In this document: positions 1 to 64,000 of the stretch, in pieces
Numbering within the stretch: the first letter of the stretch is position 1
Layout of the letters: every line of letters starts with the position of its first letter
IMG/VR virus record: IMGVR_UViG_3300035698_015907
DNA: 64,000 nt
Source: a virus
Reading direction: 5' to 3' (one strand)
The notes under the pieces: generated by a model
The model's input: only the letters and a program-made list of their open reading frames with translations
The model's database searches: none
What the model was told of the DNA's origin: nothing
Translations under genes and position numbers: made by a program

Positions 1-667
1 ATTAATATCATGATCAACCATATGACAACGCTTCTTCTGTTGCCCGGATTGCCAAAAACATCATGAAGAGGGATGGCGGCCTGCCCAGGATCGACGGACA
101 GGGCATCGTGTATTACATGGACCAGGATCGCTACTACGCCCTGTATCCCACCAACGACTAATAAATAATTTTCGGAGGGGGTTGACGCTCCCTCCGAATC
201 ATGGTAGTATACTTACATAATCAGGAGGTTCCAAAATCCCACCACCAACTTCGTTGTCGCCCGCGATGGAATATATCACGACAAGGGTTGACATCGACTA
301 AGAATCAGGATATATTAATATCATGATCAACCAGGAGGTTCCTATGACTAACTCCACTCTCTCAAAGATCCTTGCACTTCGCGGCTCCCTCACCCACACC
401 CCGACGAGTCGGATCGTGGTCAACACTGAAACCACCGGCCGGGTGTCGACTTCCACTCAAAATTTAATTTACGGAAAGGGTTGACACATATCCCGAATCA
501 GGATATATTAATATCATGATCAACCAGGAGGTTCCAATGACAAACGCATCCCCAAATTGTTCCGGTGATATTTGTATCCCACCAACGACTAATAAATAAT
601 TTTCGGAGGGGGTTGACAGCCCCCTCTACCTGGTGTATACTAGACAAATAATCAGGAGGTTCCTATG
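1..667 (+). repeat. Tandem array of early promoter-RBS cassettes (4 complete + 1 partial), PeSL-like
   Basis: TTGAC(A/G) at 182, 288, 481, 613, each 17 bp from TAGTAT/TATATT/TATATT/TATACT and followed by CAGGAGGTTCC; exact repeats gaatcaggatatattaatatcatgatcaaccaggaggttcc (302-342, 495-535; partial at 1-20) and tgtatcccaccaacgactaataaataattttcggagggggttgac (142-186, 573-617); inverted repeat ttcggaggg/ccctccgaa around the -35 at 171-198. Confidence 0.9.
344..484 (+). CDS. 46-aa micro-ORF behind a cassette RBS (MTNSTLSKILALRGSL...), possibly a truncated remnant
   Basis: AGGAGG RBS then ATG at 344; TGA at 482-484 overlaps the next cassette -35. Confidence 0.5.
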   Translation: MTNSTLSKILALRGSLTHTPTSRIVVNTETTGRVSTSTQNLIYGKG

Positions 668-772
668 ACATTTTCTCAGATTCCCGCAGGTCTCAACGGA
701 TACGATGTAGTCAAGGGCGAAGCCCACAAGAATGGCACGATCCAGATGATCCACTGGGACACTATGATCTAA
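665..772 (+). CDS. 35-aa micro-ORF behind a cassette RBS (MTFSQIPAGLNGYDVVKGEAHKNG...)
   Basis: AGGAGG RBS then ATG at 665, TAA at 770-772. Confidence 0.45.
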   Translation: MTFSQIPAGLNGYDVVKGEAHKNGTIQMIHWDTMI

Positions 773-815
773 ATGAAGAAGAAGTAATTGAAGTCTTCGA
801 GCGGGTCGCCTCTGT

Positions 816-875
816 AAAAAGAAAGAAGAGTTAAAGAAAAGAAAAAGAAAGAAGAGTTAAAGAAAAGAAAAAGAA
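816..875. repeat. Purine-rich tandem duplication (aaaaagaaagaagagttaaagaaaag x2)
   Basis: Directly visible. Confidence 0.8.
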
Positions 876-1246
876 CAACGGCTTGCTGTTAAGTGGATGC
901 AAGCTGTGGGGTGGGTTTAGTTCATACTACTGCCGCCGACAATGTGCAGCAGTCAGGCTACACTCACCCCTTCTAATCACTCTGTAGCAGCTCGTGATAC
1001 CCCTGCGTGGTGGCAAGGAGCCGTCGTGTGCGATAGGTCATCATGTCATCGCTGAGCGCCAGAGTGTACGTCGTGAGGATGTGTGATGAGTGCATCTTCA
1101 TGATGATCGATGATGCTAGGCCTGGGTGCTCGTGTGAGCTGGAACCTTCCGCTTGTGCCTGGTGCTTAGCATCATCGTTTTTTCCGAATTTTCCAGGTGG
1201 CCTATTAAATGGCGGCGTGCATGCCGAGTAACTATCTTTAAGCGCT

Positions 1247-1342
1247 GCGTTCGTTCCCGACTATTAGATCCGAACCATTAAGTCGCGTTCGTTCCCGAAT
1301 AAGATTGATGCATCAATCTTTCCTATTAGATCCGAACCATTA
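1247..1342. repeat. Interleaved direct repeats with a perfect 20-bp palindrome
   Basis: gcgttcgttcccga at 1247 and 1285; ctattagatccgaaccatta at 1261 and 1323; aagattgatgcatcaatctt at 1301-1320. Confidence 0.85.
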
Positions 1343-1412
1343 TGTGAATATCGTTACTTTTCAGAAAATTGCCTTTTAAAAAAATTCGAGAAAAATTTTC
1401 GGAGGTCCAGAT

Positions 1413-2034
1413 ATGAGATTTCGTACTTACAAATGGAATAACCATAGGCTATAGAATTAATAGAGCGATCGGGTGGGGACTACCGTGGAAACAGCTCCCA
1501 ATCCCGGATGAAGACTCTCTGTGGCATAAGTTCTCTCTCATGACTGATGAGACTATGACTGTTTTTGCAGATGAACGCGCTGGGTCATTTAGTAATAATA
1601 TGCCTATTTTAGAACCTCGGTTACTTGCTGATCAATATATCTACGACAATAATGAAAAATACAATATTATTTTCGGAACCGATCTTTTTAAGACTGTAGG
1701 TTTTCTTTCCTAATGGGTATTATGCTAAAAAATGGTATCATCACGATGATGATGTTGATTACGCATTTGAGCTGCATAGAGATGAAGATGATACTGACAT
1801 CTATCCGAGAGATGTAGTCAAATATACGCGTTTCAATCATTATCCTGGAATACTGATTTGATGACGGAAGATGAGGTTCGGGTGCCATGGAATCATTATG
1901 AAATTGTTCGGGATCATCCGGAATGGGTGGCGGTAGTTCCCGCGGAGATACGGTGGTATATGAAGAGGTTTGGTATTATGGATGAACGGGAAGTGTTGAA
2001 GTTGCGCCCGATAATTGCACAATGGTGGGTATGA
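1413..2034 (+). pseudogene. Frameshifted hypothetical phage gene (about 3 shifts)
   Basis: GGAGG RBS at 1401; protein-like frames join as MRFRTYKWNN/GYRINRAIGWGLPW...KTVGFL/PNGYYAKKWY...NHYP/WNTDLMTE...LRPIIAQWWV*. Confidence 0.6.
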
Positions 2035-2463
2035 TGAAAAGATCACAAGTTCGAGCTAATAGGCAAAAGTGGATTGACTTCAAAGGAGCCTGAACGCAAG
2101 AAGGCTAAAAGAGTTTTATCTAAATCCGGCGGAGAAGAACGATGCTGTCTTGGACATGCATGCCAATGCTTTCTAGGCGATCCTGAATTCACAAATAATT
2201 TTTTGGATTCGACACCTGAATATGAGTGGGAAGGTCAGCGCTCGATTCTTCCTAAAAGTCTTGTTAAACAGTTAGGAATGTGGAAAGAAACGGGAGAGTC
2301 TCGAAGACCTATAGTATGCCCTGGCGCCATTGATATATATTCATTAATAGCACTTAATGATAAGACCGAACTAACTCCTCAGGAAATCGGTGAATATTTA
2401 GAATCTGCTATTGAGGGTGGCGTTGATACTCCGTTTAAACCACTATCGGATTATGAAGAATGA
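2034..2463 (+). pseudogene. Hypothetical protein with CCLG motif; N-terminus frameshifted
   Basis: ATG at 2034 (MKRSQVRANRQKWIDF) shifts into the 2074-2463 frame (KEPERKKAK...RCCLGHAC...LIALND...TPQEIG). Confidence 0.55.
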
Positions 2464-2930
2464 TATTACAAAATCTTGATGACATCGAATGGACCGCACA
2501 AAGCATATTCGATCATGTATGTAAGCATCTTTTAATAGATCAAAAAGAACTATCTTATTCTTATAATAGAGAATGCGCATATAGAACTACAAATCGTGAT
2601 GGCAAAACTCTTGCTTGCGGCATTGGCTGCCTGATTCCTGATGAATATTATTCTAAAGGAATAGAAAGCAATAATATAGAATATATCATGTCAACAAATT
2701 TTGAACTTGAAGAATCAGATAAATTTAATGAATTTATTGCGTTCATTAGAGAAAAGCTTGATTTAAAATCTTCAAATTTATCAGTAGATTTTATAAATTC
2801 ATTGCAATATGCGCACGATAAAGTTGTGCAATTTGATGATCGTGAAAAAGTTTCTGTTGATTGCCTTAAGCTGTTGCGCCAACACTTAAGTAATGTAGCA
2901 GAAGAATATTATCTAGAAATGAATGTATAA
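2460..2930 (+). CDS. Hypothetical phage protein (CAYR...CGIGCLI, LQYAHD motif)
   Basis: 156-aa ORF coupled to the upstream stop; motif typical of small phage proteins. Confidence 0.75.
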   Translation: MILQNLDDIEWTAQSIFDHVCKHLLIDQKELSYSYNRECAYRTTNRDGKTLACGIGCLIPDEYYSKGIESNNIEYIMSTNFELEESDKFNEFIAFIREKLDLKSSNLSVDFINSLQYAHDKVVQFDDREKVSVDCLKLLRQHLSNVAEEYYLEMNV

Positions 2931-3203
2931 ATGTCAAATTTAGAACCTACGCATCAGCATGTAAAGTCAGGGTCTCAGTATTTTCTGATTGGCTATGGTA
3001 AGATGCAGACAACTCGTTGGCTGACTGAAACCTCCTATTCGGACAGAGGCACACCCGTAGAATGTGACACTAGGAGCGCTAACAAGCGCGCAGTCGCCAT
3101 TTGCCGCTCCGTCGATGACGGTTCGCTGTGGGTGTGCCCCAAGGAAGAATTCGAGGGCACCTTTGATAGTCTGTTCGTCGCTCTCTCAGAGATCAGCAAG
3201 TGA
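2931..3203 (+). CDS. DUF1653-like small protein
   Basis: THQHVKSGSQY...RSVDDGSLWVCPKEEF resembles the H-x-K-G-x-x-Y...WVRP-x-x-F pattern. Confidence 0.55.
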   Translation: MSNLEPTHQHVKSGSQYFLIGYGKMQTTRWLTETSYSDRGTPVECDTRSANKRAVAICRSVDDGSLWVCPKEEFEGTFDSLFVALSEISK

Positions 3204-3523
3204 GCGAAGCAGAGAATCTGCTCGAGGCGCTCCCGCAGCGCCTTAAGAACGCATCGATCAACGATCGCAAGTATGAGCGCCCTATGAACTGGGATGAAGC
3301 AGATGAACTGTTCGGTCACATAGCAGAGCTTGAAGCTTATATACAAAAGCTAGAATCAGCGCTAGAACCATTTGTAAAAGTCGCTAGAAATGACATCGGC
3401 CTCGATGAGACGGACGGGGATACTTACCGCCCAATGCGCGCTTACAATCTTGTGCCGAACATCAAGATTGGCGATCTACGTTGTGCCGCAGCTGCGGTAA
3501 CTAAAAATAAGAAAGCAAATTAA
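3200..3523 (+). CDS. Hypothetical coiled-coil protein
   Basis: 107-aa ORF, GTGA overlap with the upstream stop. Confidence 0.65.
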   Translation: MSEAENLLEALPQRLKNASINDRKYERPMNWDEADELFGHIAELEAYIQKLESALEPFVKVARNDIGLDETDGDTYRPMRAYNLVPNIKIGDLRCAAAAVTKNKKAN

Positions 3524-3598
3524 TAAAAATATAGGTGTACATTAGAATTAGTTTGTGATTAGCAAATGTTAGCCTCAAACTAAAACGTTAACGTAAGG

Positions 3599-3820
3599 AT
3601 GAAAATCATGAAGAATATTGCTATTGCGGCTATTGTCGCTTCTACCCTTCTCGCTTCTGCACCGGCTTTTGCTGCTGGCGGACATGTTCCGGCAGCTTGT
3701 AAGGACGGTACTGCTCCTGAAGGTTGGCTTCGCGCTGGAGGCTATTGTGAGCTCGTAGAGCGCGGCCCGGAGACTACTTCTAAGAAGGGCTCTCCTCCTC
3801 CCGTTGTTGTTACTCCTTAA
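3599..3820 (+). CDS. Small secreted protein with signal peptide
   Basis: MKNIAIAAIVASTLLASAPAFA signal peptide with AFA cleavage site; 2 Cys in the mature part. Confidence 0.7.
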   Translation: MKIMKNIAIAAIVASTLLASAPAFAAGGHVPAACKDGTAPEGWLRAGGYCELVERGPETTSKKGSPPPVVVTP

Positions 3821-3888
3821 TATTATTTGATCCTGCATCATAGTATGTAAATAGTGGATCATTGATATTTAAAGAATTATAATAGCGT

Positions 3889-3928
3889 AAAGTGGCGAGA
3901 AAGATTAATTTCTTCTCGCCACTTTTTT
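3889..3928 (+). terminator. Intrinsic terminator
   Basis: aaagtggcgaga...tctcgccacttt stem followed by a T-run. Confidence 0.8.
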
Positions 3929-3990
3929 GCATTTCTTGTATGTACACTAAAGTGTTTTATGGTATACTTATTTAAAATAAGGAGTGAAAA

Positions 3991-4431
3991 ATGTTTTTAG
4001 ATATTAGTGGTGCTAGTGGAAATTCTACCGAAAAAAATATTTTTGGTAAGATGTTAGATATTATTCAAGATGAGTCGAAATGGTTTAAAGGGCATTTGTC
4101 GGATGGACCAGATCGCGGTCGGTGCATTCTTGGACATATGTATGAGATCGAAGGTAATATAAATCTTGATAATTATGAGCCATCTAATATCGTGCCGAAC
4201 GATATTTTAGTTGATATTAGAGATGAAATTCTTGAATATTCAAAAATTCTTGCTAGTATCATAAAAACAGATTTTCCAGACGTTGTTTTTTCGGATCTTG
4301 ATAGTCTTTTAAATGTTACAAATTTCAATGATCATTATGATACTACAATCGATGATGTTCGATCTTTGCTGAAAAAAGCAGATGAAATTTATGCTACACA
4401 GATGGTTAATAAATTAGAAAAAGTGATGTAA
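3991..4431 (+). CDS. DUF6197-like hypothetical protein
   Basis: AGGAG RBS; W-x-KG...CILG...FND...T-x-x-DV-x-x-LL pattern. Confidence 0.7.
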   Translation: MFLDISGASGNSTEKNIFGKMLDIIQDESKWFKGHLSDGPDRGRCILGHMYEIEGNINLDNYEPSNIVPNDILVDIRDEILEYSKILASIIKTDFPDVVFSDLDSLLNVTNFNDHYDTTIDDVRSLLKKADEIYATQMVNKLEKVM

Positions 4432-4438
4432 TAAAATC

Positions 4439-4792
4439 ATGTTTCTTGATGATATTGCTGCTAAATTTGATTCTAAATCTAACATTCCTATGCGGATTTA
4501 TACAATTCTAAAAGATGAGTCGAAATGGATTAAAAAATCATTTGCCGAAGGGGGTTCAAAATGTCTGCTGGCTCATGTTAAGAGCTTAACTAAAAATGAA
4601 GCTAAGCGTACAGTTGTATGTGAATCTATTGCAGAATCAATACGTAGATTATATCCTGAACGTGGTAATTCCGTGTTCAATAATTTCGTAATTATGAAAT
4701 TTAATGATCATCACTATACTATGATTCATGATGTTCGCAATGTTCTTCTTTTAGCAGCAGAAATTCTTGATGGGAAGCTTAAAAATGTCTGA
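4439..4792 (+). CDS. DUF6197-like hypothetical protein, paralog of 3991-4431
   Basis: Shares MFLD, DESKW, C-L-L-x-H, FNDH, DVR with the upstream gene. Confidence 0.7.
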   Translation: MFLDDIAAKFDSKSNIPMRIYTILKDESKWIKKSFAEGGSKCLLAHVKSLTKNEAKRTVVCESIAESIRRLYPERGNSVFNNFVIMKFNDHHYTMIHDVRNVLLLAAEILDGKLKNV

Positions 4793-5063
4793 TTTGAAAA
4801 ATCTCAAAGAAGATGACCAATTCTTTTATAAGCATGTTGGTTTCGGGCTTATAACTTATGAACGCGGACGTGTTCTAGAACAGAATGATGGTATACTCTA
4901 TACTGATGCTTATGATGAAGATGGTATGGAATGGAGCGAAGAAGAACAAACTTGGATCTATGATACAACTATTGGTTATGTAAGTTACGTTCTCTCGATT
5001 GATGATAAATTTGCAGCAGAGAAAGCAAAGTTACCGAAGACGAAGAGAAGCAGTTTCATGTGA
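4785..5063 (+). CDS. Hypothetical protein
   Basis: ORF 4767-5063, probable ATG at 4785 (MSDLKNLKE). Confidence 0.6.
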   Translation: MSDLKNLKEDDQFFYKHVGFGLITYERGRVLEQNDGILYTDAYDEDGMEWSEEEQTWIYDTTIGYVSYVLSIDDKFAAEKAKLPKTKRSSFM

Positions 5064-5640
5064 TGAATAATGAGACTGAATTAAGAGCAGCTGCTATAAA
5101 TGCGGGACTATCTAGCATTCGTCCCATGTTATCGGAGACGAACGACAAGCAGCTTTTATTGCTCTTGCTAGTCCAACAGTTATCATCTCTTTGCTTGATG
5201 AATTGAATAGTCTACGCGCAGAAGTTCTTCCAGGTGCATGGTGTCAAGAAACTGCTAACAAAGAATTAATTGAAAGACTGCGTATAGGGGAAGCTAAAAT
5301 ACCTTCTTATGAAGTGACGTGGGTGCAAAATATGCGTTCTCATTTTAAAGAAGGTATGTTTTCACGCAGAGTATTTCCAGAGTGGAATGATATTTTCTTA
5401 GAGCATGTAGATATTCTTTTAGCAGCAGTGTCAGAAGCTGCTGATGCTCTTACGGCTGCTGATGCTCGTATAGAGCAATTGGCTACGTTTGATAAAAACT
5501 GGAAAACATTCACTGAAGCTTTTTATCGAGTTGCAGGAGAAGGGCGCGATCAAATGAAGCACGATCTTCGTGAAGCAGAAGCGGCTCTTGTTGCTGCTAA
5601 TATTCGTATACAAGAATTAGAAGCAGAGAACAAAAAATGA
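5063..5640 (+). pseudogene. Ead/Ea22-like protein, N-terminus out of frame
   Basis: The frame upstream of ORF 5191 reads QAAFIALASPTVIISLLDELNSLR (Ea22-like AAFIAxAxP..LLDEL); the ATG at 5063 (MNNETELRAAAINA) is in another frame. Confidence 0.55.
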
Positions 5641-5840
5641 CTTTTTCTATAACATTTGGTTGGAATCTTGTTCCAATATTTGGCACAATAGCATTGATTG
5701 TTATTGCTGTGTGGGTTTCATATGCGTTATCTAATGGAAGCGATGAAGCTGCCGGAATGATTTTAATGCCTGCACAAGGAATTGCTACTATACTCGCTAT
5801 TATTATGTGGGTAACTTATTTCTTAATGGGCGCACCATGA
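5637..5840 (+). CDS. Small membrane protein (2 TM)
   Basis: Two hydrophobic segments; ATGA coupling. Confidence 0.7.
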   Translation: MTFSITFGWNLVPIFGTIALIVIAVWVSYALSNGSDEAAGMILMPAQGIATILAIIMWVTYFLMGAP

Positions 5841-6297
5841 CTAAAGTAGATGAATTAATTGATAAAATAGAAGCATCAACAGGTCCAGATGATCTAATTG
5901 ATGCTTCTATTGTTGCATTTTTAAATAAAGCACTACTTAAACCATATCCTCCTGCTACTGATTTTGGCCCGAGTAATAAATGACAATTTTGGTCATTAGA
6001 TGGTGTCCATTTTCTTGGTGATGAATTCACATACCCAGTTTTAAATTATACATCTTCATTAGAAGCTTGTATTGCGTTAGCAAAGAAAAAATTTCCGAAT
6101 GCAGCTATAGGATTTGATCCTATATTTTTAGTGATAGTTATTTTAGTTGGGATGCTGTGTTGTGTATTCCTGATTATGATAAGTGGAATCTAGTTGATAG
6201 CAAATGGATAACACGACATTTTGCTCATCATAAAGTAATGTGTCATGCTGCTATTATAGCAATTCTTTTAGCTGAGAAAGAACATCATGGATTATAA
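5837..6297 (+). pseudogene. Phage ABA-sandwich-like gene with in-frame TGA and a frameshift
   Basis: MTKVDELIDKIEASTGPD...SNK*(5981)QFWSLDG...NYTSSLEACIALAKK, then a shift near 6125 into FSWDAVL...HAAIIAILLAEKEHHGL*. Confidence 0.55.
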
Positions 6298-6496
6298 GCG
6301 CACAAAAGCAGCATTAGAAGATAAAGATGCTTTATATGTTCACTGCCCAGATTGTGATGGAGAGAGAAAAGTAGCAGCTCAACGCAATGGTATCAGTCAA
6401 TATTTTGATTGTCCTACTTGTTCTGCTACAGGAGAATCTTCTCGAGAAGATGCGATAACTTTCATTGATATAATGGAAGATAATGATGATGTCTAA
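6287..6496 (+). CDS. Small zinc-finger protein (DnaJ-type CxxCxG repeats)
   Basis: CPDCDGE and CPTCSATG. Confidence 0.7.
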   Translation: MDYKRTKAALEDKDALYVHCPDCDGERKVAAQRNGISQYFDCPTCSATGESSREDAITFIDIMEDNDDV

Positions 6497-7091
6497 TTCA
6501 GATAAAATGAACGATGATATAATTCCTAAAGAAGTAGGAATAGACATGGATGTTGCTATAGAATGGCTTCATGATTGTGCTCAATATTTTAATAAAAAAG
6601 CAACTGAAGCTAAAGAAGATATTGAGTATTGGTCATCAATTTCGAATGCAAATGTAGCAATTAGAATTGCTGATTATTTTGACAGTGCACAACACACAAA
6701 CAAAATAATTAAAGATAATAGTCCTGATACTAAATTTGTTGAAGAGTTGCGTACAGGAGCTGATAGCTATCGCAGACTCAATGCTGAACATGCTGCACGA
6801 ATGTTAGATGATGCAGCTTCTCGTATTGAAAATTTAGAACAGATTATTAGTGCACAAAATGAAGCTGATGAGTTATATCGTTTAGCTAATTTTCTTGATC
6901 TTTCAGAACCGAATGATAAAGCAAAAGTATTTTTTGATTCGTTTGTTGATGGAACTATATTAGGACAGGGAAATCGCAATATTTTAATACATTCTTTAGC
7001 TAATCAATTTAAAGATTATGAAAAACAGATAAAGGATGTTGAACGTAAAAATGAAATTCTTCATAACAAATTCAATCTAAACAAAGGATGA
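6483..7091 (+). CDS. Hypothetical protein
   Basis: 202-aa ORF in a gene string. Confidence 0.7.
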   Translation: MMMSNSDKMNDDIIPKEVGIDMDVAIEWLHDCAQYFNKKATEAKEDIEYWSSISNANVAIRIADYFDSAQHTNKIIKDNSPDTKFVEELRTGADSYRRLNAEHAARMLDDAASRIENLEQIISAQNEADELYRLANFLDLSEPNDKAKVFFDSFVDGTILGQGNRNILIHSLANQFKDYEKQIKDVERKNEILHNKFNLNKG

Positions 7092-7095
7092 ATGC

Positions 7096-8055
7096 ATGTC
7101 ACATTTTGTAATGATGGTTGTTACTGACAAAGAGCCCGGTGATGGAAGTGTGTTAGAAGATATTCTAATGCCTTGGCATGAATATGAATGCACTGGTTTA
7201 GTTAATGAATATGTTATCGATGTTGATGTAACAGATGAAGTTGAAGATGCATGGAATCAAAAAAATGATGCATATAAACTTTCTAATGGTGAAATCATAT
7301 CGATTTATGCTGATGAAGTGTGGGATTCATTTAGCCATAAATCAGTGCAGCCCGATGGTTCTACTAAAATAAAAGTTGAAACATATAAATTAGAAAAAGA
7401 TAAAAATAAATGGGCTAACGACTATGGAGATTGGTCCCAGAAAGATGATGGTAAGTGGTATCGGTACACTAATCCAAATGCTAAATGGGATTGGTGGACT
7501 ATCGGCGGCCGCTATTCAGGGAGATTAGTAGATTCTAGAAGCGGCGCTCGCTGTGATAGTTGTCAGATAAAAGACCTTGATATTAAAGCTATGAAAAAAT
7601 TTACTAGTGGCAGCAGAGAAAAAGAAATTATTGAAGCTATCCAGAATTACCCAGCTCTAGATAGAGATATAATTTACAAAGGTCTTCGTAATTTTGCTAA
7701 AGCTCACGCTGCATGGAAAGAACTTCCTGATGGTTCTCGGCCGCGTGGACAAGAGTATATGGAATGGATTTCTGACAATTATGGAATGGAAGCAGAATTA
7801 GTTTCTAAAGCTTGGCCATGGAGCTCGCCCAATCTTAAAAATCATGCTTCTCTAGAAGATTGGTATAATGAATCTCCTTTTATTTCTTGTTGGGGCATTA
7901 TTAAAGATGGAAAGTGGTTCGAAAAAGGAGATATGGGCTGGTGGGGTATGGCATCAAATGAAATGACTGATGAAGAGTGGTCTCAGAAAGTTACTGATAT
8001 GGTAATGAATTTGTCAGAAGATAAATGGATTACTATGATAGACTGCCACATTTAA
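7096..8055 (+). CDS. Conserved phage hypothetical protein (NPNAKWDW...DCH family)
   Basis: MSHF start, NPNAKWDWWTIGGRYSG, GDMGWWG, terminal DCHI. Confidence 0.8.
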   Translation: MSHFVMMVVTDKEPGDGSVLEDILMPWHEYECTGLVNEYVIDVDVTDEVEDAWNQKNDAYKLSNGEIISIYADEVWDSFSHKSVQPDGSTKIKVETYKLEKDKNKWANDYGDWSQKDDGKWYRYTNPNAKWDWWTIGGRYSGRLVDSRSGARCDSCQIKDLDIKAMKKFTSGSREKEIIEAIQNYPALDRDIIYKGLRNFAKAHAAWKELPDGSRPRGQEYMEWISDNYGMEAELVSKAWPWSSPNLKNHASLEDWYNESPFISCWGIIKDGKWFEKGDMGWWGMASNEMTDEEWSQKVTDMVMNLSEDKWITMIDCHI

Positions 8056-8118
8056 CACTAATAAGCCCTTTATAGGGTTTCCCACACAAAACACAATTTT
8101 TATATATAAAGAAACTCT

Positions 8119-8145
8119 AAGCCGTTGGCCTCCAACGGCTTTTTT
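8119..8145 (+). terminator. Intrinsic terminator at the junction of convergent transcription units
   Basis: aagccgttgg-cct-ccaacggctt followed by a T-run. Confidence 0.85.
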
Positions 8146-8164
8146 GTTGCTTATTTAGTCTATG

Positions 8165-8734
8165 TTAATGGAACGGGTCAAACTCGTCGTCCCAACTGAC
8201 ATTAGTCTCAGGTGAGAGACCAAACTCGCCATTTTGGAGGTTGCCCTGTGACCCGCTGTTGAGCGCTGAGGGCCATTGAGACATATTAGGTAGGGTGACA
8301 GACATTAGCTCAGCTTGGGCCTCACGCTTAGCTCTATTGACCCATGCTAATTTGTTTGAATTTGAGTTTTGTATCCTGGAATGTATGGTGTGCTTTTTTC
8401 CATACATTGGATTATTTTCACCGGATAAAAGACCTTGAGCAGCACGTTCTTTATTTAAATTAGCCATACGAAAAGCTTGAACTTTTCGTTCAGTATAATC
8501 TTCCCATCTAATTCTAGTAGCAGCAATACCTTTTGGTATCACATGTTCTTTCATGTGTTTGCTAGCTGCAGCTTTTTGTTTAGCTCTATTAGATTCATAG
8601 TCGGGATTGTCTTTACAGAAAGCAGGCGGGAGTGCGTGCCATTCATTGCAATGTTTGCATTGATAGCGTCTTACTCCCGCCCCTCTTAATTTACGAGGTA
8701 TAGATTTTTTCTGTTCAAAGGTTAACTTTGGCAT
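8165..8734 (-). CDS. NUMOD3-motif DNA-binding protein with N-terminal Cys/His cluster
   Basis: GENNPMYGKKHT; CKHC..H...C. Confidence 0.6.
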   Translation of the reverse strand: MPKLTFEQKKSIPRKLRGAGVRRYQCKHCNEWHALPPAFCKDNPDYESNRAKQKAAASKHMKEHVIPKGIAATRIRWEDYTERKVQAFRMANLNKERAAQGLLSGENNPMYGKKHTIHSRIQNSNSNKLAWVNRAKREAQAELMSVTLPNMSQWPSALNSGSQGNLQNGEFGLSPETNVSWDDEFDPFH

Positions 8735-8735
8735 A

Positions 8736-9500
8736 TCATCTAAAGAATTGCCACCAAGATTTCTTCGGCTTCTTTAGTTCGGTTTTTACTAGAACTGATT
8801 TCTGCAATGGTGACTTTGATCTTTCTTTATTAATTTCTATAAGAGCTTTTGCAGTTGAAGGAAATTCAGTAGCAATTAAATCCCAACAAGCATTAGCTAT
8901 TTCTCTATGTTCTTTCTGTGTACCATGTTCAACTGAACCTCTTAAATCACAGTAGTGTATCCAAGAACGTAAACTTCCAGACATATACATTCTAGAGTTA
9001 GTTAGACCTTCAGGAAGAACTGCTCTAGCTACTTCTTTAGCAATACCAAGTTCTAAAGCTTCAGAATAAGTAGCTTTTGTTAATTCAATAACTTTTTTCT
9101 GCATATTAGACCATTTGATATGCAGATTTTCGTCTGAAATTTCTATAGAATTTTGTCTATTCTTAGTGTCTTGTAATCTAGCTTCTCTTGTTTCAAATCC
9201 TAAATCTTTAGTAGGATCTGCATATCTCTGAGAGAATTCTTGAAAAGAGAAACTACGATGGCGTAGAACTTGTCTAGCAACATCTCTAGTAGTCTCTATT
9301 TCAATTACTATATGAACCATCTCAAGAGGTGACCAGTGCGAATTTTTAATCAGATATTTGATTAACTTCGGAGCAGTCTCGTTGTTCAACTGATTAGCTG
9401 GATTAGACACTCTAGCAACATAAGCTAGCATTTCTTCAGCATCTTCAAGGCCATTTATACGTGGCTGAGAAACTGATACTAGATTTACTTTAGAATTCAT
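8736..9500 (-). CDS. thyX: Flavin-dependent thymidylate synthase
   Basis: RQVLRHRSFSFQEFSQRY, ARVS, HWSPLE, TQKEHR; likely start MNSKV at 9500. Confidence 0.95.
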   Translation of the reverse strand: MNSKVNLVSVSQPRINGLEDAEEMLAYVARVSNPANQLNNETAPKLIKYLIKNSHWSPLEMVHIVIEIETTRDVARQVLRHRSFSFQEFSQRYADPTKDLGFETREARLQDTKNRQNSIEISDENLHIKWSNMQKKVIELTKATYSEALELGIAKEVARAVLPEGLTNSRMYMSGSLRSWIHYCDLRGSVEHGTQKEHREIANACWDLIATEFPSTAKALIEINKERSKSPLQKSVLVKTELKKPKKSWWQFFR

Positions 9501-9714
9501 GTTTATAGGGCCTCTTTTCAATATCATCAGCAAACAAATCTTCATAATTTGTTAACTCGCTTAGAGCTAATTCAAGCTCATCAGTTGTGTTTTCTAAAGA
9601 AGTTTGTTCAGTTAGCATCTTTATATGAAGTCTATTTACTTCTTCTAAAAGTTTATTATGATCAGACCTAGAATAATCTAAAATTTGTCTTATTTCATTA
9701 TCTTCACCTAACAT
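9490..9714 (-). CDS. Hypothetical protein
   Basis: AGGAG RBS, 74 aa. Confidence 0.6.
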   Translation of the reverse strand: MLGEDNEIRQILDYSRSDHNKLLEEVNRLHIKMLTEQTSLENTTDELELALSELTNYEDLFADDIEKRPYKHEF

Positions 9715-9723
9715 GCGTTTCTC

Positions 9724-9930
9724 CTACTCAGACTTTTTGCTAGTCTTTCCAGTAGATTGATTAATATCATCTCTGGACACAGGCTTCATTCCTTTACTAC
9801 TAAAGGGAGAACCTGCATCATTTTTAACTTGCTGTCCTATAAAATCAGCATAATGATCATAAGCAGTTTTTGGAGCTGCTGGCTTTGTGTCATTTACTTC
9901 AACATCTTTATCATCTTCATCTTCTTTCAT
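9724..9930 (-). CDS. Hypothetical protein
   Basis: AGGAG RBS, 68 aa. Confidence 0.6.
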   Translation of the reverse strand: MKEDEDDKDVEVNDTKPAAPKTAYDHYADFIGQQVKNDAGSPFSSKGMKPVSRDDINQSTGKTSKKSE

Positions 9931-9941
9931 TTTATTCTCCT

Positions 9942-11306
9942 TTAAGTGAAGTCATCAAACTTCCTTACATATTTATCAGAACGTTCATCAGATGGACCAC
10001 CCATCAAATCTTGCTGTGCACTTGCTTCTGTGTCATATAATTTCATTTTAGATTTATCCACACCTATGATAAATCTCTTTAGCTTATTCATATCATCATA
10101 TCTATTTTTAAGCTGTTTAACAATGATCTGACCTGCAGATTCAAGCTCTTCATCAGTTATGAGTGCAATCATAAAATCAACAGTCATAGGCAAACCAAAA
10201 GATTCAGAAGTATCATTTAGATCAATATCTGAATTTTCAAATCCGCCTCTATTAGTTTGCGTCGCAGATATAATAGGAAGACTAAATTCAACTGCTAAGC
10301 CTCGAAGTTCTTCAGCAATAGATTTAACATAAGTATATGAATTAACATTTGCACCCATTTTAATCCTCGATGATGATGCTAGGTTAAGATAATCTACATA
10401 GATTATTTCTGGAACAAAATTCTTTTTAAGCTTTAATTCATCTAACAGAGCTCTAAATGTTGCAGCTGACGCAGCGGTCGGAGGATATTCTACCACAATA
10501 AGCTTACCTGGTGTTTTGTCCCACTTATCTTTAACCATCTTTAGATACTGTTGTTTTGGTATCATTTCAAGCTGGTCAAAAGTCACATCTAAAAGATTAA
10601 CGTCTATTCTTTCAGAAATTCTTTCTGCTGCCATTTCAAGTGTAATGTATAATACATTCTTACCATGAATAAGATTTGCAGAAGCCATATGACACATCAC
10701 CATGGATTTACCAACACCAGTTGATGCCATGATGATGTTAAGAGTTTTTACTGATACTCCACCTTTAGTTATATTATTCAAATAATGAAGATCAAATGGT
10801 ACTTTGCTTTCTTTGCGATGTAAGAAATCATAGCGTTCTGGTGCATCTTCAAAGTAGTCATGACCAATTTGTGTATTGAACGATACTGCAACAGCATCAG
10901 CTAGTAGCTTAGGTATAGAACCTCTTGATAAGTGTCCTTCTCCTTTTTCATCTACAATTCTAACTGATTCAATAAGTGCATTATAAATTGCTCTATCTTT
11001 ACAAAATTCTTCTGATGTATCCATAAGCCAATCTAATGAAGCGTCTGGATCTGGTTTCATTGTAGAAACATATTCAGAAACATCATAAAAAGCACTCTCA
11101 TTTAAATTGTCTATACCAGCAACTTCTAGCTTTAAAGCTTCAACTGATGGTTGAGAGTTATATTTCATGATATGATCATGAATAGTTTCAAAAATACTTT
11201 TATGAACTCTATCAGTAAAATATTCTGGCTTCAGAAAAGCAATTACGCGACGTGCATAATCTTCATTGAATAATAAATTTGATAGTACTGTATCTTCTAC
11301 AGCCAA
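9942..11306 (-). CDS. gp41: DnaB-like replicative helicase
   Basis: ASTGVGKS Walker A, YITLEMA, VDYLNL, ATQTNR, SESFGLP, QLKNRY. Confidence 0.95.
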   Translation of the reverse strand: MAVEDTVLSNLLFNEDYARRVIAFLKPEYFTDRVHKSIFETIHDHIMKYNSQPSVEALKLEVAGIDNLNESAFYDVSEYVSTMKPDPDASLDWLMDTSEEFCKDRAIYNALIESVRIVDEKGEGHLSRGSIPKLLADAVAVSFNTQIGHDYFEDAPERYDFLHRKESKVPFDLHYLNNITKGGVSVKTLNIIMASTGVGKSMVMCHMASANLIHGKNVLYITLEMAAERISERIDVNLLDVTFDQLEMIPKQQYLKMVKDKWDKTPGKLIVVEYPPTAASAATFRALLDELKLKKNFVPEIIYVDYLNLASSSRIKMGANVNSYTYVKSIAEELRGLAVEFSLPIISATQTNRGGFENSDIDLNDTSESFGLPMTVDFMIALITDEELESAGQIIVKQLKNRYDDMNKLKRFIIGVDKSKMKLYDTEASAQQDLMGGPSDERSDKYVRKFDDFT

Positions 11307-11308
11307 AA

Positions 11309-12415
11309 TTAATCTTCCTCATAAGCTTCTATATAATCTGGAGATGTAGATCTATCTAACTCGCCAACAGATAACATCTTGACTTTACCAATAGAATAAG
11401 TTTTTTCTATGTGTGTTTTAAATTCTGGACGACGTTCTAAGAAATCAAGCCAGAATTCTTCATTATTTTCAATGGACTTCTTCTTTAAATTCTTTTCACT
11501 TATTTGTTCACCAGTAACTTCGTTTGTTTCAGTACACCAGCCCGGACTTCCATTTCTTAAAAATCCAGAATCTAATGCAATTTCCATAAGACCTGACCAC
11601 TTTGCAATACCACCACTGAATGTTACAGTAATAGGTATCTTAGATTTTTCTCTAACAAATCTAGATTTTTCGATGTTGATAATAAAATGATAACCATTGA
11701 TACCATCTTTATCTTTTTCTTGGCGACGTCCCAAAATCCAAACGTTATCAGCAGACAGTGTAATGCCTTGACCACCTGAAACTATAGCTTTCGGAAACAA
11801 ATCCATCGTGTTGTATGTGTGATTCACAACAACCATCGGAATGTCTTTAAGAGTTAGATGTGGGGTGATCATTCTAGTCAAAGATTTGATCTGCTTAGCT
11901 CTAGTCATATCAGCAGCTGAGCTTCCCTTCTGAGCATCTTCAACTTCTTTCTTAGAAGCTAGATTACCAAGAGAATCAACTATGATAATTATCTTATCAC
12001 CACGCTCGATATTATCGAGCTGAGCCATAATATCAAACTTTAGCTTTTCAATATCTGTGATTGGTGTGTGCCACACATTATCATGTGGAATATTGAATGA
12101 ATCAAAATATGTTTTTGGTGTACCAAATTCTGAATCATAAAAAAGCAAAACAGCTTCTGGATATTTCTCTATATAGCTACTTGCCATTAAGAGAGAAAAT
12201 GCTGTTTTGAAATGCTTAGATGGTCCTGCTAAAACAAGAAGACCTGGTGCTATACCACCATCAATACGACCAGAAAGTGCCACATTAATCATGGGCACTG
12301 GCGTAGTTATCATATCTTTTTCGTTGAAAAACTTCGACTCAGTAAGTACTTCAGCTTCTTTAACAGTCGAATTCTTTTTAATTCTCTCCATGAGAGAAGA
12401 TTTAATCTTAGCCAA
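11309..12415 (-). CDS. uvsX: RecA-like recombinase
   Basis: AGPSKHFKT, YDSEFG, DSLGNLASKKE, DMTRAK. Confidence 0.95.
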   Translation of the reverse strand: MAKIKSSLMERIKKNSTVKEAEVLTESKFFNEKDMITTPVPMINVALSGRIDGGIAPGLLVLAGPSKHFKTAFSLLMASSYIEKYPEAVLLFYDSEFGTPKTYFDSFNIPHDNVWHTPITDIEKLKFDIMAQLDNIERGDKIIIIVDSLGNLASKKEVEDAQKGSSAADMTRAKQIKSLTRMITPHLTLKDIPMVVVNHTYNTMDLFPKAIVSGGQGITLSADNVWILGRRQEKDKDGINGYHFIINIEKSRFVREKSKIPITVTFSGGIAKWSGLMEIALDSGFLRNGSPGWCTETNEVTGEQISEKNLKKKSIENNEEFWLDFLERRPEFKTHIEKTYSIGKVKMLSVGELDRSTSPDYIEAYEED

Positions 12416-12446
12416 TCCTTTCTGAATCCTTTATTAACAATATAAG

Positions 12447-12475
12447 ATTATACTATAGTTTTCGATTAAAGTCAA
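12447..12475 (-). promoter_or_regulatory. sigma70-like promoter upstream of uvsX
   Basis: TTGACT-17-TATAAT. Confidence 0.8.
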
Positions 12476-12477
12476 TC

Positions 12478-12717
12478 TTATTTTGGTTTGACATTTTCAC
12501 TATTACAAATACTTTCTACTTGATCTTTAAGTTTTCCAATAACCTCATCTCTATTTGGCCAATGAATATCTCTCTTAGGATCAATCATTAAATTCTCAAG
12601 AAGAGGAATTACTAGTTCTTTTACTTTGCGCAATCTACCTTGTAGTTCTGTTACTTGATCTGATGTTGTTGCATCTACTGTTGTAAAACCGAAATCATTT
12701 CCAAAATTTACGTCCAT
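12478..12717 (-). CDS. Small hypothetical protein (DFGFT...IHWPNR)
   Basis: RBS and ORF between gp43 and uvsX. Confidence 0.75.
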   Translation of the reverse strand: MDVNFGNDFGFTTVDATTSDQVTELQGRLRKVKELVIPLLENLMIDPKRDIHWPNRDEVIGKLKDQVESICNSENVKPK

Positions 12718-12726
12718 TTATTTCTC

Positions 12727-15243
12727 CTATGCGAATAATTCATCTAGTGTTCTTGATACGGTCATATCCCATCCAACAAGTTTTGATATATCATTTACTG
12801 GAGTGAAAAATACTTTCTCATATTGTTTCTGATAATCTAAGAACTGGTGTAAACCAAATTCTTTCGGTAGAATATTGTATGCTGAAATTACATTATCACC
12901 GGTCGGATTTGGAATCAAAAGATAACAATACTTAACTTTGTCTCCAGCATTAATGATTTGAAATGTCTTTTCTACATTCTTTGAAAATAAAAGTTTATTA
13001 TAAATCAAAGATCCTTTAACATGTATTGGAGTTCTTATACGATATATTGTTTCTGAATCTGACCACTTTCTAAGACCATTTGCACTAGCTGTTCTAGCTA
13101 TTTCTTCAAATGAAGATGATTTAAATTTCTTTTCAAAGTCACCAATCTTTTTTGCTAATTCAGTTCTTTCACCTTCTATGATTATAGAAATACATTCTTT
13201 AATAGAATCTCTACAAATTTGAGGAGTCGAAGATTGTATTGCTGATAAGCCCTTAATTTTCAGCTTAGGCTTTTCATAGAAAACACCTTCATCCCACCAA
13301 ACATTTAATGCATACTTCTTTTTAGCTTTCCATATGCCAGCAGTAGATATATTTTCTACCTTCATGCTCATTTTATTTTCATAAGCGCCAGTCAGTTTAA
13401 CCATTTCATCATATGATTTATTGATGAATGGATTGACCTTATCATTAGAAAATTTAACTAGCATGTTTACGATCTTTTCTGGATCGCTATCATTAAAGAA
13501 TTTCTTAACTAATGGATTGAAATTGATATAGCATGAATCAGTATCATTAGCTATGATATAATCCATGTCCTTTCCAACCATTTCTGATAACCATTTGTTT
13601 AGATCATTAGAAATCCATTTAATTGCGAGCTGACCAGAATATGTAATAGCTTCAGCCATGTCAGTATCAAAGAACATAAACCACACGTTTGACATAGCAC
13701 CATATGCTGAGTTTAGACAAATTTTCTTTGCCATTTGCATATTGTTATAACGAGTAATTTGCTTTTCAATATTTTTTCTTTTAGATTTGTCCTTTTCTTT
13801 TTCAAGCATATCTTTAGATTGAATCATCTTCTTTTTAAAGACTTTTCTATCATTATACATGCTATCCATTAATTCAGGAAGAAATCCTCGAACATTATTT
13901 CTAAAGAATGCACCATTAGGAGTATATCCAAGACCTGCATTTATACCATCAACAACCTCATTACAGTCTTTTAATTTGCCATTGATAATATCATCAACAG
14001 TAAGCATTTGACGCAACATTGGATTGCATCTATCTATTGTCTCGGGAGAAATATTATATTGCATAATAAGATGTGGATACAGAGAATCCAAATCTTCTCC
14101 TACTACCCAGTTATATTTTCCTGGTCTGGGCTCTTTAACAAAAGCACCCATGATTGAATCAAATTTCTTATTTTTCTTTTGAATACCAGGTACTACTATA
14201 CCCTTCTCAAACAGATAATTAGAAATTATAACTTCCCATAGAAGCACTGAAGTAAAAGCATCAGAATAATTAACTTTGGCTGAATATGCTAAAGTTATGA
14301 TTTGCTCTATTAGACCAGTTTTTTCATTGATCATATGAACTAGGTCTGAGTCTCTTAGATTATATTCTAGAAACTTTTGTGGATTTTTACTATACAAATC
14401 ATGAAGTGATTCATACTCAGAATAATCAATCTTCTCTTCACCTAATTCAACATGAGCTATATGATTTAACGAAAAGCTCTCTTGATTTTTAAAAGTGAAT
14501 TTGATATAAGCTTGCATCAGATCGATGGTTGTTATACCAAGAAGTTTAAAACCTTGTTGATCACTGAATTTACCTTTTGACACATATTCATGAATAACAC
14601 CCCACGGAGAAAGTCTCTTAGCTGCATCAGCACCTATAATTTTTCTAATTCTATTAACCATATATGGAATATCATAAAATTCGACATTCCATCCAGATAT
14701 AATGTCTGGTGAAAAGTTTTCTATTATTTTGATTAATTTATTTAGAAGATCTAATTCATTATTGCATTTAATGAATTCAACGCCGTCTGGCGGATCGAAA
14801 TTCGCACAGGACATAACAACACGTGCTTTGCCGCATCTGAATGAAACTGCTGTTATTTCACGTTCTGCAGATTCTGCGTCAGGGAAGCCTTCAGATGAAT
14901 CAACTTCCAAATCCATATAGAGAATACGCACAATATCAATATCGTATTCCATATCAGGAAATTCATCACGTATGAAATTATAATTATAGCGATGATAGCC
15001 AAATACATTAGCATTATCAATGCCTTCGTATTTCTTTAAGAATTCTTTTGCTTGGAATATATTAGAAAAATCTATGCGTTTTGTATTTCTTCCATCTAAA
15101 GTTTTTGCATCTTTGATTGTTTCAGATGTTACAAAATGATATGGCTGATAAGAAACTCGATCTTTAAATTGAACTCCATCACGATAACCTCTTGTTAAAA
15201 TGTGGTTACCATACTGAATGGCACTAGTATAGAATTCGGACAT
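12727..15243 (-). CDS. gp43: Family B DNA polymerase
   Basis: DLEV exonuclease motif, GWNVEFYD, DLDSLYP, KICLNSAYG, NDTDS, C-terminal clamp-binding LDELF. Confidence 0.97.
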   Translation of the reverse strand: MSEFYTSAIQYGNHILTRGYRDGVQFKDRVSYQPYHFVTSETIKDAKTLDGRNTKRIDFSNIFQAKEFLKKYEGIDNANVFGYHRYNYNFIRDEFPDMEYDIDIVRILYMDLEVDSSEGFPDAESAEREITAVSFRCGKARVVMSCANFDPPDGVEFIKCNNELDLLNKLIKIIENFSPDIISGWNVEFYDIPYMVNRIRKIIGADAAKRLSPWGVIHEYVSKGKFSDQQGFKLLGITTIDLMQAYIKFTFKNQESFSLNHIAHVELGEEKIDYSEYESLHDLYSKNPQKFLEYNLRDSDLVHMINEKTGLIEQIITLAYSAKVNYSDAFTSVLLWEVIISNYLFEKGIVVPGIQKKNKKFDSIMGAFVKEPRPGKYNWVVGEDLDSLYPHLIMQYNISPETIDRCNPMLRQMLTVDDIINGKLKDCNEVVDGINAGLGYTPNGAFFRNNVRGFLPELMDSMYNDRKVFKKKMIQSKDMLEKEKDKSKRKNIEKQITRYNNMQMAKKICLNSAYGAMSNVWFMFFDTDMAEAITYSGQLAIKWISNDLNKWLSEMVGKDMDYIIANDTDSCYINFNPLVKKFFNDSDPEKIVNMLVKFSNDKVNPFINKSYDEMVKLTGAYENKMSMKVENISTAGIWKAKKKYALNVWWDEGVFYEKPKLKIKGLSAIQSSTPQICRDSIKECISIIIEGERTELAKKIGDFEKKFKSSSFEEIARTASANGLRKWSDSETIYRIRTPIHVKGSLIYNKLLFSKNVEKTFQIINAGDKVKYCYLLIPNPTGDNVISAYNILPKEFGLHQFLDYQKQYEKVFFTPVNDISKLVGWDMTVSRTLDELFA

Positions 15244-15274
15244 AGTCCTCCTACAAACAAAATATTATTATGAA

Positions 15275-15303
15275 ATTATACAAGGAATTTGACAAAATGT
15301 CAA
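15275..15303 (-). promoter_or_regulatory. sigma70-like promoter upstream of gp43
   Basis: TTGACA-17-TATAAT; the -35 is one arm of the inverted repeat ttgaca-ttt-tgtcaa. Confidence 0.85.
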
Positions 15304-15307
15304 GGAA

Positions 15308-15892
15308 TTAAGACTTTTTAATAAAATCTACGAGAGCTGCATCTTCAATTTTTATAGCAGAAGTACTGTAAGGAAGATACACCCAGTGCTTAACTGCGCC
15401 AGTTATAGTTCCACCTAAGTACCTAAGTCCATCAAAGCCTAGCTGCCTTAAATGCGTTCTTGCTTTGGCGGTAGAAGTCATACCACCAGATAATCCTTTG
15501 AAAATTTCTTTTCCAAGCATAGAAGTTTTTCCAGATTTTAAATCTACCATAACTTTTAATCTATCAGATCCATATTTAAGTAAACCAGATCCTCTAGCAA
15601 AACCTTCAACATCTGCAGGAAGAAGAGCTACAACGCGGGCCCCATCAAAACTTGTTTCAGTATCGAACATGTTTTTGATGTTGACTGTGCAAGTATATAA
15701 TACAGGAGCTCCTGTACCTTTAGACATAGATTTAGCATATTGAATACCGATAGGATGACTATCAGTGAAATATCCAACTCCGCCCCCGAAGAAATCATCT
15801 TTTATTCTAGCTTTAGATTGTTCAAAAGCAGTGAATACTTGATTTGATCCATGATATACCGTGCCCATAAATGGTATACCTAGCCTACTCAT
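15308..15892 (-). CDS. Putative ADP-ribosyltransferase (ART-PolyVal-like)
   Basis: VYHGS..F..F...FFGGGVGYFTDS...QYA...GFDG pattern. Confidence 0.6.
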   Translation of the reverse strand: MSRLGIPFMGTVYHGSNQVFTAFEQSKARIKDDFFGGGVGYFTDSHPIGIQYAKSMSKGTGAPVLYTCTVNIKNMFDTETSFDGARVVALLPADVEGFARGSGLLKYGSDRLKVMVDLKSGKTSMLGKEIFKGLSGGMTSTAKARTHLRQLGFDGLRYLGGTITGAVKHWVYLPYSTSAIKIEDAALVDFIKKS

Positions 15893-16299
15893 TTCTTAGC
15901 GCCTCCTATTGTATATTTTGCAACCAGCTCCCAATCTTCTTTTTTTGATTTTGGAATTGTAGTTATAGCAGATTCTGGTGCCATATTACTAATATCTTTA
16001 TCTGAAATAATAGTAAGAACTTCAGTTTCTTCTAACATTTTAGCTATACGATTTCTTCTCGCATAATCTACTTTATTAATGTTAGTTGTTTCTTTCTTAC
16101 CATCTAGAACAAATAATTCTTTAAAATGCAGTATCGAATAACGACCCTTTTTGTGCAATATATGACATGATTGGAATAGCTTATTTTCTTTTGCTGATTC
16201 TATTCCCATTCGAGTTAAAGTTTCCATGATTTTTATAAAATCATTTCTTTCCGCAAACTCTATCTCAATACCTACTCCTTCAAATACGTCTTCATCCAT
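15889..16299 (-). CDS. regA: Translational repressor RegA
   Basis: FIKIMETLTRMGI, LFQSCHILHKKGRY, HFKELF, RRNRIA. Confidence 0.95.
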   Translation of the reverse strand: MDEDVFEGVGIEIEFAERNDFIKIMETLTRMGIESAKENKLFQSCHILHKKGRYSILHFKELFVLDGKKETTNINKVDYARRNRIAKMLEETEVLTIISDKDISNMAPESAITTIPKSKKEDWELVAKYTIGGAKK

Positions 16300-16754
16300 T
16301 TATTTTTAATCGTACCACCAGTAATCATACTCTTTTTTATTTCTTCGACTCCATCATCACCTATGATAGAATACATTTCATGTGCACGAGTAGAATTAAC
16401 CTGATACTTCTCCTGTATTAGGGCTATATGTTCAGCCTCTTGTTTCTTTACCCACGACCTCGGCCTTTTCATAGCTCTAACCGTATTCAGAAGGTACTCG
16501 TACTGGAGTAGATTATCCAAATGTGATCTTCTATTAAGCTCATTAGCATATAGAATAGTATCAACATGGAACGACAATGCTTTATTCGTCATAAAAGCAT
16601 TATAGCCTTTTTCCATCAAGCCATCATTATTTGAACCTCTCATGAGATTCACTTTAGATCGTAATACACTATCGATATAATCAAAAATTCCAACCTTCTT
16701 TTCAGTCGGAACTTCTTTTACAATCTTCTTAACAGCTTTCTTTCCCTTAACCAT
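16272..16754 (-). CDS. gp62: Clamp loader small subunit
   Basis: YNAFMTNKALS, YANELN, LQYEYL; synteny 44-62-regA. Confidence 0.9.
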   Translation of the reverse strand: MVKGKKAVKKIVKEVPTEKKVGIFDYIDSVLRSKVNLMRGSNNDGLMEKGYNAFMTNKALSFHVDTILYANELNRRSHLDNLLQYEYLLNTVRAMKRPRSWVKKQEAEHIALIQEKYQVNSTRAHEMYSIIGDDGVEEIKKSMITGGTIKNKWMKTYLKE

Positions 16755-16756
16755 AT

Positions 16757-16975
16757 TTATCCGTCCTTGGGAATGATAGAATTAATAGAATCCATTTCGT
16801 CTAGCTTGTCTCCGCAATCATAACAAATGTATCCAAAAACACTTTTTTCTGGTGTGCCATTATCTTCATTTATTATTTCATATGCTAATTCATCAGTTTC
16901 TGATTCTAGAACTTTTTTTCTACATAAAGTGCACTTTACTTTTTTAGGTTTTTTCCCTGCCCAATTGAAACTCAT
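16757..16975 (-). CDS. Small zinc-ribbon protein
   Basis: CTLC and CYDC. Confidence 0.7.
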   Translation of the reverse strand: MSFNWAGKKPKKVKCTLCRKKVLESETDELAYEIINEDNGTPEKSVFGYICYDCGDKLDEMDSINSIIPKDG

Positions 16976-17907
16976 TTCCAGTTAGACTCTACCATTATTT
17001 CTGTTAAACATGCAACTAGATTTATTTCCTGATCTACAACAAATCCAATTTTATACTGATAATCAGCTAATATAAGAATGATTTGTGGCACAGAAGAACT
17101 CTGCAAATACTCAGCAGAAATATCATAAACTTTTCTTATGATAATATTAGGATCAATATCAGAATTATCAGCAACCCATTTTCTCATTTCTGAGAATTTT
17201 TTAGCTTTCAAATAACCAAGTAGAGATTTGAAACTTTCATCAGAAAGATTAGATAGAATACCAACATCAATTTTACCAGAAGCTGCGTACTTCTGACATT
17301 CGTTAATAACTCTTCTCCAATCTGGAAAATGCTTAGTTATTAATTCTGCAACTGCTCTTTTATCGTTCTCAATTCCTTCTTTATCAAGAATTGTGATAAG
17401 CCGTTTCATAAATTCGCCAGCCATTTTAGCTCGGTCAAATTTATCAATCTTAAATTCAATTACTGAACACCTAGATTGTAGAGGTTCAATAATTCTATTC
17501 TTGAGATTACAAGTTAATATGAAACCACAATTTCTAGAATATTCTTCCATGAAATTTCTAAGTGCAGGCTGGGTTGATTGTGCATTTAGATAATCGGCTT
17601 CATCCAGAATTACATATTTACGACCGCCTTTAAATGACATCGAAGAAGCAAAATCTTTTATGTCATTTCTAAGTGTATCAATATTTCCATTCATTGATCC
17701 GTTGATCGTGATATAATCGCACTCAAGCTCATCCAACATAGCTTTTGCTATAGTCGTTTTTCCGACACCGGGTCCACCAGTTAATAGTAGATTTGGTACC
17801 TTCTTATCATCAACAAATTTTTGGAATGTGGCTTTGAGATTATCAGGTAATATAGTATCAATTACCTTATGCGGACGGTATTTTTCAGTCCAAAGAAATT
17901 CTTCCAT
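16972..17907 (-). CDS. gp44: Clamp loader large subunit
   Basis: WTEKYRP, GPGVGKTT, ILDEAD, LQSRC. Confidence 0.95.
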   Translation of the reverse strand: MEEFLWTEKYRPHKVIDTILPDNLKATFQKFVDDKKVPNLLLTGGPGVGKTTIAKAMLDELECDYITINGSMNGNIDTLRNDIKDFASSMSFKGGRKYVILDEADYLNAQSTQPALRNFMEEYSRNCGFILTCNLKNRIIEPLQSRCSVIEFKIDKFDRAKMAGEFMKRLITILDKEGIENDKRAVAELITKHFPDWRRVINECQKYAASGKIDVGILSNLSDESFKSLLGYLKAKKFSEMRKWVADNSDIDPNIIIRKVYDISAEYLQSSSVPQIILILADYQYKIGFVVDQEINLVACLTEIMVESNWK

Positions 17908-17909
17908 TT

Positions 17910-18095
17910 TCACTTTCTCATACAATATTGTTTATATAAATCAACAATCATCTTAAACTCACCAACTGATATTCTTTTTATAGTAGATAAGTAAAAACCG
18001 TATTTATTTGTACGATCAATAAAAAATCTATTTCCTACTATGTGATAAGTTAGATTATTATCTCTAAGAATTTGTTTCGCTTCTGATAGAGTCAC
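17910..18095 (-). CDS. Hypothetical protein
   Basis: 61 aa, coupled in a gene string. Confidence 0.55.
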   Translation of the reverse strand: MTLSEAKQILRDNNLTYHIVGNRFFIDRTNKYGFYLSTIKRISVGEFKMIVDLYKQYCMRK

Positions 18096-18289
18096 GAATA
18101 AGTTTCATCAAATCTCTTATTAAGAATTTCTTTTGCTACTGTAAGTTTAGATTTATCAATACTTTTTTCGATAACAACATAATCTTCAGGTAATAAACTA
18201 ACCTTCATGGTTGGCTTTAGACTACTAAAAGCAAAACTTTCTTTAGCATCTAAATCTATTTCATATCCTAGAATGTGTTGTAATTTCAT
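18092..18289 (-). CDS. Hypothetical protein
   Basis: 65 aa, coupled in a gene string. Confidence 0.55.
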   Translation of the reverse strand: MKLQHILGYEIDLDAKESFAFSSLKPTMKVSLLPEDYVVIEKSIDKSKLTVAKEILNKRFDETYS

Positions 18290-18571
18290 TTATTCCACAA
18301 CACCGATCAGCTGTGCGAGAGCTAGTAGTAAAAGCTGTTCGCCGTCTACTTCAATCTGATCACCATCATGAGGTCTAAACTTAACCTTTTCACCGGGCTT
18401 AAGATCAAAACTCATTTTTGTTCCATTTGTAAAATAGTATTGACCAACAGAAACAACGATTCCAGTAGACGGCTTCTTTACTAGCGTATCAGGCAATTCG
18501 ATGTTTTTTATCTTATTTGTTGGAATATCTGGACGTACTAGTACGTGTGCATTCAATAGTCGTAGTGTCAT
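18290..18571 (-). CDS. groES: GroES-like co-chaperonin (functional analogue of T4 gp31)
   Basis: LRLLNAHVLVR...IELPD...GIVVSVG...LKPGEKV...VDGEQLLLL....LIGVVE. Confidence 0.85.
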   Translation of the reverse strand: MTLRLLNAHVLVRPDIPTNKIKNIELPDTLVKKPSTGIVVSVGQYYFTNGTKMSFDLKPGEKVKFRPHDGDQIEVDGEQLLLLALAQLIGVVE

Positions 18572-18572
18572 A

Positions 18573-19232
18573 TTAATTTCCTAGATTAGAGTCGGCATCT
18601 GCTGCAATCCAATATAGAACATCACTGCCTATAAATTCAGCAAAGCCATTATTAGATATATTGATCTTATAATTTCCTGGGAGCAACTTTAGATAATCAG
18701 CCTTGAATATGGCATTGAATGTTTTATCTGTTACACCAACCGGAATATTAAACTGATCTGAAGAGGGGTTCTTGTTGTTGATGGCTCTTATATTGATATT
18801 ACCATCTTCACCTACTATTGATACTTCAGGAACTTGCAATAAACTAATAGCTTTAGTTATTGAAGCCAGATCTTTTTCTGAAATTTCTATTGTATAATCA
18901 ATATTAGGAGCTGTTAAATCAGTATCAGGAGGAGCTACTATCATAGACTCATCAGCATAAGCATATCTAATGAAATTTCTACCTTCTGATATTTTTAGAT
19001 GATCATCAAAAAACTCAAAATCCGGATCTTCAAATAGAGATATTGCACCAAGAAATCTAGAAAGTTCGTATATAGAAAACTTAGTTGGAAAGCTTTCTTC
19101 TACTACTGCTTTAGCATATACTGATCTTTTGCCTGAAATAGTCTTTATAGTATTTCCAGGTCTTACTAACAAAGATTTATTAATCGTTGAAAAATTCTTT
19201 AGAACATCTATAGTACTTTTGCTTATTTTCAT
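18573..19232 (-). CDS. gp45: Sliding clamp
   Basis: MKISKSTIDVLKNFSTINKS, FSIYELSRFL, YWIA. Confidence 0.95.
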   Translation of the reverse strand: MKISKSTIDVLKNFSTINKSLLVRPGNTIKTISGKRSVYAKAVVEESFPTKFSIYELSRFLGAISLFEDPDFEFFDDHLKISEGRNFIRYAYADESMIVAPPDTDLTAPNIDYTIEISEKDLASITKAISLLQVPEVSIVGEDGNINIRAINNKNPSSDQFNIPVGVTDKTFNAIFKADYLKLLPGNYKINISNNGFAEFIGSDVLYWIAADADSNLGN

Positions 19233-20173
19233 TACTTCTTACCTTTCTTAATCTTGCTAACATCAACAGTAGGTGACGCACCAATAGAAGCTATATCTGT
19301 TAAGCTTCCACCGAAGACATAGCTGCCAACATGACTCAGCTTCATCCATGGGCACATCCATACTTTACCACCCATCTTCTGGACATTATAACAAAAGAAA
19401 TAATCTTCAGAAAGATACCTTTTAGTCTCTGGCTCAATGACACAATCAAAATAAGCCATAATTTCACGGCTACCATCAAAATGCTCTGTTCTAGCATGAT
19501 CAGGCTTGTAATGTAGTGCAGGAAAAGCTTTCTCATAATCTTCAAAAGTCTTCCTTCTGATCATCATAAAGCCAGTGCCTAATTCTCTAACCTCAACTGG
19601 CTTGTTGATAGCAATAGTGCCATCACCAGCTTTTGGATTGAAAACATAATCACCAACAAACTTTTCTAATACATTAGGATCATCATCGGCCATACCACGA
19701 TCTACTGCAGTTTTAATTTTTTCCCATGAAATACACTTCTTAGGATAAGCACCACCAATAACATCATATTCAGATTCATCATCAGCCATAGCCAAAAGAA
19801 CCAAAATATCTCTAGGATCAAAACCAATATCAGAGTCGATAAACATAAGATGGGTTGCACCAGATCTTAGAAATTCATCAACGCAATAGTTACGAGCTCT
19901 CTGTACTAGAGATTCATTGAATAGAAAATATACTTGAAGTGGGATTTGGTGAGCTGCGCACAATGCAGATAAATCTAGAATAGATCTAGTAAACATTCCT
20001 GCACACTGTCCACCATACATCGGTGCTGCAATAAAAAGCTTACGTTTTCTGAGCTGATCTATTGGTATCTTTATTTGAAATTTACCGGGCTCATTAGTAG
20101 CAATCTGTTCATGAATAGTAAGTTCACGAGGTTCTGTTAAATCCGCAACGGGCTCGTTTTGTTTATCAGTCAA
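19232..20173 (-). CDS. Putative GT-A fold glycosyltransferase
   Basis: PMYGG, ESLVQRARN, FIDSD (DxD), GAYPKK, GTGFMMIRR, LSEDYFFC, HVG. Confidence 0.75.
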   Translation of the reverse strand: MTDKQNEPVADLTEPRELTIHEQIATNEPGKFQIKIPIDQLRKRKLFIAAPMYGGQCAGMFTRSILDLSALCAAHQIPLQVYFLFNESLVQRARNYCVDEFLRSGATHLMFIDSDIGFDPRDILVLLAMADDESEYDVIGGAYPKKCISWEKIKTAVDRGMADDDPNVLEKFVGDYVFNPKAGDGTIAINKPVEVRELGTGFMMIRRKTFEDYEKAFPALHYKPDHARTEHFDGSREIMAYFDCVIEPETKRYLSEDYFFCYNVQKMGGKVWMCPWMKLSHVGSYVFGGSLTDIASIGASPTVDVSKIKKGKK

Positions 20174-20567
20174 ATTTATTAATCTCCGTATCAGTTATAT
20201 AAAGCAAAAGAATACTATAATGTATTATCTTTAAAACATCAGCTCTATCGAAACCATTTTTCTTGCCAAGTCTAAGTGAATATTTTAGTATATTACCCAT
20301 AACAAAACCCAAAAAATATCCAGCATCTTTTATTACTTCTAATGCTGATAATCTGGTTCTTGAATAATGAGCTTTATATGTTGAATTAATATAAGTCTTA
20401 AGTTCTTTTAGAATTTCATCTTCTTTAAACTTATATTCTACCTGCTCTGTTTGTTCTGTTTGTTTTACTTCATACCACTGTGGCATTACATTTATTGTAT
20501 ACGGTATTGAAGTAAGAAAACCAGTTTGATTTATAGGTTCTAAAGTATTAAGTTCACCATTATTCAT
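20166..20567 (-). CDS. DUF3310-like nucleotide-modification-associated protein
   Basis: YINSTYKAHYS...FVMGNILKY..R.GKKNG..ADVLKIIHY. Confidence 0.7.
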   Translation of the reverse strand: MNNGELNTLEPINQTGFLTSIPYTINVMPQWYEVKQTEQTEQVEYKFKEDEILKELKTYINSTYKAHYSRTRLSALEVIKDAGYFLGFVMGNILKYSLRLGKKNGFDRADVLKIIHYSILLLYITDTEINKFD

Positions 20568-20600
20568 TCATATTATATCCTTAGATTTAAGTAGTTATAG

Positions 20601-20630
20601 ATTATAACACATTTGATATATAATTGTCAA
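20601..20630 (-). promoter_or_regulatory. sigma70-like promoter
   Basis: TTGACA-18-TATAAT. Confidence 0.75.
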
Positions 20631-20657
20631 TCAAAATGTGCTATTGATATACAACAG

Positions 20658-21872
20658 TTAATCAAATAATGACATCACAGTACTGATCTTTTTCGAACTT
20701 TCAGAAATATTATACTTGTGAGTAGCATTATATTGAAATGCTTGATGAGCATCAACCCATTCTCTATTGCCTTCTAGCGCTTGTATTACTTCCTCTGCCA
20801 TGTCTTTCGCGGTATAAACAGGAACATTTTGACAAATATGATTCACATTCTTCTTAGGATCAATAAGTTCAAAATCATCAGGAAGACCCATTATTGTCAT
20901 AGCTTCACGATAGTTTATAAAGCGATCTTCGTCGGGGTGCGTTAATGATGTGGGATACCAACCAACAAAAGCACCTATCCTGTCTTTTGGTATAATCACT
21001 CCTCTGCGCATAATAGACAAACCTTCAGCTAGCTTATGATGTCTACGAACACATTTTGCAACTTCCCGTTCATAACCTTCTTTTTTCATCCACTCTGAAA
21101 GTTCTAGGTATGATACACCTTTCCTTTCGATGTATGACAAAGTATCAACACCACGAGCATTAGCAGGTTCTACATTAGCTGAATATTCACGATGCGTTAT
21201 GCCGCCATGAATAACTTCTAGGATATATCTATAATAAGGATCTTCAGAAGGAGTGCTAGAATTAATTGGCTCAGTTTGAAAATTAGATTTCACACCACGA
21301 AGAACGTCTTCGATTTTAGCATGTTCGCGGTTGTAGTAATTAAACACTGGAAGTTTATCACCACGGAAGAAAAAATAGAAAGCTCGTTCTCTTACTTGCG
21401 GTCCGCCATGTAACAAAGTTTTAGTTCTATATAATAGCATAGAATATCCATTATCTCTGCCTATGTTGAATAGATTATTCCTAACATTCTTTCCTATAGA
21501 CCCAGCCAAAGCTGGAGCATTTTCGCCCCAGTACACGGTTGGTCTGTATTGGCCAAGAACATACTTTGCTGCTATATCCATCCATTCATTGTTTTTATTA
21601 TCATCACCATATCCATGTGACATCTGAGATAAACCAGCGCACGGACAAACAGAATGAACTATATCAGCTTTCGGTCCGTTGTAAGGGCCATCTTTATCAA
21701 GAACATGATATGGAACCGAACCACCGTAATGATTTACTATGTGCTGATCATGACCCCCAAAAGCTTCGTAGGACATGAGATGCTTTGGTGGTGCACCATG
21801 AGCCAATTCAGCTCCAATAGATTGTCCTCCTATTAGAGGCACTATTCCAGCATGAGTAAGGTTGGTTCCCAC
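20658..21872 (-). CDS. DNA C5-cytosine methyltransferase-fold protein with atypical motif I
   Basis: Motif IV CPCAGLS, motif VI ENAP, motif VIII PQVRERAF, motif IX REAMTIMGLP, motif X QNVP; motif I reads IVPLIGG. Confidence 0.8.
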   Translation of the reverse strand: MGTNLTHAGIVPLIGGQSIGAELAHGAPPKHLMSYEAFGGHDQHIVNHYGGSVPYHVLDKDGPYNGPKADIVHSVCPCAGLSQMSHGYGDDNKNNEWMDIAAKYVLGQYRPTVYWGENAPALAGSIGKNVRNNLFNIGRDNGYSMLLYRTKTLLHGGPQVRERAFYFFFRGDKLPVFNYYNREHAKIEDVLRGVKSNFQTEPINSSTPSEDPYYRYILEVIHGGITHREYSANVEPANARGVDTLSYIERKGVSYLELSEWMKKEGYEREVAKCVRRHHKLAEGLSIMRRGVIIPKDRIGAFVGWYPTSLTHPDEDRFINYREAMTIMGLPDDFELIDPKKNVNHICQNVPVYTAKDMAEEVIQALEGNREWVDAHQAFQYNATHKYNISESSKKISTVMSLFD

Positions 21873-21879
21873 TTTATTT

Positions 21880-22678
21880 TTATCCTTTATTAAAATGTGT
21901 ATTTAGTTGAAAAACTAAGGATTTCATATTTGCATCATAATATCCAGAAGAATTTAATGTATTAATTTCTACTATTTCATACCTTCTTCAGTTCTACAAA
22001 CGTCTATAACGAATGCATCTGCTGGATTCCAATAATCTAAACTTATTATTGCTGTAGCCATAGCGCTAGCAAAGCTAGTAAATTCTTTATCTATAACTGG
22101 ACTATAGAAAACTCTATCACCTACTTTATACATAGATGATGTTACTATATTACTTTTCACAATCCAGAATCTAGCTTCAGCGTATATTTGTTTAGGCTTA
22201 GAAATTATGACTTTAGTATCTTCATCAATAGTATATCCATAATCTTTACCATTTTCTAATATATTAGATCGCCATTCATCCCATTCTTCTTTAGAAAATA
22301 TTCTACCAGCAAAAGATTTTGAATCATCAGCAGGTCTTATAAATGCTTCATCTTCATTGAATGAAGCATTTTTCATATTAACTATTTTTGCATCATAGTT
22401 TAAGAGCATATTACCCCAATGCTCTTTTTGCTCTTCAAAAGAAACATCTTCAAGATCAAATACACCAGGATACCAGCCATTCTTTTTTGCTATATGACGC
22501 ATAGCATAAGAGCCCATACAAATGACATTTTTAGTATCTAATACTGGTTCGGGAATTAGTTCACCAACAAATGGAACTATTTTATGAACAGAATATGGTA
22601 TATCAAAATCGATTAAGCATCGATTAATTCATGCCATTTATTTTCATTGAAAATGTTTTCTTGGATCACCCAATGCAT
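21880..22678 (-). pseudogene. ATP-grasp (DUF4343/R2K-like) gene with two frameshifts
   Basis: MHWVIQEN...HELIDA*/FDIPYSVHK...GSY...FIRPADDSKSFAG...EARFWIV...FVIDVC...GMK*/IVEINTLNSSGYYDA...*. Confidence 0.7.
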
Positions 22679-23443
22679 TCACATCATTCCATTTCGCACA
22701 GTATCGCGATACGTTCTTATTCTATTTATGACTTCTGGAAGTTGCATAGTGAAGTCATCAACAGATAAAACATTATATTGTGGCTTATTTCCCATTCCTA
22801 TATTATCTAAGTGTTCTGGGAACAACTCAGAACACAGTTCTAACATAGTAATGGGAGGAGTTACTATATGATTTATTTTATTGAATTTTGTATGAATGTT
22901 TTCTAGTATTCCTGAAACATCATACCATTGATATACGGCATGAGTTGCGATAGAAGAAACTCTATGATCATGCGTTAAATCATATATTGGATTTTTTGTG
23001 AGCCCTTCACCGAACAAACCAGGAAGTCTAAATATTCTTGTAGATGAAAAATTATCAAGCATCCAATTTTCAAGATCTAGTCTATGAATTCCATAATAAT
23101 TTCCTACATCATGATCAGAATGTAATGGAACTGATCTTTCATCTACAAACATGGGAAATCCAAAAACATCTACTGTTGATATGTGAACCATATCAGTAGT
23201 AGTTACGGTTCTTAAGTAGCTTTTTAGTTTTTCAATTTTTTCAATATCATCAGCTGGGTATAAATTAGCTTTCCACTTGGTTCCTGATACACCAGCATTT
23301 ATCACCATGTGGTAATTTTTATCTACAATATTTTCTATATTCTTAGAATTATACTTATCTACGTCTATTCCCATAGTACCAAATTGACGAACTATAGTAC
23401 TTCCAACTAATCCTGTGCAACCAATAACTGCTATATCATTCAT
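22679..23443 (-). CDS. NAD-dependent epimerase/dehydratase (extended SDR-like)
   Basis: IGCTGLVG, INAG, ISTVDV, YGIHR, RLPGLFG. Confidence 0.85.
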   Translation of the reverse strand: MNDIAVIGCTGLVGSTIVRQFGTMGIDVDKYNSKNIENIVDKNYHMVINAGVSGTKWKANLYPADDIEKIEKLKSYLRTVTTTDMVHISTVDVFGFPMFVDERSVPLHSDHDVGNYYGIHRLDLENWMLDNFSSTRIFRLPGLFGEGLTKNPIYDLTHDHRVSSIATHAVYQWYDVSGILENIHTKFNKINHIVTPPITMLELCSELFPEHLDNIGMGNKPQYNVLSVDDFTMQLPEVINRIRTYRDTVRNGMM

Positions 23444-24503
23444 TATTACTATTCCTCGCTATATGTGATAATACCATGTCTCCAGCTTGGAAAATTGTAT
23501 CAATTTTTCCTGACATTATACTTAATACTCTACCTGATGTTCTCATAGAAACACTTCTATTATCATATAATCCATATGGCTTTGTTTTAATTGAAATCTG
23601 ATTGCCAGCATATTCAAAAAGTTCGTTAAACAAAGGAAGATATTTCGTTATCTGTTTTTCAAAAGCTGGAATCTTCTTATCAATAATATTTCTAGCTGAT
23701 TCACTACTATCAATATTATCAACAAAACTTCTTGCTTCTGATGCGTGCTCAGTTCTTAATAGAGGAGTTAATGGAACTGATGATAACGTAAATAATCCCA
23801 GCTGTTCCATTGGATATATAGAACATAGATCACCATCAACAAATGTTACAGCTGGAAAATCTGCATCTTTTTCTTTTAGATTATAATATAAGATTAGTGA
23901 TGGTTCAAAGAATACACTGTGTAAGGTTAACATATGTCCCCACGTGCAATTTATAACATAGTCAAAATTATGTATATTTTCTTTATCATCTTCTAATTCT
24001 ACATTAGATTCGAAATTTCTAACATCTGTAATTTTGGTATTTAATACCAATTCGTTTTCTAATTTCTTTTCAAAATACTTATTTGCTACATCAGTAAGAA
24101 TAATTCTTTCCTGAGTCAACACACAGCCTTCAACATTTTTGAGCCAATCAGGAACATCCATTTCATTGAAATCAATGTCTGTAGCAGTCATTATAGATTT
24201 ATAAGTTTTGAAATCTATTAGTGAATCATATCTTGGTACAGCATAAATGTTGCCAGCTTTACATGGAGCACTGAGCTCTGGATACCTTTCAAGAAATAAG
24301 CTAAAACCTTCACGAGACTGTTTTCTAGTTTCATAATGTCTAGCATAATGAAAACCTGTATGCAATCGATACTGATTAAGTCCAGAAGCTCCCATAAAGA
24401 TGCTATCATCTTTTTCAAAGATTTTAACATCCATACCTAAGCCCTTAAGTAAAAGACCTATGTGGCATCCATACCATCCTGCTCCTATAATTCCAATTTT
24501 CAT
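23436..24503 (-). CDS. FAD-dependent oxidoreductase
   Basis: IIGAGWYG, IFEK, GASGLNQYRLHTGFHY, SGKID. Confidence 0.85.
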   Translation of the reverse strand: MKIGIIGAGWYGCHIGLLLKGLGMDVKIFEKDDSIFMGASGLNQYRLHTGFHYARHYETRKQSREGFSLFLERYPELSAPCKAGNIYAVPRYDSLIDFKTYKSIMTATDIDFNEMDVPDWLKNVEGCVLTQERIILTDVANKYFEKKLENELVLNTKITDVRNFESNVELEDDKENIHNFDYVINCTWGHMLTLHSVFFEPSLILYYNLKEKDADFPAVTFVDGDLCSIYPMEQLGLFTLSSVPLTPLLRTEHASEARSFVDNIDSSESARNIIDKKIPAFEKQITKYLPLFNELFEYAGNQISIKTKPYGLYDNRSVSMRTSGRVLSIMSGKIDTIFQAGDMVLSHIARNSNNE

Positions 24504-25627
24504 ATTTTTATCGGTGCTTCTAATACTTTTTGTATTTCTTCTTTAGTTATATTTTTATCTAAAGGATGATTATCATAAATGCCTTCGCGTTGTCTTTTTG
24601 CTAAATCAACAAGCTGACTAATATCCATCTGCTCAACGTCTTTAGGAACTACCCCAACATGAGCTTCTGAATATATAGATCCTTCAGCATCATCGACTGC
24701 TAGTATAGAACCAGCATCTGCTAACTGAAGTGCTCTTGGTCGCCAAAATCCAGACCCTGCATGATAATAACTAGGTGCTAAACATCCCCAGTGTTCTTCG
24801 TATGTGCGACACATCTGATCTTCAGTTTTTCTTTCAGATCTAAACTTACCACGTCTTGATCCATAATAATCAATTTCCCACTCACAACTTTCAGTTTTAG
24901 ATTTGAGCCATTTCATTGTACGATCTTGCATCAATGAAGCGAAAGCCCACTTCTTTTCTTTCTTTTCATTGTTTAATCTAATTGAACCACTGAATAATTC
25001 TTCTAGACTATTGCTTCCTGTTCCAAAACTATTATCTGGTGTTCTATTTAAATGCCATGGATTTGGGTTGAATGTGAAAAAATTATCATCAGCCCAGCCA
25101 GAATCAAAAAGCTTTTTATTTCCATTAGAAAATGCTGCAGTAAGAAAACGATTTTTTCTAGAAAGTATATTAGCTATACCTTCTTTATATGTATTTTTAT
25201 ATGATTTAATTGTATCAGCATCTTCAATACCAGTATACAAAGAAACTAAATAATTTTTGAATGCAATTTCATCACGGTCTAAGCTTTCATCGAATTCTGT
25301 GATGCCTCTTAGAATTCGATCGAATTGCCAATCATCAATTGATAATATAGCATCTGGTCGTACAGCTGCAACATAAAGACCAGAATATAATCTCTGACAA
25401 AATGCTTTAGGTGTATGAATATAAAGTATGACTTGATCAAAGTGACTTAAATCTTCACCTAGATCAACATGTCGCTGCTCGACATCCCAACCTAAGCTTT
25501 CAAGTACTCTTATTAACGAGTAGTGGGCAGGAACTACTTTGAGTTCCTGCCTGAGATAACCATCTCGTCTTGTTTGCAAAGTATTCATGCCAGTAATTAG
25601 AATTTTTGGTTTCATATTATTGTACAA
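24500..25627 (-). CDS. Putative DNA glycosyltransferase (GT-B-like, uncertain)
   Basis: KILITG N-terminal strand, DDWQ, YYG, WGCL.P.Y, FWRPR; lies in the gp42 modification cluster. Confidence 0.45.
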   Translation of the reverse strand: MYNNMKPKILITGMNTLQTRRDGYLRQELKVVPAHYSLIRVLESLGWDVEQRHVDLGEDLSHFDQVILYIHTPKAFCQRLYSGLYVAAVRPDAILSIDDWQFDRILRGITEFDESLDRDEIAFKNYLVSLYTGIEDADTIKSYKNTYKEGIANILSRKNRFLTAAFSNGNKKLFDSGWADDNFFTFNPNPWHLNRTPDNSFGTGSNSLEELFSGSIRLNNEKKEKKWAFASLMQDRTMKWLKSKTESCEWEIDYYGSRRGKFRSERKTEDQMCRTYEEHWGCLAPSYYHAGSGFWRPRALQLADAGSILAVDDAEGSIYSEAHVGVVPKDVEQMDISQLVDLAKRQREGIYDNHPLDKNITKEEIQKVLEAPIKI

Positions 25628-26079
25628 CGAACTCCGGATTCATTAAACATTGATTGACTACTTTCCCAGCTCTGTTTCCAGCGTTCTTTAGCAGCATCTG
25701 ATAACATACAAGAAGAATCAACGACTACATTTTTCACACCAGCTTGTATGAGACCTTTAGCACACTCTGAACATATTGGAAGACCATACACATACACGGT
25801 TGAATTTTTTAAAGACACACCACTGAAAGATGCATTATAAATCGCATTCATTTCTGCATGAACAGTATATGAATATTTTATCTCACGAGTTGTAAGTCTA
25901 TCTTCAGTATCTTCTATGCCCCTAGGAAATCCATTATAACCAGTAGATAATATCTGGCCTATTTCACCAATAGCAACAGCACCGACTTGTGTTGACGGAT
26001 CTTTACTCCATGTAGATACTAATTTAGCTAGTTCAATATATCTAGCATTCCACTTTTTATTATCAGTTTCCAAAACCAA
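25612..26079 (-). CDS. cd: dCMP deaminase
   Basis: SKDPSTQVGA, GYNGFPRG, HAEMNA, PICSECAK. Confidence 0.92.
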   Translation of the reverse strand: MVLETDNKKWNARYIELAKLVSTWSKDPSTQVGAVAIGEIGQILSTGYNGFPRGIEDTEDRLTTREIKYSYTVHAEMNAIYNASFSGVSLKNSTVYVYGLPICSECAKGLIQAGVKNVVVDSSCMLSDAAKERWKQSWESSQSMFNESGVRCTII

Positions 26080-27244
26080 ATTTTGCCTTATGTGTATGAT
26101 TCTGTAAACGGCTATTAGTAGAAAACAGCTCTGCTAGAGTATATTCTCTAGAATCTTCTAGCTGTGTTTTGAGTTTCTTCTTCTTTACTACATCTGCAGC
26201 TTCAGAATTTGTCAATTTTCTAAAATCAACAACATCAAAACAGCGGCCGGGGCGTGTTAGTGCAGGATCAATAAATTCAGGATCAGTTATGTTTGTAGAA
26301 AATATAATTTTCTTTGTTACATTCTTGACGATGCCATCAGACACATTCAACAATTTATTAAGAAGTCTGTTGTCTGATTTTTCTCTATCATAAAGAAGAC
26401 TATCAGCATCTTCAATGATAAGAACATCAACATAACTATCATTAATAAAGCCTAGAAAATATTCATCACCTTTTATCAGAGCTTCATCATAAGTAATTTC
26501 GGCATTAAGTTCATTCTCAGAAATAAAGTTTCTAATGAATGTAGTTTTACCAGTGCCGGGAATACCAGTTAGAAGCAATATAGATTCAGGTGAATCTAGG
26601 TAGCTTTTGAAATACTCTTGAACTGTATCAGTAGGAAGATAAGGATACAATTCTTTAATAAGAGGCTCTTGCTTGTCGATAAAAATTTGTTTTCTTGTTA
26701 TGCCCTGTGGTGACATAAATGCCCAAATTAAACTATGAGTTTTAAATGGCTCTAGTTCATTAATGATGCTATCTAGTAAAGTTTCCATTCCAGACACATT
26801 GCGGTGACGTATGGAAAATCTAAATTCTGAAAATGGTATTTTATCATCTTCAACAGTTTTATTATTCTTTTTAGCTCTATATTCATTAATATCAAAATTA
26901 ACAGTGATGAATAGATCATCTGTAAATGCAACAAATGATCCATATGAACTTTTAAAATGACAATCATTTCCAATCTTTGATATTACTACATCAAAAACTT
27001 TAGATATTGGCAGCTTAAGTTTCATAGTAACGTGTGTAAAGTAAAAATTATTTTTAAGAGCAAAAACTCTTTCTGCCATATCTATTGCGTCAGATACATC
27101 ATACAATCCAAACGATATTTTATCAATATTCACATCAGTATTCATATTAGTTTCTTCTTTCATTTGTATATAATTTGTCATATTAATTTCTTCTTTCATT
27201 TGTATATAATTTGTCATATTAGGTTCAAAAAAACGAGAAGCCAT
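26063..27244 (-). CDS. AAA+ ATPase
   Basis: GIPGTGKT, LIIEDAD, STN, DPALTRPGR. Confidence 0.9.
   Translation of the reverse strand: MASRFFEPNMTNYIQMKEEINMTNYIQMKEETNMNTDVNIDKISFGLYDVSDAIDMAERVFALKNNFYFTHVTMKLKLPISKVFDVVISKIGNDCHFKSSYGSFVAFTDDLFITVNFDINEYRAKKNNKTVEDDKIPFSEFRFSIRHRNVSGMETLLDSIINELEPFKTHSLIWAFMSPQGITRKQIFIDKQEPLIKELYPYLPTDTVQEYFKSYLDSPESILLLTGIPGTGKTTFIRNFISENELNAEITYDEALIKGDEYFLGFINDSYVDVLIIEDADSLLYDREKSDNRLLNKLLNVSDGIVKNVTKKIIFSTNITDPEFIDPALTRPGRCFDVVDFRKLTNSEAADVVKKKKLKTQLEDSREYTLAELFSTNSRLQNHTHKAKFGFGN
27143..27221. repeat. 36-bp tandem duplication at the 5' end of the AAA gene
   Basis: NMTNYIQMKEE(I/T) x2. Confidence 0.85.
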
Positions 27245-27979
27245 TTAATATTCAAACTTGTTATATTTTGAATCAAAATTTTTCTTTTTAATACTGGTTT
27301 CACTAGTATTAGCATAATGATGTATCAAATAAAAGTGCCTTTCATAAATGTGCAAACTTCCAGTTTGCCAATATATTTCACCAGGTGCTAAATCAAGTTC
27401 AAGTGCTATTCTTTCTAACATAGTTCGCTGCCAAGCAAAATCATTACGATAACCAAATATAGCATCATTCGATCTCATATTAACAATAGCATTCAGTTCA
27501 TTATTTCTAATAAGATATTGAACAGTATTTGTACATACAAAATCTGACATACCATTTTTGTTATAATCAGTATGCATTGATGGTCTAGTATAAATTGCTA
27601 TTGCTCGTCTAGAATCTCTGTTTTTACTGAGTTCCATTACTACATTTTCAAACTGAGAACCATTACCTTCTGAATATACTAGGTAACCATAATTTGAATT
27701 TATTAGACCATCTTTTGACGCAACCTTTGTCCATATTTCTGGTGTTTTATCACCCATAGCATCAACTCGCAGAGACATGCTATCATACCATTCTAGCTCT
27801 GCAGCTATATAAGCATAATTCGGGTCGCCAAAAATATGATCAACATATAACTCATCTGGTTCAATCATAAATGATGAACCTACTATTTCAACAGTTTTTA
27901 CCCCAGATTTATCAGTGATAAATTTTTTGGCGAGAAATGCATCAACAAACTTCTCTCTAATATCTAAAATATTCGTCAT
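27245..27979 (-). CDS. gp42: dCMP hydroxymethylase
   Basis: INSNYG, RPSMH, MSDFVCTNTVQYLIR...VNMRSNDAIFGYRNDFAWQ, GSLHIYERHF closely follow T4 gp42, including the cytosine-specifying Asp of RND. Confidence 0.9.
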   Translation of the reverse strand: MTNILDIREKFVDAFLAKKFITDKSGVKTVEIVGSSFMIEPDELYVDHIFGDPNYAYIAAELEWYDSMSLRVDAMGDKTPEIWTKVASKDGLINSNYGYLVYSEGNGSQFENVVMELSKNRDSRRAIAIYTRPSMHTDYNKNGMSDFVCTNTVQYLIRNNELNAIVNMRSNDAIFGYRNDFAWQRTMLERIALELDLAPGEIYWQTGSLHIYERHFYLIHHYANTSETSIKKKNFDSKYNKFEY

Positions 27980-28585
27980 TCATAAATCCTTTATATAATC
28001 TGAAGGACGAATCCATTCAATCTTATTAGTATAATCTAATCTTTTGTCCCACACAAACCACGCGTACGCGACCATTCCACCTAACCCATTATTATTATCA
28101 ACATACTTTTCGTGGCAATTAACTCTACCAGAAAGAACGTATATTACAGTTGGAGGATACTTTTTGAATAGTTCATATCTTCTCAGTGATTCCATAAAAG
28201 TAAGTCTTAAGAAAAAAGCTACAAATGGATAATCAAGATCATCTAATAAATGACCTAAAAGCTTTTCTGGAAGATTATGTTTAAATGGCGGGTTTGTTAT
28301 AACACCACCAGTTAAATGCTCATGTTTAAGGAAATCTACACCAGTTGCAATATCAGGAACTAATGGATTTTCATATTCATAAAGATCAGAAGAAAATACT
28401 TCATGACCATTTCTTTTTAATTCTTTAGTTATATGCCCTTTGCCTGCTGCTGGTTCCCACAAAGACAATGGCACATCATGATTTTTAAGTAAACTTAATG
28501 TAGCGATAGGAGGCGTTGGATAGAAATCATTATTTTCTCTGTCTTTATTAGACTTTTTAGTTATATACGCATCTATCAAACTCAT
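27980..28585 (-). CDS. DNA amino-methyltransferase (m6A/m4C)
   Basis: DFYPTPP, WEPAAGKG, ITNPPF, YAWFVW. Confidence 0.85.
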   Translation of the reverse strand: MSLIDAYITKKSNKDRENNDFYPTPPIATLSLLKNHDVPLSLWEPAAGKGHITKELKRNGHEVFSSDLYEYENPLVPDIATGVDFLKHEHLTGGVITNPPFKHNLPEKLLGHLLDDLDYPFVAFFLRLTFMESLRRYELFKKYPPTVIYVLSGRVNCHEKYVDNNNGLGGMVAYAWFVWDKRLDYTNKIEWIRPSDYIKDL

Positions 28586-28926
28586 TTTTTCTGATGAGGC
28601 TTATTAAACATGTCCCTTTCTATATTTTGCCCTGGAACACCATGCTCCAGATAAGCTGAATAGAATGATGTATAGTTAATTAAATCACCAGCTGTATCTT
28701 TTAATGATTCAAAATTAGGATTGTTTTCACCACTCTGCATTGCATCCATAAGAGATCGCAATCTAAGCATCTTAGTATTCATCATATCATATATTGATTC
28801 TATACCACGAGGATAATAATCTGCTTGTTCAACAGTAGATGAATCATTCTGATAATCATTAGACTTTTTTATTTGTAAATCAATACATTCTTTTAATACT
28901 GTTACAGAAACTCTTTCTTCTGACAA
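28582..28926 (-). CDS. Nucleotide modification-associated domain 1 (Nmad1/DUF1599-like)
   Basis: KKSNDY...KMLRL...ESLKDT..DLINY. Confidence 0.75.
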   Translation of the reverse strand: MSEERVSVTVLKECIDLQIKKSNDYQNDSSTVEQADYYPRGIESIYDMMNTKMLRLRSLMDAMQSGENNPNFESLKDTAGDLINYTSFYSAYLEHGVPGQNIERDMFNKPHQKK

Positions 28927-28927
28927 A

Positions 28928-29545
28928 TCAATTTAATCCTTGTTCAGTTCTAACTAGACATTGAAGTCTTAATACATCACCAGTAACATCATGCCGTGAA
29001 TCATGAGGAATGAATTTTCTGTTCCATTCATTCTGATCAATGGGAACAAATCCATTACGTGTTAATGAAAAATCTGTTTTGGCATCAATATAAGTTCTAA
29101 CGTCTCTAATCTTCCAGAATTTTAGCTTATTATTTAGTTCTGGAGATTTACCGCTATCTTCAAATATTCGCCAAAGCAAAAGAGGATCGAAAGTATTTGA
29201 ACGTGACCACCAATAATCAACACGTTTATTACCCATCCATTCAAGCATCTTATCACAAAACTCAGCGTATGTCAAGTCATTTTTTTGCGGTATTAATTGT
29301 TTTTTTGCTGCATCACCAAGTGAATCCCAAAAATCAAGATCTCCCGGTTTGAACTTATAACCATTAGCAACTTGCTTTTCAACGGAAAGCTTAAGTCTTA
29401 GTGTATTACCAAGAATTTCATCATATGTATATGGCACTTTAGCCATAAATCTATCAACATCAAACATGAAAAATGAACAATTTACAATAGGACATCGTAA
29501 AACATCTTGACCAATAGTCTCAAAATCTATCATTAGATCGGACAT
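28928..29545 (-). CDS. dexA: DexA-like 3'-5' exonuclease
   Basis: IDFET, WSR...FD, RDVRT, HDSRHDV. Confidence 0.8.
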   Translation of the reverse strand: MSDLMIDFETIGQDVLRCPIVNCSFFMFDVDRFMAKVPYTYDEILGNTLRLKLSVEKQVANGYKFKPGDLDFWDSLGDAAKKQLIPQKNDLTYAEFCDKMLEWMGNKRVDYWWSRSNTFDPLLLWRIFEDSGKSPELNNKLKFWKIRDVRTYIDAKTDFSLTRNGFVPIDQNEWNRKFIPHDSRHDVTGDVLRLQCLVRTEQGLN

Positions 29546-29555
29546 TAGTTATTCC

Positions 29556-30191
29556 TTATACTTCTAAATCTTTATATTCTAATTCATTCAAACAAATGAA
29601 ACGTGTTCCAGTACTAGAATCAACCCAATCTAATGAATGATGCCAATGACCGAATATCCATATCTTAGGAGGTTTAATAGCTAACATAACCTCAAATGCA
29701 TCTCTAGTTCTAGATGGTATATTAATATGACCTGATACTGCTGGAATCATAACATGATTAGCAATAGACTCAGGACACTCATGAGTCACCATAACTTCTG
29801 GTGAATTCAATTCATAAAGTTCTATCATTCTATAGAGTTCATCTATAGATAGCTCTTCATCATCCCACCAACTAATTCCTGGTGTGCGGAATTCTTTATC
29901 TATTGATAAACCTCCGCCAATATACATAATATTATCTTCTATGGTGCCATCTTTGATCCAGTACATGCTTTTAGCACATTCAGCTGGATCGTCGTGATTA
30001 CCACGTATAAATCTAAATCTGTTGTTAGTTTCGTTTCTTTGTTGAGTTATTGTAGTATCTACAGACAAAGCTGAAATGGGCTGAAAGCCCATTCCAAAAT
30101 CACCAATTTGGACTACATTAGGATGATCAACAATTTTATCTAGTTGATCTAATTTACCGTGTATATCACCAATAAATCTAATGTTCTTCAT
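29556..30191 (-). CDS. Metallophosphoesterase
   Basis: GDIHG, GDFG, RGNHD, THECP, GHWH. Confidence 0.9.
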   Translation of the reverse strand: MKNIRFIGDIHGKLDQLDKIVDHPNVVQIGDFGMGFQPISALSVDTTITQQRNETNNRFRFIRGNHDDPAECAKSMYWIKDGTIEDNIMYIGGGLSIDKEFRTPGISWWDDEELSIDELYRMIELYELNSPEVMVTHECPESIANHVMIPAVSGHINIPSRTRDAFEVMLAIKPPKIWIFGHWHHSLDWVDSSTGTRFICLNELEYKDLEV

Positions 30192-30765
30192 TTAATACTA
30201 CTTTAGTATTAGCTTCAGGCTCAGGATCTTCTTTAATACCAGAAACAGCTTTAGAAACATAATGATTAGTAATATTTTGAAGCAGCTTTGAAATTGCTTT
30301 ATATACTTCAAGAGAAAGTCTGCGAATAAATCTATACGTAAGATTCCAAAGAACTGAAGCCGGCCACCATACAATCCAACGTACAATTCTAGCTTTATTC
30401 TTTGCTAAATTGCCAGACGAATAAAAATAGCTATCTTCGAACTTTGTATCAGTGCCAACTGAACGTTCTTTCCAGCTTTTATATTCGTTTCTAATTTTTT
30501 CCTGAATTTCTTCTGAAGAAAGTCTTGCAGTCCATTTTAATACAGACCAAACAGCACCAACAACAAAATATGCAGCTACAAAAAACAATATTGACGTAAT
30601 ATTAGATTGTACAACTGCTATTAAGTCAATATTCCATGGTATAAAGAATAATGCTGTTATAACTACAGCAGCAGTAAGTAAAAATGAACCAATATCATTG
30701 TCAGATTCTGCTGTAGCTCCTAAGAAAAATAGTAATACCAATTCTATTATCAGTAAAGTAAACAC
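30178..30765 (-). CDS. Membrane protein (3-4 TM)
   Basis: Multiple hydrophobic segments, WIVWWP. Confidence 0.75.
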   Translation of the reverse strand: MFTLLIIELVLLFFLGATAESDNDIGSFLLTAAVVITALFFIPWNIDLIAVVQSNITSILFFVAAYFVVGAVWSVLKWTARLSSEEIQEKIRNEYKSWKERSVGTDTKFEDSYFYSSGNLAKNKARIVRWIVWWPASVLWNLTYRFIRRLSLEVYKAISKLLQNITNHYVSKAVSGIKEDPEPEANTKVVLNEEH

Positions 30766-30768
30766 TTA

Positions 30769-31176
30769 TCAATCTTTTTCATATTTTGGAAGTCTGCCAT
30801 GATTTCCCTCATGAGATGGGGCAGTCCATCCCGGAGGTTTAATAAGATCAGGAAGACCGAGAGGATTTGGTCTTTCAGGCTTTATTCCTACTTCTTTTTT
30901 CATATTTGCTTTTAATACTTCATCCCACGCTACGTGAGAATCAATATTAAATAAATCTAAAGTTCCAATTGCTACAACGCAAAGATCAATCAGAGCATCA
31001 ACAACCTCTTCAGGGTTATTGATGTTATCCTCTAATTCATTTAATTCTTCGCGTAAAAAATCAACTCGGAATCTTAATAGACTCTTGAGTTTTTCTTCAT
31101 CGAAAGTATTAACACTTCCGTGTGCACGATAATGCTCGTGCATATTCGCAATATCTGATGTCCAATTAACTGTCAT
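30769..31176 (-). CDS. MazG-like all-alpha NTP pyrophosphatase (candidate dCTPase/dUTPase)
   Basis: REELNE, EVVDALID, EVLKANMKK, KPPGW. Confidence 0.8.
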   Translation of the reverse strand: MTVNWTSDIANMHEHYRAHGSVNTFDEEKLKSLLRFRVDFLREELNELEDNINNPEEVVDALIDLCVVAIGTLDLFNIDSHVAWDEVLKANMKKEVGIKPERPNPLGLPDLIKPPGWTAPSHEGNHGRLPKYEKD

Positions 31177-31187
31177 TTATAGGTCCT

Positions 31188-31216
31188 AATATATCATAAT
31201 AGATTTATTTTGTCAA
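31188..31216 (-). promoter_or_regulatory. sigma70-like promoter heading the nucleotide-modification operon
   Basis: TTGACA-17-TATATT. Confidence 0.75.
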
Positions 31217-31217
31217 C

Positions 31218-31796
31218 TTATTTGTTGTCAGCTAACGCATATTTTAAAAATCCTTTTCCGCTATAGTCGAAACCTCTTTTTTCTGATTCTTTGATTGCTG
31301 CATTCATTTTCATTCTACTGATACCTTCAAATGGATACTTACCATCTAAATGATCTAATTCATGCTGAAACTGTCTAGCAGTCATTCCACTAAATATTCG
31401 AGTTGTAACACCACCATTAGGTGTAGTAAATCTTGTTCTGATACTTTTTGCTCTGCTTCTTTTGTATATAAATCCCGGAAATGATAAGCATCCTTCTTCT
31501 AAAACAGCAGTTTCTTCTTCCATATATGTGATTCTAGGATTAAAGCAAACTAAAGCTGGATGTGCATTCATAGCAAATACTCTATATGGTAATCCTATTT
31601 GATTTGCTGCTAAACCGATTCCTTTCTTATCTCTCATTGTTGCAATAAGATCGACAGCTATTTGTTCAGGGTCCATTGGAGGATTATCAAAATCAAATGG
31701 CTCCATAACAGAAGTTAAGATAGGATTTTCCCAATCAACTAATTCGTGTATATGTCCTACTTTAGTAGGAACAATAATATTTTTATCTTCATTCAT
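31218..31796 (-). CDS. def: Peptide deformylase
   Basis: GIGLAANQIG, EGCLS, QHELDHLDG. Confidence 0.93.
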   Translation of the reverse strand: MNEDKNIIVPTKVGHIHELVDWENPILTSVMEPFDFDNPPMDPEQIAVDLIATMRDKKGIGLAANQIGLPYRVFAMNAHPALVCFNPRITYMEEETAVLEEGCLSFPGFIYKRSRAKSIRTRFTTPNGGVTTRIFSGMTARQFQHELDHLDGKYPFEGISRMKMNAAIKESEKRGFDYSGKGFLKYALADNK

Positions 31797-32001
31797 CTCT
31801 TATTATTTGTCCGTTAATATATTCTAAAACTTTGAAACTTTTTAGTTCATAATCTTGTCTATATATTTCTGCGATTGATTGTTCTTCGAAGAAAATAAAT
31901 CCAGGATGATCACTTCTAAACACACATATACTAGGATCAGCTAATGGTGATCCTTTTCCATTGTTAGATACTAATACAAAATAACTATTAGACTGTGACA
32001 A
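31789..32001 (-). CDS. Hypothetical protein
   Basis: 70 aa overlapping both neighbours. Confidence 0.55.
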   Translation of the reverse strand: MSQSNSYFVLVSNNGKGSPLADPSICVFRSDHPGFIFFEEQSIAEIYRQDYELKSFKVLEYINGQIIRDE

Positions 32002-33730
32002 GATTTTCCTCCACTGATGTTATTCTACTAAAGTTGTTTTTCTTTTCAAATTCAACTACACGATCGAATTTATCTTTTAGCTGATCAGTTTTATGTGATA
32101 TAACAAATATATTAGCTTCACCAGTAACTGAATATAGAATGTTTAGAAAGTCTTCTGAACCTACAGAATCTAGCGAACCATCAAAAACTTCATCAAGAAT
32201 CAAAAGATTTGTTGATGCAGAATTTCTTAGCTTTGCAATAGTTCTCCAAGCAAATAGTAGAGCTAAATCTATTCTTGTTTTTTCTCCCTCAGAAAATGAA
32301 GAATAACTAAACACATCTCTAAAACGGGATTTAATTGTTTCAGAAAAAGTTTCATCAATCTCAAACTGAATGAAAAAATCCATTGCTGCTAGATATTTGT
32401 TTATGAGTTTATTGATAATTGGAATATATTGACGAATAATGCGTGACTTAATACCACCATCTTTAAGTATAGTTCCAGCTACACGTTGTATTTCTTTATA
32501 TTCGAAAAGGTTCTTCTTTTCTTGTGCAACATCATCACGCTCTTTTTCATATTTTCTAATATTATCACCATCATAATTATATTCAGCATTTCTCTCTACG
32601 ACTTTAGAAATCTGTTCTTCTAAGTCTTTTATAGATCCTTCAATATTCTTTATTTTAGATGATTTAAGTGATATATCAACATTCAAATTAGAAACAAAAT
32701 CTATGAATCTTTTTATTTCATTCAGACGCTCAGACTCGATCTCAAAAGTCTCTTTGAGACTTTCTATTCCGGTTTCTATTTGTACTAGATCGTTCTTTTT
32801 AGATACAATAGTCTTGCCTTTAAATTCTTCATCAATTATTTGTTGACATGTAGGGCAACCATCATTATTAAGAAAGAACGCAATTTCATCTTCTAATCTA
32901 ACTTTTTTATCAGACAGTTTATTAATCAATGAAGACATTTCATTAACTTTGCTAGCTAATGCTTTTTCTCCAACAGTCTTCTTTAGTATTTTAGAAAGTT
33001 CTGATTGTTTTTCATCTAATATACGAGCTTCAATATCCATTTCTTCTTTGTATTTAGAAATTCTATTTTTGAAGCCCCTAATAAGATCTTCGGAAGAAGT
33101 CATCATATTTTTGATGTATTCTTCTTGCATCTTAATTTTAGCATTAGACATCTCAAGACGATAATCTGCGTCTAATAAGTCTCCGTTATTAGATGAAATT
33201 TTATCTTTAAGAAGCATATTCATAATAGTGAAGATTTGTATATCTAACAAGTCTTCTATTATTTCTCTTCTTTGACCAGTAGGAAGTTGCATAAATGGAA
33301 CAAATGATGCAGAACCAAGAATAACAACCTGGCAAAATGATTTGAATGTTAGTTTAAGAATATACTTCTCTAATATTTCCTGATAATCTCTAGAATTAGC
33401 TTCTTGATTTATCATCTCACCGTTCTTGATAATCTCAAAAACGTTAGGTTTCATACCTCTTCTAACAATAAATTCATCTAAATTAGATGAAAATTCTATT
33501 TCAACTAAGCAATGCTTGTTATTAACGGAATTTACTAACTGAGGTTTATTGATCTTACGAAAAGCTTTATTATATAAAGCATAGCAAATAGCATCCATAA
33601 ATGTGGATTTGCCATAGCCATTCGCACCTACAACTAAAGTTGTTTGAGCATCATCTAATTTCATTTCAGAAAAATCGTTACCAGTAGAAAGAAAATTCTT
33701 CCACCTCACAGTATGAAATACTAAACCCAT
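31988..33730 (-). CDS. gp46: Rad50/SbcC-like recombination ATPase
   Basis: WKNFLSTG, GANGYGKST, CPTC hook, FSEGEK, LILDEVFD. Confidence 0.95.
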   Translation of the reverse strand: MGLVFHTVRWKNFLSTGNDFSEMKLDDAQTTLVVGANGYGKSTFMDAICYALYNKAFRKINKPQLVNSVNNKHCLVEIEFSSNLDEFIVRRGMKPNVFEIIKNGEMINQEANSRDYQEILEKYILKLTFKSFCQVVILGSASFVPFMQLPTGQRREIIEDLLDIQIFTIMNMLLKDKISSNNGDLLDADYRLEMSNAKIKMQEEYIKNMMTSSEDLIRGFKNRISKYKEEMDIEARILDEKQSELSKILKKTVGEKALASKVNEMSSLINKLSDKKVRLEDEIAFFLNNDGCPTCQQIIDEEFKGKTIVSKKNDLVQIETGIESLKETFEIESERLNEIKRFIDFVSNLNVDISLKSSKIKNIEGSIKDLEEQISKVVERNAEYNYDGDNIRKYEKERDDVAQEKKNLFEYKEIQRVAGTILKDGGIKSRIIRQYIPIINKLINKYLAAMDFFIQFEIDETFSETIKSRFRDVFSYSSFSEGEKTRIDLALLFAWRTIAKLRNSASTNLLILDEVFDGSLDSVGSEDFLNILYSVTGEANIFVISHKTDQLKDKFDRVVEFEKKNNFSRITSVEENLVTV

Positions 33731-33736
33731 TCTATA

Positions 33737-34804
33737 TTACTCAATATTAAGTGCTTCTTCATAAAGATTTCTTATGAATGCATCTAATTTAATTTTGTCA
33801 ACTGGTGTATCCATATTAGATACATACTTCTTTAGAATAGTCAATGTATCCTGTGCTTCATCAACTAATTCATCTTCTGAAATTCCGTCTAAATTTAGAT
33901 GATCCTCTACTATTTGTATATTTGCGGGATTAGCAGTTTCTATTTTTGCAATAACACTATCAAACAGCCAATTGATAGTTTTATTTTTAATAACGATTTT
34001 AACATAACAACCTTCATAAATGCTTTCATCAAATTTTAGCATTTCATCTTTGTTTTTAGTTGCATCATTATAGAAAAACTTTCTGAAAACTTGATAAGGA
34101 TTTTCAATATATCTTAATTCTCTTGTATCAGTATCAAGTATATGAAATCCTTTAGTATCATCATAATCTGCCCATGTAAATTGACATGGTGCACCTAGAT
34201 AAGAAATGTTGCCAACATTTGATTTATGATGATAATGTCCAGATAAAACCATTTCAAATTTTTGAAATATATTCTTATCCATACCATGTTCCATGATATG
34301 ACCACGATCCATCTCAAAACCAGAAAGCTCGAGATGTCCCATCAGAATTTGTGCTTTAGTACCAGCAATTTCTAAATAAAAATCATTCTGATTATCAGCA
34401 CAAATCCATGGAACTAAACAAATATCTAAACCATCAACATTAATAGTTTCAGCTTTTTCATACAACTTAATATCATATTTAGAATTCTTATATAATGATT
34501 TTATGGCATTATATGAATTAGTATGCTTATATTGAGTATCATGATTGCCGCATAATATATGGAAATCGATGTCCCTATCAAATACCGGGTCCATGAAGTT
34601 GTCATGAAGAACTTTAGCAGTTAGATATTGAATATATTTCCTACGATCAACTAGATCACCTAAATGAATTATAGTCTTTATTTCTTCTTTATCAATAGTC
34701 GGAAAAAATACATTCTCATAAAACTTCTTAAAATATGTATGAAAGTTAGAATTATCATTTCTAACTCCGAAATGTGTATCATTAATAATGGCGATTTTAG
34801 CCAA
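33737..34804 (-). CDS. gp47: Mre11/SbcD-like nuclease
   Basis: DTHFG, HLGD, GNHD, GHLE, SGHYH. Confidence 0.95.
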   Translation of the reverse strand: MAKIAIINDTHFGVRNDNSNFHTYFKKFYENVFFPTIDKEEIKTIIHLGDLVDRRKYIQYLTAKVLHDNFMDPVFDRDIDFHILCGNHDTQYKHTNSYNAIKSLYKNSKYDIKLYEKAETINVDGLDICLVPWICADNQNDFYLEIAGTKAQILMGHLELSGFEMDRGHIMEHGMDKNIFQKFEMVLSGHYHHKSNVGNISYLGAPCQFTWADYDDTKGFHILDTDTRELRYIENPYQVFRKFFYNDATKNKDEMLKFDESIYEGCYVKIVIKNKTINWLFDSVIAKIETANPANIQIVEDHLNLDGISEDELVDEAQDTLTILKKYVSNMDTPVDKIKLDAFIRNLYEEALNIE

Positions 34805-34815
34805 ATTATATAACC

Positions 34816-35358
34816 CTATTCATCAGAATCTTTGAAAAGCTTTTCTACACCTTTCTTATTTTTCTTAGATTCTTTAGCTTTATTATCACGCTTAAGTTTC
34901 ATCTCTTCAAAATTAGAGACTACTTCATTAGCAACTTCATCAATAGCATTTCCTATACTTCTAAATTCTTTATCTCCTGCATATAATTCACCTGATATAT
35001 CCATTCTCTGGTATAACTTATACTTAACATAATTGCTTCTTTTTTCTTTTTCTATTCTGCGCCAAAAAGCCCATGTTGTTATTTGTGTAAAATAAGCAAA
35101 TGGGTTACTTGATTTAGCAGGATCAAAATTATTAGCAGCAACTACACAGTTTTCAATTGCATCATCTTTCATTTCATCAATATAAGAATATCCTGCATAA
35201 CTTGGTTTTCTTGCAAGATTTTCTGCAATAAGAATGAAACATTTTCCTATGTAGTTAGGTAAGATTGGATCTTGTTTGCCTTCTTTCCTAGCTTTAGCGA
35301 CTTTTTCTCGGTGCTTAATAAAAGCTTCGAACATCGCTTTATTATCAATATAATCCAT
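34816..35358 (-). CDS. gp55: Late sigma factor
   Basis: YIDN, YIGKCF, NFDP..S.NPFAYFTQI...AF.RRIEKEK. Confidence 0.95.
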   Translation of the reverse strand: MDYIDNKAMFEAFIKHREKVAKARKEGKQDPILPNYIGKCFILIAENLARKPSYAGYSYIDEMKDDAIENCVVAANNFDPAKSSNPFAYFTQITTWAFWRRIEKEKRSNYVKYKLYQRMDISGELYAGDKEFRSIGNAIDEVANEVVSNFEEMKLKRDNKAKESKKNKKGVEKLFKDSDE

Positions 35359-35921
35359 TAATCTTTAGTATCTTCATCGTCAAATTCATCTATAACATCA
35401 TAATCAGATTCATCTTCATTTAAACGTAAAGTACTTTTTCTTAAATCATTAATGTCTATTTTAGCGTTTTCATCTAACTTTGAAATTGAATTTCTATTAA
35501 AAGCCTTTTTGATAGAACTCATAGACTCTTCATCATTTTCATCAAAACCAGAAATACCTAATAGATCCATTTTAGTTGATATTTTAGAATACATGACATT
35601 TAAATTATCATAAACTTCACACATTTCATCATCAACCGCATACATCGATAATATAGAAGCAGGATTAAATGATACTGGTGTTGCGAGGTCATTATTAAGC
35701 ATTGCATGTTTTGCAAAACTATAACCGTTTCCTCTAGTATCTAGTAAAGTTCTTTTTATCATTTCAAGAGGGTTTACAATAACAGTTGTTTCGCCTGTTT
35801 CATTACCTAGAACTCCTATTATCGTAGAACCAGAATTCAAATTCAATGCTACTACATCACCAACATTAAACATATAAACTGTATTCTTCTTATTTTTATT
35901 CTTCTTTTTCTTGTTAGTCAT
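35358..35921 (-). CDS. Hypothetical protein (Sm-like N-terminus possible)
   Basis: 187 aa between uvsW and gp55. Confidence 0.65.
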   Translation of the reverse strand: MTNKKKKNKNKKNTVYMFNVGDVVALNLNSGSTIIGVLGNETGETTVIVNPLEMIKRTLLDTRGNGYSFAKHAMLNNDLATPVSFNPASILSMYAVDDEMCEVYDNLNVMYSKISTKMDLLGISGFDENDEESMSSIKKAFNRNSISKLDENAKIDINDLRKSTLRLNEDESDYDVIDEFDDEDTKD

Positions 35922-35924
35922 AAT

Positions 35925-37400
35925 CTAATCCTTCAGTTTAACGTTATAGATTTTAGGTCTAAATTTTTCTTCAGAATAAGTAATTATTCTTTCAGCAAAA
36001 TGTTTTAGAGTAAAATTTTTCCAAGATTTAGTTGATAAATCATCAGCTATATCAAACAACTCAATTTTAATCTTATCATTTTTTCCTCCCATTCTAAGTC
36101 CTCTACCTATAGATTGTAGAATTCTTATCTTTGACTTAGTTGGAGCAGCCATTATCATATTAAAAATATTCTTGATAGATATTGCGGTCTGAAATGTTCC
36201 ATAAGATACTACTGCTACAATATCATCTTCTTTTTCGATAACAGCACGTATATCATTTCTTATTTCACCATCAACGCCACCGTGTATAAGTATAACTTTC
36301 TTATTAGGAAATTTCTTTTGAATAGTTTCAGCTAATAATTCGCCGTGTCTAATTCTCTGAAAGAATACTAGAGTATTGCCTTTTAATGATCCAGCTAAAT
36401 TTCTTATGAAACGCGTTCTTGCTTCGCAATCTATAAGAAAATCTATTTCTTTATTAATATCTTTCTTAGGTAGTTCCTTTCTATCTTTATCAGTGTGATG
36501 AAGTATAATGCACTTCAAATCGATCTCAGCAACATAGCCTTCATCCATTAGCTTTCTAGTTTTAACTAAATCTCTAACTCTACCAAACAAGCCTTCGAGA
36601 ACCATAGTATTACACTTAGAACCTTTTATAGTTCCAGTGAAACCAAACTTATATGATGCAGAAACTGTTTTTTCCATTAGTTCGATGAAAGTTTTTGCAG
36701 CAAAGTGATGAGCTTCATCACCTATAATAACATCAAATCTTTGAATTGTTGACGTGTTGGTTCTCATTAGAGATTGCCACGTAGAAATTACAATACGTGT
36801 ATCAACATCTTTTTCTTGACTTCCATAAATTTTATGTATATCATCAGCGTGAACACCGTATTCTTCTAGATCTTGTGCCATCTGATGAACAGCAGCAACA
36901 GAGTCTACAACTATTAAAGTCGGTAGACTGTAGTATTCGCATATAGAATGTATTATGAAACTTTTACCAGATGATGTAGGTGACAACATCAAAGATCGAT
37001 TTTTTCTAACGCAATGAGCGAATGCTTCAACTTGGTAATCCCTAAGTTCAAAATCTGGTATTTTGTTCTTAGCTCTTTCAACAAGTACATTCATAAATTC
37101 TCCAGCTTCAGCTAAAGACATTTCAGTGTCAGAAAAATCTACATTATTGAATTCTAGTTCATAATCTCTAGCATCGCAAAAACGTTGCAGTTCTTCTAAC
37201 AAACCAATATACAAAGTTTGTTCTGTTAAGTTAACTAGACGTATTTTTCCATCCCAGACCTTATTACGGACTTTGGGATGAAATTTAGCGCCTTCTATTT
37301 CGAATGTAAAATGTTCTTGTATTTCTCTAAGAATACCTCTATCAGATATTATCTTAAAGAATACTTCATCTACTTTTTCTAATCTTATTGTTTCTGTCAA
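35925..37400 (-). CDS. uvsW: SF2 RNA-DNA/DNA helicase
   Basis: WDGKIRL, RDYQ, PTSSGKS, DEAH, GFTGT, QSIGRGLR. Confidence 0.95.
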   Translation of the reverse strand: MTETIRLEKVDEVFFKIISDRGILREIQEHFTFEIEGAKFHPKVRNKVWDGKIRLVNLTEQTLYIGLLEELQRFCDARDYELEFNNVDFSDTEMSLAEAGEFMNVLVERAKNKIPDFELRDYQVEAFAHCVRKNRSLMLSPTSSGKSFIIHSICEYYSLPTLIVVDSVAAVHQMAQDLEEYGVHADDIHKIYGSQEKDVDTRIVISTWQSLMRTNTSTIQRFDVIIGDEAHHFAAKTFIELMEKTVSASYKFGFTGTIKGSKCNTMVLEGLFGRVRDLVKTRKLMDEGYVAEIDLKCIILHHTDKDRKELPKKDINKEIDFLIDCEARTRFIRNLAGSLKGNTLVFFQRIRHGELLAETIQKKFPNKKVILIHGGVDGEIRNDIRAVIEKEDDIVAVVSYGTFQTAISIKNIFNMIMAAPTKSKIRILQSIGRGLRMGGKNDKIKIELFDIADDLSTKSWKNFTLKHFAERIITYSEEKFRPKIYNVKLKD

Positions 37401-37960
37401 TTGTACTTTATATGAACTACATAGTTATCAGGATCATCATTTTTAGAAAATTTCATTTTTTCAGTTTTCTGAAGAAATCCATCAAATACTGGCGACCAAA
37501 CAGCTCCAGCATCAAATTCATTAGCGCCTTTGTATGTTACTACTATAGTATTTTTTGGAACCCACGATCTAAAAGCTATAGCGAATTGACCAAGGCCCGG
37601 AACCTTTATATCTTCAATATTAGCTTCATTGATGATTAATCTATTTCCTACACCTCTATAAGTTTTCTTGTAGATGTGTTTTGCTGCGTCAAAAATTACT
37701 TTAGTATCTGGTTTTTCTTCTAATACTAATCCAGGATTTAATAGATAATCACGTTCTAACACCCCAATGTCAGTAAGAACATCAGGTTCTTTCTTTATAA
37801 TACTGAGTTTATAAGTATCATCTTCTTCAGATTTTATAGACTGCAAGAAACAATTGAAATCTTGTTTCTCAATATCATCTAATAACGGCTGAGTTCCTAA
37901 AAATGGATGATAATTTTCATTTACCCATGTTTTTATTATACTAGCAATTTCTTCTTGCAA
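37397..37960 (-). CDS. Protein with a C-terminal segment homologous to major capsid protein gp23
   Basis: AAKHIYKKTYRGVGNRLII and VVTYKGANEFDAGAVWSP vs gp23 EANQISKATRRGKGNMII and TVGYKGANAFDAGLFYCP in this window. Confidence 0.7.
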   Translation of the reverse strand: MQEEIASIIKTWVNENYHPFLGTQPLLDDIEKQDFNCFLQSIKSEEDDTYKLSIIKKEPDVLTDIGVLERDYLLNPGLVLEEKPDTKVIFDAAKHIYKKTYRGVGNRLIINEANIEDIKVPGLGQFAIAFRSWVPKNTIVVTYKGANEFDAGAVWSPVFDGFLQKTEKMKFSKNDDPDNYVVHIKYN

Positions 37961-37961
37961 T

Positions 37962-38408
37962 TTATGCTCCTGCTATAAACTTCGACCACTCAATAGCGGC
38001 ACGAATGTTAAATGATCTTGAGAAAATTTCTTTGATGATAGACATTAACACATCTTTCTTTTCTCTTTGTTCTCCAACAAGAGTTGACATCTTTATCATA
38101 TCTTTGTCACCATCAATAACTCTAGGAATATCAGCTTTAAGAATCACATTTCTTTGTGGTTCCCATCCAAGCTTATCTAACATATCAGTTCCATTGAGAG
38201 TTCCCATGTACCAATCAAACTTGAGATTGTATAGTTGTTTATATTTTGACTCTAACGAACGCAGCTCTCTGTTTTCAATTGCAAGGATCCTACTATATTT
38301 TGAATGTAAAGATGCTAGTTTTAGAGCTTCATTACCAAGATCTGTGTGATCAATGGCTGAATCTGTATCCCAAAAATCTAATATTTCTTCTAATGACAAT
38401 TTTAACAA
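37962..38408 (-). CDS. uvsY: Recombination mediator
   Basis: D..ID...L..E......LHSKY, WYMG, ILKADI...IDGD.D, RSFNIRAAIEW.KF; start placed downstream of the promoter. Confidence 0.9.
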   Translation of the reverse strand: MLKLSLEEILDFWDTDSAIDHTDLGNEALKLASLHSKYSRILAIENRELRSLESKYKQLYNLKFDWYMGTLNGTDMLDKLGWEPQRNVILKADIPRVIDGDKDMIKMSTLVGEQREKKDVLMSIIKEIFSRSFNIRAAIEWSKFIAGA

Positions 38409-38429
38409 TGATCTTATTAATATTGTGTG

Positions 38430-38458
38430 ATTATACAACATTTTTCAAAGATTGTCAA
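38430..38458 (-). promoter_or_regulatory. sigma70-like promoter for uvsY
   Basis: TTGACA-17-TATAAT. Confidence 0.85.
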
Positions 38459-38477
38459 CAGAAACTGCATTATTTCC

Positions 38478-38507
38478 TTGACATAGATGATACAAATACG
38501 GTATAAT
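38478..38507 (+). promoter_or_regulatory. Divergent sigma70-like promoter with no downstream ORF
   Basis: TTGACA-18-TATAAT. Confidence 0.75.
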
Positions 38508-38645
38508 AGAGTCTTCCACTTTCCGAGTTTACGAGGAAAGTTAATCAGTCATCATTAATCAGCACTGATTAATAAGCTTCATCAATCCTACAGTCAATAA
38601 AGATTGACTTTGACATCTGTCGGGTAGATGGATCTTATGTGATCA

Positions 38646-39182
38646 TTAGGTTGCAGCAGGAATACAATCGCGAATATTAGTAAGATTAAAATCTCTTACT
38701 GAGAATGATGCTGTTGCAATAATATAAGTTAGATTAGAGTCTGTTGTATAAAGACGAAGAGGGCTTATTGATACTGGTACAATATCAATAAGAGTTATAT
38801 CAATATTAGGTACTTTCCCATTAGTAGTTATGATCAAAGATCCATCTGAACGCAATGCTTCAGCACCATGGGTGGCCTTATTAGCTCTGTACTGATTAAA
38901 ATTTTCAGGGAAGCCTATGCCCTTGATCCAATTGACTATTTCAATGTAATTCAGCATGTTTTCATCAACTTTAAAGGTTGCGTCCAACATTCCTACCTCT
39001 ATGGCGGTAGCTGAATAATTAAGCTTCACAAACGGATTTGGAACATCAATAGGCGGAAGAACTATGCCTGGGAGGTTTAGTTCTTGACAATAATATGTAG
39101 TATATGGTAATCTTTTGATAACAAGTTCGAACCCACTAGGATTCAAATAATTGATATTTTGAGGATTATCTTTGAGTGCCAT
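38646..39182 (-). CDS. gp3: Tail tube terminator / tail completion protein
   Basis: NYLNPSGF...LP...YYCQ..NLPGI, FKVDENMLNYIEIVNW. Confidence 0.85.
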   Translation of the reverse strand: MALKDNPQNINYLNPSGFELVIKRLPYTTYYCQELNLPGIVLPPIDVPNPFVKLNYSATAIEVGMLDATFKVDENMLNYIEIVNWIKGIGFPENFNQYRANKATHGAEALRSDGSLIITTNGKVPNIDITLIDIVPVSISPLRLYTTDSNLTYIIATASFSVRDFNLTNIRDCIPAAT

Positions 39183-39208
39183 AATATAGTATCCTATTGA
39201 TAATACTA

Positions 39209-39216
39209 TATTTATG
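39209..39216 (-). promoter_or_regulatory. T4-type late promoter (variant)
   Basis: CATAAATA upstream of gp3. Confidence 0.6.
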
Positions 39217-39221
39217 CTGAC

Positions 39222-39246
39222 AAAGAAAAGGGGTCCGAAGACCCCT
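39222..39246 (-). terminator. Intrinsic terminator, C(UUCG)G loop
   Basis: aggggtc-ttcg-gacccct followed by a T-run. Confidence 0.9.
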
Positions 39247-39271
39247 AGTACGCCCGGCTACTTGAAAAACT

Positions 39272-39676
39272 TTAGAGGTTTTCTTCTGGTGTGTCATCCT
39301 CAACGACTTCATCTAGAACTGGCTCTTCAGCTACAGTATGAGCTGCAATGGCGCTAGCCAAAGCTGCAGTCTTCACATCAAGATCATCTGCAAGTGCATT
39401 TAGTGCACCATCATCACCAATATTATCTCTAATCTGCGATGCAAGATCAGAAATTAGGATAATAGCTGAATCAACAACGGACGCATTCTCAGTTACTTCA
39501 TTAGTTAATCGGTCTAGTGCTTCTGACAATTGGCATACTCCTATAAGGTTTTGGGTTTGGACATATTTAATTCTATTTAATGTCCGTTCAAGTGTATATA
39601 GAATAGCATTGAGATTCGCATAACGACCCCATAAAAGCCTACCTAACCAAGTAGGTTTCCCACGATAGGATAACAT
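39272..39676 (-). CDS. Hypothetical alpha-helical protein
   Basis: Strong RBS; second in-frame AGGAG/TTG start at 39529. Confidence 0.7.
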   Translation of the reverse strand: MLSYRGKPTWLGRLLWGRYANLNAILYTLERTLNRIKYVQTQNLIGVCQLSEALDRLTNEVTENASVVDSAIILISDLASQIRDNIGDDGALNALADDLDVKTAALASAIAAHTVAEEPVLDEVVEDDTPEENL

Positions 39677-39736
39677 ATTTCCTCCCTCCTATTCATATCT
39701 ATTTAGGAGATGAATATGTTTTTTCTATTATTTAAT

Positions 39737-40087
39737 TTACATTTTTTTCATGCATACTTTTGCATGACCTGGACCGATTAATCCAAGTTTCTTAGCTGCA
39801 GCCTTAGATAAATCTAGTTTTCGTCCTCCGACATAAGGACCTCTATCATTAATTTTTACTGTAACTGATCTTTTCCCTAAAGATACTTTAACTCTAGTTC
39901 CAAATGGGAGAGTTTTGTGTGCAGCAGTCATAGCATTCTGGTTGAATATTTCACCGCTTGCAGTCTTTTTTCCATGAAACCCTGGACCGTACCATGAAGC
40001 TCCTACTACTTTTCCGCTGCATGCTGCTATAGCGGGGGATGTTAACATCGCAACTGTAGATAGTATAATTAGTGATAATTTTATCAT
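39737..40087 (-). CDS. rlpA: RlpA-like lytic transglycosylase (DPBB) with signal peptide
   Basis: ASWYGPGFHGKKTASGE, TAAHKTLPFGT, INDRGPY, LDLSKAAA. Confidence 0.9.
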   Translation of the reverse strand: MIKLSLIILSTVAMLTSPAIAACSGKVVGASWYGPGFHGKKTASGEIFNQNAMTAAHKTLPFGTRVKVSLGKRSVTVKINDRGPYVGGRKLDLSKAAAKKLGLIGPGHAKVCMKKM

Positions 40088-40145
40088 ATCATTTCCTTTT
40101 TATATTATTTGGGCATTATATTAATCATTTATTTCATGTAAAGGC

Positions 40146-40172
40146 AAAAATAAGGGGCTCCGAAGAGCCCCT
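40146..40172 (-). terminator. Intrinsic terminator after gp23, C(UUCG)G loop
   Basis: aggggctc-ttcg-gagcccct followed by a T-run. Confidence 0.9.
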
Positions 40173-40219
40173 GTAGGTCGAGTCTTTCGACTCTTTAATT
40201 ATACTTAAAGTATATATTA

Positions 40220-41623
40220 TCACATGATATTATCGATCATGATCCTGCGATAGTATGAGTTACCATCCTTGACTAGAGCACCGTTGCCCTGAACTGGAGT
40301 ATACAATCCGTTAGCATAGGTGACCTGTGAGAATGGATTAGAAACCATTCCGTACCTGGTCTTGAAACCAATCTTCGGCTGGAAGGTATTTGGATCAACT
40401 GCTCTTACCATCTGTAGAGGTACATATGGGCAATAGAAGAGTCCAGCGTCGAATGCATTCGCACCCTTATAACCAACAGTAGCATAGTTGCCAGTTGTAT
40501 ATGGATCGATGTAAACTCTAAATCTACCATTTAGAATACCGGCAAAAGTAGCACCAGTATCATCAACGTTTAGATTATTAGAATTAAGAGCTGGGGTATA
40601 ATCTAGCTGACCGGTCATCTGTAGGGCTGACGCAACGTCAGAAGAACAGATAATCATGTTACCCTTTCCGCGCCTTGTAGCCTTGGAGATCTGGTTAGCT
40701 TCAAGCTCAAAGTGCATCATTAGACCCTTGAAACGCTCAACTGACCACCTACCATTTGAGTCGGTGTCTAGATTGAACCTACCAGCAGTAGAAGTACCCG
40801 TCCGGGCTCCCTGCAAAGCAGTAACGTTTAGAGTCCTAACAACTTCTCTGTTTATCTCAGCAAGTAGCTCAGCAGATAGGATGTTAGAAAGCTCGGCCTC
40901 AGCATCAAGACCATGAATGGCCTTAAGGTCCTGAGCAAGCTCAAGTGAATACTCAGCCTTTAGTGCACGGCCCTTAGCTTCGACCGAAACCTTTTCGATG
41001 GAGAAAGCCATCTCAGGGAATACTAGAGTTGAGTTAGAACCCAAAGACTCCTGGGTCGTGGTAGCCATACCGTCGCCGAAGTTATAGATACCAGCTTCTG
41101 CAAGGTTAGCAGTACCAGTAGAGGTATTACCAGGAACCGTACCAACATGCTTATCACCTAGGGTGTTAGCATCAGCTGTTAGAGTAGAATGGGAAGTATC
41201 AACTTCATTATAGAATGACTCTGTTCCAGCCTGATTAGAATACCTTGACCTCATAGCAAAGATAAGTCCAGTTGGACCTGTCATTGGCTGCACACCACAG
41301 ATGTCGTATGCAATAAGATTAGGCATGGCCCTACGTACTAATGAGATTAGTACCGGGTCGAAAATATCTACAGCACCAGCACTTGGTGTTGAAGATGATC
41401 CGCCCATGGCGTTCGTTGGAGAGTCCTCTGAGAGGTATCCACCGGACATGGTTTCCGAAATGCTGCCGCCGTACTGTATGGCTTTGTCGTTACGAAGAGC
41501 ACGCTCAGTGTTCTCCAGGACCACTGCAGTGACAGCCCTTCTGTGATTGTCGGAGATATTCGGAAGTTCCGGGTGATTAATAACCGGCTTCCACTTCTCC
41601 TGAAGGACATCATACGAGTTCAT
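40220..41623 (-). CDS. gp23: Major capsid protein
   Basis: DPVLISLVRR, GVQPMTGPTGLIFAMR, ELAQDLKAIHGLDAE, QPKIGFKTRYG. Confidence 0.98.
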   Translation of the reverse strand: MNSYDVLQEKWKPVINHPELPNISDNHRRAVTAVVLENTERALRNDKAIQYGGSISETMSGGYLSEDSPTNAMGGSSSTPSAGAVDIFDPVLISLVRRAMPNLIAYDICGVQPMTGPTGLIFAMRSRYSNQAGTESFYNEVDTSHSTLTADANTLGDKHVGTVPGNTSTGTANLAEAGIYNFGDGMATTTQESLGSNSTLVFPEMAFSIEKVSVEAKGRALKAEYSLELAQDLKAIHGLDAEAELSNILSAELLAEINREVVRTLNVTALQGARTGTSTAGRFNLDTDSNGRWSVERFKGLMMHFELEANQISKATRRGKGNMIICSSDVASALQMTGQLDYTPALNSNNLNVDDTGATFAGILNGRFRVYIDPYTTGNYATVGYKGANAFDAGLFYCPYVPLQMVRAVDPNTFQPKIGFKTRYGMVSNPFSQVTYANGLYTPVQGNGALVKDGNSYYRRIMIDNIM

Positions 41624-41648
41624 TAGGTCTCTCCTGTTGTTTTTGATA

Positions 41649-41656
41649 TATTTATA
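41649..41656 (-). promoter_or_regulatory. T4 late promoter
   Basis: TATAAATA, with a leader shared with gp22 (tatcaaaaac...caggag). Confidence 0.9.
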
Positions 41657-41683
41657 TGTTTCTTATTTTCAGAAGTTCCAGAC

Positions 41684-42856
41684 TTACTTGCGTACTGTCC
41701 TGGAAAGCGAATTCACATAGGAAGCCATAGAGCCGGTTACTGCTGGCTTCTTAATATCTTCCTCCATTACGTCTGTTTCTTCGAATAGAACGTTACTTGA
41801 CCTTCTGCTCGAAGATGACTTTTTACCGGATTCAGTACCGAAATACTGTTCTCTTAGAATTCCAATCTTGGAAACGAATTCGTTAACATCAGAGAATTCT
41901 ACGCTCTCAGCCAATTCAGTTAGCTTCTCAGCCTCGGTGGCTGTTAGACCTTCTGACATTTCTTCTAGAGCGTTTTCGGCAGACATTGTATCGATCTGAT
42001 CCTGAAGCTCTTCATTGACTGAAATCTTTTCAGATACCATTCTCTCAAGTTCTTCAATACGATCATTCATCTCAGCTACAACATCAACTCTATCTTCCGG
42101 AACGTCAACATAATGAGTTTCGAATAGAGCCTTTAGACCCTCAATGAACTGCTCAGTGAGCTCGTTCTTGATTGTGCTATCGATTGCTACCTGATTTTCA
42201 GCTAGCCAATCGTTAGTTGTTGCATCTAACCATGCATCCATCATCTCTACAAGACCAGTAGCCATAGTGTCAAGCTCTTCTTCAAACTTGGCTTCTATTT
42301 CTTCCTGTATCTCAACGATCCTTGCATCAGCTTTCATATTGATAACTGATTCGATTAGAGTCGTAACCTTGGTCTTAAATTCTTCGGTGATTTCCTCACC
42401 ATCAAAGATGTTTGCCACATCTTCACGAATAATCTCAGCCATTGAATCATCAACTGCTTCGAGCTTTGTTACAAGCTGAACACCAGCATTAGATGGCTTT
42501 GTATTAAGAGTATTCTTATTCTTAGCTGCATCGCCAGCTGGAATATTCTTGTCTTCTTTACCAATAAGTTCCATTGTTGCAACAAACTTATTAACAGTCT
42601 CTTTATCCATACCTGCAACGGCATTGATAATCTTACCAACTGCGCTAGACTTATTAGCTGCACCAATCGGCTTTGAATTTGGACGTAGTGTATCAGAAGC
42701 GGCACTCTCGTCGAGATCGTCTTCATCATTTTCGACTTCGTCATCTAGTTCTTCCGACTCATCGATCTCGCTCTCATCCAGGATCTCTTCATCCTCGAGA
42801 ACAATATCCTCGTCGTCAACCTGATCGTTGATCTTGGATTTGTCAAGCTTCGCCAT
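41684..42856 (-). CDS. gp22: Prohead core scaffold
   Basis: Acidic coiled coil, WLAENQVAI, FIEGLKALFETH; between gp21 and gp23. Confidence 0.92.
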   Translation of the reverse strand: MAKLDKSKINDQVDDEDIVLEDEEILDESEIDESEELDDEVENDEDDLDESAASDTLRPNSKPIGAANKSSAVGKIINAVAGMDKETVNKFVATMELIGKEDKNIPAGDAAKNKNTLNTKPSNAGVQLVTKLEAVDDSMAEIIREDVANIFDGEEITEEFKTKVTTLIESVINMKADARIVEIQEEIEAKFEEELDTMATGLVEMMDAWLDATTNDWLAENQVAIDSTIKNELTEQFIEGLKALFETHYVDVPEDRVDVVAEMNDRIEELERMVSEKISVNEELQDQIDTMSAENALEEMSEGLTATEAEKLTELAESVEFSDVNEFVSKIGILREQYFGTESGKKSSSSRRSSNVLFEETDVMEEDIKKPAVTGSMASYVNSLSRTVRK

Positions 42857-42884
42857 TGAATAAAACTCCTGTGGGTTTTTGATA

Positions 42885-42892
42885 TATTTATA
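42885..42892 (-). promoter_or_regulatory. T4 late promoter
   Basis: TATAAATA. Confidence 0.9.
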
Positions 42893-42903
42893 CGTTGTTC
42901 GTT

Positions 42904-43566
42904 TTAGAGGCTTTTTAGAAACCGATTAAATGCAGACACCATATTGGCTTCTGTTAATTTTCTAGCTTTTGCTAGTTTATTAATATCTATCTTAGCTTCC
43001 TCAGCAGCTCTCTCAGCAATAAGTGAACCATTATTCCAGAAAAAATCAACGCCTTCCATTATGCCGTTAACCCATGCTCCGGGTGCTGACGGATCAGCTA
43101 CAATATCACCTGCTGTTGCTAAATAGAAGTCTTCTTGAACTTCCATAGTACCGCTAGCATTTTCTTTTAGTGAACCTAGACCTCTTGATGAAACACCAAG
43201 CTTTACTCCTTCTTCAAGCAAGCCCTGAGCAATAATACCCATCGGTGTATTCATTACCTTAGCTCTACCGATGAAGTTATCACCGTCTTCTTTGAGTTCA
43301 ATAATCTTGTGTGATACTCTATCTAGATTAATAGATGGACCATCTGGATGACCTAATTCACCGACAGCGCGGTTTTCTTTTATATAGTCTTTATTATAAC
43401 GAGTAACTTCTCTCTGAAGTATAGACTTAGGATAAACTCTGCCATTCTTATTTTTAAGATTGGATTGCATCCAGACCCCTTCAATAACCCATGACTTCTT
43501 TCCAGACTTTTCTTCGACTAGAGTTACAACTGATTCATTTAGTTCTGTAATAAGTTTCATGTTCAT
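42904..43566 (-). CDS. gp21: Prohead protease
   Basis: KLITE, NKNGRVYP, GELGHP, GVSSRGLGS, DIVADPSAP. Confidence 0.96.
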   Translation of the reverse strand: MNMKLITELNESVVTLVEEKSGKKSWVIEGVWMQSNLKNKNGRVYPKSILQREVTRYNKDYIKENRAVGELGHPDGPSINLDRVSHKIIELKEDGDNFIGRAKVMNTPMGIIAQGLLEEGVKLGVSSRGLGSLKENASGTMEVQEDFYLATAGDIVADPSAPGAWVNGIMEGVDFFWNNGSLIAERAAEEAKIDINKLAKARKLTEANMVSAFNRFLKSL

Positions 43567-43578
43567 AACCTTATCCCC

Positions 43579-43938
43579 TTACTCAGCAGTCTGCTTGAGT
43601 TTACCTTCAAGAACGATAAAACCGTTTGTTCCACCGTTAAGAGTAAGTACAAGTGTGCCAGTTGAGTCTACATCAATTGCTGCAGCATCAAAATCTTGTT
43701 CACCAGAACCAGAGAAGACTGCTACCGTATTAGCGCCTCTTTTGACTGTCCAAAAAGCTGCATTCCCGCAACCATACCAAGCTCTAGTAAGTATAAGTGT
43801 TTCAACATTAAAGCCAGCGGAACCAACATCGCTTGTTCCGTTGTTACCTACTATTGTATATGTAGCATTTGCTACATCGTGTGTTATAATAGTAGCTTCA
43901 TCGCTGAATGCATTTTCTCTTTTTCTTTGTAGCGACAT
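43579..43938 (-). CDS. Hypothetical head-module protein
   Basis: 119 aa, beta-rich, immediately upstream of gp21. Confidence 0.7.
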   Translation of the reverse strand: MSLQRKRENAFSDEATIITHDVANATYTIVGNNGTSDVGSAGFNVETLILTRAWYGCGNAAFWTVKRGANTVAVFSGSGEQDFDAAAIDVDSTGTLVLTLNGGTNGFIVLEGKLKQTAE

Positions 43939-45425
43939 TATCTGATCCCCGTAGGTTCAATCTTAGCTCTATTTTTCTTGAGCCTCTTCTTTTTATTTAG
44001 GGATTTTACTTCTGGGTACATATCTTCAGTCAGTCTAGCTTCTTTTTTGCCAGATGAACCAACAGACCAAAAATGTTCTCCGTCGTGATAACCGACTGCT
44101 AGAGAATTATCATTTTTCTTAATACCATAAGCACTATCATGATAATCATTCTTTCTTAGTGCAGCTTTAGCACTTGTGAAAGTTTCATGATGACCACCTT
44201 CTGGATAATGCTTTCCATCGCTAGTGTCCCATAGATGAAAGCCTTTCTTAAGAGGAAGAGGCATTTTAGTATTTTTTTCGTCTATATTCCTCTTTAGCTG
44301 AGCATCTTTTCTAGCTTTAGAAAAGACTTTAATCTTCTTTCTAGCATCATCTCTTGTACTATCATCGCCAGCTCTAAAAGTCTTGCCTTCATCAACATTA
44401 TTTACATCTTCTTTGCGAGTCTTATAAGGAGCAGCTCCAGCTTGTATTTTATCTGAAGCATTCATATAAGCATCAGAAGACTTTTCAGCAGACTTAGCAC
44501 CTCTTTTCTTGAAGATTTTATCGAATCTATCAGTATCATCTGACTTATTCATATAATCTTTCATCTTAGAAACAGAGAGTTCTGTTATATCTTTTTCTTT
44601 TGCGTGAACTTTAACATTTCGGCTGTTTGTTACTTTTTGCATAGCAGTATTGATGCCTTGAGCCCTTTTTGTAGCTTTCCTAGACTTTGCTAGACCTTTA
44701 TCTGTTTCGCCTTTTTCAAAATGTCTGTTTGCATCGGCATCCATGCGTCGTAAACCCGTAGGCTCTATAGCAGTTAGTGCGTAATCTACATATTTACGAA
44801 GTTTAGTTGGTGAAACTTCATCAACTTGCTCTACTTCTTCTCTAGCAACAACTTTATTGTCAGACATTTCTATGCCTTTAGACCTATCTTTCTTAGTCTT
44901 ACCTAGCATCATAACCTGGCGACTACTAGTCTGATCTGTGGCTTTAATTCTATATCTATTAAGAAGCTTCTTAGTTAATTCTGAAATAACTTCTTCATTC
45001 TGAGACTTAGTTTTAATCCAGTGCTTTGCAGTATCGTGAGCATCATTACGATCATCAGTATGATAATCAGCATTCTTTACGTGCTGTCCTTTATCAAAGT
45101 GCTTAACTTTGTATTCATCCCATTCGCCGTCGAAATATACTTTTGCACCTTTGCCAGTCTTTTCATTAACATGGTTTTTCAACAAACGCATTTCAGTAAT
45201 TCTTGACTTCTTCTTTTTCTTTACGGAATTAGGACCAGAAAGAGCAGCACTATTAACTGTGGCAGCTCTTATTCGCTTTTTATATTTAAGACTACTATCC
45301 ATAGGAGCAGTCTCGCCCTTCGTTATGTTACCACCCTTAGCCACATAATCTTGTACAAGATCATCATTAGTCTTAGGGGATTTTGCATTTCTAAATTTTA
45401 AAATTTTCTTTGTTACGTCTGACAT
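43938..45425 (-). CDS. Basic modular protein, candidate internal head protein
   Basis: Repeated E-[LV]-[ST]-x3-[LM]-x2-Y modules and many (I/L/V)-x-E sites; in the gp20-gp21 interval. Confidence 0.7.
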   Translation of the reverse strand: MSDVTKKILKFRNAKSPKTNDDLVQDYVAKGGNITKGETAPMDSSLKYKKRIRAATVNSAALSGPNSVKKKKKSRITEMRLLKNHVNEKTGKGAKVYFDGEWDEYKVKHFDKGQHVKNADYHTDDRNDAHDTAKHWIKTKSQNEEVISELTKKLLNRYRIKATDQTSSRQVMMLGKTKKDRSKGIEMSDNKVVAREEVEQVDEVSPTKLRKYVDYALTAIEPTGLRRMDADANRHFEKGETDKGLAKSRKATKRAQGINTAMQKVTNSRNVKVHAKEKDITELSVSKMKDYMNKSDDTDRFDKIFKKRGAKSAEKSSDAYMNASDKIQAGAAPYKTRKEDVNNVDEGKTFRAGDDSTRDDARKKIKVFSKARKDAQLKRNIDEKNTKMPLPLKKGFHLWDTSDGKHYPEGGHHETFTSAKAALRKNDYHDSAYGIKKNDNSLAVGYHDGEHFWSVGSSGKKEARLTEDMYPEVKSLNKKKRLKKNRAKIEPTGIR

Positions 45426-45429
45426 TTAA

Positions 45430-45645
45430 TTATCCCCTGAACCTATTTGGGTTCTTTTTTGCTGCCATTACCAAGGCTCGTGATTGCATAAGAGAAATTT
45501 CAGTAGTAATAGTTTTCTCTTTTTTAATATCTTCTATAAAGATTAATAATTCTTCATAGGTCATATCTTTTATACTATCGAGTTTATTTTCCACTTTGTG
45601 CAGCTGTTGCTCGAGCAATTGCTGCTGGTGATTTAGCATATGCAC
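45430..45645 (-). CDS. Small hypothetical protein (true start may be downstream)
   Basis: ORF ending 5 nt before the next start; contains an ITTE|IS module. Confidence 0.5.
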   Translation of the reverse strand: MHMLNHQQQLLEQQLHKVENKLDSIKDMTYEELLIFIEDIKKEKTITTEISLMQSRALVMAAKKNPNRFRG

Positions 45646-46795
45646 TTATAGCACTCTGAAGAGCAGGTGTTTTCTTTGTTCCGGCAGTATTCATATTACC
45701 AACAACATCAACTTTCTTAATTGCTGCACCTCTTCTAGCCCTATCAGCTAATGTCTGTGCTGCTGAAGCTGCACCATCATCACCTCTAATAGAACTGCTA
45801 ACTCTTTTATTTATATCTATTTTAGCTAGGGCCGCTCCACGCGATCCTGCAGGCTTTCCTCTGTTTGCTGGTCCTGAAGCACCAGAAGCTGGCTTCTGTG
45901 AACTAGCTGGTCTACCTCTGTTTGCTGGTCCTGAAGCACCTTGAACGGGCTTCTGCGGTCCAGCTGAATTTGGTGTAGGTCTACCTCTGTTTGCTGGTCC
46001 TGAAGCACCTTGAACGGGCTTCTGCGGTCCAGCTGAATTTGGTGTAGGTCTACCTCTGTTTGCTGGTCCTGAAGCACCAGAAGCTGGCTTCTGTGAACTA
46101 GCTGGTCTACCTCTTCCTGACGGTCCAGAAGCACCTTGAACTGGACTTCTTTCTGCTGGTTTCGGCGCAGGCTTCAGATTCGACTTCCACTGAGCTTCAG
46201 TTTCACCCTTCTGCCTAGTATTAAAAGATTTACCATTAAAATCGAAAACATCTTTACCAGCACTTCTAGCTTTCGAGAATGCGTCACCAAATGCTGATTC
46301 ATTTAGAAATGACTTCATGTGATTTAATACTTTTTCTTTAGACATTTCTATTATTGGATCTCCATTTAAAATTGCTGATTCAACTATTTTTCCATCGTGC
46401 TTGATAGAATGAATTTTATAACCAGTTTTTCTCATTCTATCATTAACTTTTTCTATTGATGAATTTGATGTTTCAGATTTTACTAGCATAGTAAGTTTTT
46501 TCTTAGTACTTGGTGTACCATTAAAACCTTTGTCGTTCTTAGATACTACTGCACGAATCCTATGATGAATATCTTCTTTAATAACATGCCAATCAGAATG
46601 CTGCTCAATATTAGATCTAGAACCTACTTTCTTTTCGTGCTTTAATTCTATTCCTTTTGTGGTAATAACTTTCTCGTCATCAACACTTTTAATAGTACCA
46701 TTTCTTGAAAGAACTACAGCACGTCCTCTATGACGACGCGAGGTTTCTACACCATATCTAATCTTAGAACCAGGTTTTACATCTTCAGAAAACAT
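45584..46795 (-). CDS. Basic modular protein with Gly/Pro/Ser/Arg repeats, candidate internal head protein
   Basis: IKE/IVE/IIE/LNE sites; FGDAFSKARSAGKDVFDFNGKSFNT motif; GASGPANRGRP repeats. Confidence 0.7.
   Translation of the reverse strand: MFSEDVKPGSKIRYGVETSRRHRGRAVVLSRNGTIKSVDDEKVITTKGIELKHEKKVGSRSNIEQHSDWHVIKEDIHHRIRAVVSKNDKGFNGTPSTKKKLTMLVKSETSNSSIEKVNDRMRKTGYKIHSIKHDGKIVESAILNGDPIIEMSKEKVLNHMKSFLNESAFGDAFSKARSAGKDVFDFNGKSFNTRQKGETEAQWKSNLKPAPKPAERSPVQGASGPSGRGRPASSQKPASGASGPANRGRPTPNSAGPQKPVQGASGPANRGRPTPNSAGPQKPVQGASGPANRGRPASSQKPASGASGPANRGKPAGSRGAALAKIDINKRVSSSIRGDDGAASAAQTLADRARRGAAIKKVDVVGNMNTAGTKKTPALQSAISAYAKSPAAIARATAAQSGK
45850..46145 (-). repeat. In-frame tandem repeats of 57- and 69-bp units
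   Basis: Five GASGP(A/S)(N/G)RG(R/K)P units with near-identical DNA. Confidence 0.9.
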
Positions 46796-46797
46796 TA

Positions 46798-47070
46798 TTA
46801 TGTTACCTTCTTAGATATTCTTTTCTTAGTATTATGAGAATACTGTTTACCATAATGAACAACAGCTCCATCAGGAACCAATCTCCAATGGTTTTGGCCA
46901 GAGACACTTCTAACTAATTTCAAGTGTCTTCCGGCCGAGAATGTATGAGCGTATCTTCTTCTTTTTGCTTTAACTGTTATTTTTTCGGGCGGAACAGCAT
47001 GACGCATGCCAACAGGCTGTGTATTTTTATCAAAAAATTTAGTTTCTGTTTTTTCAAAGAAAATAAACAA
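46798..47070 (-). CDS. Basic hypothetical protein
   Basis: 90 aa in a gene string. Confidence 0.55.
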   Translation of the reverse strand: MFIFFEKTETKFFDKNTQPVGMRHAVPPEKITVKAKRRRYAHTFSAGRHLKLVRSVSGQNHWRLVPDGAVVHYGKQYSHNTKKRISKKVT

Positions 47071-47081
47071 AATACACTTCC

Positions 47082-48758
47082 TTAATGTATGCCCGGATGT
47101 CTTAACTTCTTAGACTTAGCAAGCAAACTATGATACTTAGGATCATTATGAGGCTCTTCTGATTTTCCACCAGAACTTACCCACTTATTAGCAGCATCAT
47201 GGAAAGTTTTTACTGCCTTAGAACGAAGATCTTTGCTTTTCTTAGCTTGTGCTTTTACTTGTGCAGGATTTCTCTTTTCATGCGCAGTGAAGTGTACACC
47301 ATGATCAACCCACTGGGAATGATGATTGATGTGATTCTCCGCATGTTCTTTAGTCTGAAATTCCTTAGCTTTAGATTCATCTGGTGTATGAAGTATATTT
47401 CCAGCACCACCATGCTTCTTAGCTGCTACAAACTGGTGAGAAAATGTTCCTTCTCTATTGTAGTTGTGCTTAATTACATTATACTTTCCAGCTTCTGCGT
47501 GAGTTTTGGAAGATTTATTGTCAATCCTATTAAGCTTTCCATAATCAAAATCTGACTGGTGCAATAGACCAGAATGAATGTGATGGATTTCACCACTTGG
47601 GTGATGAATAATAGCAGATTCTCCATCAGGAGATTTTGAAATCTTTGAACCCTGAGGAGCAACATGCTGAGTAGCCCAGTGCTGATCTAGATGATCATGA
47701 GTTATTGGAGATGGCTTAGAAGTTGTAACAGCACGGGCTTCTTCAACATTCTTTACATCACCATTCCAATCGGCATACTTCTTTTCATCTTCACCTGGAA
47801 CTACTGGCTTCTCATTTCTCTTAATGTTAGCAGCTCGGAAGACTTCATCTCCATTGCCATTTCTGTCAGCAATCTGTTCGCCAGCATCTTTGTGCTTCTT
47901 TACAAAACTCTGTTCATCTTCAGTATTTCCATCATACTCTGACCACTTTCTAGCAGGACGAACTATAATGTCTTTAAGTTTCTTTGGCGCAAATTTGTCT
48001 GCCATGATTTCATCAATCTCCTGAGACTCAGACCAAGTATGCATACTATGCGTTGGCCTATTTTTTGTTTGTAATATTCCCTTTTCGATATGGGGATGGG
48101 TCTTTTCCATTCTTTTAGACCATTTTCCGCTTGCATCTTTAACATGCACAGCTTCCCCGCCGCCATGCAAATCTTTAACAGCTTTACTTACTATCATGTG
48201 TGCAGATGAAGTTTTCATAGCCCCATGTAATTCTCTTGAATCACCTTTTGGATTAGTATGAGTCACAGAATTATCGTGATTAATAGTCAATACATGTTTT
48301 CCAGTTGTACTATGACTACCAGCAGAACCACTTTTATCCATATGTGGTTCTATTCTTTCACTACTTTTATTCTTAGCAGCTGCAACTACGGGGTGGACAT
48401 AATCAGCTTTTGGCTTAATTTTTACTTCTGGTGCAGAATTATCGAACTTTTGAAACTTTCCGCCAGCTCCTCTTTTTACACCTGAAACAGGAGCTTTCTT
48501 TCCATCCATAGTAGGTTCAACCCTTTTATGAATAGGAACTTTCTTTGAAAATAGACCTTCATTAACATCAGTATCATCTGATTCAACAATACCTTGGTGC
48601 TTAGAAACATTCACGTTCCAAAATCTCCTGCTTAATTCGTACTTAACTTTACGCTTTGCATCTTTAGGATCGTCTGCACGCACCTTAAACTTCATGGTTT
48701 TTGTACCATGAATATCATGTGTTGCAGCTACGTGTATGTTATGTACATCTTCTTTCAT
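47082..48758 (-). CDS. His/Lys-rich modular protein, candidate internal head protein
   Basis: IVE, VNE, IDE, VEE boundaries between basic modules. Confidence 0.7.
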   Translation of the reverse strand: MKEDVHNIHVAATHDIHGTKTMKFKVRADDPKDAKRKVKYELSRRFWNVNVSKHQGIVESDDTDVNEGLFSKKVPIHKRVEPTMDGKKAPVSGVKRGAGGKFQKFDNSAPEVKIKPKADYVHPVVAAAKNKSSERIEPHMDKSGSAGSHSTTGKHVLTINHDNSVTHTNPKGDSRELHGAMKTSSAHMIVSKAVKDLHGGGEAVHVKDASGKWSKRMEKTHPHIEKGILQTKNRPTHSMHTWSESQEIDEIMADKFAPKKLKDIIVRPARKWSEYDGNTEDEQSFVKKHKDAGEQIADRNGNGDEVFRAANIKRNEKPVVPGEDEKKYADWNGDVKNVEEARAVTTSKPSPITHDHLDQHWATQHVAPQGSKISKSPDGESAIIHHPSGEIHHIHSGLLHQSDFDYGKLNRIDNKSSKTHAEAGKYNVIKHNYNREGTFSHQFVAAKKHGGAGNILHTPDESKAKEFQTKEHAENHINHHSQWVDHGVHFTAHEKRNPAQVKAQAKKSKDLRSKAVKTFHDAANKWVSSGGKSEEPHNDPKYHSLLAKSKKLRHPGIH

Positions 48759-48760
48759 TT

Positions 48761-49492
48761 TTATCTGTTTTTATTGTGGGTAAAATACACATCAAAATGA
48801 TGTGCATCAGCCACTTTTATGTCACTATAATTTTTAAAATTTTTATATTCACCACTTCTTTTATTATCAGAACCTAGTCTGCCTCTAACTCTAACATCTA
48901 CTTTACCATTGCTTTTGCCAACAACATGTTTATTAACATGAGAAGCAATACCACGAATTAAATCTAGATGAGCTTTTCCTTCAGCATCATTATTAACTGA
49001 AGTAAAATAACTACCACTAGATCTTTTCTGAGCTTCGTCTAGCTCTTCTGAATCATCTTCATCCATAAGATCTTCGAATGTAGTAGCTATTAGATCATAA
49101 AGCTCTTCATCATCTTCAATTTCTTCGAGAATGAAAACAGCGTCTTCATCATCTAGAACTGATTCACTAATGAGATCTTCATCATCGAATTCAGTCTCTT
49201 CTTCAGTTGTTTCTAGCTCATCTTCATCAGCAGCATTATAACCAAATACTTGCTGAGACATTTCTTCTTTTCTGCTTCCGACTGCAGTAGCAATCTTATC
49301 AGCCATAATGTCTTTAATGTTATCAGCAAATCTTACACGATTGCCGCTAAACATTGCATCAAGAGCATTATACATATTATCGCTATAACCATCCGGCTCT
49401 GGCTGCTTAATTGGTTCTACTTCATAAGTAACACCATGCTGCTCATAGCTTTCATTATTTTCTTTCTTAGACATTTTTGGTCTCCTAACCAT
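48761..49492 (-). CDS. Prohead core-like protein (gp67 position) with acidic middle and basic tail
   Basis: Directly downstream of the portal; F..NIKDIMADKI...V..RKEE. Confidence 0.65.
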   Translation of the reverse strand: MVRRPKMSKKENNESYEQHGVTYEVEPIKQPEPDGYSDNMYNALDAMFSGNRVRFADNIKDIMADKIATAVGSRKEEMSQQVFGYNAADEDELETTEEETEFDDEDLISESVLDDEDAVFILEEIEDDEELYDLIATTFEDLMDEDDSEELDEAQKRSSGSYFTSVNNDAEGKAHLDLIRGIASHVNKHVVGKSNGKVDVRVRGRLGSDNKRSGEYKNFKNYSDIKVADAHHFDVYFTHNKNR

Positions 49493-51134
49493 CTCTTAGA
49501 ATTGTTGGATCGGGTTTTAGTAGCTGAGGAGGCATAATATTCCCAGTCTGGGGATCTATTACTATTCCATCAGCTTGTGCTCTATTGAATAGCTCCTTCT
49601 GTAGATCTAGGTCTTCAAGCTTGCCCTGAGTTGCCGCGATCTTTTCTTCTTCAGCTTCAACAGAAATTTCGTTTCTCATATCTTCTATCTCATTTTCAGA
49701 TAGCTTCAATATATGATTCCATATAGACTTTTTTGACCAATACTTTCCAACAAAACTTTCTGTTTGTGGTTCTAAAAGCTGCAATGTTTCAATTCTCATC
49801 TTCATAATTTCTGCTTCGCGGACTTCTGAATAATAAGAGTCCTTAGCATATCTTACTTTGATGTTAACGAAATTGTCATCCCATTCATCAACTCTTATTA
49901 TTTTCTTAAGAACTAGCTGCCTTTCTAGCGCTAACAAAAGTACTTCAGAAAACTTGAGTCTTAATCTATTTATGAATCTTGCAAATTTGTCTTCATCTCG
50001 TGAAATTTCAGTACCTCTTCCGAGCTGGAACATAGACTGAGATTCGAGTCTACCAGCTGGAACATTAAGAGACTTATATAGCTGACGCAAGAAATATTCA
50101 ACATCAGACATTTCACCTAGATTCTGACCTGCGGGAAGTGTAGAAATTTCAGTACCTCTACCACCTTCACGTCTTGGAAGCCAAAAGTCTTCCAACATAG
50201 TCATAAATTTACGATCATCCCTAACTTCACCAGTAGCAGAGTCGTAAACAATTCTATTCTTGAATTTTTCCATCAATGACTGCACATACTGTTCAGCCTT
50301 TGTTCTTGGTAGGTTACCAACATCAATATAGAAAATTCTTCTTTCAGGAGCTCTAGATATGCGGTAAATAACAACCGAATCTTCAAGCGCTCTTAGATTA
50401 TTAAGAGGCTTAATAGCTTTTTGAAGATATGAAACTACTATTGTGTGGGATTTGTCTAGAAGATCTGAAGTAACTTCAATAATAGAGTCTTTAGCTATTC
50501 TTGTGCCTTCGGAATTTCCTTGCACATCCATAGTGCCAGTTACTTTAGAGAAACCTTTTGGATTGAACAAATAATATTCTTGTTCAAATTCAATAGCTGA
50601 TATGCTCTTGCCTCTATTTGGCTCCGTTCTCTTTAGTTCTTTGATTTTTCTGACTTTGCGTGGATCAATAAAGCGCAAATCTTTAATGCCAGCGCCTGGA
50701 TTGTCTACATCAATGACTACGTGGAAATATATTCTTCCATCAATATACCACTGACGGAATAATCTATAAGCATCAAGATTGAAACGATACAATTTTGAAA
50801 CGTTTTCAAATTCTTCTCTTATATTTTTTTTTATTTTGTCACTAAATTTTGTATCATCTAAATTTAGTGTTACAATGGGCTCGTTTGAATCCTGCACAAT
50901 TGCTTCATTAACAATATCTTCAATAGCTGAATCCACTTCTGGGTGTCCTGCTAGCTCACGATACTTATTAATAAGTTGTGCTTGTGAACGGACTGATCCG
51001 TCCATATCAACATAGGTACCAAACACACCGGCCGGAGCAACAACCATTGCTCCGTCGTCAGATTCCTTCGGTACGAATGAAGGCTCTTTCGCGGGATTGT
51101 CTGTCCTACGAATTTCAAAACCAAATAATTTCAA
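49485..51134 (-). CDS. gp20: Portal protein
   Basis: LFGFEI, YRISRAPERRIFYIDVGNLP, EDFWLPRREGGRGTEI. Confidence 0.97.
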   Translation of the reverse strand: MKLFGFEIRRTDNPAKEPSFVPKESDDGAMVVAPAGVFGTYVDMDGSVRSQAQLINKYRELAGHPEVDSAIEDIVNEAIVQDSNEPIVTLNLDDTKFSDKIKKNIREEFENVSKLYRFNLDAYRLFRQWYIDGRIYFHVVIDVDNPGAGIKDLRFIDPRKVRKIKELKRTEPNRGKSISAIEFEQEYYLFNPKGFSKVTGTMDVQGNSEGTRIAKDSIIEVTSDLLDKSHTIVVSYLQKAIKPLNNLRALEDSVVIYRISRAPERRIFYIDVGNLPRTKAEQYVQSLMEKFKNRIVYDSATGEVRDDRKFMTMLEDFWLPRREGGRGTEISTLPAGQNLGEMSDVEYFLRQLYKSLNVPAGRLESQSMFQLGRGTEISRDEDKFARFINRLRLKFSEVLLLALERQLVLKKIIRVDEWDDNFVNIKVRYAKDSYYSEVREAEIMKMRIETLQLLEPQTESFVGKYWSKKSIWNHILKLSENEIEDMRNEISVEAEEEKIAATQGKLEDLDLQKELFNRAQADGIVIDPQTGNIMPPQLLKPDPTILRDG

Positions 51135-51173
51135 ATTAAAAACTCACTCTCTTCATTTAAGAAGGCTGGATGG

Positions 51174-51204
51174 ATAGAATGGGCAGATTTCCCGCCCATT
51201 CTAT
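51174..51204. terminator. Hairpin between gp19 and gp20 overlapping a variant late promoter (AATAAATA)
   Basis: atagaatgggc...gcccattctat. Confidence 0.55.
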
Positions 51205-51244
51205 TTATTACAGTAATCTGGTGATGTTTCTCACCATATCATTA

Positions 51245-51880
51245 TTATAGTACTGGACTCCAGTTCTTTGCAGAACCATCAACTCCTAGATACTTACCAG
51301 TACCACCAGAACCATTATAGTTCTCATCAGCACCTGGTACCCAATAGTCGTATGCCAAAGTTACCTGGAAAGTCTCAATCTGGTTGGTTGCACCCCAATC
51401 TAGTCTGATTGGTGATACTTCAACCGGGAACATGCCTGAGAAGGTATAAGCTCTAATAGCATCTTCAACATCATTACCAGCTTTTTCTTTAGATAGCTGA
51501 TAAACTGTAGCTACTGACTTATATCCAAGACCCGCAAATTCTGGGTCCTTTTTATTAGAAACATGAGTGTTTATGCCATTAAGCCACGACTCGAAAGCCG
51601 CCTTAATAACGAAGTCTTCGTCGTTGAGGACTTCAATATTCCAGTCTGCGAAGGTTCTATTTCCTTCAAGCTTAACAGTTCTACCGAAATAGTGAACTGG
51701 AACTTGTTCTACTCTAGTTTCTGGTAGAGATGCAGCCTGGGCAAGAAACCTCAGTCTGTTGTTCTCTGCCGTGCCATTAGATGCAAGGGATGGGAACGAA
51801 ACCGAAACTTCGAAAAGAGTTGGTCTCGCACCATCAAACTTGAGACCCTCAGCCCTGAATGCGTTAACGTCGAATGCCAT
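51245..51880 (-). CDS. gp19: Tail tube protein
   Basis: GARPTLFEV, AASLP, FGR.VK..G.RTF.DW, NDEDF, YDYW. Confidence 0.95.
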   Translation of the reverse strand: MAFDVNAFRAEGLKFDGARPTLFEVSVSFPSLASNGTAENNRLRFLAQAASLPETRVEQVPVHYFGRTVKLEGNRTFADWNIEVLNDEDFVIKAAFESWLNGINTHVSNKKDPEFAGLGYKSVATVYQLSKEKAGNDVEDAIRAYTFSGMFPVEVSPIRLDWGATNQIETFQVTLAYDYWVPGADENYNGSGGTGKYLGVDGSAKNWSPVL

Positions 51881-51900
51881 TTGTATCTCCTAAGTGGTCA

Positions 51901-54417
51901 TTACCCGTTCGGGGTTATGAGCTCGGTGAATGCTACACCAGTTGGGGTAGCAATAAAGTTCAGGGTTATGAAGTTGATGCTCCTAGCCGGCTTGATATAA
52001 ATGTCTCCGACAAACTCATTCCTGTCAATTACGTCAGGAGGATTGTTTGTTGAGTCACATACAACTAAGAAGTCAGTGATACCTCTTCTACCCTGTACTG
52101 TTCTTAGATACGGGATCACTAGATTTCTAAAGGCTGCTCTAGTGAAGGCATCATTGAATTCGAATAGGATATACCTAGCCGAGGCAGAGATTGACTTCTC
52201 AAGAACTATAAAGAGTCTACGAACATTAATTCTATCAAAAGCTGATGGCTTAGCAAGAAGGGTCTTATCTCCTAGTAGAAGATGTCCTTCACCCTTCATA
52301 TTAATAACCGGGTTAACTCCATTCTTATAGAGTAGATCCCTGTCAGCTTTACGAGGATTGTAAGCCAAACGAATAATATTCTTTATCTTACCTCTATTTA
52401 GGCCAGCTGGAGACCACCAAGCATCATTTGTATGCTCTGTTCTTGCAGTTAATCCAGCCATATCACCATTAAGTGGAATATACCTGTATAGATTATTATA
52501 TCTATCGTAAGTATATTTGTATCCAGAGTCTAAGAATGCATAAGATGTACTTCTTAGAGTATCTCTGAATGATACAACATCAACAGCTTCACTGCCTTCA
52601 TTATTAACAACGTCGCCTCTATCTGGTGATACAAACACAACACAATCTTTTCTGACTTCAGCAATGTTATCAATTAGATAATTGGCAAGCTGTCCACCTG
52701 CAGTTCCGCCTCTTGCTTTACCAGCAATTAGGAGAGATACATCAACTTCTTCACCTGGAACATATAGGTCCCAAGCATTAGATAGAACACCGATAGCAAT
52801 AGTTGATTCATCAGAACCATCAGTACCATACTTGAATGAACTCGTTAGAGGAGTGTCATTTATAGATGAAGCTATATTAGCACCGTTTGCTGAAGCTGCG
52901 CCAGACCTATCATTAACAATCCAAACATACTTAGATGTCTGATTGATTTCAGTCTTATAATAGTTTGGCTGACCATCTTCTGATGTAGAGTCAGTAGCTC
53001 TTGAAAGCTTTTCGAACTTCTCAAGAATACTTCCTGGTACACCAGTGAATTTGCCATCCTCATCAACAACCACTACGTGAATTTCGTCATTGGCTGATGT
53101 GTTACCATTACCTAGAACGTATGAAGTTTGTCCAGGTGCAACATCAAATACATCAAAGAACTCCCACTTCCTCTGAATTGAGGTGAGTGAAGTATTTTGT
53201 GACTTCTTATACTTATCTTCTAAAGATAGATTAAAGGAAGCCGTAGTACCAGATATTGGAGCCCAATCAGATGCAGTATTAGTGAAAGCACCGTTAGTTT
53301 CTAGGACCGCAGTATTTGAATCTGCAACACTTGCTATCTTATGAGTTGTATAAGATGTAGCATTAGAGAATACTGCAATAAAGTCGCCTGCATCTAATAA
53401 AGCAAATGCACCATTATCAGAATCTACGGCTGTAGTACCAGATGATACATTGATTGTGTCAGCAGAATTTGCTGAGATTGTAACATTTGAAACACTTCCT
53501 ACTGCAGTAACTTTGATGTGCTGCTGACCAACAAGAGTATTTCCTGATACTATAACATCTCCAACTGATACGTCAGCTATAACGGCTGCTGCAAAAGAGT
53601 TGAATGTGTTAACATCAAAGGTTGTTAGATCCGAATTAGCACCGATTGAAACTGTTGCAGTATTCGAGTCAACACCGAATGATATATTACCAGTCAAATT
53701 TCCTGTATTGCTTAGGCCGATGTTTGACTCAAACGAACTTGAAGAGTCACAAACAGAAATCTTAAGAGAATTTCCGATAGCACCTGGCCATTTAGCAATG
53801 AAAACCACATCAGAATCAAAGTCTGAAGAGTCGAATTTAGTATCGAAGGAATCACCAGTCTTAATAATCTGATTTGTTAGATTAGAAACTGCTGCAGTGT
53901 TTACTATAGCATTATAAGTTGTAGTATTTGAAACAAACTGCAATGAAACTGCTTCCTCATTCGCAAAAGCATCACTTGATGATGCTAGAGAAATATGAGT
54001 TGCATTGGTTACAGTAATTGTAGTTCCAACATTGATTGAGGATACATTAGAAGCAGCCATTAGGATCATGCCATTTGATAGGCTTGATGTGTTACCGACT
54101 GAAACTGAAGTATTTCCTAGTTCAATATTTGCAGTAACGATAGGAGATACTCCAGTCGTATTAGCTGCTCTTGTTACCCACAGGGAAGAAGCATAAGCTA
54201 GAAAGCCTGCTGCGGAAAAGAATGTTTCTGGGTTAATATTTGTCGGTTTGCCGAACCTGTTAATGAGATTAGCTTCAGAGTCAATTAAAACTCTTTCGTT
54301 AACTGGGCCCCAGCGGAATACACCCGCAGTTGCTCCGAAAGCGGTAGCTTCACCCGGCACACGCAGGGTCTCATCTCTCTCGTTGGTGACAACACCCGGG
54401 CTTATCTGAAAGGCCAT
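51901..54417 (-). CDS. gp18: Tail sheath protein with extended beta-rich insertions
   Basis: SPGV...E.D, FRWGP, WWSPAG.NRG, FDRINVRRLF, IKPARSINFI. Confidence 0.96.
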   Translation of the reverse strand: MAFQISPGVVTNERDETLRVPGEATAFGATAGVFRWGPVNERVLIDSEANLINRFGKPTNINPETFFSAAGFLAYASSLWVTRAANTTGVSPIVTANIELGNTSVSVGNTSSLSNGMILMAASNVSSINVGTTITVTNATHISLASSSDAFANEEAVSLQFVSNTTTYNAIVNTAAVSNLTNQIIKTGDSFDTKFDSSDFDSDVVFIAKWPGAIGNSLKISVCDSSSSFESNIGLSNTGNLTGNISFGVDSNTATVSIGANSDLTTFDVNTFNSFAAAVIADVSVGDVIVSGNTLVGQQHIKVTAVGSVSNVTISANSADTINVSSGTTAVDSDNGAFALLDAGDFIAVFSNATSYTTHKIASVADSNTAVLETNGAFTNTASDWAPISGTTASFNLSLEDKYKKSQNTSLTSIQRKWEFFDVFDVAPGQTSYVLGNGNTSANDEIHVVVVDEDGKFTGVPGSILEKFEKLSRATDSTSEDGQPNYYKTEINQTSKYVWIVNDRSGAASANGANIASSINDTPLTSSFKYGTDGSDESTIAIGVLSNAWDLYVPGEEVDVSLLIAGKARGGTAGGQLANYLIDNIAEVRKDCVVFVSPDRGDVVNNEGSEAVDVVSFRDTLRSTSYAFLDSGYKYTYDRYNNLYRYIPLNGDMAGLTARTEHTNDAWWSPAGLNRGKIKNIIRLAYNPRKADRDLLYKNGVNPVINMKGEGHLLLGDKTLLAKPSAFDRINVRRLFIVLEKSISASARYILFEFNDAFTRAAFRNLVIPYLRTVQGRRGITDFLVVCDSTNNPPDVIDRNEFVGDIYIKPARSINFITLNFIATPTGVAFTELITPNG

Positions 54418-54449
54418 CTACGGTTTGCTCCTTGTAGGATTTTTGTAAG

Positions 54450-54457
54450 TATTTATA
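54450..54457 (-). promoter_or_regulatory. T4 late promoter
   Basis: TATAAATA upstream of gp18. Confidence 0.9.
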
Positions 54458-54461
54458 CGAG

Positions 54462-57173
54462 CTACGTATTCACTTCTGTCCACAAATCTGGTCCAGATTT
54501 TATAACAGAATCATTGTCGCGGCCCGTGCTTATTATACCAAAAGGAACAACTTCTTCCTCTATAGCATCAGAACCCATTTGATATATGGATTTTACAACG
54601 TCAGTATTTGTTAGGTCTCTAAAATATGGTTGAGAAGATACCCAAGCAAATAATACACAGCACATTACTAGATCATCATTTCCTCTCTCAGCCTCATAGT
54701 GGCCTGTTTTTGTGAGAGAGAAACGAGTTAATTCAGAATAGATATTCAAATCTGATATATCAAGCTGATCAACTTCTATCATAGACTTTAGATTTGCACA
54801 TCCAAGTCTTTTAACTGTTTTAGTAGTCTTAACTCCAAGCTGAGATTTAGACACACCAAATCCAGATGAAATTTCGTGATTTTTGGTTCTCGCAGCAGTC
54901 ATAATGATATTTTCGTATTCTATATCATTATGAAGTATATCTACTACTTGATGTCCTAGATCGTTAGTTTCGATTAATAGCTGAGCATTGTTGAAATATG
55001 TAGCAGCTTCCATTATATACTTCGGATATAGTATAGAGCTTACTGTATTATTCCTAAATGTACATACTACTTTATAAGGAACAGATGATGTATCAAATAC
55101 AACAAATGCAGAATAATCTTGTCCTGAACCATGACTAGTATCAATCACTATCATATAAGAATGTGATCGATCTGCCTGTTCAAAGAATTTGAAACCGTCT
55201 GGTGTCCAATGAATAGGTTCTTTTTGGGTGCCTTCCATCATTGTTAACTTAGAACCAGATATAAGAGTCATTGAAGAACCAAGGAATTCAGTTCCGAATT
55301 CCTGAGCAAAACCTCGTTCAGTCATCAATGCAATTTGCTTCTCCTGCCAAGCATTATCTCTTCCAGGAATCATAGACCAGTGAACTTCTATGGGTTTAAA
55401 TCCATTCCACTCTGGTCGACCATTTTCGTTTGTTTGGCCCTTTTTCTTGGCTTTCGTCCAAATATTATAGAACATATTCATGCCATTTGGTGTAGAAGCT
55501 ATGAATACTTTAGTAGTCTTTCCTGAAGAAATAGTTGGAAAAACTGAGTACCAAAATTCTTCCTGGATATTATCAGGAACAATAGCAAATTCGTCAAGAA
55601 ATACGCAATTATGAACATTAATATCATTAGCTACAAAGCTATTAACATCCTCAACTTCTAATAGATCGTACACATCAGCAAGTCCATTTTGAACTTTTAA
55701 AGCTTCAGAATTTTCAGCTTTTATCCAATTATTATTTTCAAATATAAGATGATCTGGAGTACATACTATAGTTCTACCATCTTTATATGTTAAATGTATA
55801 GTTTCTCTTTTAGATGTAACCTTAATTCCTTCGAATTTTTTGAATCCATCAGCAGTTAAGACGCGTAATTGGCCTTCTTTAAGCTTTTGTTCCAAGGAAT
55901 TCGACCTTTCGCTGCTTCGCTCATTTTTTTCTTTGAAGCTTCTGATCTCTTCGAACCAAGATTCTTTTGCGCTGTTTTCTGTATTTTTTCTGGATTCCGA
56001 TTTATTTTGTTTATATGATCTTCTGTTTTTTTCAGCCCCGTTAATCCATTCGATATATTCTTTCGATTCTCTTCGCTTCTTTTGAATCCTAGAAGTTTTC
56101 CTTTTAGAGAATTTGACATTTTCTTTTTCGATTCTTCTGTATGAATCCTTCCAGTCGCTGATTTCGACATTTTCTTTTTTGTTTCTTCGGTGTGAGTTGT
56201 CCCTAATCTCTGTATGCTCATGGCTTTTGATTGTTCTTGGCGTATAATCATTTTTTGAGCTTCCGTCATTTTCAACATTCTGCCTTGACTGCCAGTCATC
56301 ATTCTGTGTAAAGAAAATGACATCTTCTGATGTATTATTCCTTCCGTCATTTTCATTAAGAGTTTGTGCGCTAACAAGTGTTCTTTTACTGTTAACAGTT
56401 GCATATTCTCTTTTTTGTTCGTTCCACCCAAACATTTCGGGAAGATGTGATGATTTTCCAAATAATATAGCTCTGCTTTTGACCGACTTGGTCTCGATTT
56501 CATCAAATTGAAGTACCATGTCGCGTACTTTCCATTTTTGTACCAAGTCATATAGTTCTCCTATATTCATTTCAACTATATTATCATCTTCATCAGCTAC
56601 TGTTATTTTAGATTTGTATCCAATACAATTGATTGAATATCCTCTTACTGCTGCTGGAGAAGTAGCATTAGATAATATTCTAGAACCATTTTCTAATTCT
56701 ATAGAAGACTTGTTCCATGATACAACACCTTGCTGTAACCATGAAGGCAAAAATTCATATGATATTTTTATTCTATCAACAATTTCAATAGCTGTTGTAT
56801 GTTTGTTAGCAAGAATAGCAGTAGTATAACTTTTATTGAATAATATTGACCATAGAAGATACGCAGATGTTGTTGCAGTCTTTCCTGACTGACGACCAAT
56901 CTTACATATAACATATCTTTCTTCTTCGAAAGATCTTATAATATCTTTCTGCCAATCCCACATCTTGAAAGAAATAATGCCTTCATCAAGAGATATAATC
57001 TTTACATAATTTTCAATAAAGTAAATAGGATCTTTAGCACACTTAACGTATTCTTCAACTTGTTCTAATGTGAATTGAATTCTTACGCTAGGCTTTTTGA
57101 CTTTAAAGTTAGGAGGATAGAAACATTCATCACCTAACTCTTCACTTGGTTTTCCTCTATTATCATTCATCAT
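54462..57173 (-). CDS. gp17: Large terminase precursor (903 aa; 563 aa after intein removal)
   Basis: GRQSGKT Walker A, ELENGS, FLDEFA Walker B, STPNG, DYSAF, DDLVM. Confidence 0.96.
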   Translation of the reverse strand: MMNDNRGKPSEELGDECFYPPNFKVKKPSVRIQFTLEQVEEYVKCAKDPIYFIENYVKIISLDEGIISFKMWDWQKDIIRSFEEERYVICKIGRQSGKTATTSAYLLWSILFNKSYTTAILANKHTTAIEIVDRIKISYEFLPSWLQQGVVSWNKSSIELENGSRILSNATSPAAVRGYSINCIGYKSKITVADEDDNIVEMNIGELYDLVQKWKVRDMVLQFDEIETKSVKSRAILFGKSSHLPEMFGWNEQKREYATVNSKRTLVSAQTLNENDGRNNTSEDVIFFTQNDDWQSRQNVENDGSSKNDYTPRTIKSHEHTEIRDNSHRRNKKENVEISDWKDSYRRIEKENVKFSKRKTSRIQKKRRESKEYIEWINGAEKNRRSYKQNKSESRKNTENSAKESWFEEIRSFKEKNERSSERSNSLEQKLKEGQLRVLTADGFKKFEGIKVTSKRETIHLTYKDGRTIVCTPDHLIFENNNWIKAENSEALKVQNGLADVYDLLEVEDVNSFVANDINVHNCVFLDEFAIVPDNIQEEFWYSVFPTISSGKTTKVFIASTPNGMNMFYNIWTKAKKKGQTNENGRPEWNGFKPIEVHWSMIPGRDNAWQEKQIALMTERGFAQEFGTEFLGSSMTLISGSKLTMMEGTQKEPIHWTPDGFKFFEQADRSHSYMIVIDTSHGSGQDYSAFVVFDTSSVPYKVVCTFRNNTVSSILYPKYIMEAATYFNNAQLLIETNDLGHQVVDILHNDIEYENIIMTAARTKNHEISSGFGVSKSQLGVKTTKTVKRLGCANLKSMIEVDQLDISDLNIYSELTRFSLTKTGHYEAERGNDDLVMCCVLFAWVSSQPYFRDLTNTDVVKSIYQMGSDAIEEEVVPFGIISTGRDNDSVIKSGPDLWTEVNT
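55608..56627 (-). mobile_element. Intein (aa 183-522 of gp17) inserted just before Walker B
   Basis: N-terminal Cys (SIN|CIGYKSKI), block B CTPDH, block F DVYDL, block G VHN|C; the spliced junction SINCVFLDEFA restores the terminase motif. Confidence 0.93.
55856..56551 (-). CDS. HNH homing endonuclease with NUMOD3 repeats, nested in the +1 frame inside the intein
   Basis: ENHHIFPKCLGGTNKKENMQLLTVKEHLLAH (MobE-type HNH); HTEETKKKMS, HTEESKKKMS, RSEENRKNIS, RSEASKKKMS, IPWNK; own AGGAG 6 nt before the ATG. Confidence 0.92.
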   Translation of the reverse strand: MTWYKNGKYATWYFNLMKSRPSRSKAELYYLENHHIFPKCLGGTNKKENMQLLTVKEHLLAHKLLMKMTEGIIHQKMSFSLHRMMTGSQGRMLKMTEAQKMIIRQEQSKAMSIQRLGTTHTEETKKKMSKSATGRIHTEESKKKMSNSLKGKLLGFKRSEENRKNISNGLTGLKKTEDHINKINRNPEKIQKTAQKNLGSKRSEASKKKMSEAAKGRIPWNKSLKKANYAS

Positions 57174-57624
57174 TCTTTATTTCTCTTGTTTTAGTCTGGA
57201 CTCCGTTGTCTTCTAACATTTTTTGGAGACCCTCAGTAGTTAATATCAAATTATTATTAACTGTTGTTGGACCAGTTTCTTCACCAGAAAGCTTTTCTAT
57301 TTCTACCTTTTTCTTAGATAGTTCTAATAAATCTTTGCTGCCATTAAGTATTGTAGATGTAAGAGTAGCAAGAACTTCATATATTCTAGGAGTCTGAGAT
57401 GCACGAGCTAATCCAGTAAGCTCATCAAGTGCATCTGATGCTTTCATTAGTGTATCTATCGTGGTCTGTCTAGAAAGTTCATAATCAGAATCTATTTCAG
57501 TTCTTCTGTTTCCTTCATAAACCGCAATCTGATTAGATTGCTCTTCTTTACCAAGATCACTTTCTATTCCTAGAGACTCTGATAAAGGGTCCCATATCTT
57601 CTTATTTTTTTCATTTTCACTCAT
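57163..57624 (-). CDS. gp16: Small terminase subunit
   Basis: DYELSR, A..S..PR.YEV, TVNNNL....LQKML; directly upstream of gp17. Confidence 0.9.
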   Translation of the reverse strand: MSENEKNKKIWDPLSESLGIESDLGKEEQSNQIAVYEGNRRTEIDSDYELSRQTTIDTLMKASDALDELTGLARASQTPRIYEVLATLTSTILNGSKDLLELSKKKVEIEKLSGEETGPTTVNNNLILTTEGLQKMLEDNGVQTKTREIKNDE

Positions 57625-58436
57625 TATTCAATGTCCTCAATAAATCCATAATCATCATCCCAATCTATATCAGAATAATCTAACGAAATACTAGCATTTG
57701 ATGTTGGTGTGCCATTAGCAGTAAGGCCCGGAGTTATAGTATAGGTAGTATCGAAAGAATTGGCGACAACAGCACCATTACTATCCAACAACCCAGCACG
57801 AATTTTAGCAACCTTGATAATCTTGTCTTTTCTGACTGGTCCATAAAAGAATCCTTTTAATTGAAAGGATAATGTGAAAGTGATTAATCTTTCATCTTCT
57901 AGATTTCCTTCCCATGTATCATTCAAATCTACAGGATTAAGTATCACTGGAATATCTATAAGTATTTCAGGATCATCGATGATCCTAATTGTAGTTGTAA
58001 AATCTGGTGTAAACCATGGAACTATTTGTTCTACGATTTTAACACCATCAGCCATGCTTTTTACATTAACCTGAAGTTCAAAATTGAAATTGTATGGAAC
58101 TGGATTATATACATTAGTTGCTATATTTTTATTAGCAGCATTTATTCCCGGAACTCTTCCTAGTTTATTTAAGTGTCTATCTCCATCATAATAGAATGAA
58201 TGAAGTTTAAAACTCATAAATGGCAAAATCGCAGACCATGGTCGATTAAGATCTGGATCAGAGTTTGCACGAGCGAGCGCTTTGTCTCTCGGACCCCAAA
58301 CAATTGGCACTTTTATAAGTCTAGTAATACTATTATCAGTAGGATCAAGTCGTTCTATGTAAATCTCATTAAAGAGCGTACCGAAAAGACTTACGTATCT
58401 ACTAACTGAGTTATGAAAAAATCTATATCCAAACAT
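57624..58436 (-). CDS. gp15: Tail terminator / proximal sheath stabilizer
   Basis: FGTLFN, VPIVWGP, PVPYN, IVEQIVPWFTP, YGP. Confidence 0.92.
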   Translation of the reverse strand: MFGYRFFHNSVSRYVSLFGTLFNEIYIERLDPTDNSITRLIKVPIVWGPRDKALARANSDPDLNRPWSAILPFMSFKLHSFYYDGDRHLNKLGRVPGINAANKNIATNVYNPVPYNFNFELQVNVKSMADGVKIVEQIVPWFTPDFTTTIRIIDDPEILIDIPVILNPVDLNDTWEGNLEDERLITFTLSFQLKGFFYGPVRKDKIIKVAKIRAGLLDSNGAVVANSFDTTYTITPGLTANGTPTSNASISLDYSDIDWDDDYGFIEDIE

Positions 58437-59173
58437 TAGAATTTACCTGTTGGGTATCTAACTAACGGGTCAATACAAGACCAATCAATTATTACATCAG
58501 CTTCAACTTGGAACTGATCATTTTGAGCATCAAGTACTGAATCAAGTGAAGTCTGATCTTCTAATTCAATAGGAACACCTAGTTGTTCTTCAAGAACTGC
58601 TCCTAGACCATCTTCTAACATAAGACCTCTATCATCTATACCTAATGAATAAGTATCATCGAGTGCATCTATTTCTGGGATTCCAGTGTTTATAATCTCG
58701 CCACTATATCTAAATAGTGCAGTTCTTAATTCCCATACATACAATGCGCCAGATTGATAGAATACAGACTCGTGCTCAACAAAGTTTATTTTGAATAGCT
58801 TTTTATTGAATGGGAAGAATATAAGATCTCCTTCTAGAGGCCTAGTCTTATCTATAATATCACCAACTTGGTGCTTCCATGACTGCATTGCAACAACAAG
58901 AGTCAAAGTGTCTCGAATTTCTAGCTGATCTGTTAGAAATTCTCCCATTCCTCCAAAGCCCAAATCCGGATCTTTAACATACATTTCTACAGTGTATGCA
59001 GAATCATACGAAGACTGATCATCTTCCCTGAATATAGGATCTATATCTCCATAAGTTCTAGGCACATAATAAGTGTTAACGCCATTAACTTTAATAGTTT
59101 CTATGGCGAGATCATTTACAAGTTTCTGTTCAGCAGCACTAGCGTGCTGATTGAAATACTGAGATACTGGCAT
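58436..59173 (-). CDS. gp14: Neck protein
   Basis: EQ.LV..L..E.I...G...YVPR, RPLEGDLIFFP, FYQ.G, TGIPEID. Confidence 0.92.
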   Translation of the reverse strand: MPVSQYFNQHASAAEQKLVNDLAIETIKVNGVNTYYVPRTYGDIDPIFREDDQSSYDSAYTVEMYVKDPDLGFGGMGEFLTDQLEIRDTLTLVVAMQSWKHQVGDIIDKTRPLEGDLIFFPFNKKLFKINFVEHESVFYQSGALYVWELRTALFRYSGEIINTGIPEIDALDDTYSLGIDDRGLMLEDGLGAVLEEQLGVPIELEDQTSLDSVLDAQNDQFQVEADVIIDWSCIDPLVRYPTGKF

Positions 59174-59208
59174 TATATTTGAGCCTTAATTTGTATGAAA
59201 TGTCTCAA

Positions 59209-59958
59209 TTAGCCATAGAAATCCATAGGCGGCAGAACATAATGAGTGAATACTTCTTCTTCCATCTTTTTTCTTTCATTCTGAGCGTCTTCTAGAATTC
59301 TTTCACCATTGAATGTAGAACCACCCATAAGTTTTACACCTACAAATTTAGTTAACTGTGTTCCCCATTGTTCTTTAATTAACACAGTTGAATAATTCTG
59401 AAGCCACCTATCTGACCATATATCAGAATAAACATCTTTATCTAGTCTCTTATAGCATTCAAAAAGTAGATATTCACCGACTTGAATTTTTTCCCAGCTC
59501 ATTCTAGGATGTATTCTATTAGAATGTCGGTTGAAATCGATTGGCTGCTTACCAACAAGAATTTCTTGAATAAGAGCTAGATGTTCCATAGTCAAATAGT
59601 ATGGAACCATAGAAACAGAAGTTAGATTATACAAATCATTAAGTGCTATCTGATACCTAATATTGAAAATATCATCAGAACGCATAGAAGGATCACCAAT
59701 AGGAAACACTCTAACGACACCAATGATATTTTCACTATCATCGATCGTAATATATTTGTTATCTTTATCGGTTTGCGTTATTTGATGACGAAAATATATG
59801 TGTTCAGAACCATCAAAATGATAATCATAATAGAACTGAAGAGCTTCATCAATTCTATCTTCTACTTGATCATCATCAACATTGATTTCAATGACTGGCT
59901 TTCCTAGCTTCCTGAGGCAATAATCTTTAAATTCATCTCTCGTTGATGGAATAGCCAT
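59209..59958 (-). CDS. gp13: Neck protein
   Basis: YCLRKLGKPVIEINVDDDQ.EDRIDEA, IKEQWG..L.KF, PPMDFYG. Confidence 0.94.
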   Translation of the reverse strand: MAIPSTRDEFKDYCLRKLGKPVIEINVDDDQVEDRIDEALQFYYDYHFDGSEHIYFRHQITQTDKDNKYITIDDSENIIGVVRVFPIGDPSMRSDDIFNIRYQIALNDLYNLTSVSMVPYYLTMEHLALIQEILVGKQPIDFNRHSNRIHPRMSWEKIQVGEYLLFECYKRLDKDVYSDIWSDRWLQNYSTVLIKEQWGTQLTKFVGVKLMGGSTFNGERILEDAQNERKKMEEEVFTHYVLPPMDFYG

Positions 59959-59988
59959 CGCGATCCTCCTATTACTACTAAGTATTTA

Positions 59989-61656
59989 TCAGTCTTGAGA
60001 AATGATCAAATCTGTAGATTGAATTTTCCTATATCCACGAAGTTTTAAACGACTAGGATAACTATATGAATTACTATTTAGTACATTAGAAGAATATCCT
60101 GATGCAATAACAAGAGTTGGATAATTATGATTTGGAACTTTTAGATTATTCGTTACATAATTGTATCTAATTGTTATATCATTGAATGCAGGGCGCCATG
60201 ATAGATCGCCAACTATTACTGATGTATCATCGGCTTCTGTATAATTAGAAGATCCAGTCCAATAAACACTAGCTATAGAAGTTAATGTATCAGCATCTTC
60301 AGAATATTCAATAGAACCATTTCTAAGAATCGTAGCAAAAGAATATATTGTATCATCAGATTCTGTTATAGCTATAAATGCTTGAACTAATAGCTGGCCA
60401 TCAGAAGATATACTATCATCTTCTTCAGATACTGATGTTATTGCTGATACAATTAGATTAGCGCTAGAATTTAATGTATCATCTTCTTCAGATATATTAA
60501 CATTACCATTTATGATAATTGCTGCGCCAGATATAGCAGTATCATCAGCTTCGGTATATGTTATTGAAGCTTTTATTAATAGTTCAGAAGATGAATTTAG
60601 AGTATCATTAGCTTCAGTATATTCTACAGAAGCATTAGTAGTATTGATAGCAGAAGCTGAAGCAGTATCATCTGCTTCAGTATATTCAACTGTACCATTT
60701 GTAATATTAATAGCTGAAGCTGAAGTGGTATCAGCAGCTTCTGTATAAGTTACTGATCCTTTGATTAATAGTTCTGAATCAGAGCTAAGAGTGTCGCTAG
60801 CTTCTGTATAAGTTACTGTTCCCTGAAGCAACACTATTGCAACAAAAGAAACTGTATCATCAGCTTCAGTATATTCTATGGAAGCATTAGTAATATTGAT
60901 AGCAGAAGCTGAAGCAGTGTCACTAGCTTCTGTATAAGAAGTTGTAGCTTCTATTAATAGATCTGAAACTGATGTAAGAGTATCAGCAGCTTCTGTATAA
61001 GAAGTTGTAGCTTCTATTAATAGATCTGATGATGAGGTAAGAGTATCAGCAGCTTCTGTATAAGAAACTGTAGCATTAATTAAAAGATCTGATGAAGAAG
61101 TAAGAGTATCATTTGCTTCTGTGTATTCAACAACAGCATTAATTAATAGCGCTGCAGTGGATGATATAGTATCATCAGCTTCAGTATATTCTATGGAAGC
61201 ATTAGTAATATTGATAGCAGAAGCTGAAGCTGAAGCAGTGTCACTAGCTTCTGTATAAGAAGTTGTAGCTTCTATTAATAGATCTGAAACTGATGTAAGA
61301 GTATCAGCAGCTTCTGTGTATTCAACAACAGCATTAATTAATAGCGCTGCAGTGGATGATATAGTATCATCAGCTTCAGTATAAGAAGTTGTAGCTTCTA
61401 TTAATAGATCTGATGAAGATGATATAGTATCATCAGCTTCAGTATAAGAAGTTGTAGCTTCTATTAATAGATCTGATGAAGATGATAATGTGTCGGCAGC
61501 TTCTGTATAAGAAACTGTAGCTTCTATTAATAGATCTGATGAAGATGATAATGTGTCGGCAGCTTCTGTATAAGAAACTGTAGCTTCTATAGGGGGAAGA
61601 GCACTTTCCTCTACAGAACCATATGGTATAGAACCGTATGGAAAGCCACCGAACAT
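59989..61656 (-). CDS. Acidic tandem-repeat virion protein (candidate collar/whisker fibre)
   Basis: About 22 copies of a ~21-aa YTEAxDT repeat; N-terminal MFG.FPYG.IPYG; occupies the wac position upstream of gp13. Confidence 0.75.
   Translation of the reverse strand: MFGGFPYGSIPYGSVEESALPPIEATVSYTEAADTLSSSSDLLIEATVSYTEAADTLSSSSDLLIEATTSYTEADDTISSSSDLLIEATTSYTEADDTISSTAALLINAVVEYTEAADTLTSVSDLLIEATTSYTEASDTASASASAINITNASIEYTEADDTISSTAALLINAVVEYTEANDTLTSSSDLLINATVSYTEAADTLTSSSDLLIEATTSYTEAADTLTSVSDLLIEATTSYTEASDTASASAINITNASIEYTEADDTVSFVAIVLLQGTVTYTEASDTLSSDSELLIKGSVTYTEAADTTSASAINITNGTVEYTEADDTASASAINTTNASVEYTEANDTLNSSSELLIKASITYTEADDTAISGAAIIINGNVNISEEDDTLNSSANLIVSAITSVSEEDDSISSDGQLLVQAFIAITESDDTIYSFATILRNGSIEYSEDADTLTSIASVYWTGSSNYTEADDTSVIVGDLSWRPAFNDITIRYNYVTNNLKVPNHNYPTLVIASGYSSNVLNSNSYSYPSRLKLRGYRKIQSTDLIISQD
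60220..61590 (-). repeat. 63-bp-period coding tandem repeats with longer internal duplications
   Basis: Repeated gcttctgtataagaa...gtagcttctattaatagatctga units. Confidence 0.9.
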
Positions 61657-61697
61657 TTATTAAATCCCTCCTATATATCTACTATTTAGGAAGGTTG

Positions 61698-62984
61698 CTA
61701 TCTCCAACTAAAGACTGCGATAGCTTCTCCGCCACGACTTCCAGACGTGTTTGCCGCTGCGAAAGTGAATGTCTCATCCACATCTGTATCAACGTATGCG
61801 CCAGTCATAGTAGTGTTGTTTTCGGCGGTTTTGGTGTTGTAAGATTCCCTTAATGGTAGTTCCCATACGAGAGTGCAAGGATCGTCGGTCTGCGCTGCAG
61901 CGATTGCGAATCCGTAAGCAGGAACCTCCAGCGTCACTCCGGCAGGGACATTTGAGCCCGTATTTGACCCAACATGATCAGGACTCTCCAGGTTCACAGC
62001 ACGATACACACCGTAAGCCATTCTATTCAATGTGTCAGAGTAATTGAACACTATGTTAGCGGTAGCTCCCATGGACGATGAATCAATGATGGCATACCCG
62101 ATAGCATCTGAAGAATTGTAGAACAGGTTAGCACTCACCCCATCAACAGTGATTGAGTTGATTGAAGAAGCTCCTTCAGCACTACAGGTGATAATCGTGT
62201 ATCTGTTATTTGCAGTTCGGCCTACATCAATGTTGTTGTGTGTATATGAAGCCCCTGCTCCTACATCCTCACCACCGTACACATACTCTACTTGTGCAGC
62301 AGGACTAAAAGTAGAATCGTTTTTTGCCAGATGCAATCCACCTAGGATGTCATAACCTGAAGTAGCTCCATCACCTGTTACAGTCACTAAGTCAGAATTT
62401 GACGAGTATACATAGGCAGCAGATCCGCCATCACCACCAGTTTCTTCATCCCATACTTCTGTAGCATTGGTCCAGTTAACGACACCACCATCACCGGTGA
62501 ACGTCTGGAACACTATGTAGCTTAGATCTTCTTGCTGTAGAGTTAGAGAAGGACCTTCCTCACCCGCCATCCTACCATAAGATGCATCCCAATTGATGTC
62601 GATGCATCTCCAAGTACTGATTGTAATACCACCAACAACCCCACCGAAACTAACATGCACATTAGCTTCTGTGCCAGTTGGAACAGTAGTCTTAAAGAAG
62701 CCTATTGCTCTATCAAGCGGTCCAGTTGACATACGAGACATGCGATACACTGGTGTAGTTTCGACTGAATCTACACTGACAGTGGGGTCGTAATGAACAT
62801 TAAAGTTGAACCATGATACCCCAACTAGAATATCTCTGTCAATATTCGCTGTCCCAGTATTAGCATCAAACTGGAAAGTATTAGCGTCTACTGCGGTCAC
62901 ATAACCATCGGTAAATTCTACTGAATAGTTGAGCCCTAGCAAATTCGCGAGTAAAGCTAATGAAACTCCGTAACCAGGTATCAT
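61698..62984 (-). CDS. Virion structural / tail-fibre-associated protein with two similar beta-rich domains
   Basis: Two halves with V.VD.V.....G.......G..AN(V/I).(V/F)...(W/Y)R pattern; tail region. Confidence 0.65.
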   Translation of the reverse strand: MIPGYGVSLALLANLLGLNYSVEFTDGYVTAVDANTFQFDANTGTANIDRDILVGVSWFNFNVHYDPTVSVDSVETTPVYRMSRMSTGPLDRAIGFFKTTVPTGTEANVHVSFGGVVGGITISTWRCIDINWDASYGRMAGEEGPSLTLQQEDLSYIVFQTFTGDGGVVNWTNATEVWDEETGGDGGSAAYVYSSNSDLVTVTGDGATSGYDILGGLHLAKNDSTFSPAAQVEYVYGGEDVGAGASYTHNNIDVGRTANNRYTIITCSAEGASSINSITVDGVSANLFYNSSDAIGYAIIDSSSMGATANIVFNYSDTLNRMAYGVYRAVNLESPDHVGSNTGSNVPAGVTLEVPAYGFAIAAAQTDDPCTLVWELPLRESYNTKTAENNTTMTGAYVDTDVDETFTFAAANTSGSRGGEAIAVFSWR

Positions 62985-62985
62985 A

Positions 62986-63378
62986 TCAGTCGACTCTTAA
63001 CCTAATGCCTAGGAACATGAATTTCGTCCCATCGCATAAGAATGACAGAAGATCTGCTTGGGCAGCACCTGTAGATAGAACAGGAGTACCAAAGTCACCA
63101 AAGTCGTAATTGGCGTGCCACGTAGGAATTTTTGATCCTCCAGTACCTTGAATGATTTTTACTGTCCAGTTCCATCCTTCTCTCATATTAGAAGGATTTC
63201 CGAATACTCTGTTGCTAGTAAGAGTTACCTTAGCATTCACCCCAGCTTCGTGGTTAACTGCAACAGTTGCAGCATCCGTAAGAGTAACGAATGTGGGATT
63301 TACTAGAAGTCTTAAGTCCAGTGTTTTTAGGGCCATTAGTTTCTTCTCTACTCTGGTAATGCTAGTGCTTGTGTCCAT
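62986..63378 (-). CDS. Tail-fibre-like domain protein (true start probably internal, MALKT)
   Basis: LTDAATVAV...VTLT.NR...NP.N...G....IIQ..GG....W...Y.F...TPVLST.A...DLLSF. Confidence 0.7.
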   Translation of the reverse strand: MDTSTSITRVEKKLMALKTLDLRLLVNPTFVTLTDAATVAVNHEAGVNAKVTLTSNRVFGNPSNMREGWNWTVKIIQGTGGSKIPTWHANYDFGDFGTPVLSTGAAQADLLSFLCDGTKFMFLGIRLRVD

Positions 63379-63839
63379 AGAGAATTGATTGTATCTTCAT
63401 CAATTCCTAAAGCTGTTAATAAATCTTCATTAGTAAATAATGCATCTGATCTAGTATACGATCCACCTGGTGGATTATTCAGTTTCGCTTTGGCAATAGC
63501 TTTAAATACTGGGTCTATATGCGCATCAATAGTTGCTCTTAAATTTGCTTCTCCGACACTTCCTGGCATTTCAATGATTGCCCAAAATCTCCAAGGTTCA
63601 AGAGGAGCATAAATATCATCTAATTGTAAAATATCATCTACTAGTACGATAGGATCTGGATCAACTAATTGTTCTTCTCCTTCGATCTCAGTGAGTTGCC
63701 AACCAACAGCTGCAGTATTGTGCTGCATAACTAAATCATGATCTTGAGGAAACACATAATCTGGTGATTGCTCAGCATCCCACAGGATACTAGCGATAAC
63801 AACATTATTTTTTATAATAGCGTATTTTTGTGCGCTCAT
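63348..63839 (-). CDS. Hypothetical tail-associated protein
   Basis: YAIIKNNVV...I.WD; C-terminal LG.....I..LW..A. Confidence 0.7.
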   Translation of the reverse strand: MSAQKYAIIKNNVVIASILWDAEQSPDYVFPQDHDLVMQHNTAAVGWQLTEIEGEEQLVDPDPIVLVDDILQLDDIYAPLEPWRFWAIIEMPGSVGEANLRATIDAHIDPVFKAIAKAKLNNPPGGSYTRSDALFTNEDLLTALGIDEDTINSLWTQALALPE

Positions 63840-64000
63840 TTGTAAATCTTCTGTCTCCAGAACACCTTGCGATATGCGCCATGAATGAAATGATCAAACA
63901 GAGATTTCTTTTTCTCTTCAAGAACGATATCACTAGACCAAGTTTCTCTCTTAAATGGGAATACACACATCAATGTATTCCCCGGCATAATTTCTACTTC
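63836..64000 (-). CDS. 3' end of a hypothetical protein (truncated by the window)
   Basis: ...GNTLMCVFPFKRETWSS...GAYRKVFWRQKIYK*, ATGA overlap with the next gene. Confidence 0.65.
   Translation of the reverse strand, partial: EVEIMPGNTLMCVFPFKRETWSSDIVLEEKKKSLFDHFIHGAYRKVFWRQKIYK

What the first reader, a model, noticed from the sequence alone, without database searches (positions are those of the whole stretch)
55608..56627. Intein whose homing endonuclease is a separate gene overprinted in another reading frame
Seen: gp17 has a 340-aa intein (C183...HN522|C). Its middle ~232 codons translate as motif-free K/R/E/N/S-rich sequence. The same DNA in the +1 frame (55856-56551) encodes a complete 231-aa HNH-NUMOD3 endonuclease. 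Its expression signals are made of intein codons: I-G-E-L-Y-D (ATA GGA GAA CTA TAT GAC) supplies AGGAG plus ATG, and V-L-T (GTC TTA ACT) supplies TAA. The terminase frame has no stop across the overlap, although any T-ending endonuclease codon before Lys/Asn/Glu/Asp would create one. C/G-ending codons appear at such positions (ACC GAA, TCG AAA) in an otherwise AT-rich genome. Established: intein homing endonucleases are normally in-frame domains (mostly LAGLIDADG) released by splicing; free-standing HNH genes such as T4 mobE and intron-encoded ones are separate cistrons. Inference: this is a composite element. A free-standing HNH gene invaded a mini-intein out of frame, the intein excises the off-frame polypeptide from the essential terminase, and the nuclease is translated independently of splicing. 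I do not know of a description of this architecture, but cannot exclude one.
Basis: partly seen in the sequence, partly recalled or inferred. Interest (0 to 1): 0.95.

Follow-up and report, generated by a model that had tools for sequence, protein, structure and literature searches.

The report
Terminase intein with out-of-frame HNH gene
A T4-like phage's DNA-packaging gene carries a self-splicing protein insert (an intein) whose middle also encodes, one base out of step, a complete DNA-cutting 'homing' enzyme. The double coding is real and shared by dozens of phages, but this kind of layout has been reported before for other inteins and nucleases.

Summary
Observation confirmed (minus strand). 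gp17 (54462-57173) holds a 340-aa class 1 intein; a 231-aa HNH-NUMOD3 ORF (55856-56551) lies in its +1 frame with its own AGGAG and ATG. None of 85 stop-prone codon junctions ends in T (shuffles give about 13 stops). Across 14 alleles the count is 0/1224 against 690/2182 elsewhere; free-standing relatives carry 8-38 stops. Selection acts on the nuclease frame (pN/pS 0.43 vs 1.27). AlphaFold gives a Hint fold with a disordered 210-aa loop. About 40 T4-like gp17 clusters carry the element, scattered among empty alleles, with signs of lateral transfer. Deletion-derived mini-inteins exist, and one fractured (split-intein) allele has the same nuclease. The layout is not new: Brucella phage Tb terL (GenBank; PMC4422536), Gosselin 2025 and Phillips 2026 describe out-of-frame intein nucleases, and this scan met it at least eight times on other DNA. 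What differs here: a zinc-free HNH-NUMOD3 nuclease, insertion after helix alpha1 (the split point of atypical TerL inteins) instead of the usual site, a late promoter five bases before the ATG in most relatives but absent here, and a full allelic series. Splicing, translation and cleavage are untested.

The parts
54462..57173 (-). gp17 terminase large subunit precursor, 903 aa (563 aa after splicing); Walker A at 56877-56897
   Evidence: (Terminase_6N, Terminase_6C)
55608..56627 (-). Class 1 intein, 340 aa, C1...His-Asn, +1 residue Cys at 55605-55607; inserted just before the Walker B strand (SIN|CVFLDE)
56553..56627 (-). N-terminal Hint segment (block A and helix alpha1, intein residues 1-25)
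   Evidence: pLDDT about 90 for residues 1-30; conserved in mini alleles
56558..56562 (-). Shine-Dalgarno-like AGGAG made from intein codons I-G-E, 6 nt before the nuclease ATG
   Evidence: three late genes of this phage also have AGGAG before their starts
55856..56551 (-). HNH-NUMOD3 homing endonuclease gene, 231 aa, +1 frame, wholly inside the intein
56366..56458 (-). HNH motif (E32 H34 H35 ... N49 ... H58 ... H62), invariant in 15 alleles; no CxxC zinc sites
   Evidence: model pLDDT 90+ for residues 31-110
55919..56197 (-). NUMOD3-type helical DNA-binding repeats of the nuclease
   Evidence: Pfam PF07460, 3 stretches; repeats located
55863..56552 (-). Off-frame loop in the terminase frame (about 230 codons), stop-free, predicted disordered
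   Evidence: (pLDDT <50 for intein residues 37-246)
55608..55862 (-). C-terminal Hint segment: VLT strand (overlaps nuclease stop), block B CTPDH 55749-55763, block F 55653-55673, terminal His-Asn
57163..57624 (-). gp16 small terminase, upstream in the same operon

Best explanation
A mobile two-gene cassette in a T4-like gp17 gene. (1) Ribosomes reading the gp17 frame make a 903-aa precursor; the Hint domain folds around a disordered loop and splices itself out by the class 1 route (Cys1, block B His, block F Asp, His-Asn, Cys+1), leaving a 563-aa terminase [anatomy shown; splicing inferred]. (2) Ribosomes starting at the internal AGGAG/ATG in the +1 frame make a separate 231-aa HNH-NUMOD3 nuclease; in this allele it is probably read from the late gp16-gp17 message, in most relatives from its own late promoter [signals shown; translation inferred]. 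(3) In mixed infection the nuclease nicks or cuts intein-free gp17 near the insertion site and repair copies in the whole cassette [mobility supported by phylogeny; cutting and target inferred]. Selection keeps the nuclease sequence and asks of the terminase frame only that it stay free of stops [shown statistically]. Origin: one capture of a free-standing MobD-like HNH gene into the loop after helix alpha1 of the intein; later deletions give mini-inteins and frame breaks give fractured genes [inferred].
For: Stop avoidance 0/85 here and 0/1224 vs 690/2182 in 14 alleles; the fractured allele L253 has 26 stops in that frame and 20 free-standing relatives have 8-38. Mean pN/pS 0.43 in the nuclease frame, 1.27 in the terminase frame, 0.61 in the C-terminal Hint part; amino-acid identity 55% vs 33% on the same bases. 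HNH residues invariant in 15 alleles. Model matches inteins at Z 17.1, rmsd 1.8, 130 residues (PI-PfuI); 31 chains at Z>=8. C1, block B T/H, block F D invariant in 23 inteins; all 46 intein alleles have Cys+1 against 14 of 99 empty alleles. Extein tree needs 16 intein/empty changes; monophyly of carriers rejected, p-AU 4e-44; this gp17 nests with six empty alleles. P0142 and P0147 have inteins 77% identical but exteins 65%, the reverse of vertical pairs. TATAAATA (<=2 mismatches) exactly 5 nt before the ATG in 11 of 15 alleles.
Against: No expression, splicing or cleavage data. The window's allele lacks the roughly 15-codon linker with the late promoter found in relatives and is the deepest, long branch, so its current activity is less certain. 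HNH Pfam hit is below cut-off and fold searches of the nuclease model gave no significant match. pN/pS values are uncorrected, from diverged and non-independent pairs. The empty alleles were sampled by similarity to this gp17, so the tree's count of changes depends on sampling, and it cannot tell gains from losses.
Confidence: 0.85

Rival explanations
1. The cassette is as described but this allele's nuclease is silent or nearly so: loss of the promoter linker left a conserved relic on its way to a mini-intein.
For: No TATAAATA-like site near this ATG; the ANSS..KY linker of relatives is missing. Deletion-derived mini alleles exist in the family.
Against: Full-length ORF, all invariant residues kept, pN well below pS against relatives (about 0.35 vs 0.7), an SD matching those of the phage's late genes; L092 also uses AGGAG at the same spacing; nearest gp17 relatives are empty, which fits a gain in this lineage.
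Confidence: 0.08
2. The HNH is a domesticated packaging cofactor of the terminase, as the Brucella phage paper suggests for its nested HNH (PMC4422536, citing Kala et al. 2014), not a homing enzyme.
For: It lies inside the terminase gene and is co-expressed late; it is under purifying selection.
Against: Close relatives (76-93% extein identity) lack it altogether; in-frame deletions remove it; its domain layout and best families are those of homing endonucleases; lateral transfer as a unit.
Confidence: 0.04
3. The nuclease is made by a +1 ribosomal frameshift as a short IntN-HNH fusion, or the picture is an assembly error in an ordinary in-frame intein, or the insert is removed as an RNA intron.
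For: Related loci exist where IntN reads in frame into a GIY-YIG nuclease (L252, L258, L259, L115). Raw reads could not be examined.
Against: 14 independent assemblies share the same phase with intein length a multiple of 3; a +1 stop lies 4 codons before the ATG, leaving little room for a shift; an ATG is conserved at the start in all 15 alleles; no intron model reaches significance in Rfam; stop purging in the terminase frame requires that frame to be translated through.
Confidence: 0.03

Closest known systems
Brucella phage Tb/Pr (Perisivirus) terL intein with nested out-of-frame HNH (NC_019446 gp07/gp08; Tevdoradze-type annotation noted in PMC4422536, 2015)
   Same: Terminase intein, same-strand HNH gene in the +1 frame, own start with purine-rich upstream, terminase frame open (0/68 T at stop-prone junctions).
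   Different: No detectable homology of the nucleases; Brucella HNH is a zinc-ribbon type with CxxC motifs and sits after block B (canonical site); here a zinc-free HNH-NUMOD3 sits before block B, after alpha1; different terminase family. Independent origin.
Non-canonical actinobacteriophage inteins (Gosselin, Arsenault, Gogarten; bioRxiv 10.1101/2025.01.02.630785)
   Same: Homing nuclease in a frame or strand separate from the intein, often in terminase; same proposed origin by invasion of a free-standing gene; evidence of continued transfer.
   Different: Their out-of-frame types are endonuclease VII-like (frame 3), antisense LAGLIDADG and antisense VSR-like; their HNH inteins are in frame; actinophages, not T4-like phages.
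Cyanobacterial DnaX intein with out-of-frame endonuclease (Phillips, DeSimone, Gogarten; bioRxiv 10.64898/2026.09.14.751524; Gorbalenya 1998 as cited there)
   Same: Disordered in-frame loop, overlapping nuclease ORF with SD, omega low in nuclease frame and high in host frame, full/mini/empty alleles.
   Different: LAGLIDADG nuclease, cellular dnaX gene; no split alleles described.
Fractured genes and atypically split TerL inteins (Dassa et al. 2009, PMC2677866; AceL-TerL, GOS-TerL, Cat, as summarised in PMC13014065)
   Same: Free-standing nuclease inside an intein of T4-like gp17, at the point after helix alpha1 (S2); T4 late promoter before the nuclease; L253 is such a fractured locus with a 48%-identical nuclease; model matches Cat C-fragment at Z 10.8, 30% identity.
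   Different: Here the host frame is not broken: one precursor, cis-splicing. Dassa's model lists fracture and in-frame capture but not an overprinted contiguous state.
Free-standing MobD/MobE-type HNH-NUMOD3 genes of T4-like phages
   Same: 33-41% identity to cultured-phage genes annotated mobD or homing endonuclease; PHROG 655.
   Different: Those are separate cistrons with many stops in the -1 frame; the intein-borne copies form their own clade (99/98).

Membership tests
Class 1 intein (Hint) | Insertion relative to intein-free homologues with exact extein rejoining | tested here: met
   Removing 183-522 aligns without gap to empty alleles P0004, P0006
Class 1 intein (Hint) | Cys1, block B TxxH, block F Asp, terminal His-Asn, Cys/Ser/Thr+1 | tested here: met
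Class 1 intein (Hint) | Hint fold | tested here: met
   Z 17.1, rmsd 1.8, 130 aligned to 1dq3; 31 chains Z>=8; Pfam Intein_splicing below cut-off
Class 1 intein (Hint) | Protein splicing activity | not testable with these tools
   needs expression
Canonical bifunctional intein | Endonuclease domain in frame, between blocks B and F | tested here: not met
   Nuclease is in +1 frame and lies before block B
Non-canonical intein with out-of-frame homing endonuclease | Host frame open through the intein, nuclease ORF in another frame inside it | tested here: met
Non-canonical intein with out-of-frame homing endonuclease | Purifying selection in nuclease frame, relaxed in host frame; disordered in-frame product | tested here: met
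Non-canonical intein with out-of-frame homing endonuclease | Patchy distribution and lateral transfer | tested here: met
HNH-NUMOD3 homing endonuclease (MobD/MobE-like) | HNH motif with conserved catalytic and metal-binding residues | tested here: met
   H34 H35 N49 H58 H62 invariant; weak HNH matches in Pfam and PDB; PHROG 655 E 1e-30
HNH-NUMOD3 homing endonuclease (MobD/MobE-like) | NUMOD3 repeats | tested here: met
   PF07460 E 3.8e-14, above cut-off
HNH-NUMOD3 homing endonuclease (MobD/MobE-like) | Overall fold match to a solved homing HNH enzyme | tested here: inconclusive
   No Foldseek match at E<=0.001; best VIA Z 7.1 on generic helices
HNH-NUMOD3 homing endonuclease (MobD/MobE-like) | Site-specific nicking or cleavage of the empty allele | not testable with these tools
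   needs biochemistry
Fractured gene / atypically split TerL intein | IntN ends in a stop, IntC has its own start | tested here: not met
   One open frame of 903 aa; met in relative L253
Fractured gene / atypically split TerL intein | Break point after helix alpha1 (S2) | tested here: met
   Loop begins after helix H22 of the model and before the VLT strand; S2 defined in PMC13014065
Group I intron with nested HNH | Intron RNA core structure | tested here: not met
   No intron family in Rfam at E<=1

The most novel reading that the evidence does not exclude
The overprinted, contiguous state is the ancestor of at least some atypically split TerL inteins: once an out-of-frame nuclease gene with its own late promoter sits after helix alpha1, small indels plus an internal start turn the cis-splicing intein into a fractured gene. 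The family then shows the whole path (empty, overprinted, fractured, mini) in one host site with one nuclease, a route missing from the 2009 fracture model. Support: L253's nuclease nests among overprinted ones (95/93 and 94/88), but the AU test does not reject the alternative (p 0.13).
Probability: 0.35. Interest if true: 0.65.

Novelty: new variant of a known kind. Interest (0 to 1): 0.45.

Why it matters
It is a clean, widespread case of long same-strand dual coding (about 700 nt) in AT-rich genomes, where about 13-26 stops had to be avoided. Gene callers miss the nuclease in every locus fetched, so such inteins are read as decayed. The family links out-of-frame inteins to atypically split TerL inteins used in protein engineering and makes the order of events in split-intein origin testable. 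It also shows that the S2 loop tolerates a 230-residue disordered insert if splicing is confirmed. The general design is already in the literature, which limits the surprise.

Tried and rejected
Direct search of viral contigs with the intein protein gave only a chance off-frame match to a free-standing nuclease. No cultured phage carries the overprinted form in the tblastn searches: only Hint-part matches in Campylobacter phage CP21 (fractured at the same site with an unrelated ORF) and Desulfovibrio phage 7757 (mini-intein five residues downstream). A hairpin pairing the conserved AAYTCRTCTA motif with the nuclease start is visible in some alleles but not significant overall (Fisher p 0.08); not claimed. 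A stem upstream of the window's SD has z -1.64; not claimed. Sigma70 promoter scan at chance level. Fold searches of the nuclease model uninformative. Gorbalenya 1998 not held, cited only through others. A guessed paper id was wrong; the position of the T4 late start site about 6 nt after TATAAATA is from my own knowledge, and a literature search on leaderless late messages found nothing. Literature search for intein + NUMOD3 + terminase found no paper on this family.
Full report
OBSERVATION. The feature is on the minus strand. The ORF 54462-57173 (903 aa) is a T4-like large terminase, flanked by gp16 and the tail sheath gene. The phage is an uncultured T4-like virus; its major capsid protein is at most 64% identical to cultured phages (Stenotrophomonas DLP_6). 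Residues C183-N522 (55608-56627) are an insertion: removing them rejoins the exteins without a gap against intein-free homologues. It hits NUMOD3 (E 3.8e-14) and PHROG 655 homing endonuclease (E 1e-30); the Pfam HNH hit is weak.

IS IT MORE THAN CHANCE? In this phase a nuclease codon ending in T before AA, AG or GA makes a stop in the terminase frame. There are 85 such junctions and none has T, against 41 of 146 elsewhere; no synonymous shuffle in 100,000 was stop-free, and the expected number of stops is 13 (own codon usage) to 26 (window usage). In 14 distinct alleles with DNA the totals are 0/1224 against 690/2182; a fractured allele with the same nuclease has 26 stops in that frame and 20 free-standing relatives have 8-38. 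So the terminase frame is translated through and kept open by selection.

THE FAMILY. Protein searches found about 40 clusters (90% identity) of T4-like gp17 with a long intein at the same site. I obtained DNA for 13 other alleles; all have intein length divisible by three and the nuclease in +1. For the remaining clusters the arrangement is inferred from the shared off-frame signature. On the same bases the nuclease frame is 55% identical on average with pN/pS 0.43, the terminase frame 33% with pN/pS 1.27, and the C-terminal Hint part has 0.61 (uncorrected, non-independent pairs). HNH residues E32, H34, H35, N49, H58, H62 are invariant. The intein keeps C1, block B Thr/His and block F Asp in all 23 aligned copies, and all 46 carriers have Cys+1 against 14 of 99 empty alleles. 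AlphaFold gives pLDDT about 90 for intein residues 1-30 and 251-340 and below 50 for 37-246; the ordered part matches inteins at Z up to 17.1, rmsd 1.8. The insert lies after helix alpha1 and before block B, not at the usual site between blocks B and F.

MOBILITY. On an extein tree of 73 sequences, carriers and empty alleles need 16 changes, and carrier monophyly is rejected (p-AU 4e-44); this gp17 sits in a starred clade with six empty alleles. Three full/empty pairs are 87-93% identical. P0142 and P0147 share a 77%-identical intein on 65%-identical exteins, the reverse of vertically related pairs: the cassette moved as a unit. The tree cannot separate gains from losses, and empty alleles were sampled around this gp17.

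OTHER STATES OF THE SAME SITE. Mini-inteins of 126-159 aa occur; P0164 keeps the nuclease's last codons (IPWNK in +1) and P0165 is a 200-codon deletion in a 99%-identical extein, so these derive from the full form. L253 is a fractured gene: a 30-aa IntN ending in a stop formed within the conserved linker motif, the same nuclease (48% identity), then IntC with its own ATG. Other loci read IntN through into a GIY-YIG nuclease with the same NUMOD3 tail and restart IntC (L252, L097, L115, L258, L259). In a rooted nuclease tree all 15 terminase-intein copies form one clade (99/98), the window's is the deepest branch and L253 nests inside (95/93, 94/88), but the AU test does not reject overprinted-only monophyly (p 0.13). 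The direction overprinted-to-fractured is therefore suggested, not shown. How the ancestor first became stop-free is unexplained: a one-step insertion of a typical AT-rich gene would bring about 25 stops, so a split intermediate or a more GC-rich donor is likely (inference).

EXPRESSION SIGNALS. This phage uses T4-type late promoters: three of four TATAAATA sites lie just upstream of late genes, each followed by AGGAG. Eleven of 15 alleles have TATAAATA (two mismatches at most, four exact) exactly five bases before the nuclease ATG, spelled by intein codons such as Y-K-Y; other spacings rarely match, and five is a peak in the background too. From my own knowledge of T4 late promoters this would give a message starting at or next to the ATG. 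The window's allele lacks this roughly 15-codon linker and has AGGAG instead, as does L092. A hairpin over the start, as known for I-TevI and mobE (PMC3014915; PMC2677866), was not statistically supported.

MECHANISM. Shown: dual coding, stop purging, frame-specific selection, intact Hint motifs and fold, patchy and lateral spread. Inferred: cis-splicing removes the junk loop from the essential terminase; the nuclease is translated separately; it cuts or nicks empty gp17 alleles and drives homing of the whole cassette. Confidence 0.85. Rivals (silent relic, packaging cofactor, frameshift, assembly error or intron) are weighed in their sections; Rfam shows no intron.

COMPARISON WITH WHAT IS KNOWN. 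The layout is described. Brucella phage Tb has an annotated HNH gene nested in its terminase intein, noted in 2015 as out of frame; I confirmed +1 phase and stop avoidance there (0/68) but found no homology to our nuclease, a zinc-ribbon type and the canonical insertion point. Gosselin et al. report out-of-frame and antisense nucleases in actinophage inteins, including terminases, and propose the same origin. Phillips et al. describe the DnaX case with the same selection pattern and credit Gorbalenya 1998. Dassa et al. describe fractured gp17 split at an unusual point, the S2 site of AceL and GOS TerL inteins. I found no paper on an HNH-NUMOD3 overprinted in T4-like gp17 or on the S2 position in a contiguous intein, within the limits of the library. 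This scan has reported the same general layout at least eight times on other DNA; those notes are not used as support.

VERDICT. Real and well supported; a new variant of a known kind. Interest 0.45.

Noticed in passing
L267 (Campylobacter phage CP21, NC_019507 90845-96138): Cultured phage whose gp17 is fractured at the same site (FS|CC...HN|CNIIVVDE) by a split intein with a 422-aa ORF between the halves; the IntC start is not annotated, and two further inteins are present in gp17.
   Followed up: partly
L252, L097, L115, L258, L259: gp17 loci where IntN reads in frame into a GIY-YIG nuclease sharing the NUMOD3 tail (KINxNPEKI) of this family, and IntC starts at its own ATG: catalytic-domain swap and a further architecture at the same site.
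   Followed up: partly
L266 (Desulfovibrio phage 7757) 1697-3202: Related contiguous mini-intein in gp17 inserted five residues downstream, right after the Walker B DE.
   Followed up: partly
L100, L180, L185 about 1500-3600: UvsX-like recombinase fractured by a canonically split intein with a related HNH gene between the halves.
   Followed up: no
L261, L264: gp17 fractured at a second site (FEC|...HN|C[DE]FLG) with the intein split after alpha1 and a nuclease-like ORF between.
   Followed up: partly
L252 529-3497: gp17 broken twice: a first split intein at Walker A with a 214-aa ORF, then the second split described above.
   Followed up: no
window 59989-61656 (-): 555-aa protein of tandem acidic YTEA[AD]DT repeats with no Pfam hit, next to gp13; possibly a virion fibre or decoration protein.
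   Followed up: no
window 43938-48758 (-): Three large basic proteins without Pfam hits between portal and prohead genes; 45584-46795 has about five GASGPANRG repeats and an internal TATAAATA at 45808-45815.
   Followed up: no
window 56563-56640 (-): A long imperfect RNA stem spans the extein-intein junction and ends just before the nuclease SD (z -1.64, 10 of 200 shuffles as good).
   Followed up: partly
P0134 (intein region): Intein-frame sequence contains an exact tandem duplication of about 22 codons at the nuclease 3' end; natural duplication or assembly error.
   Followed up: no
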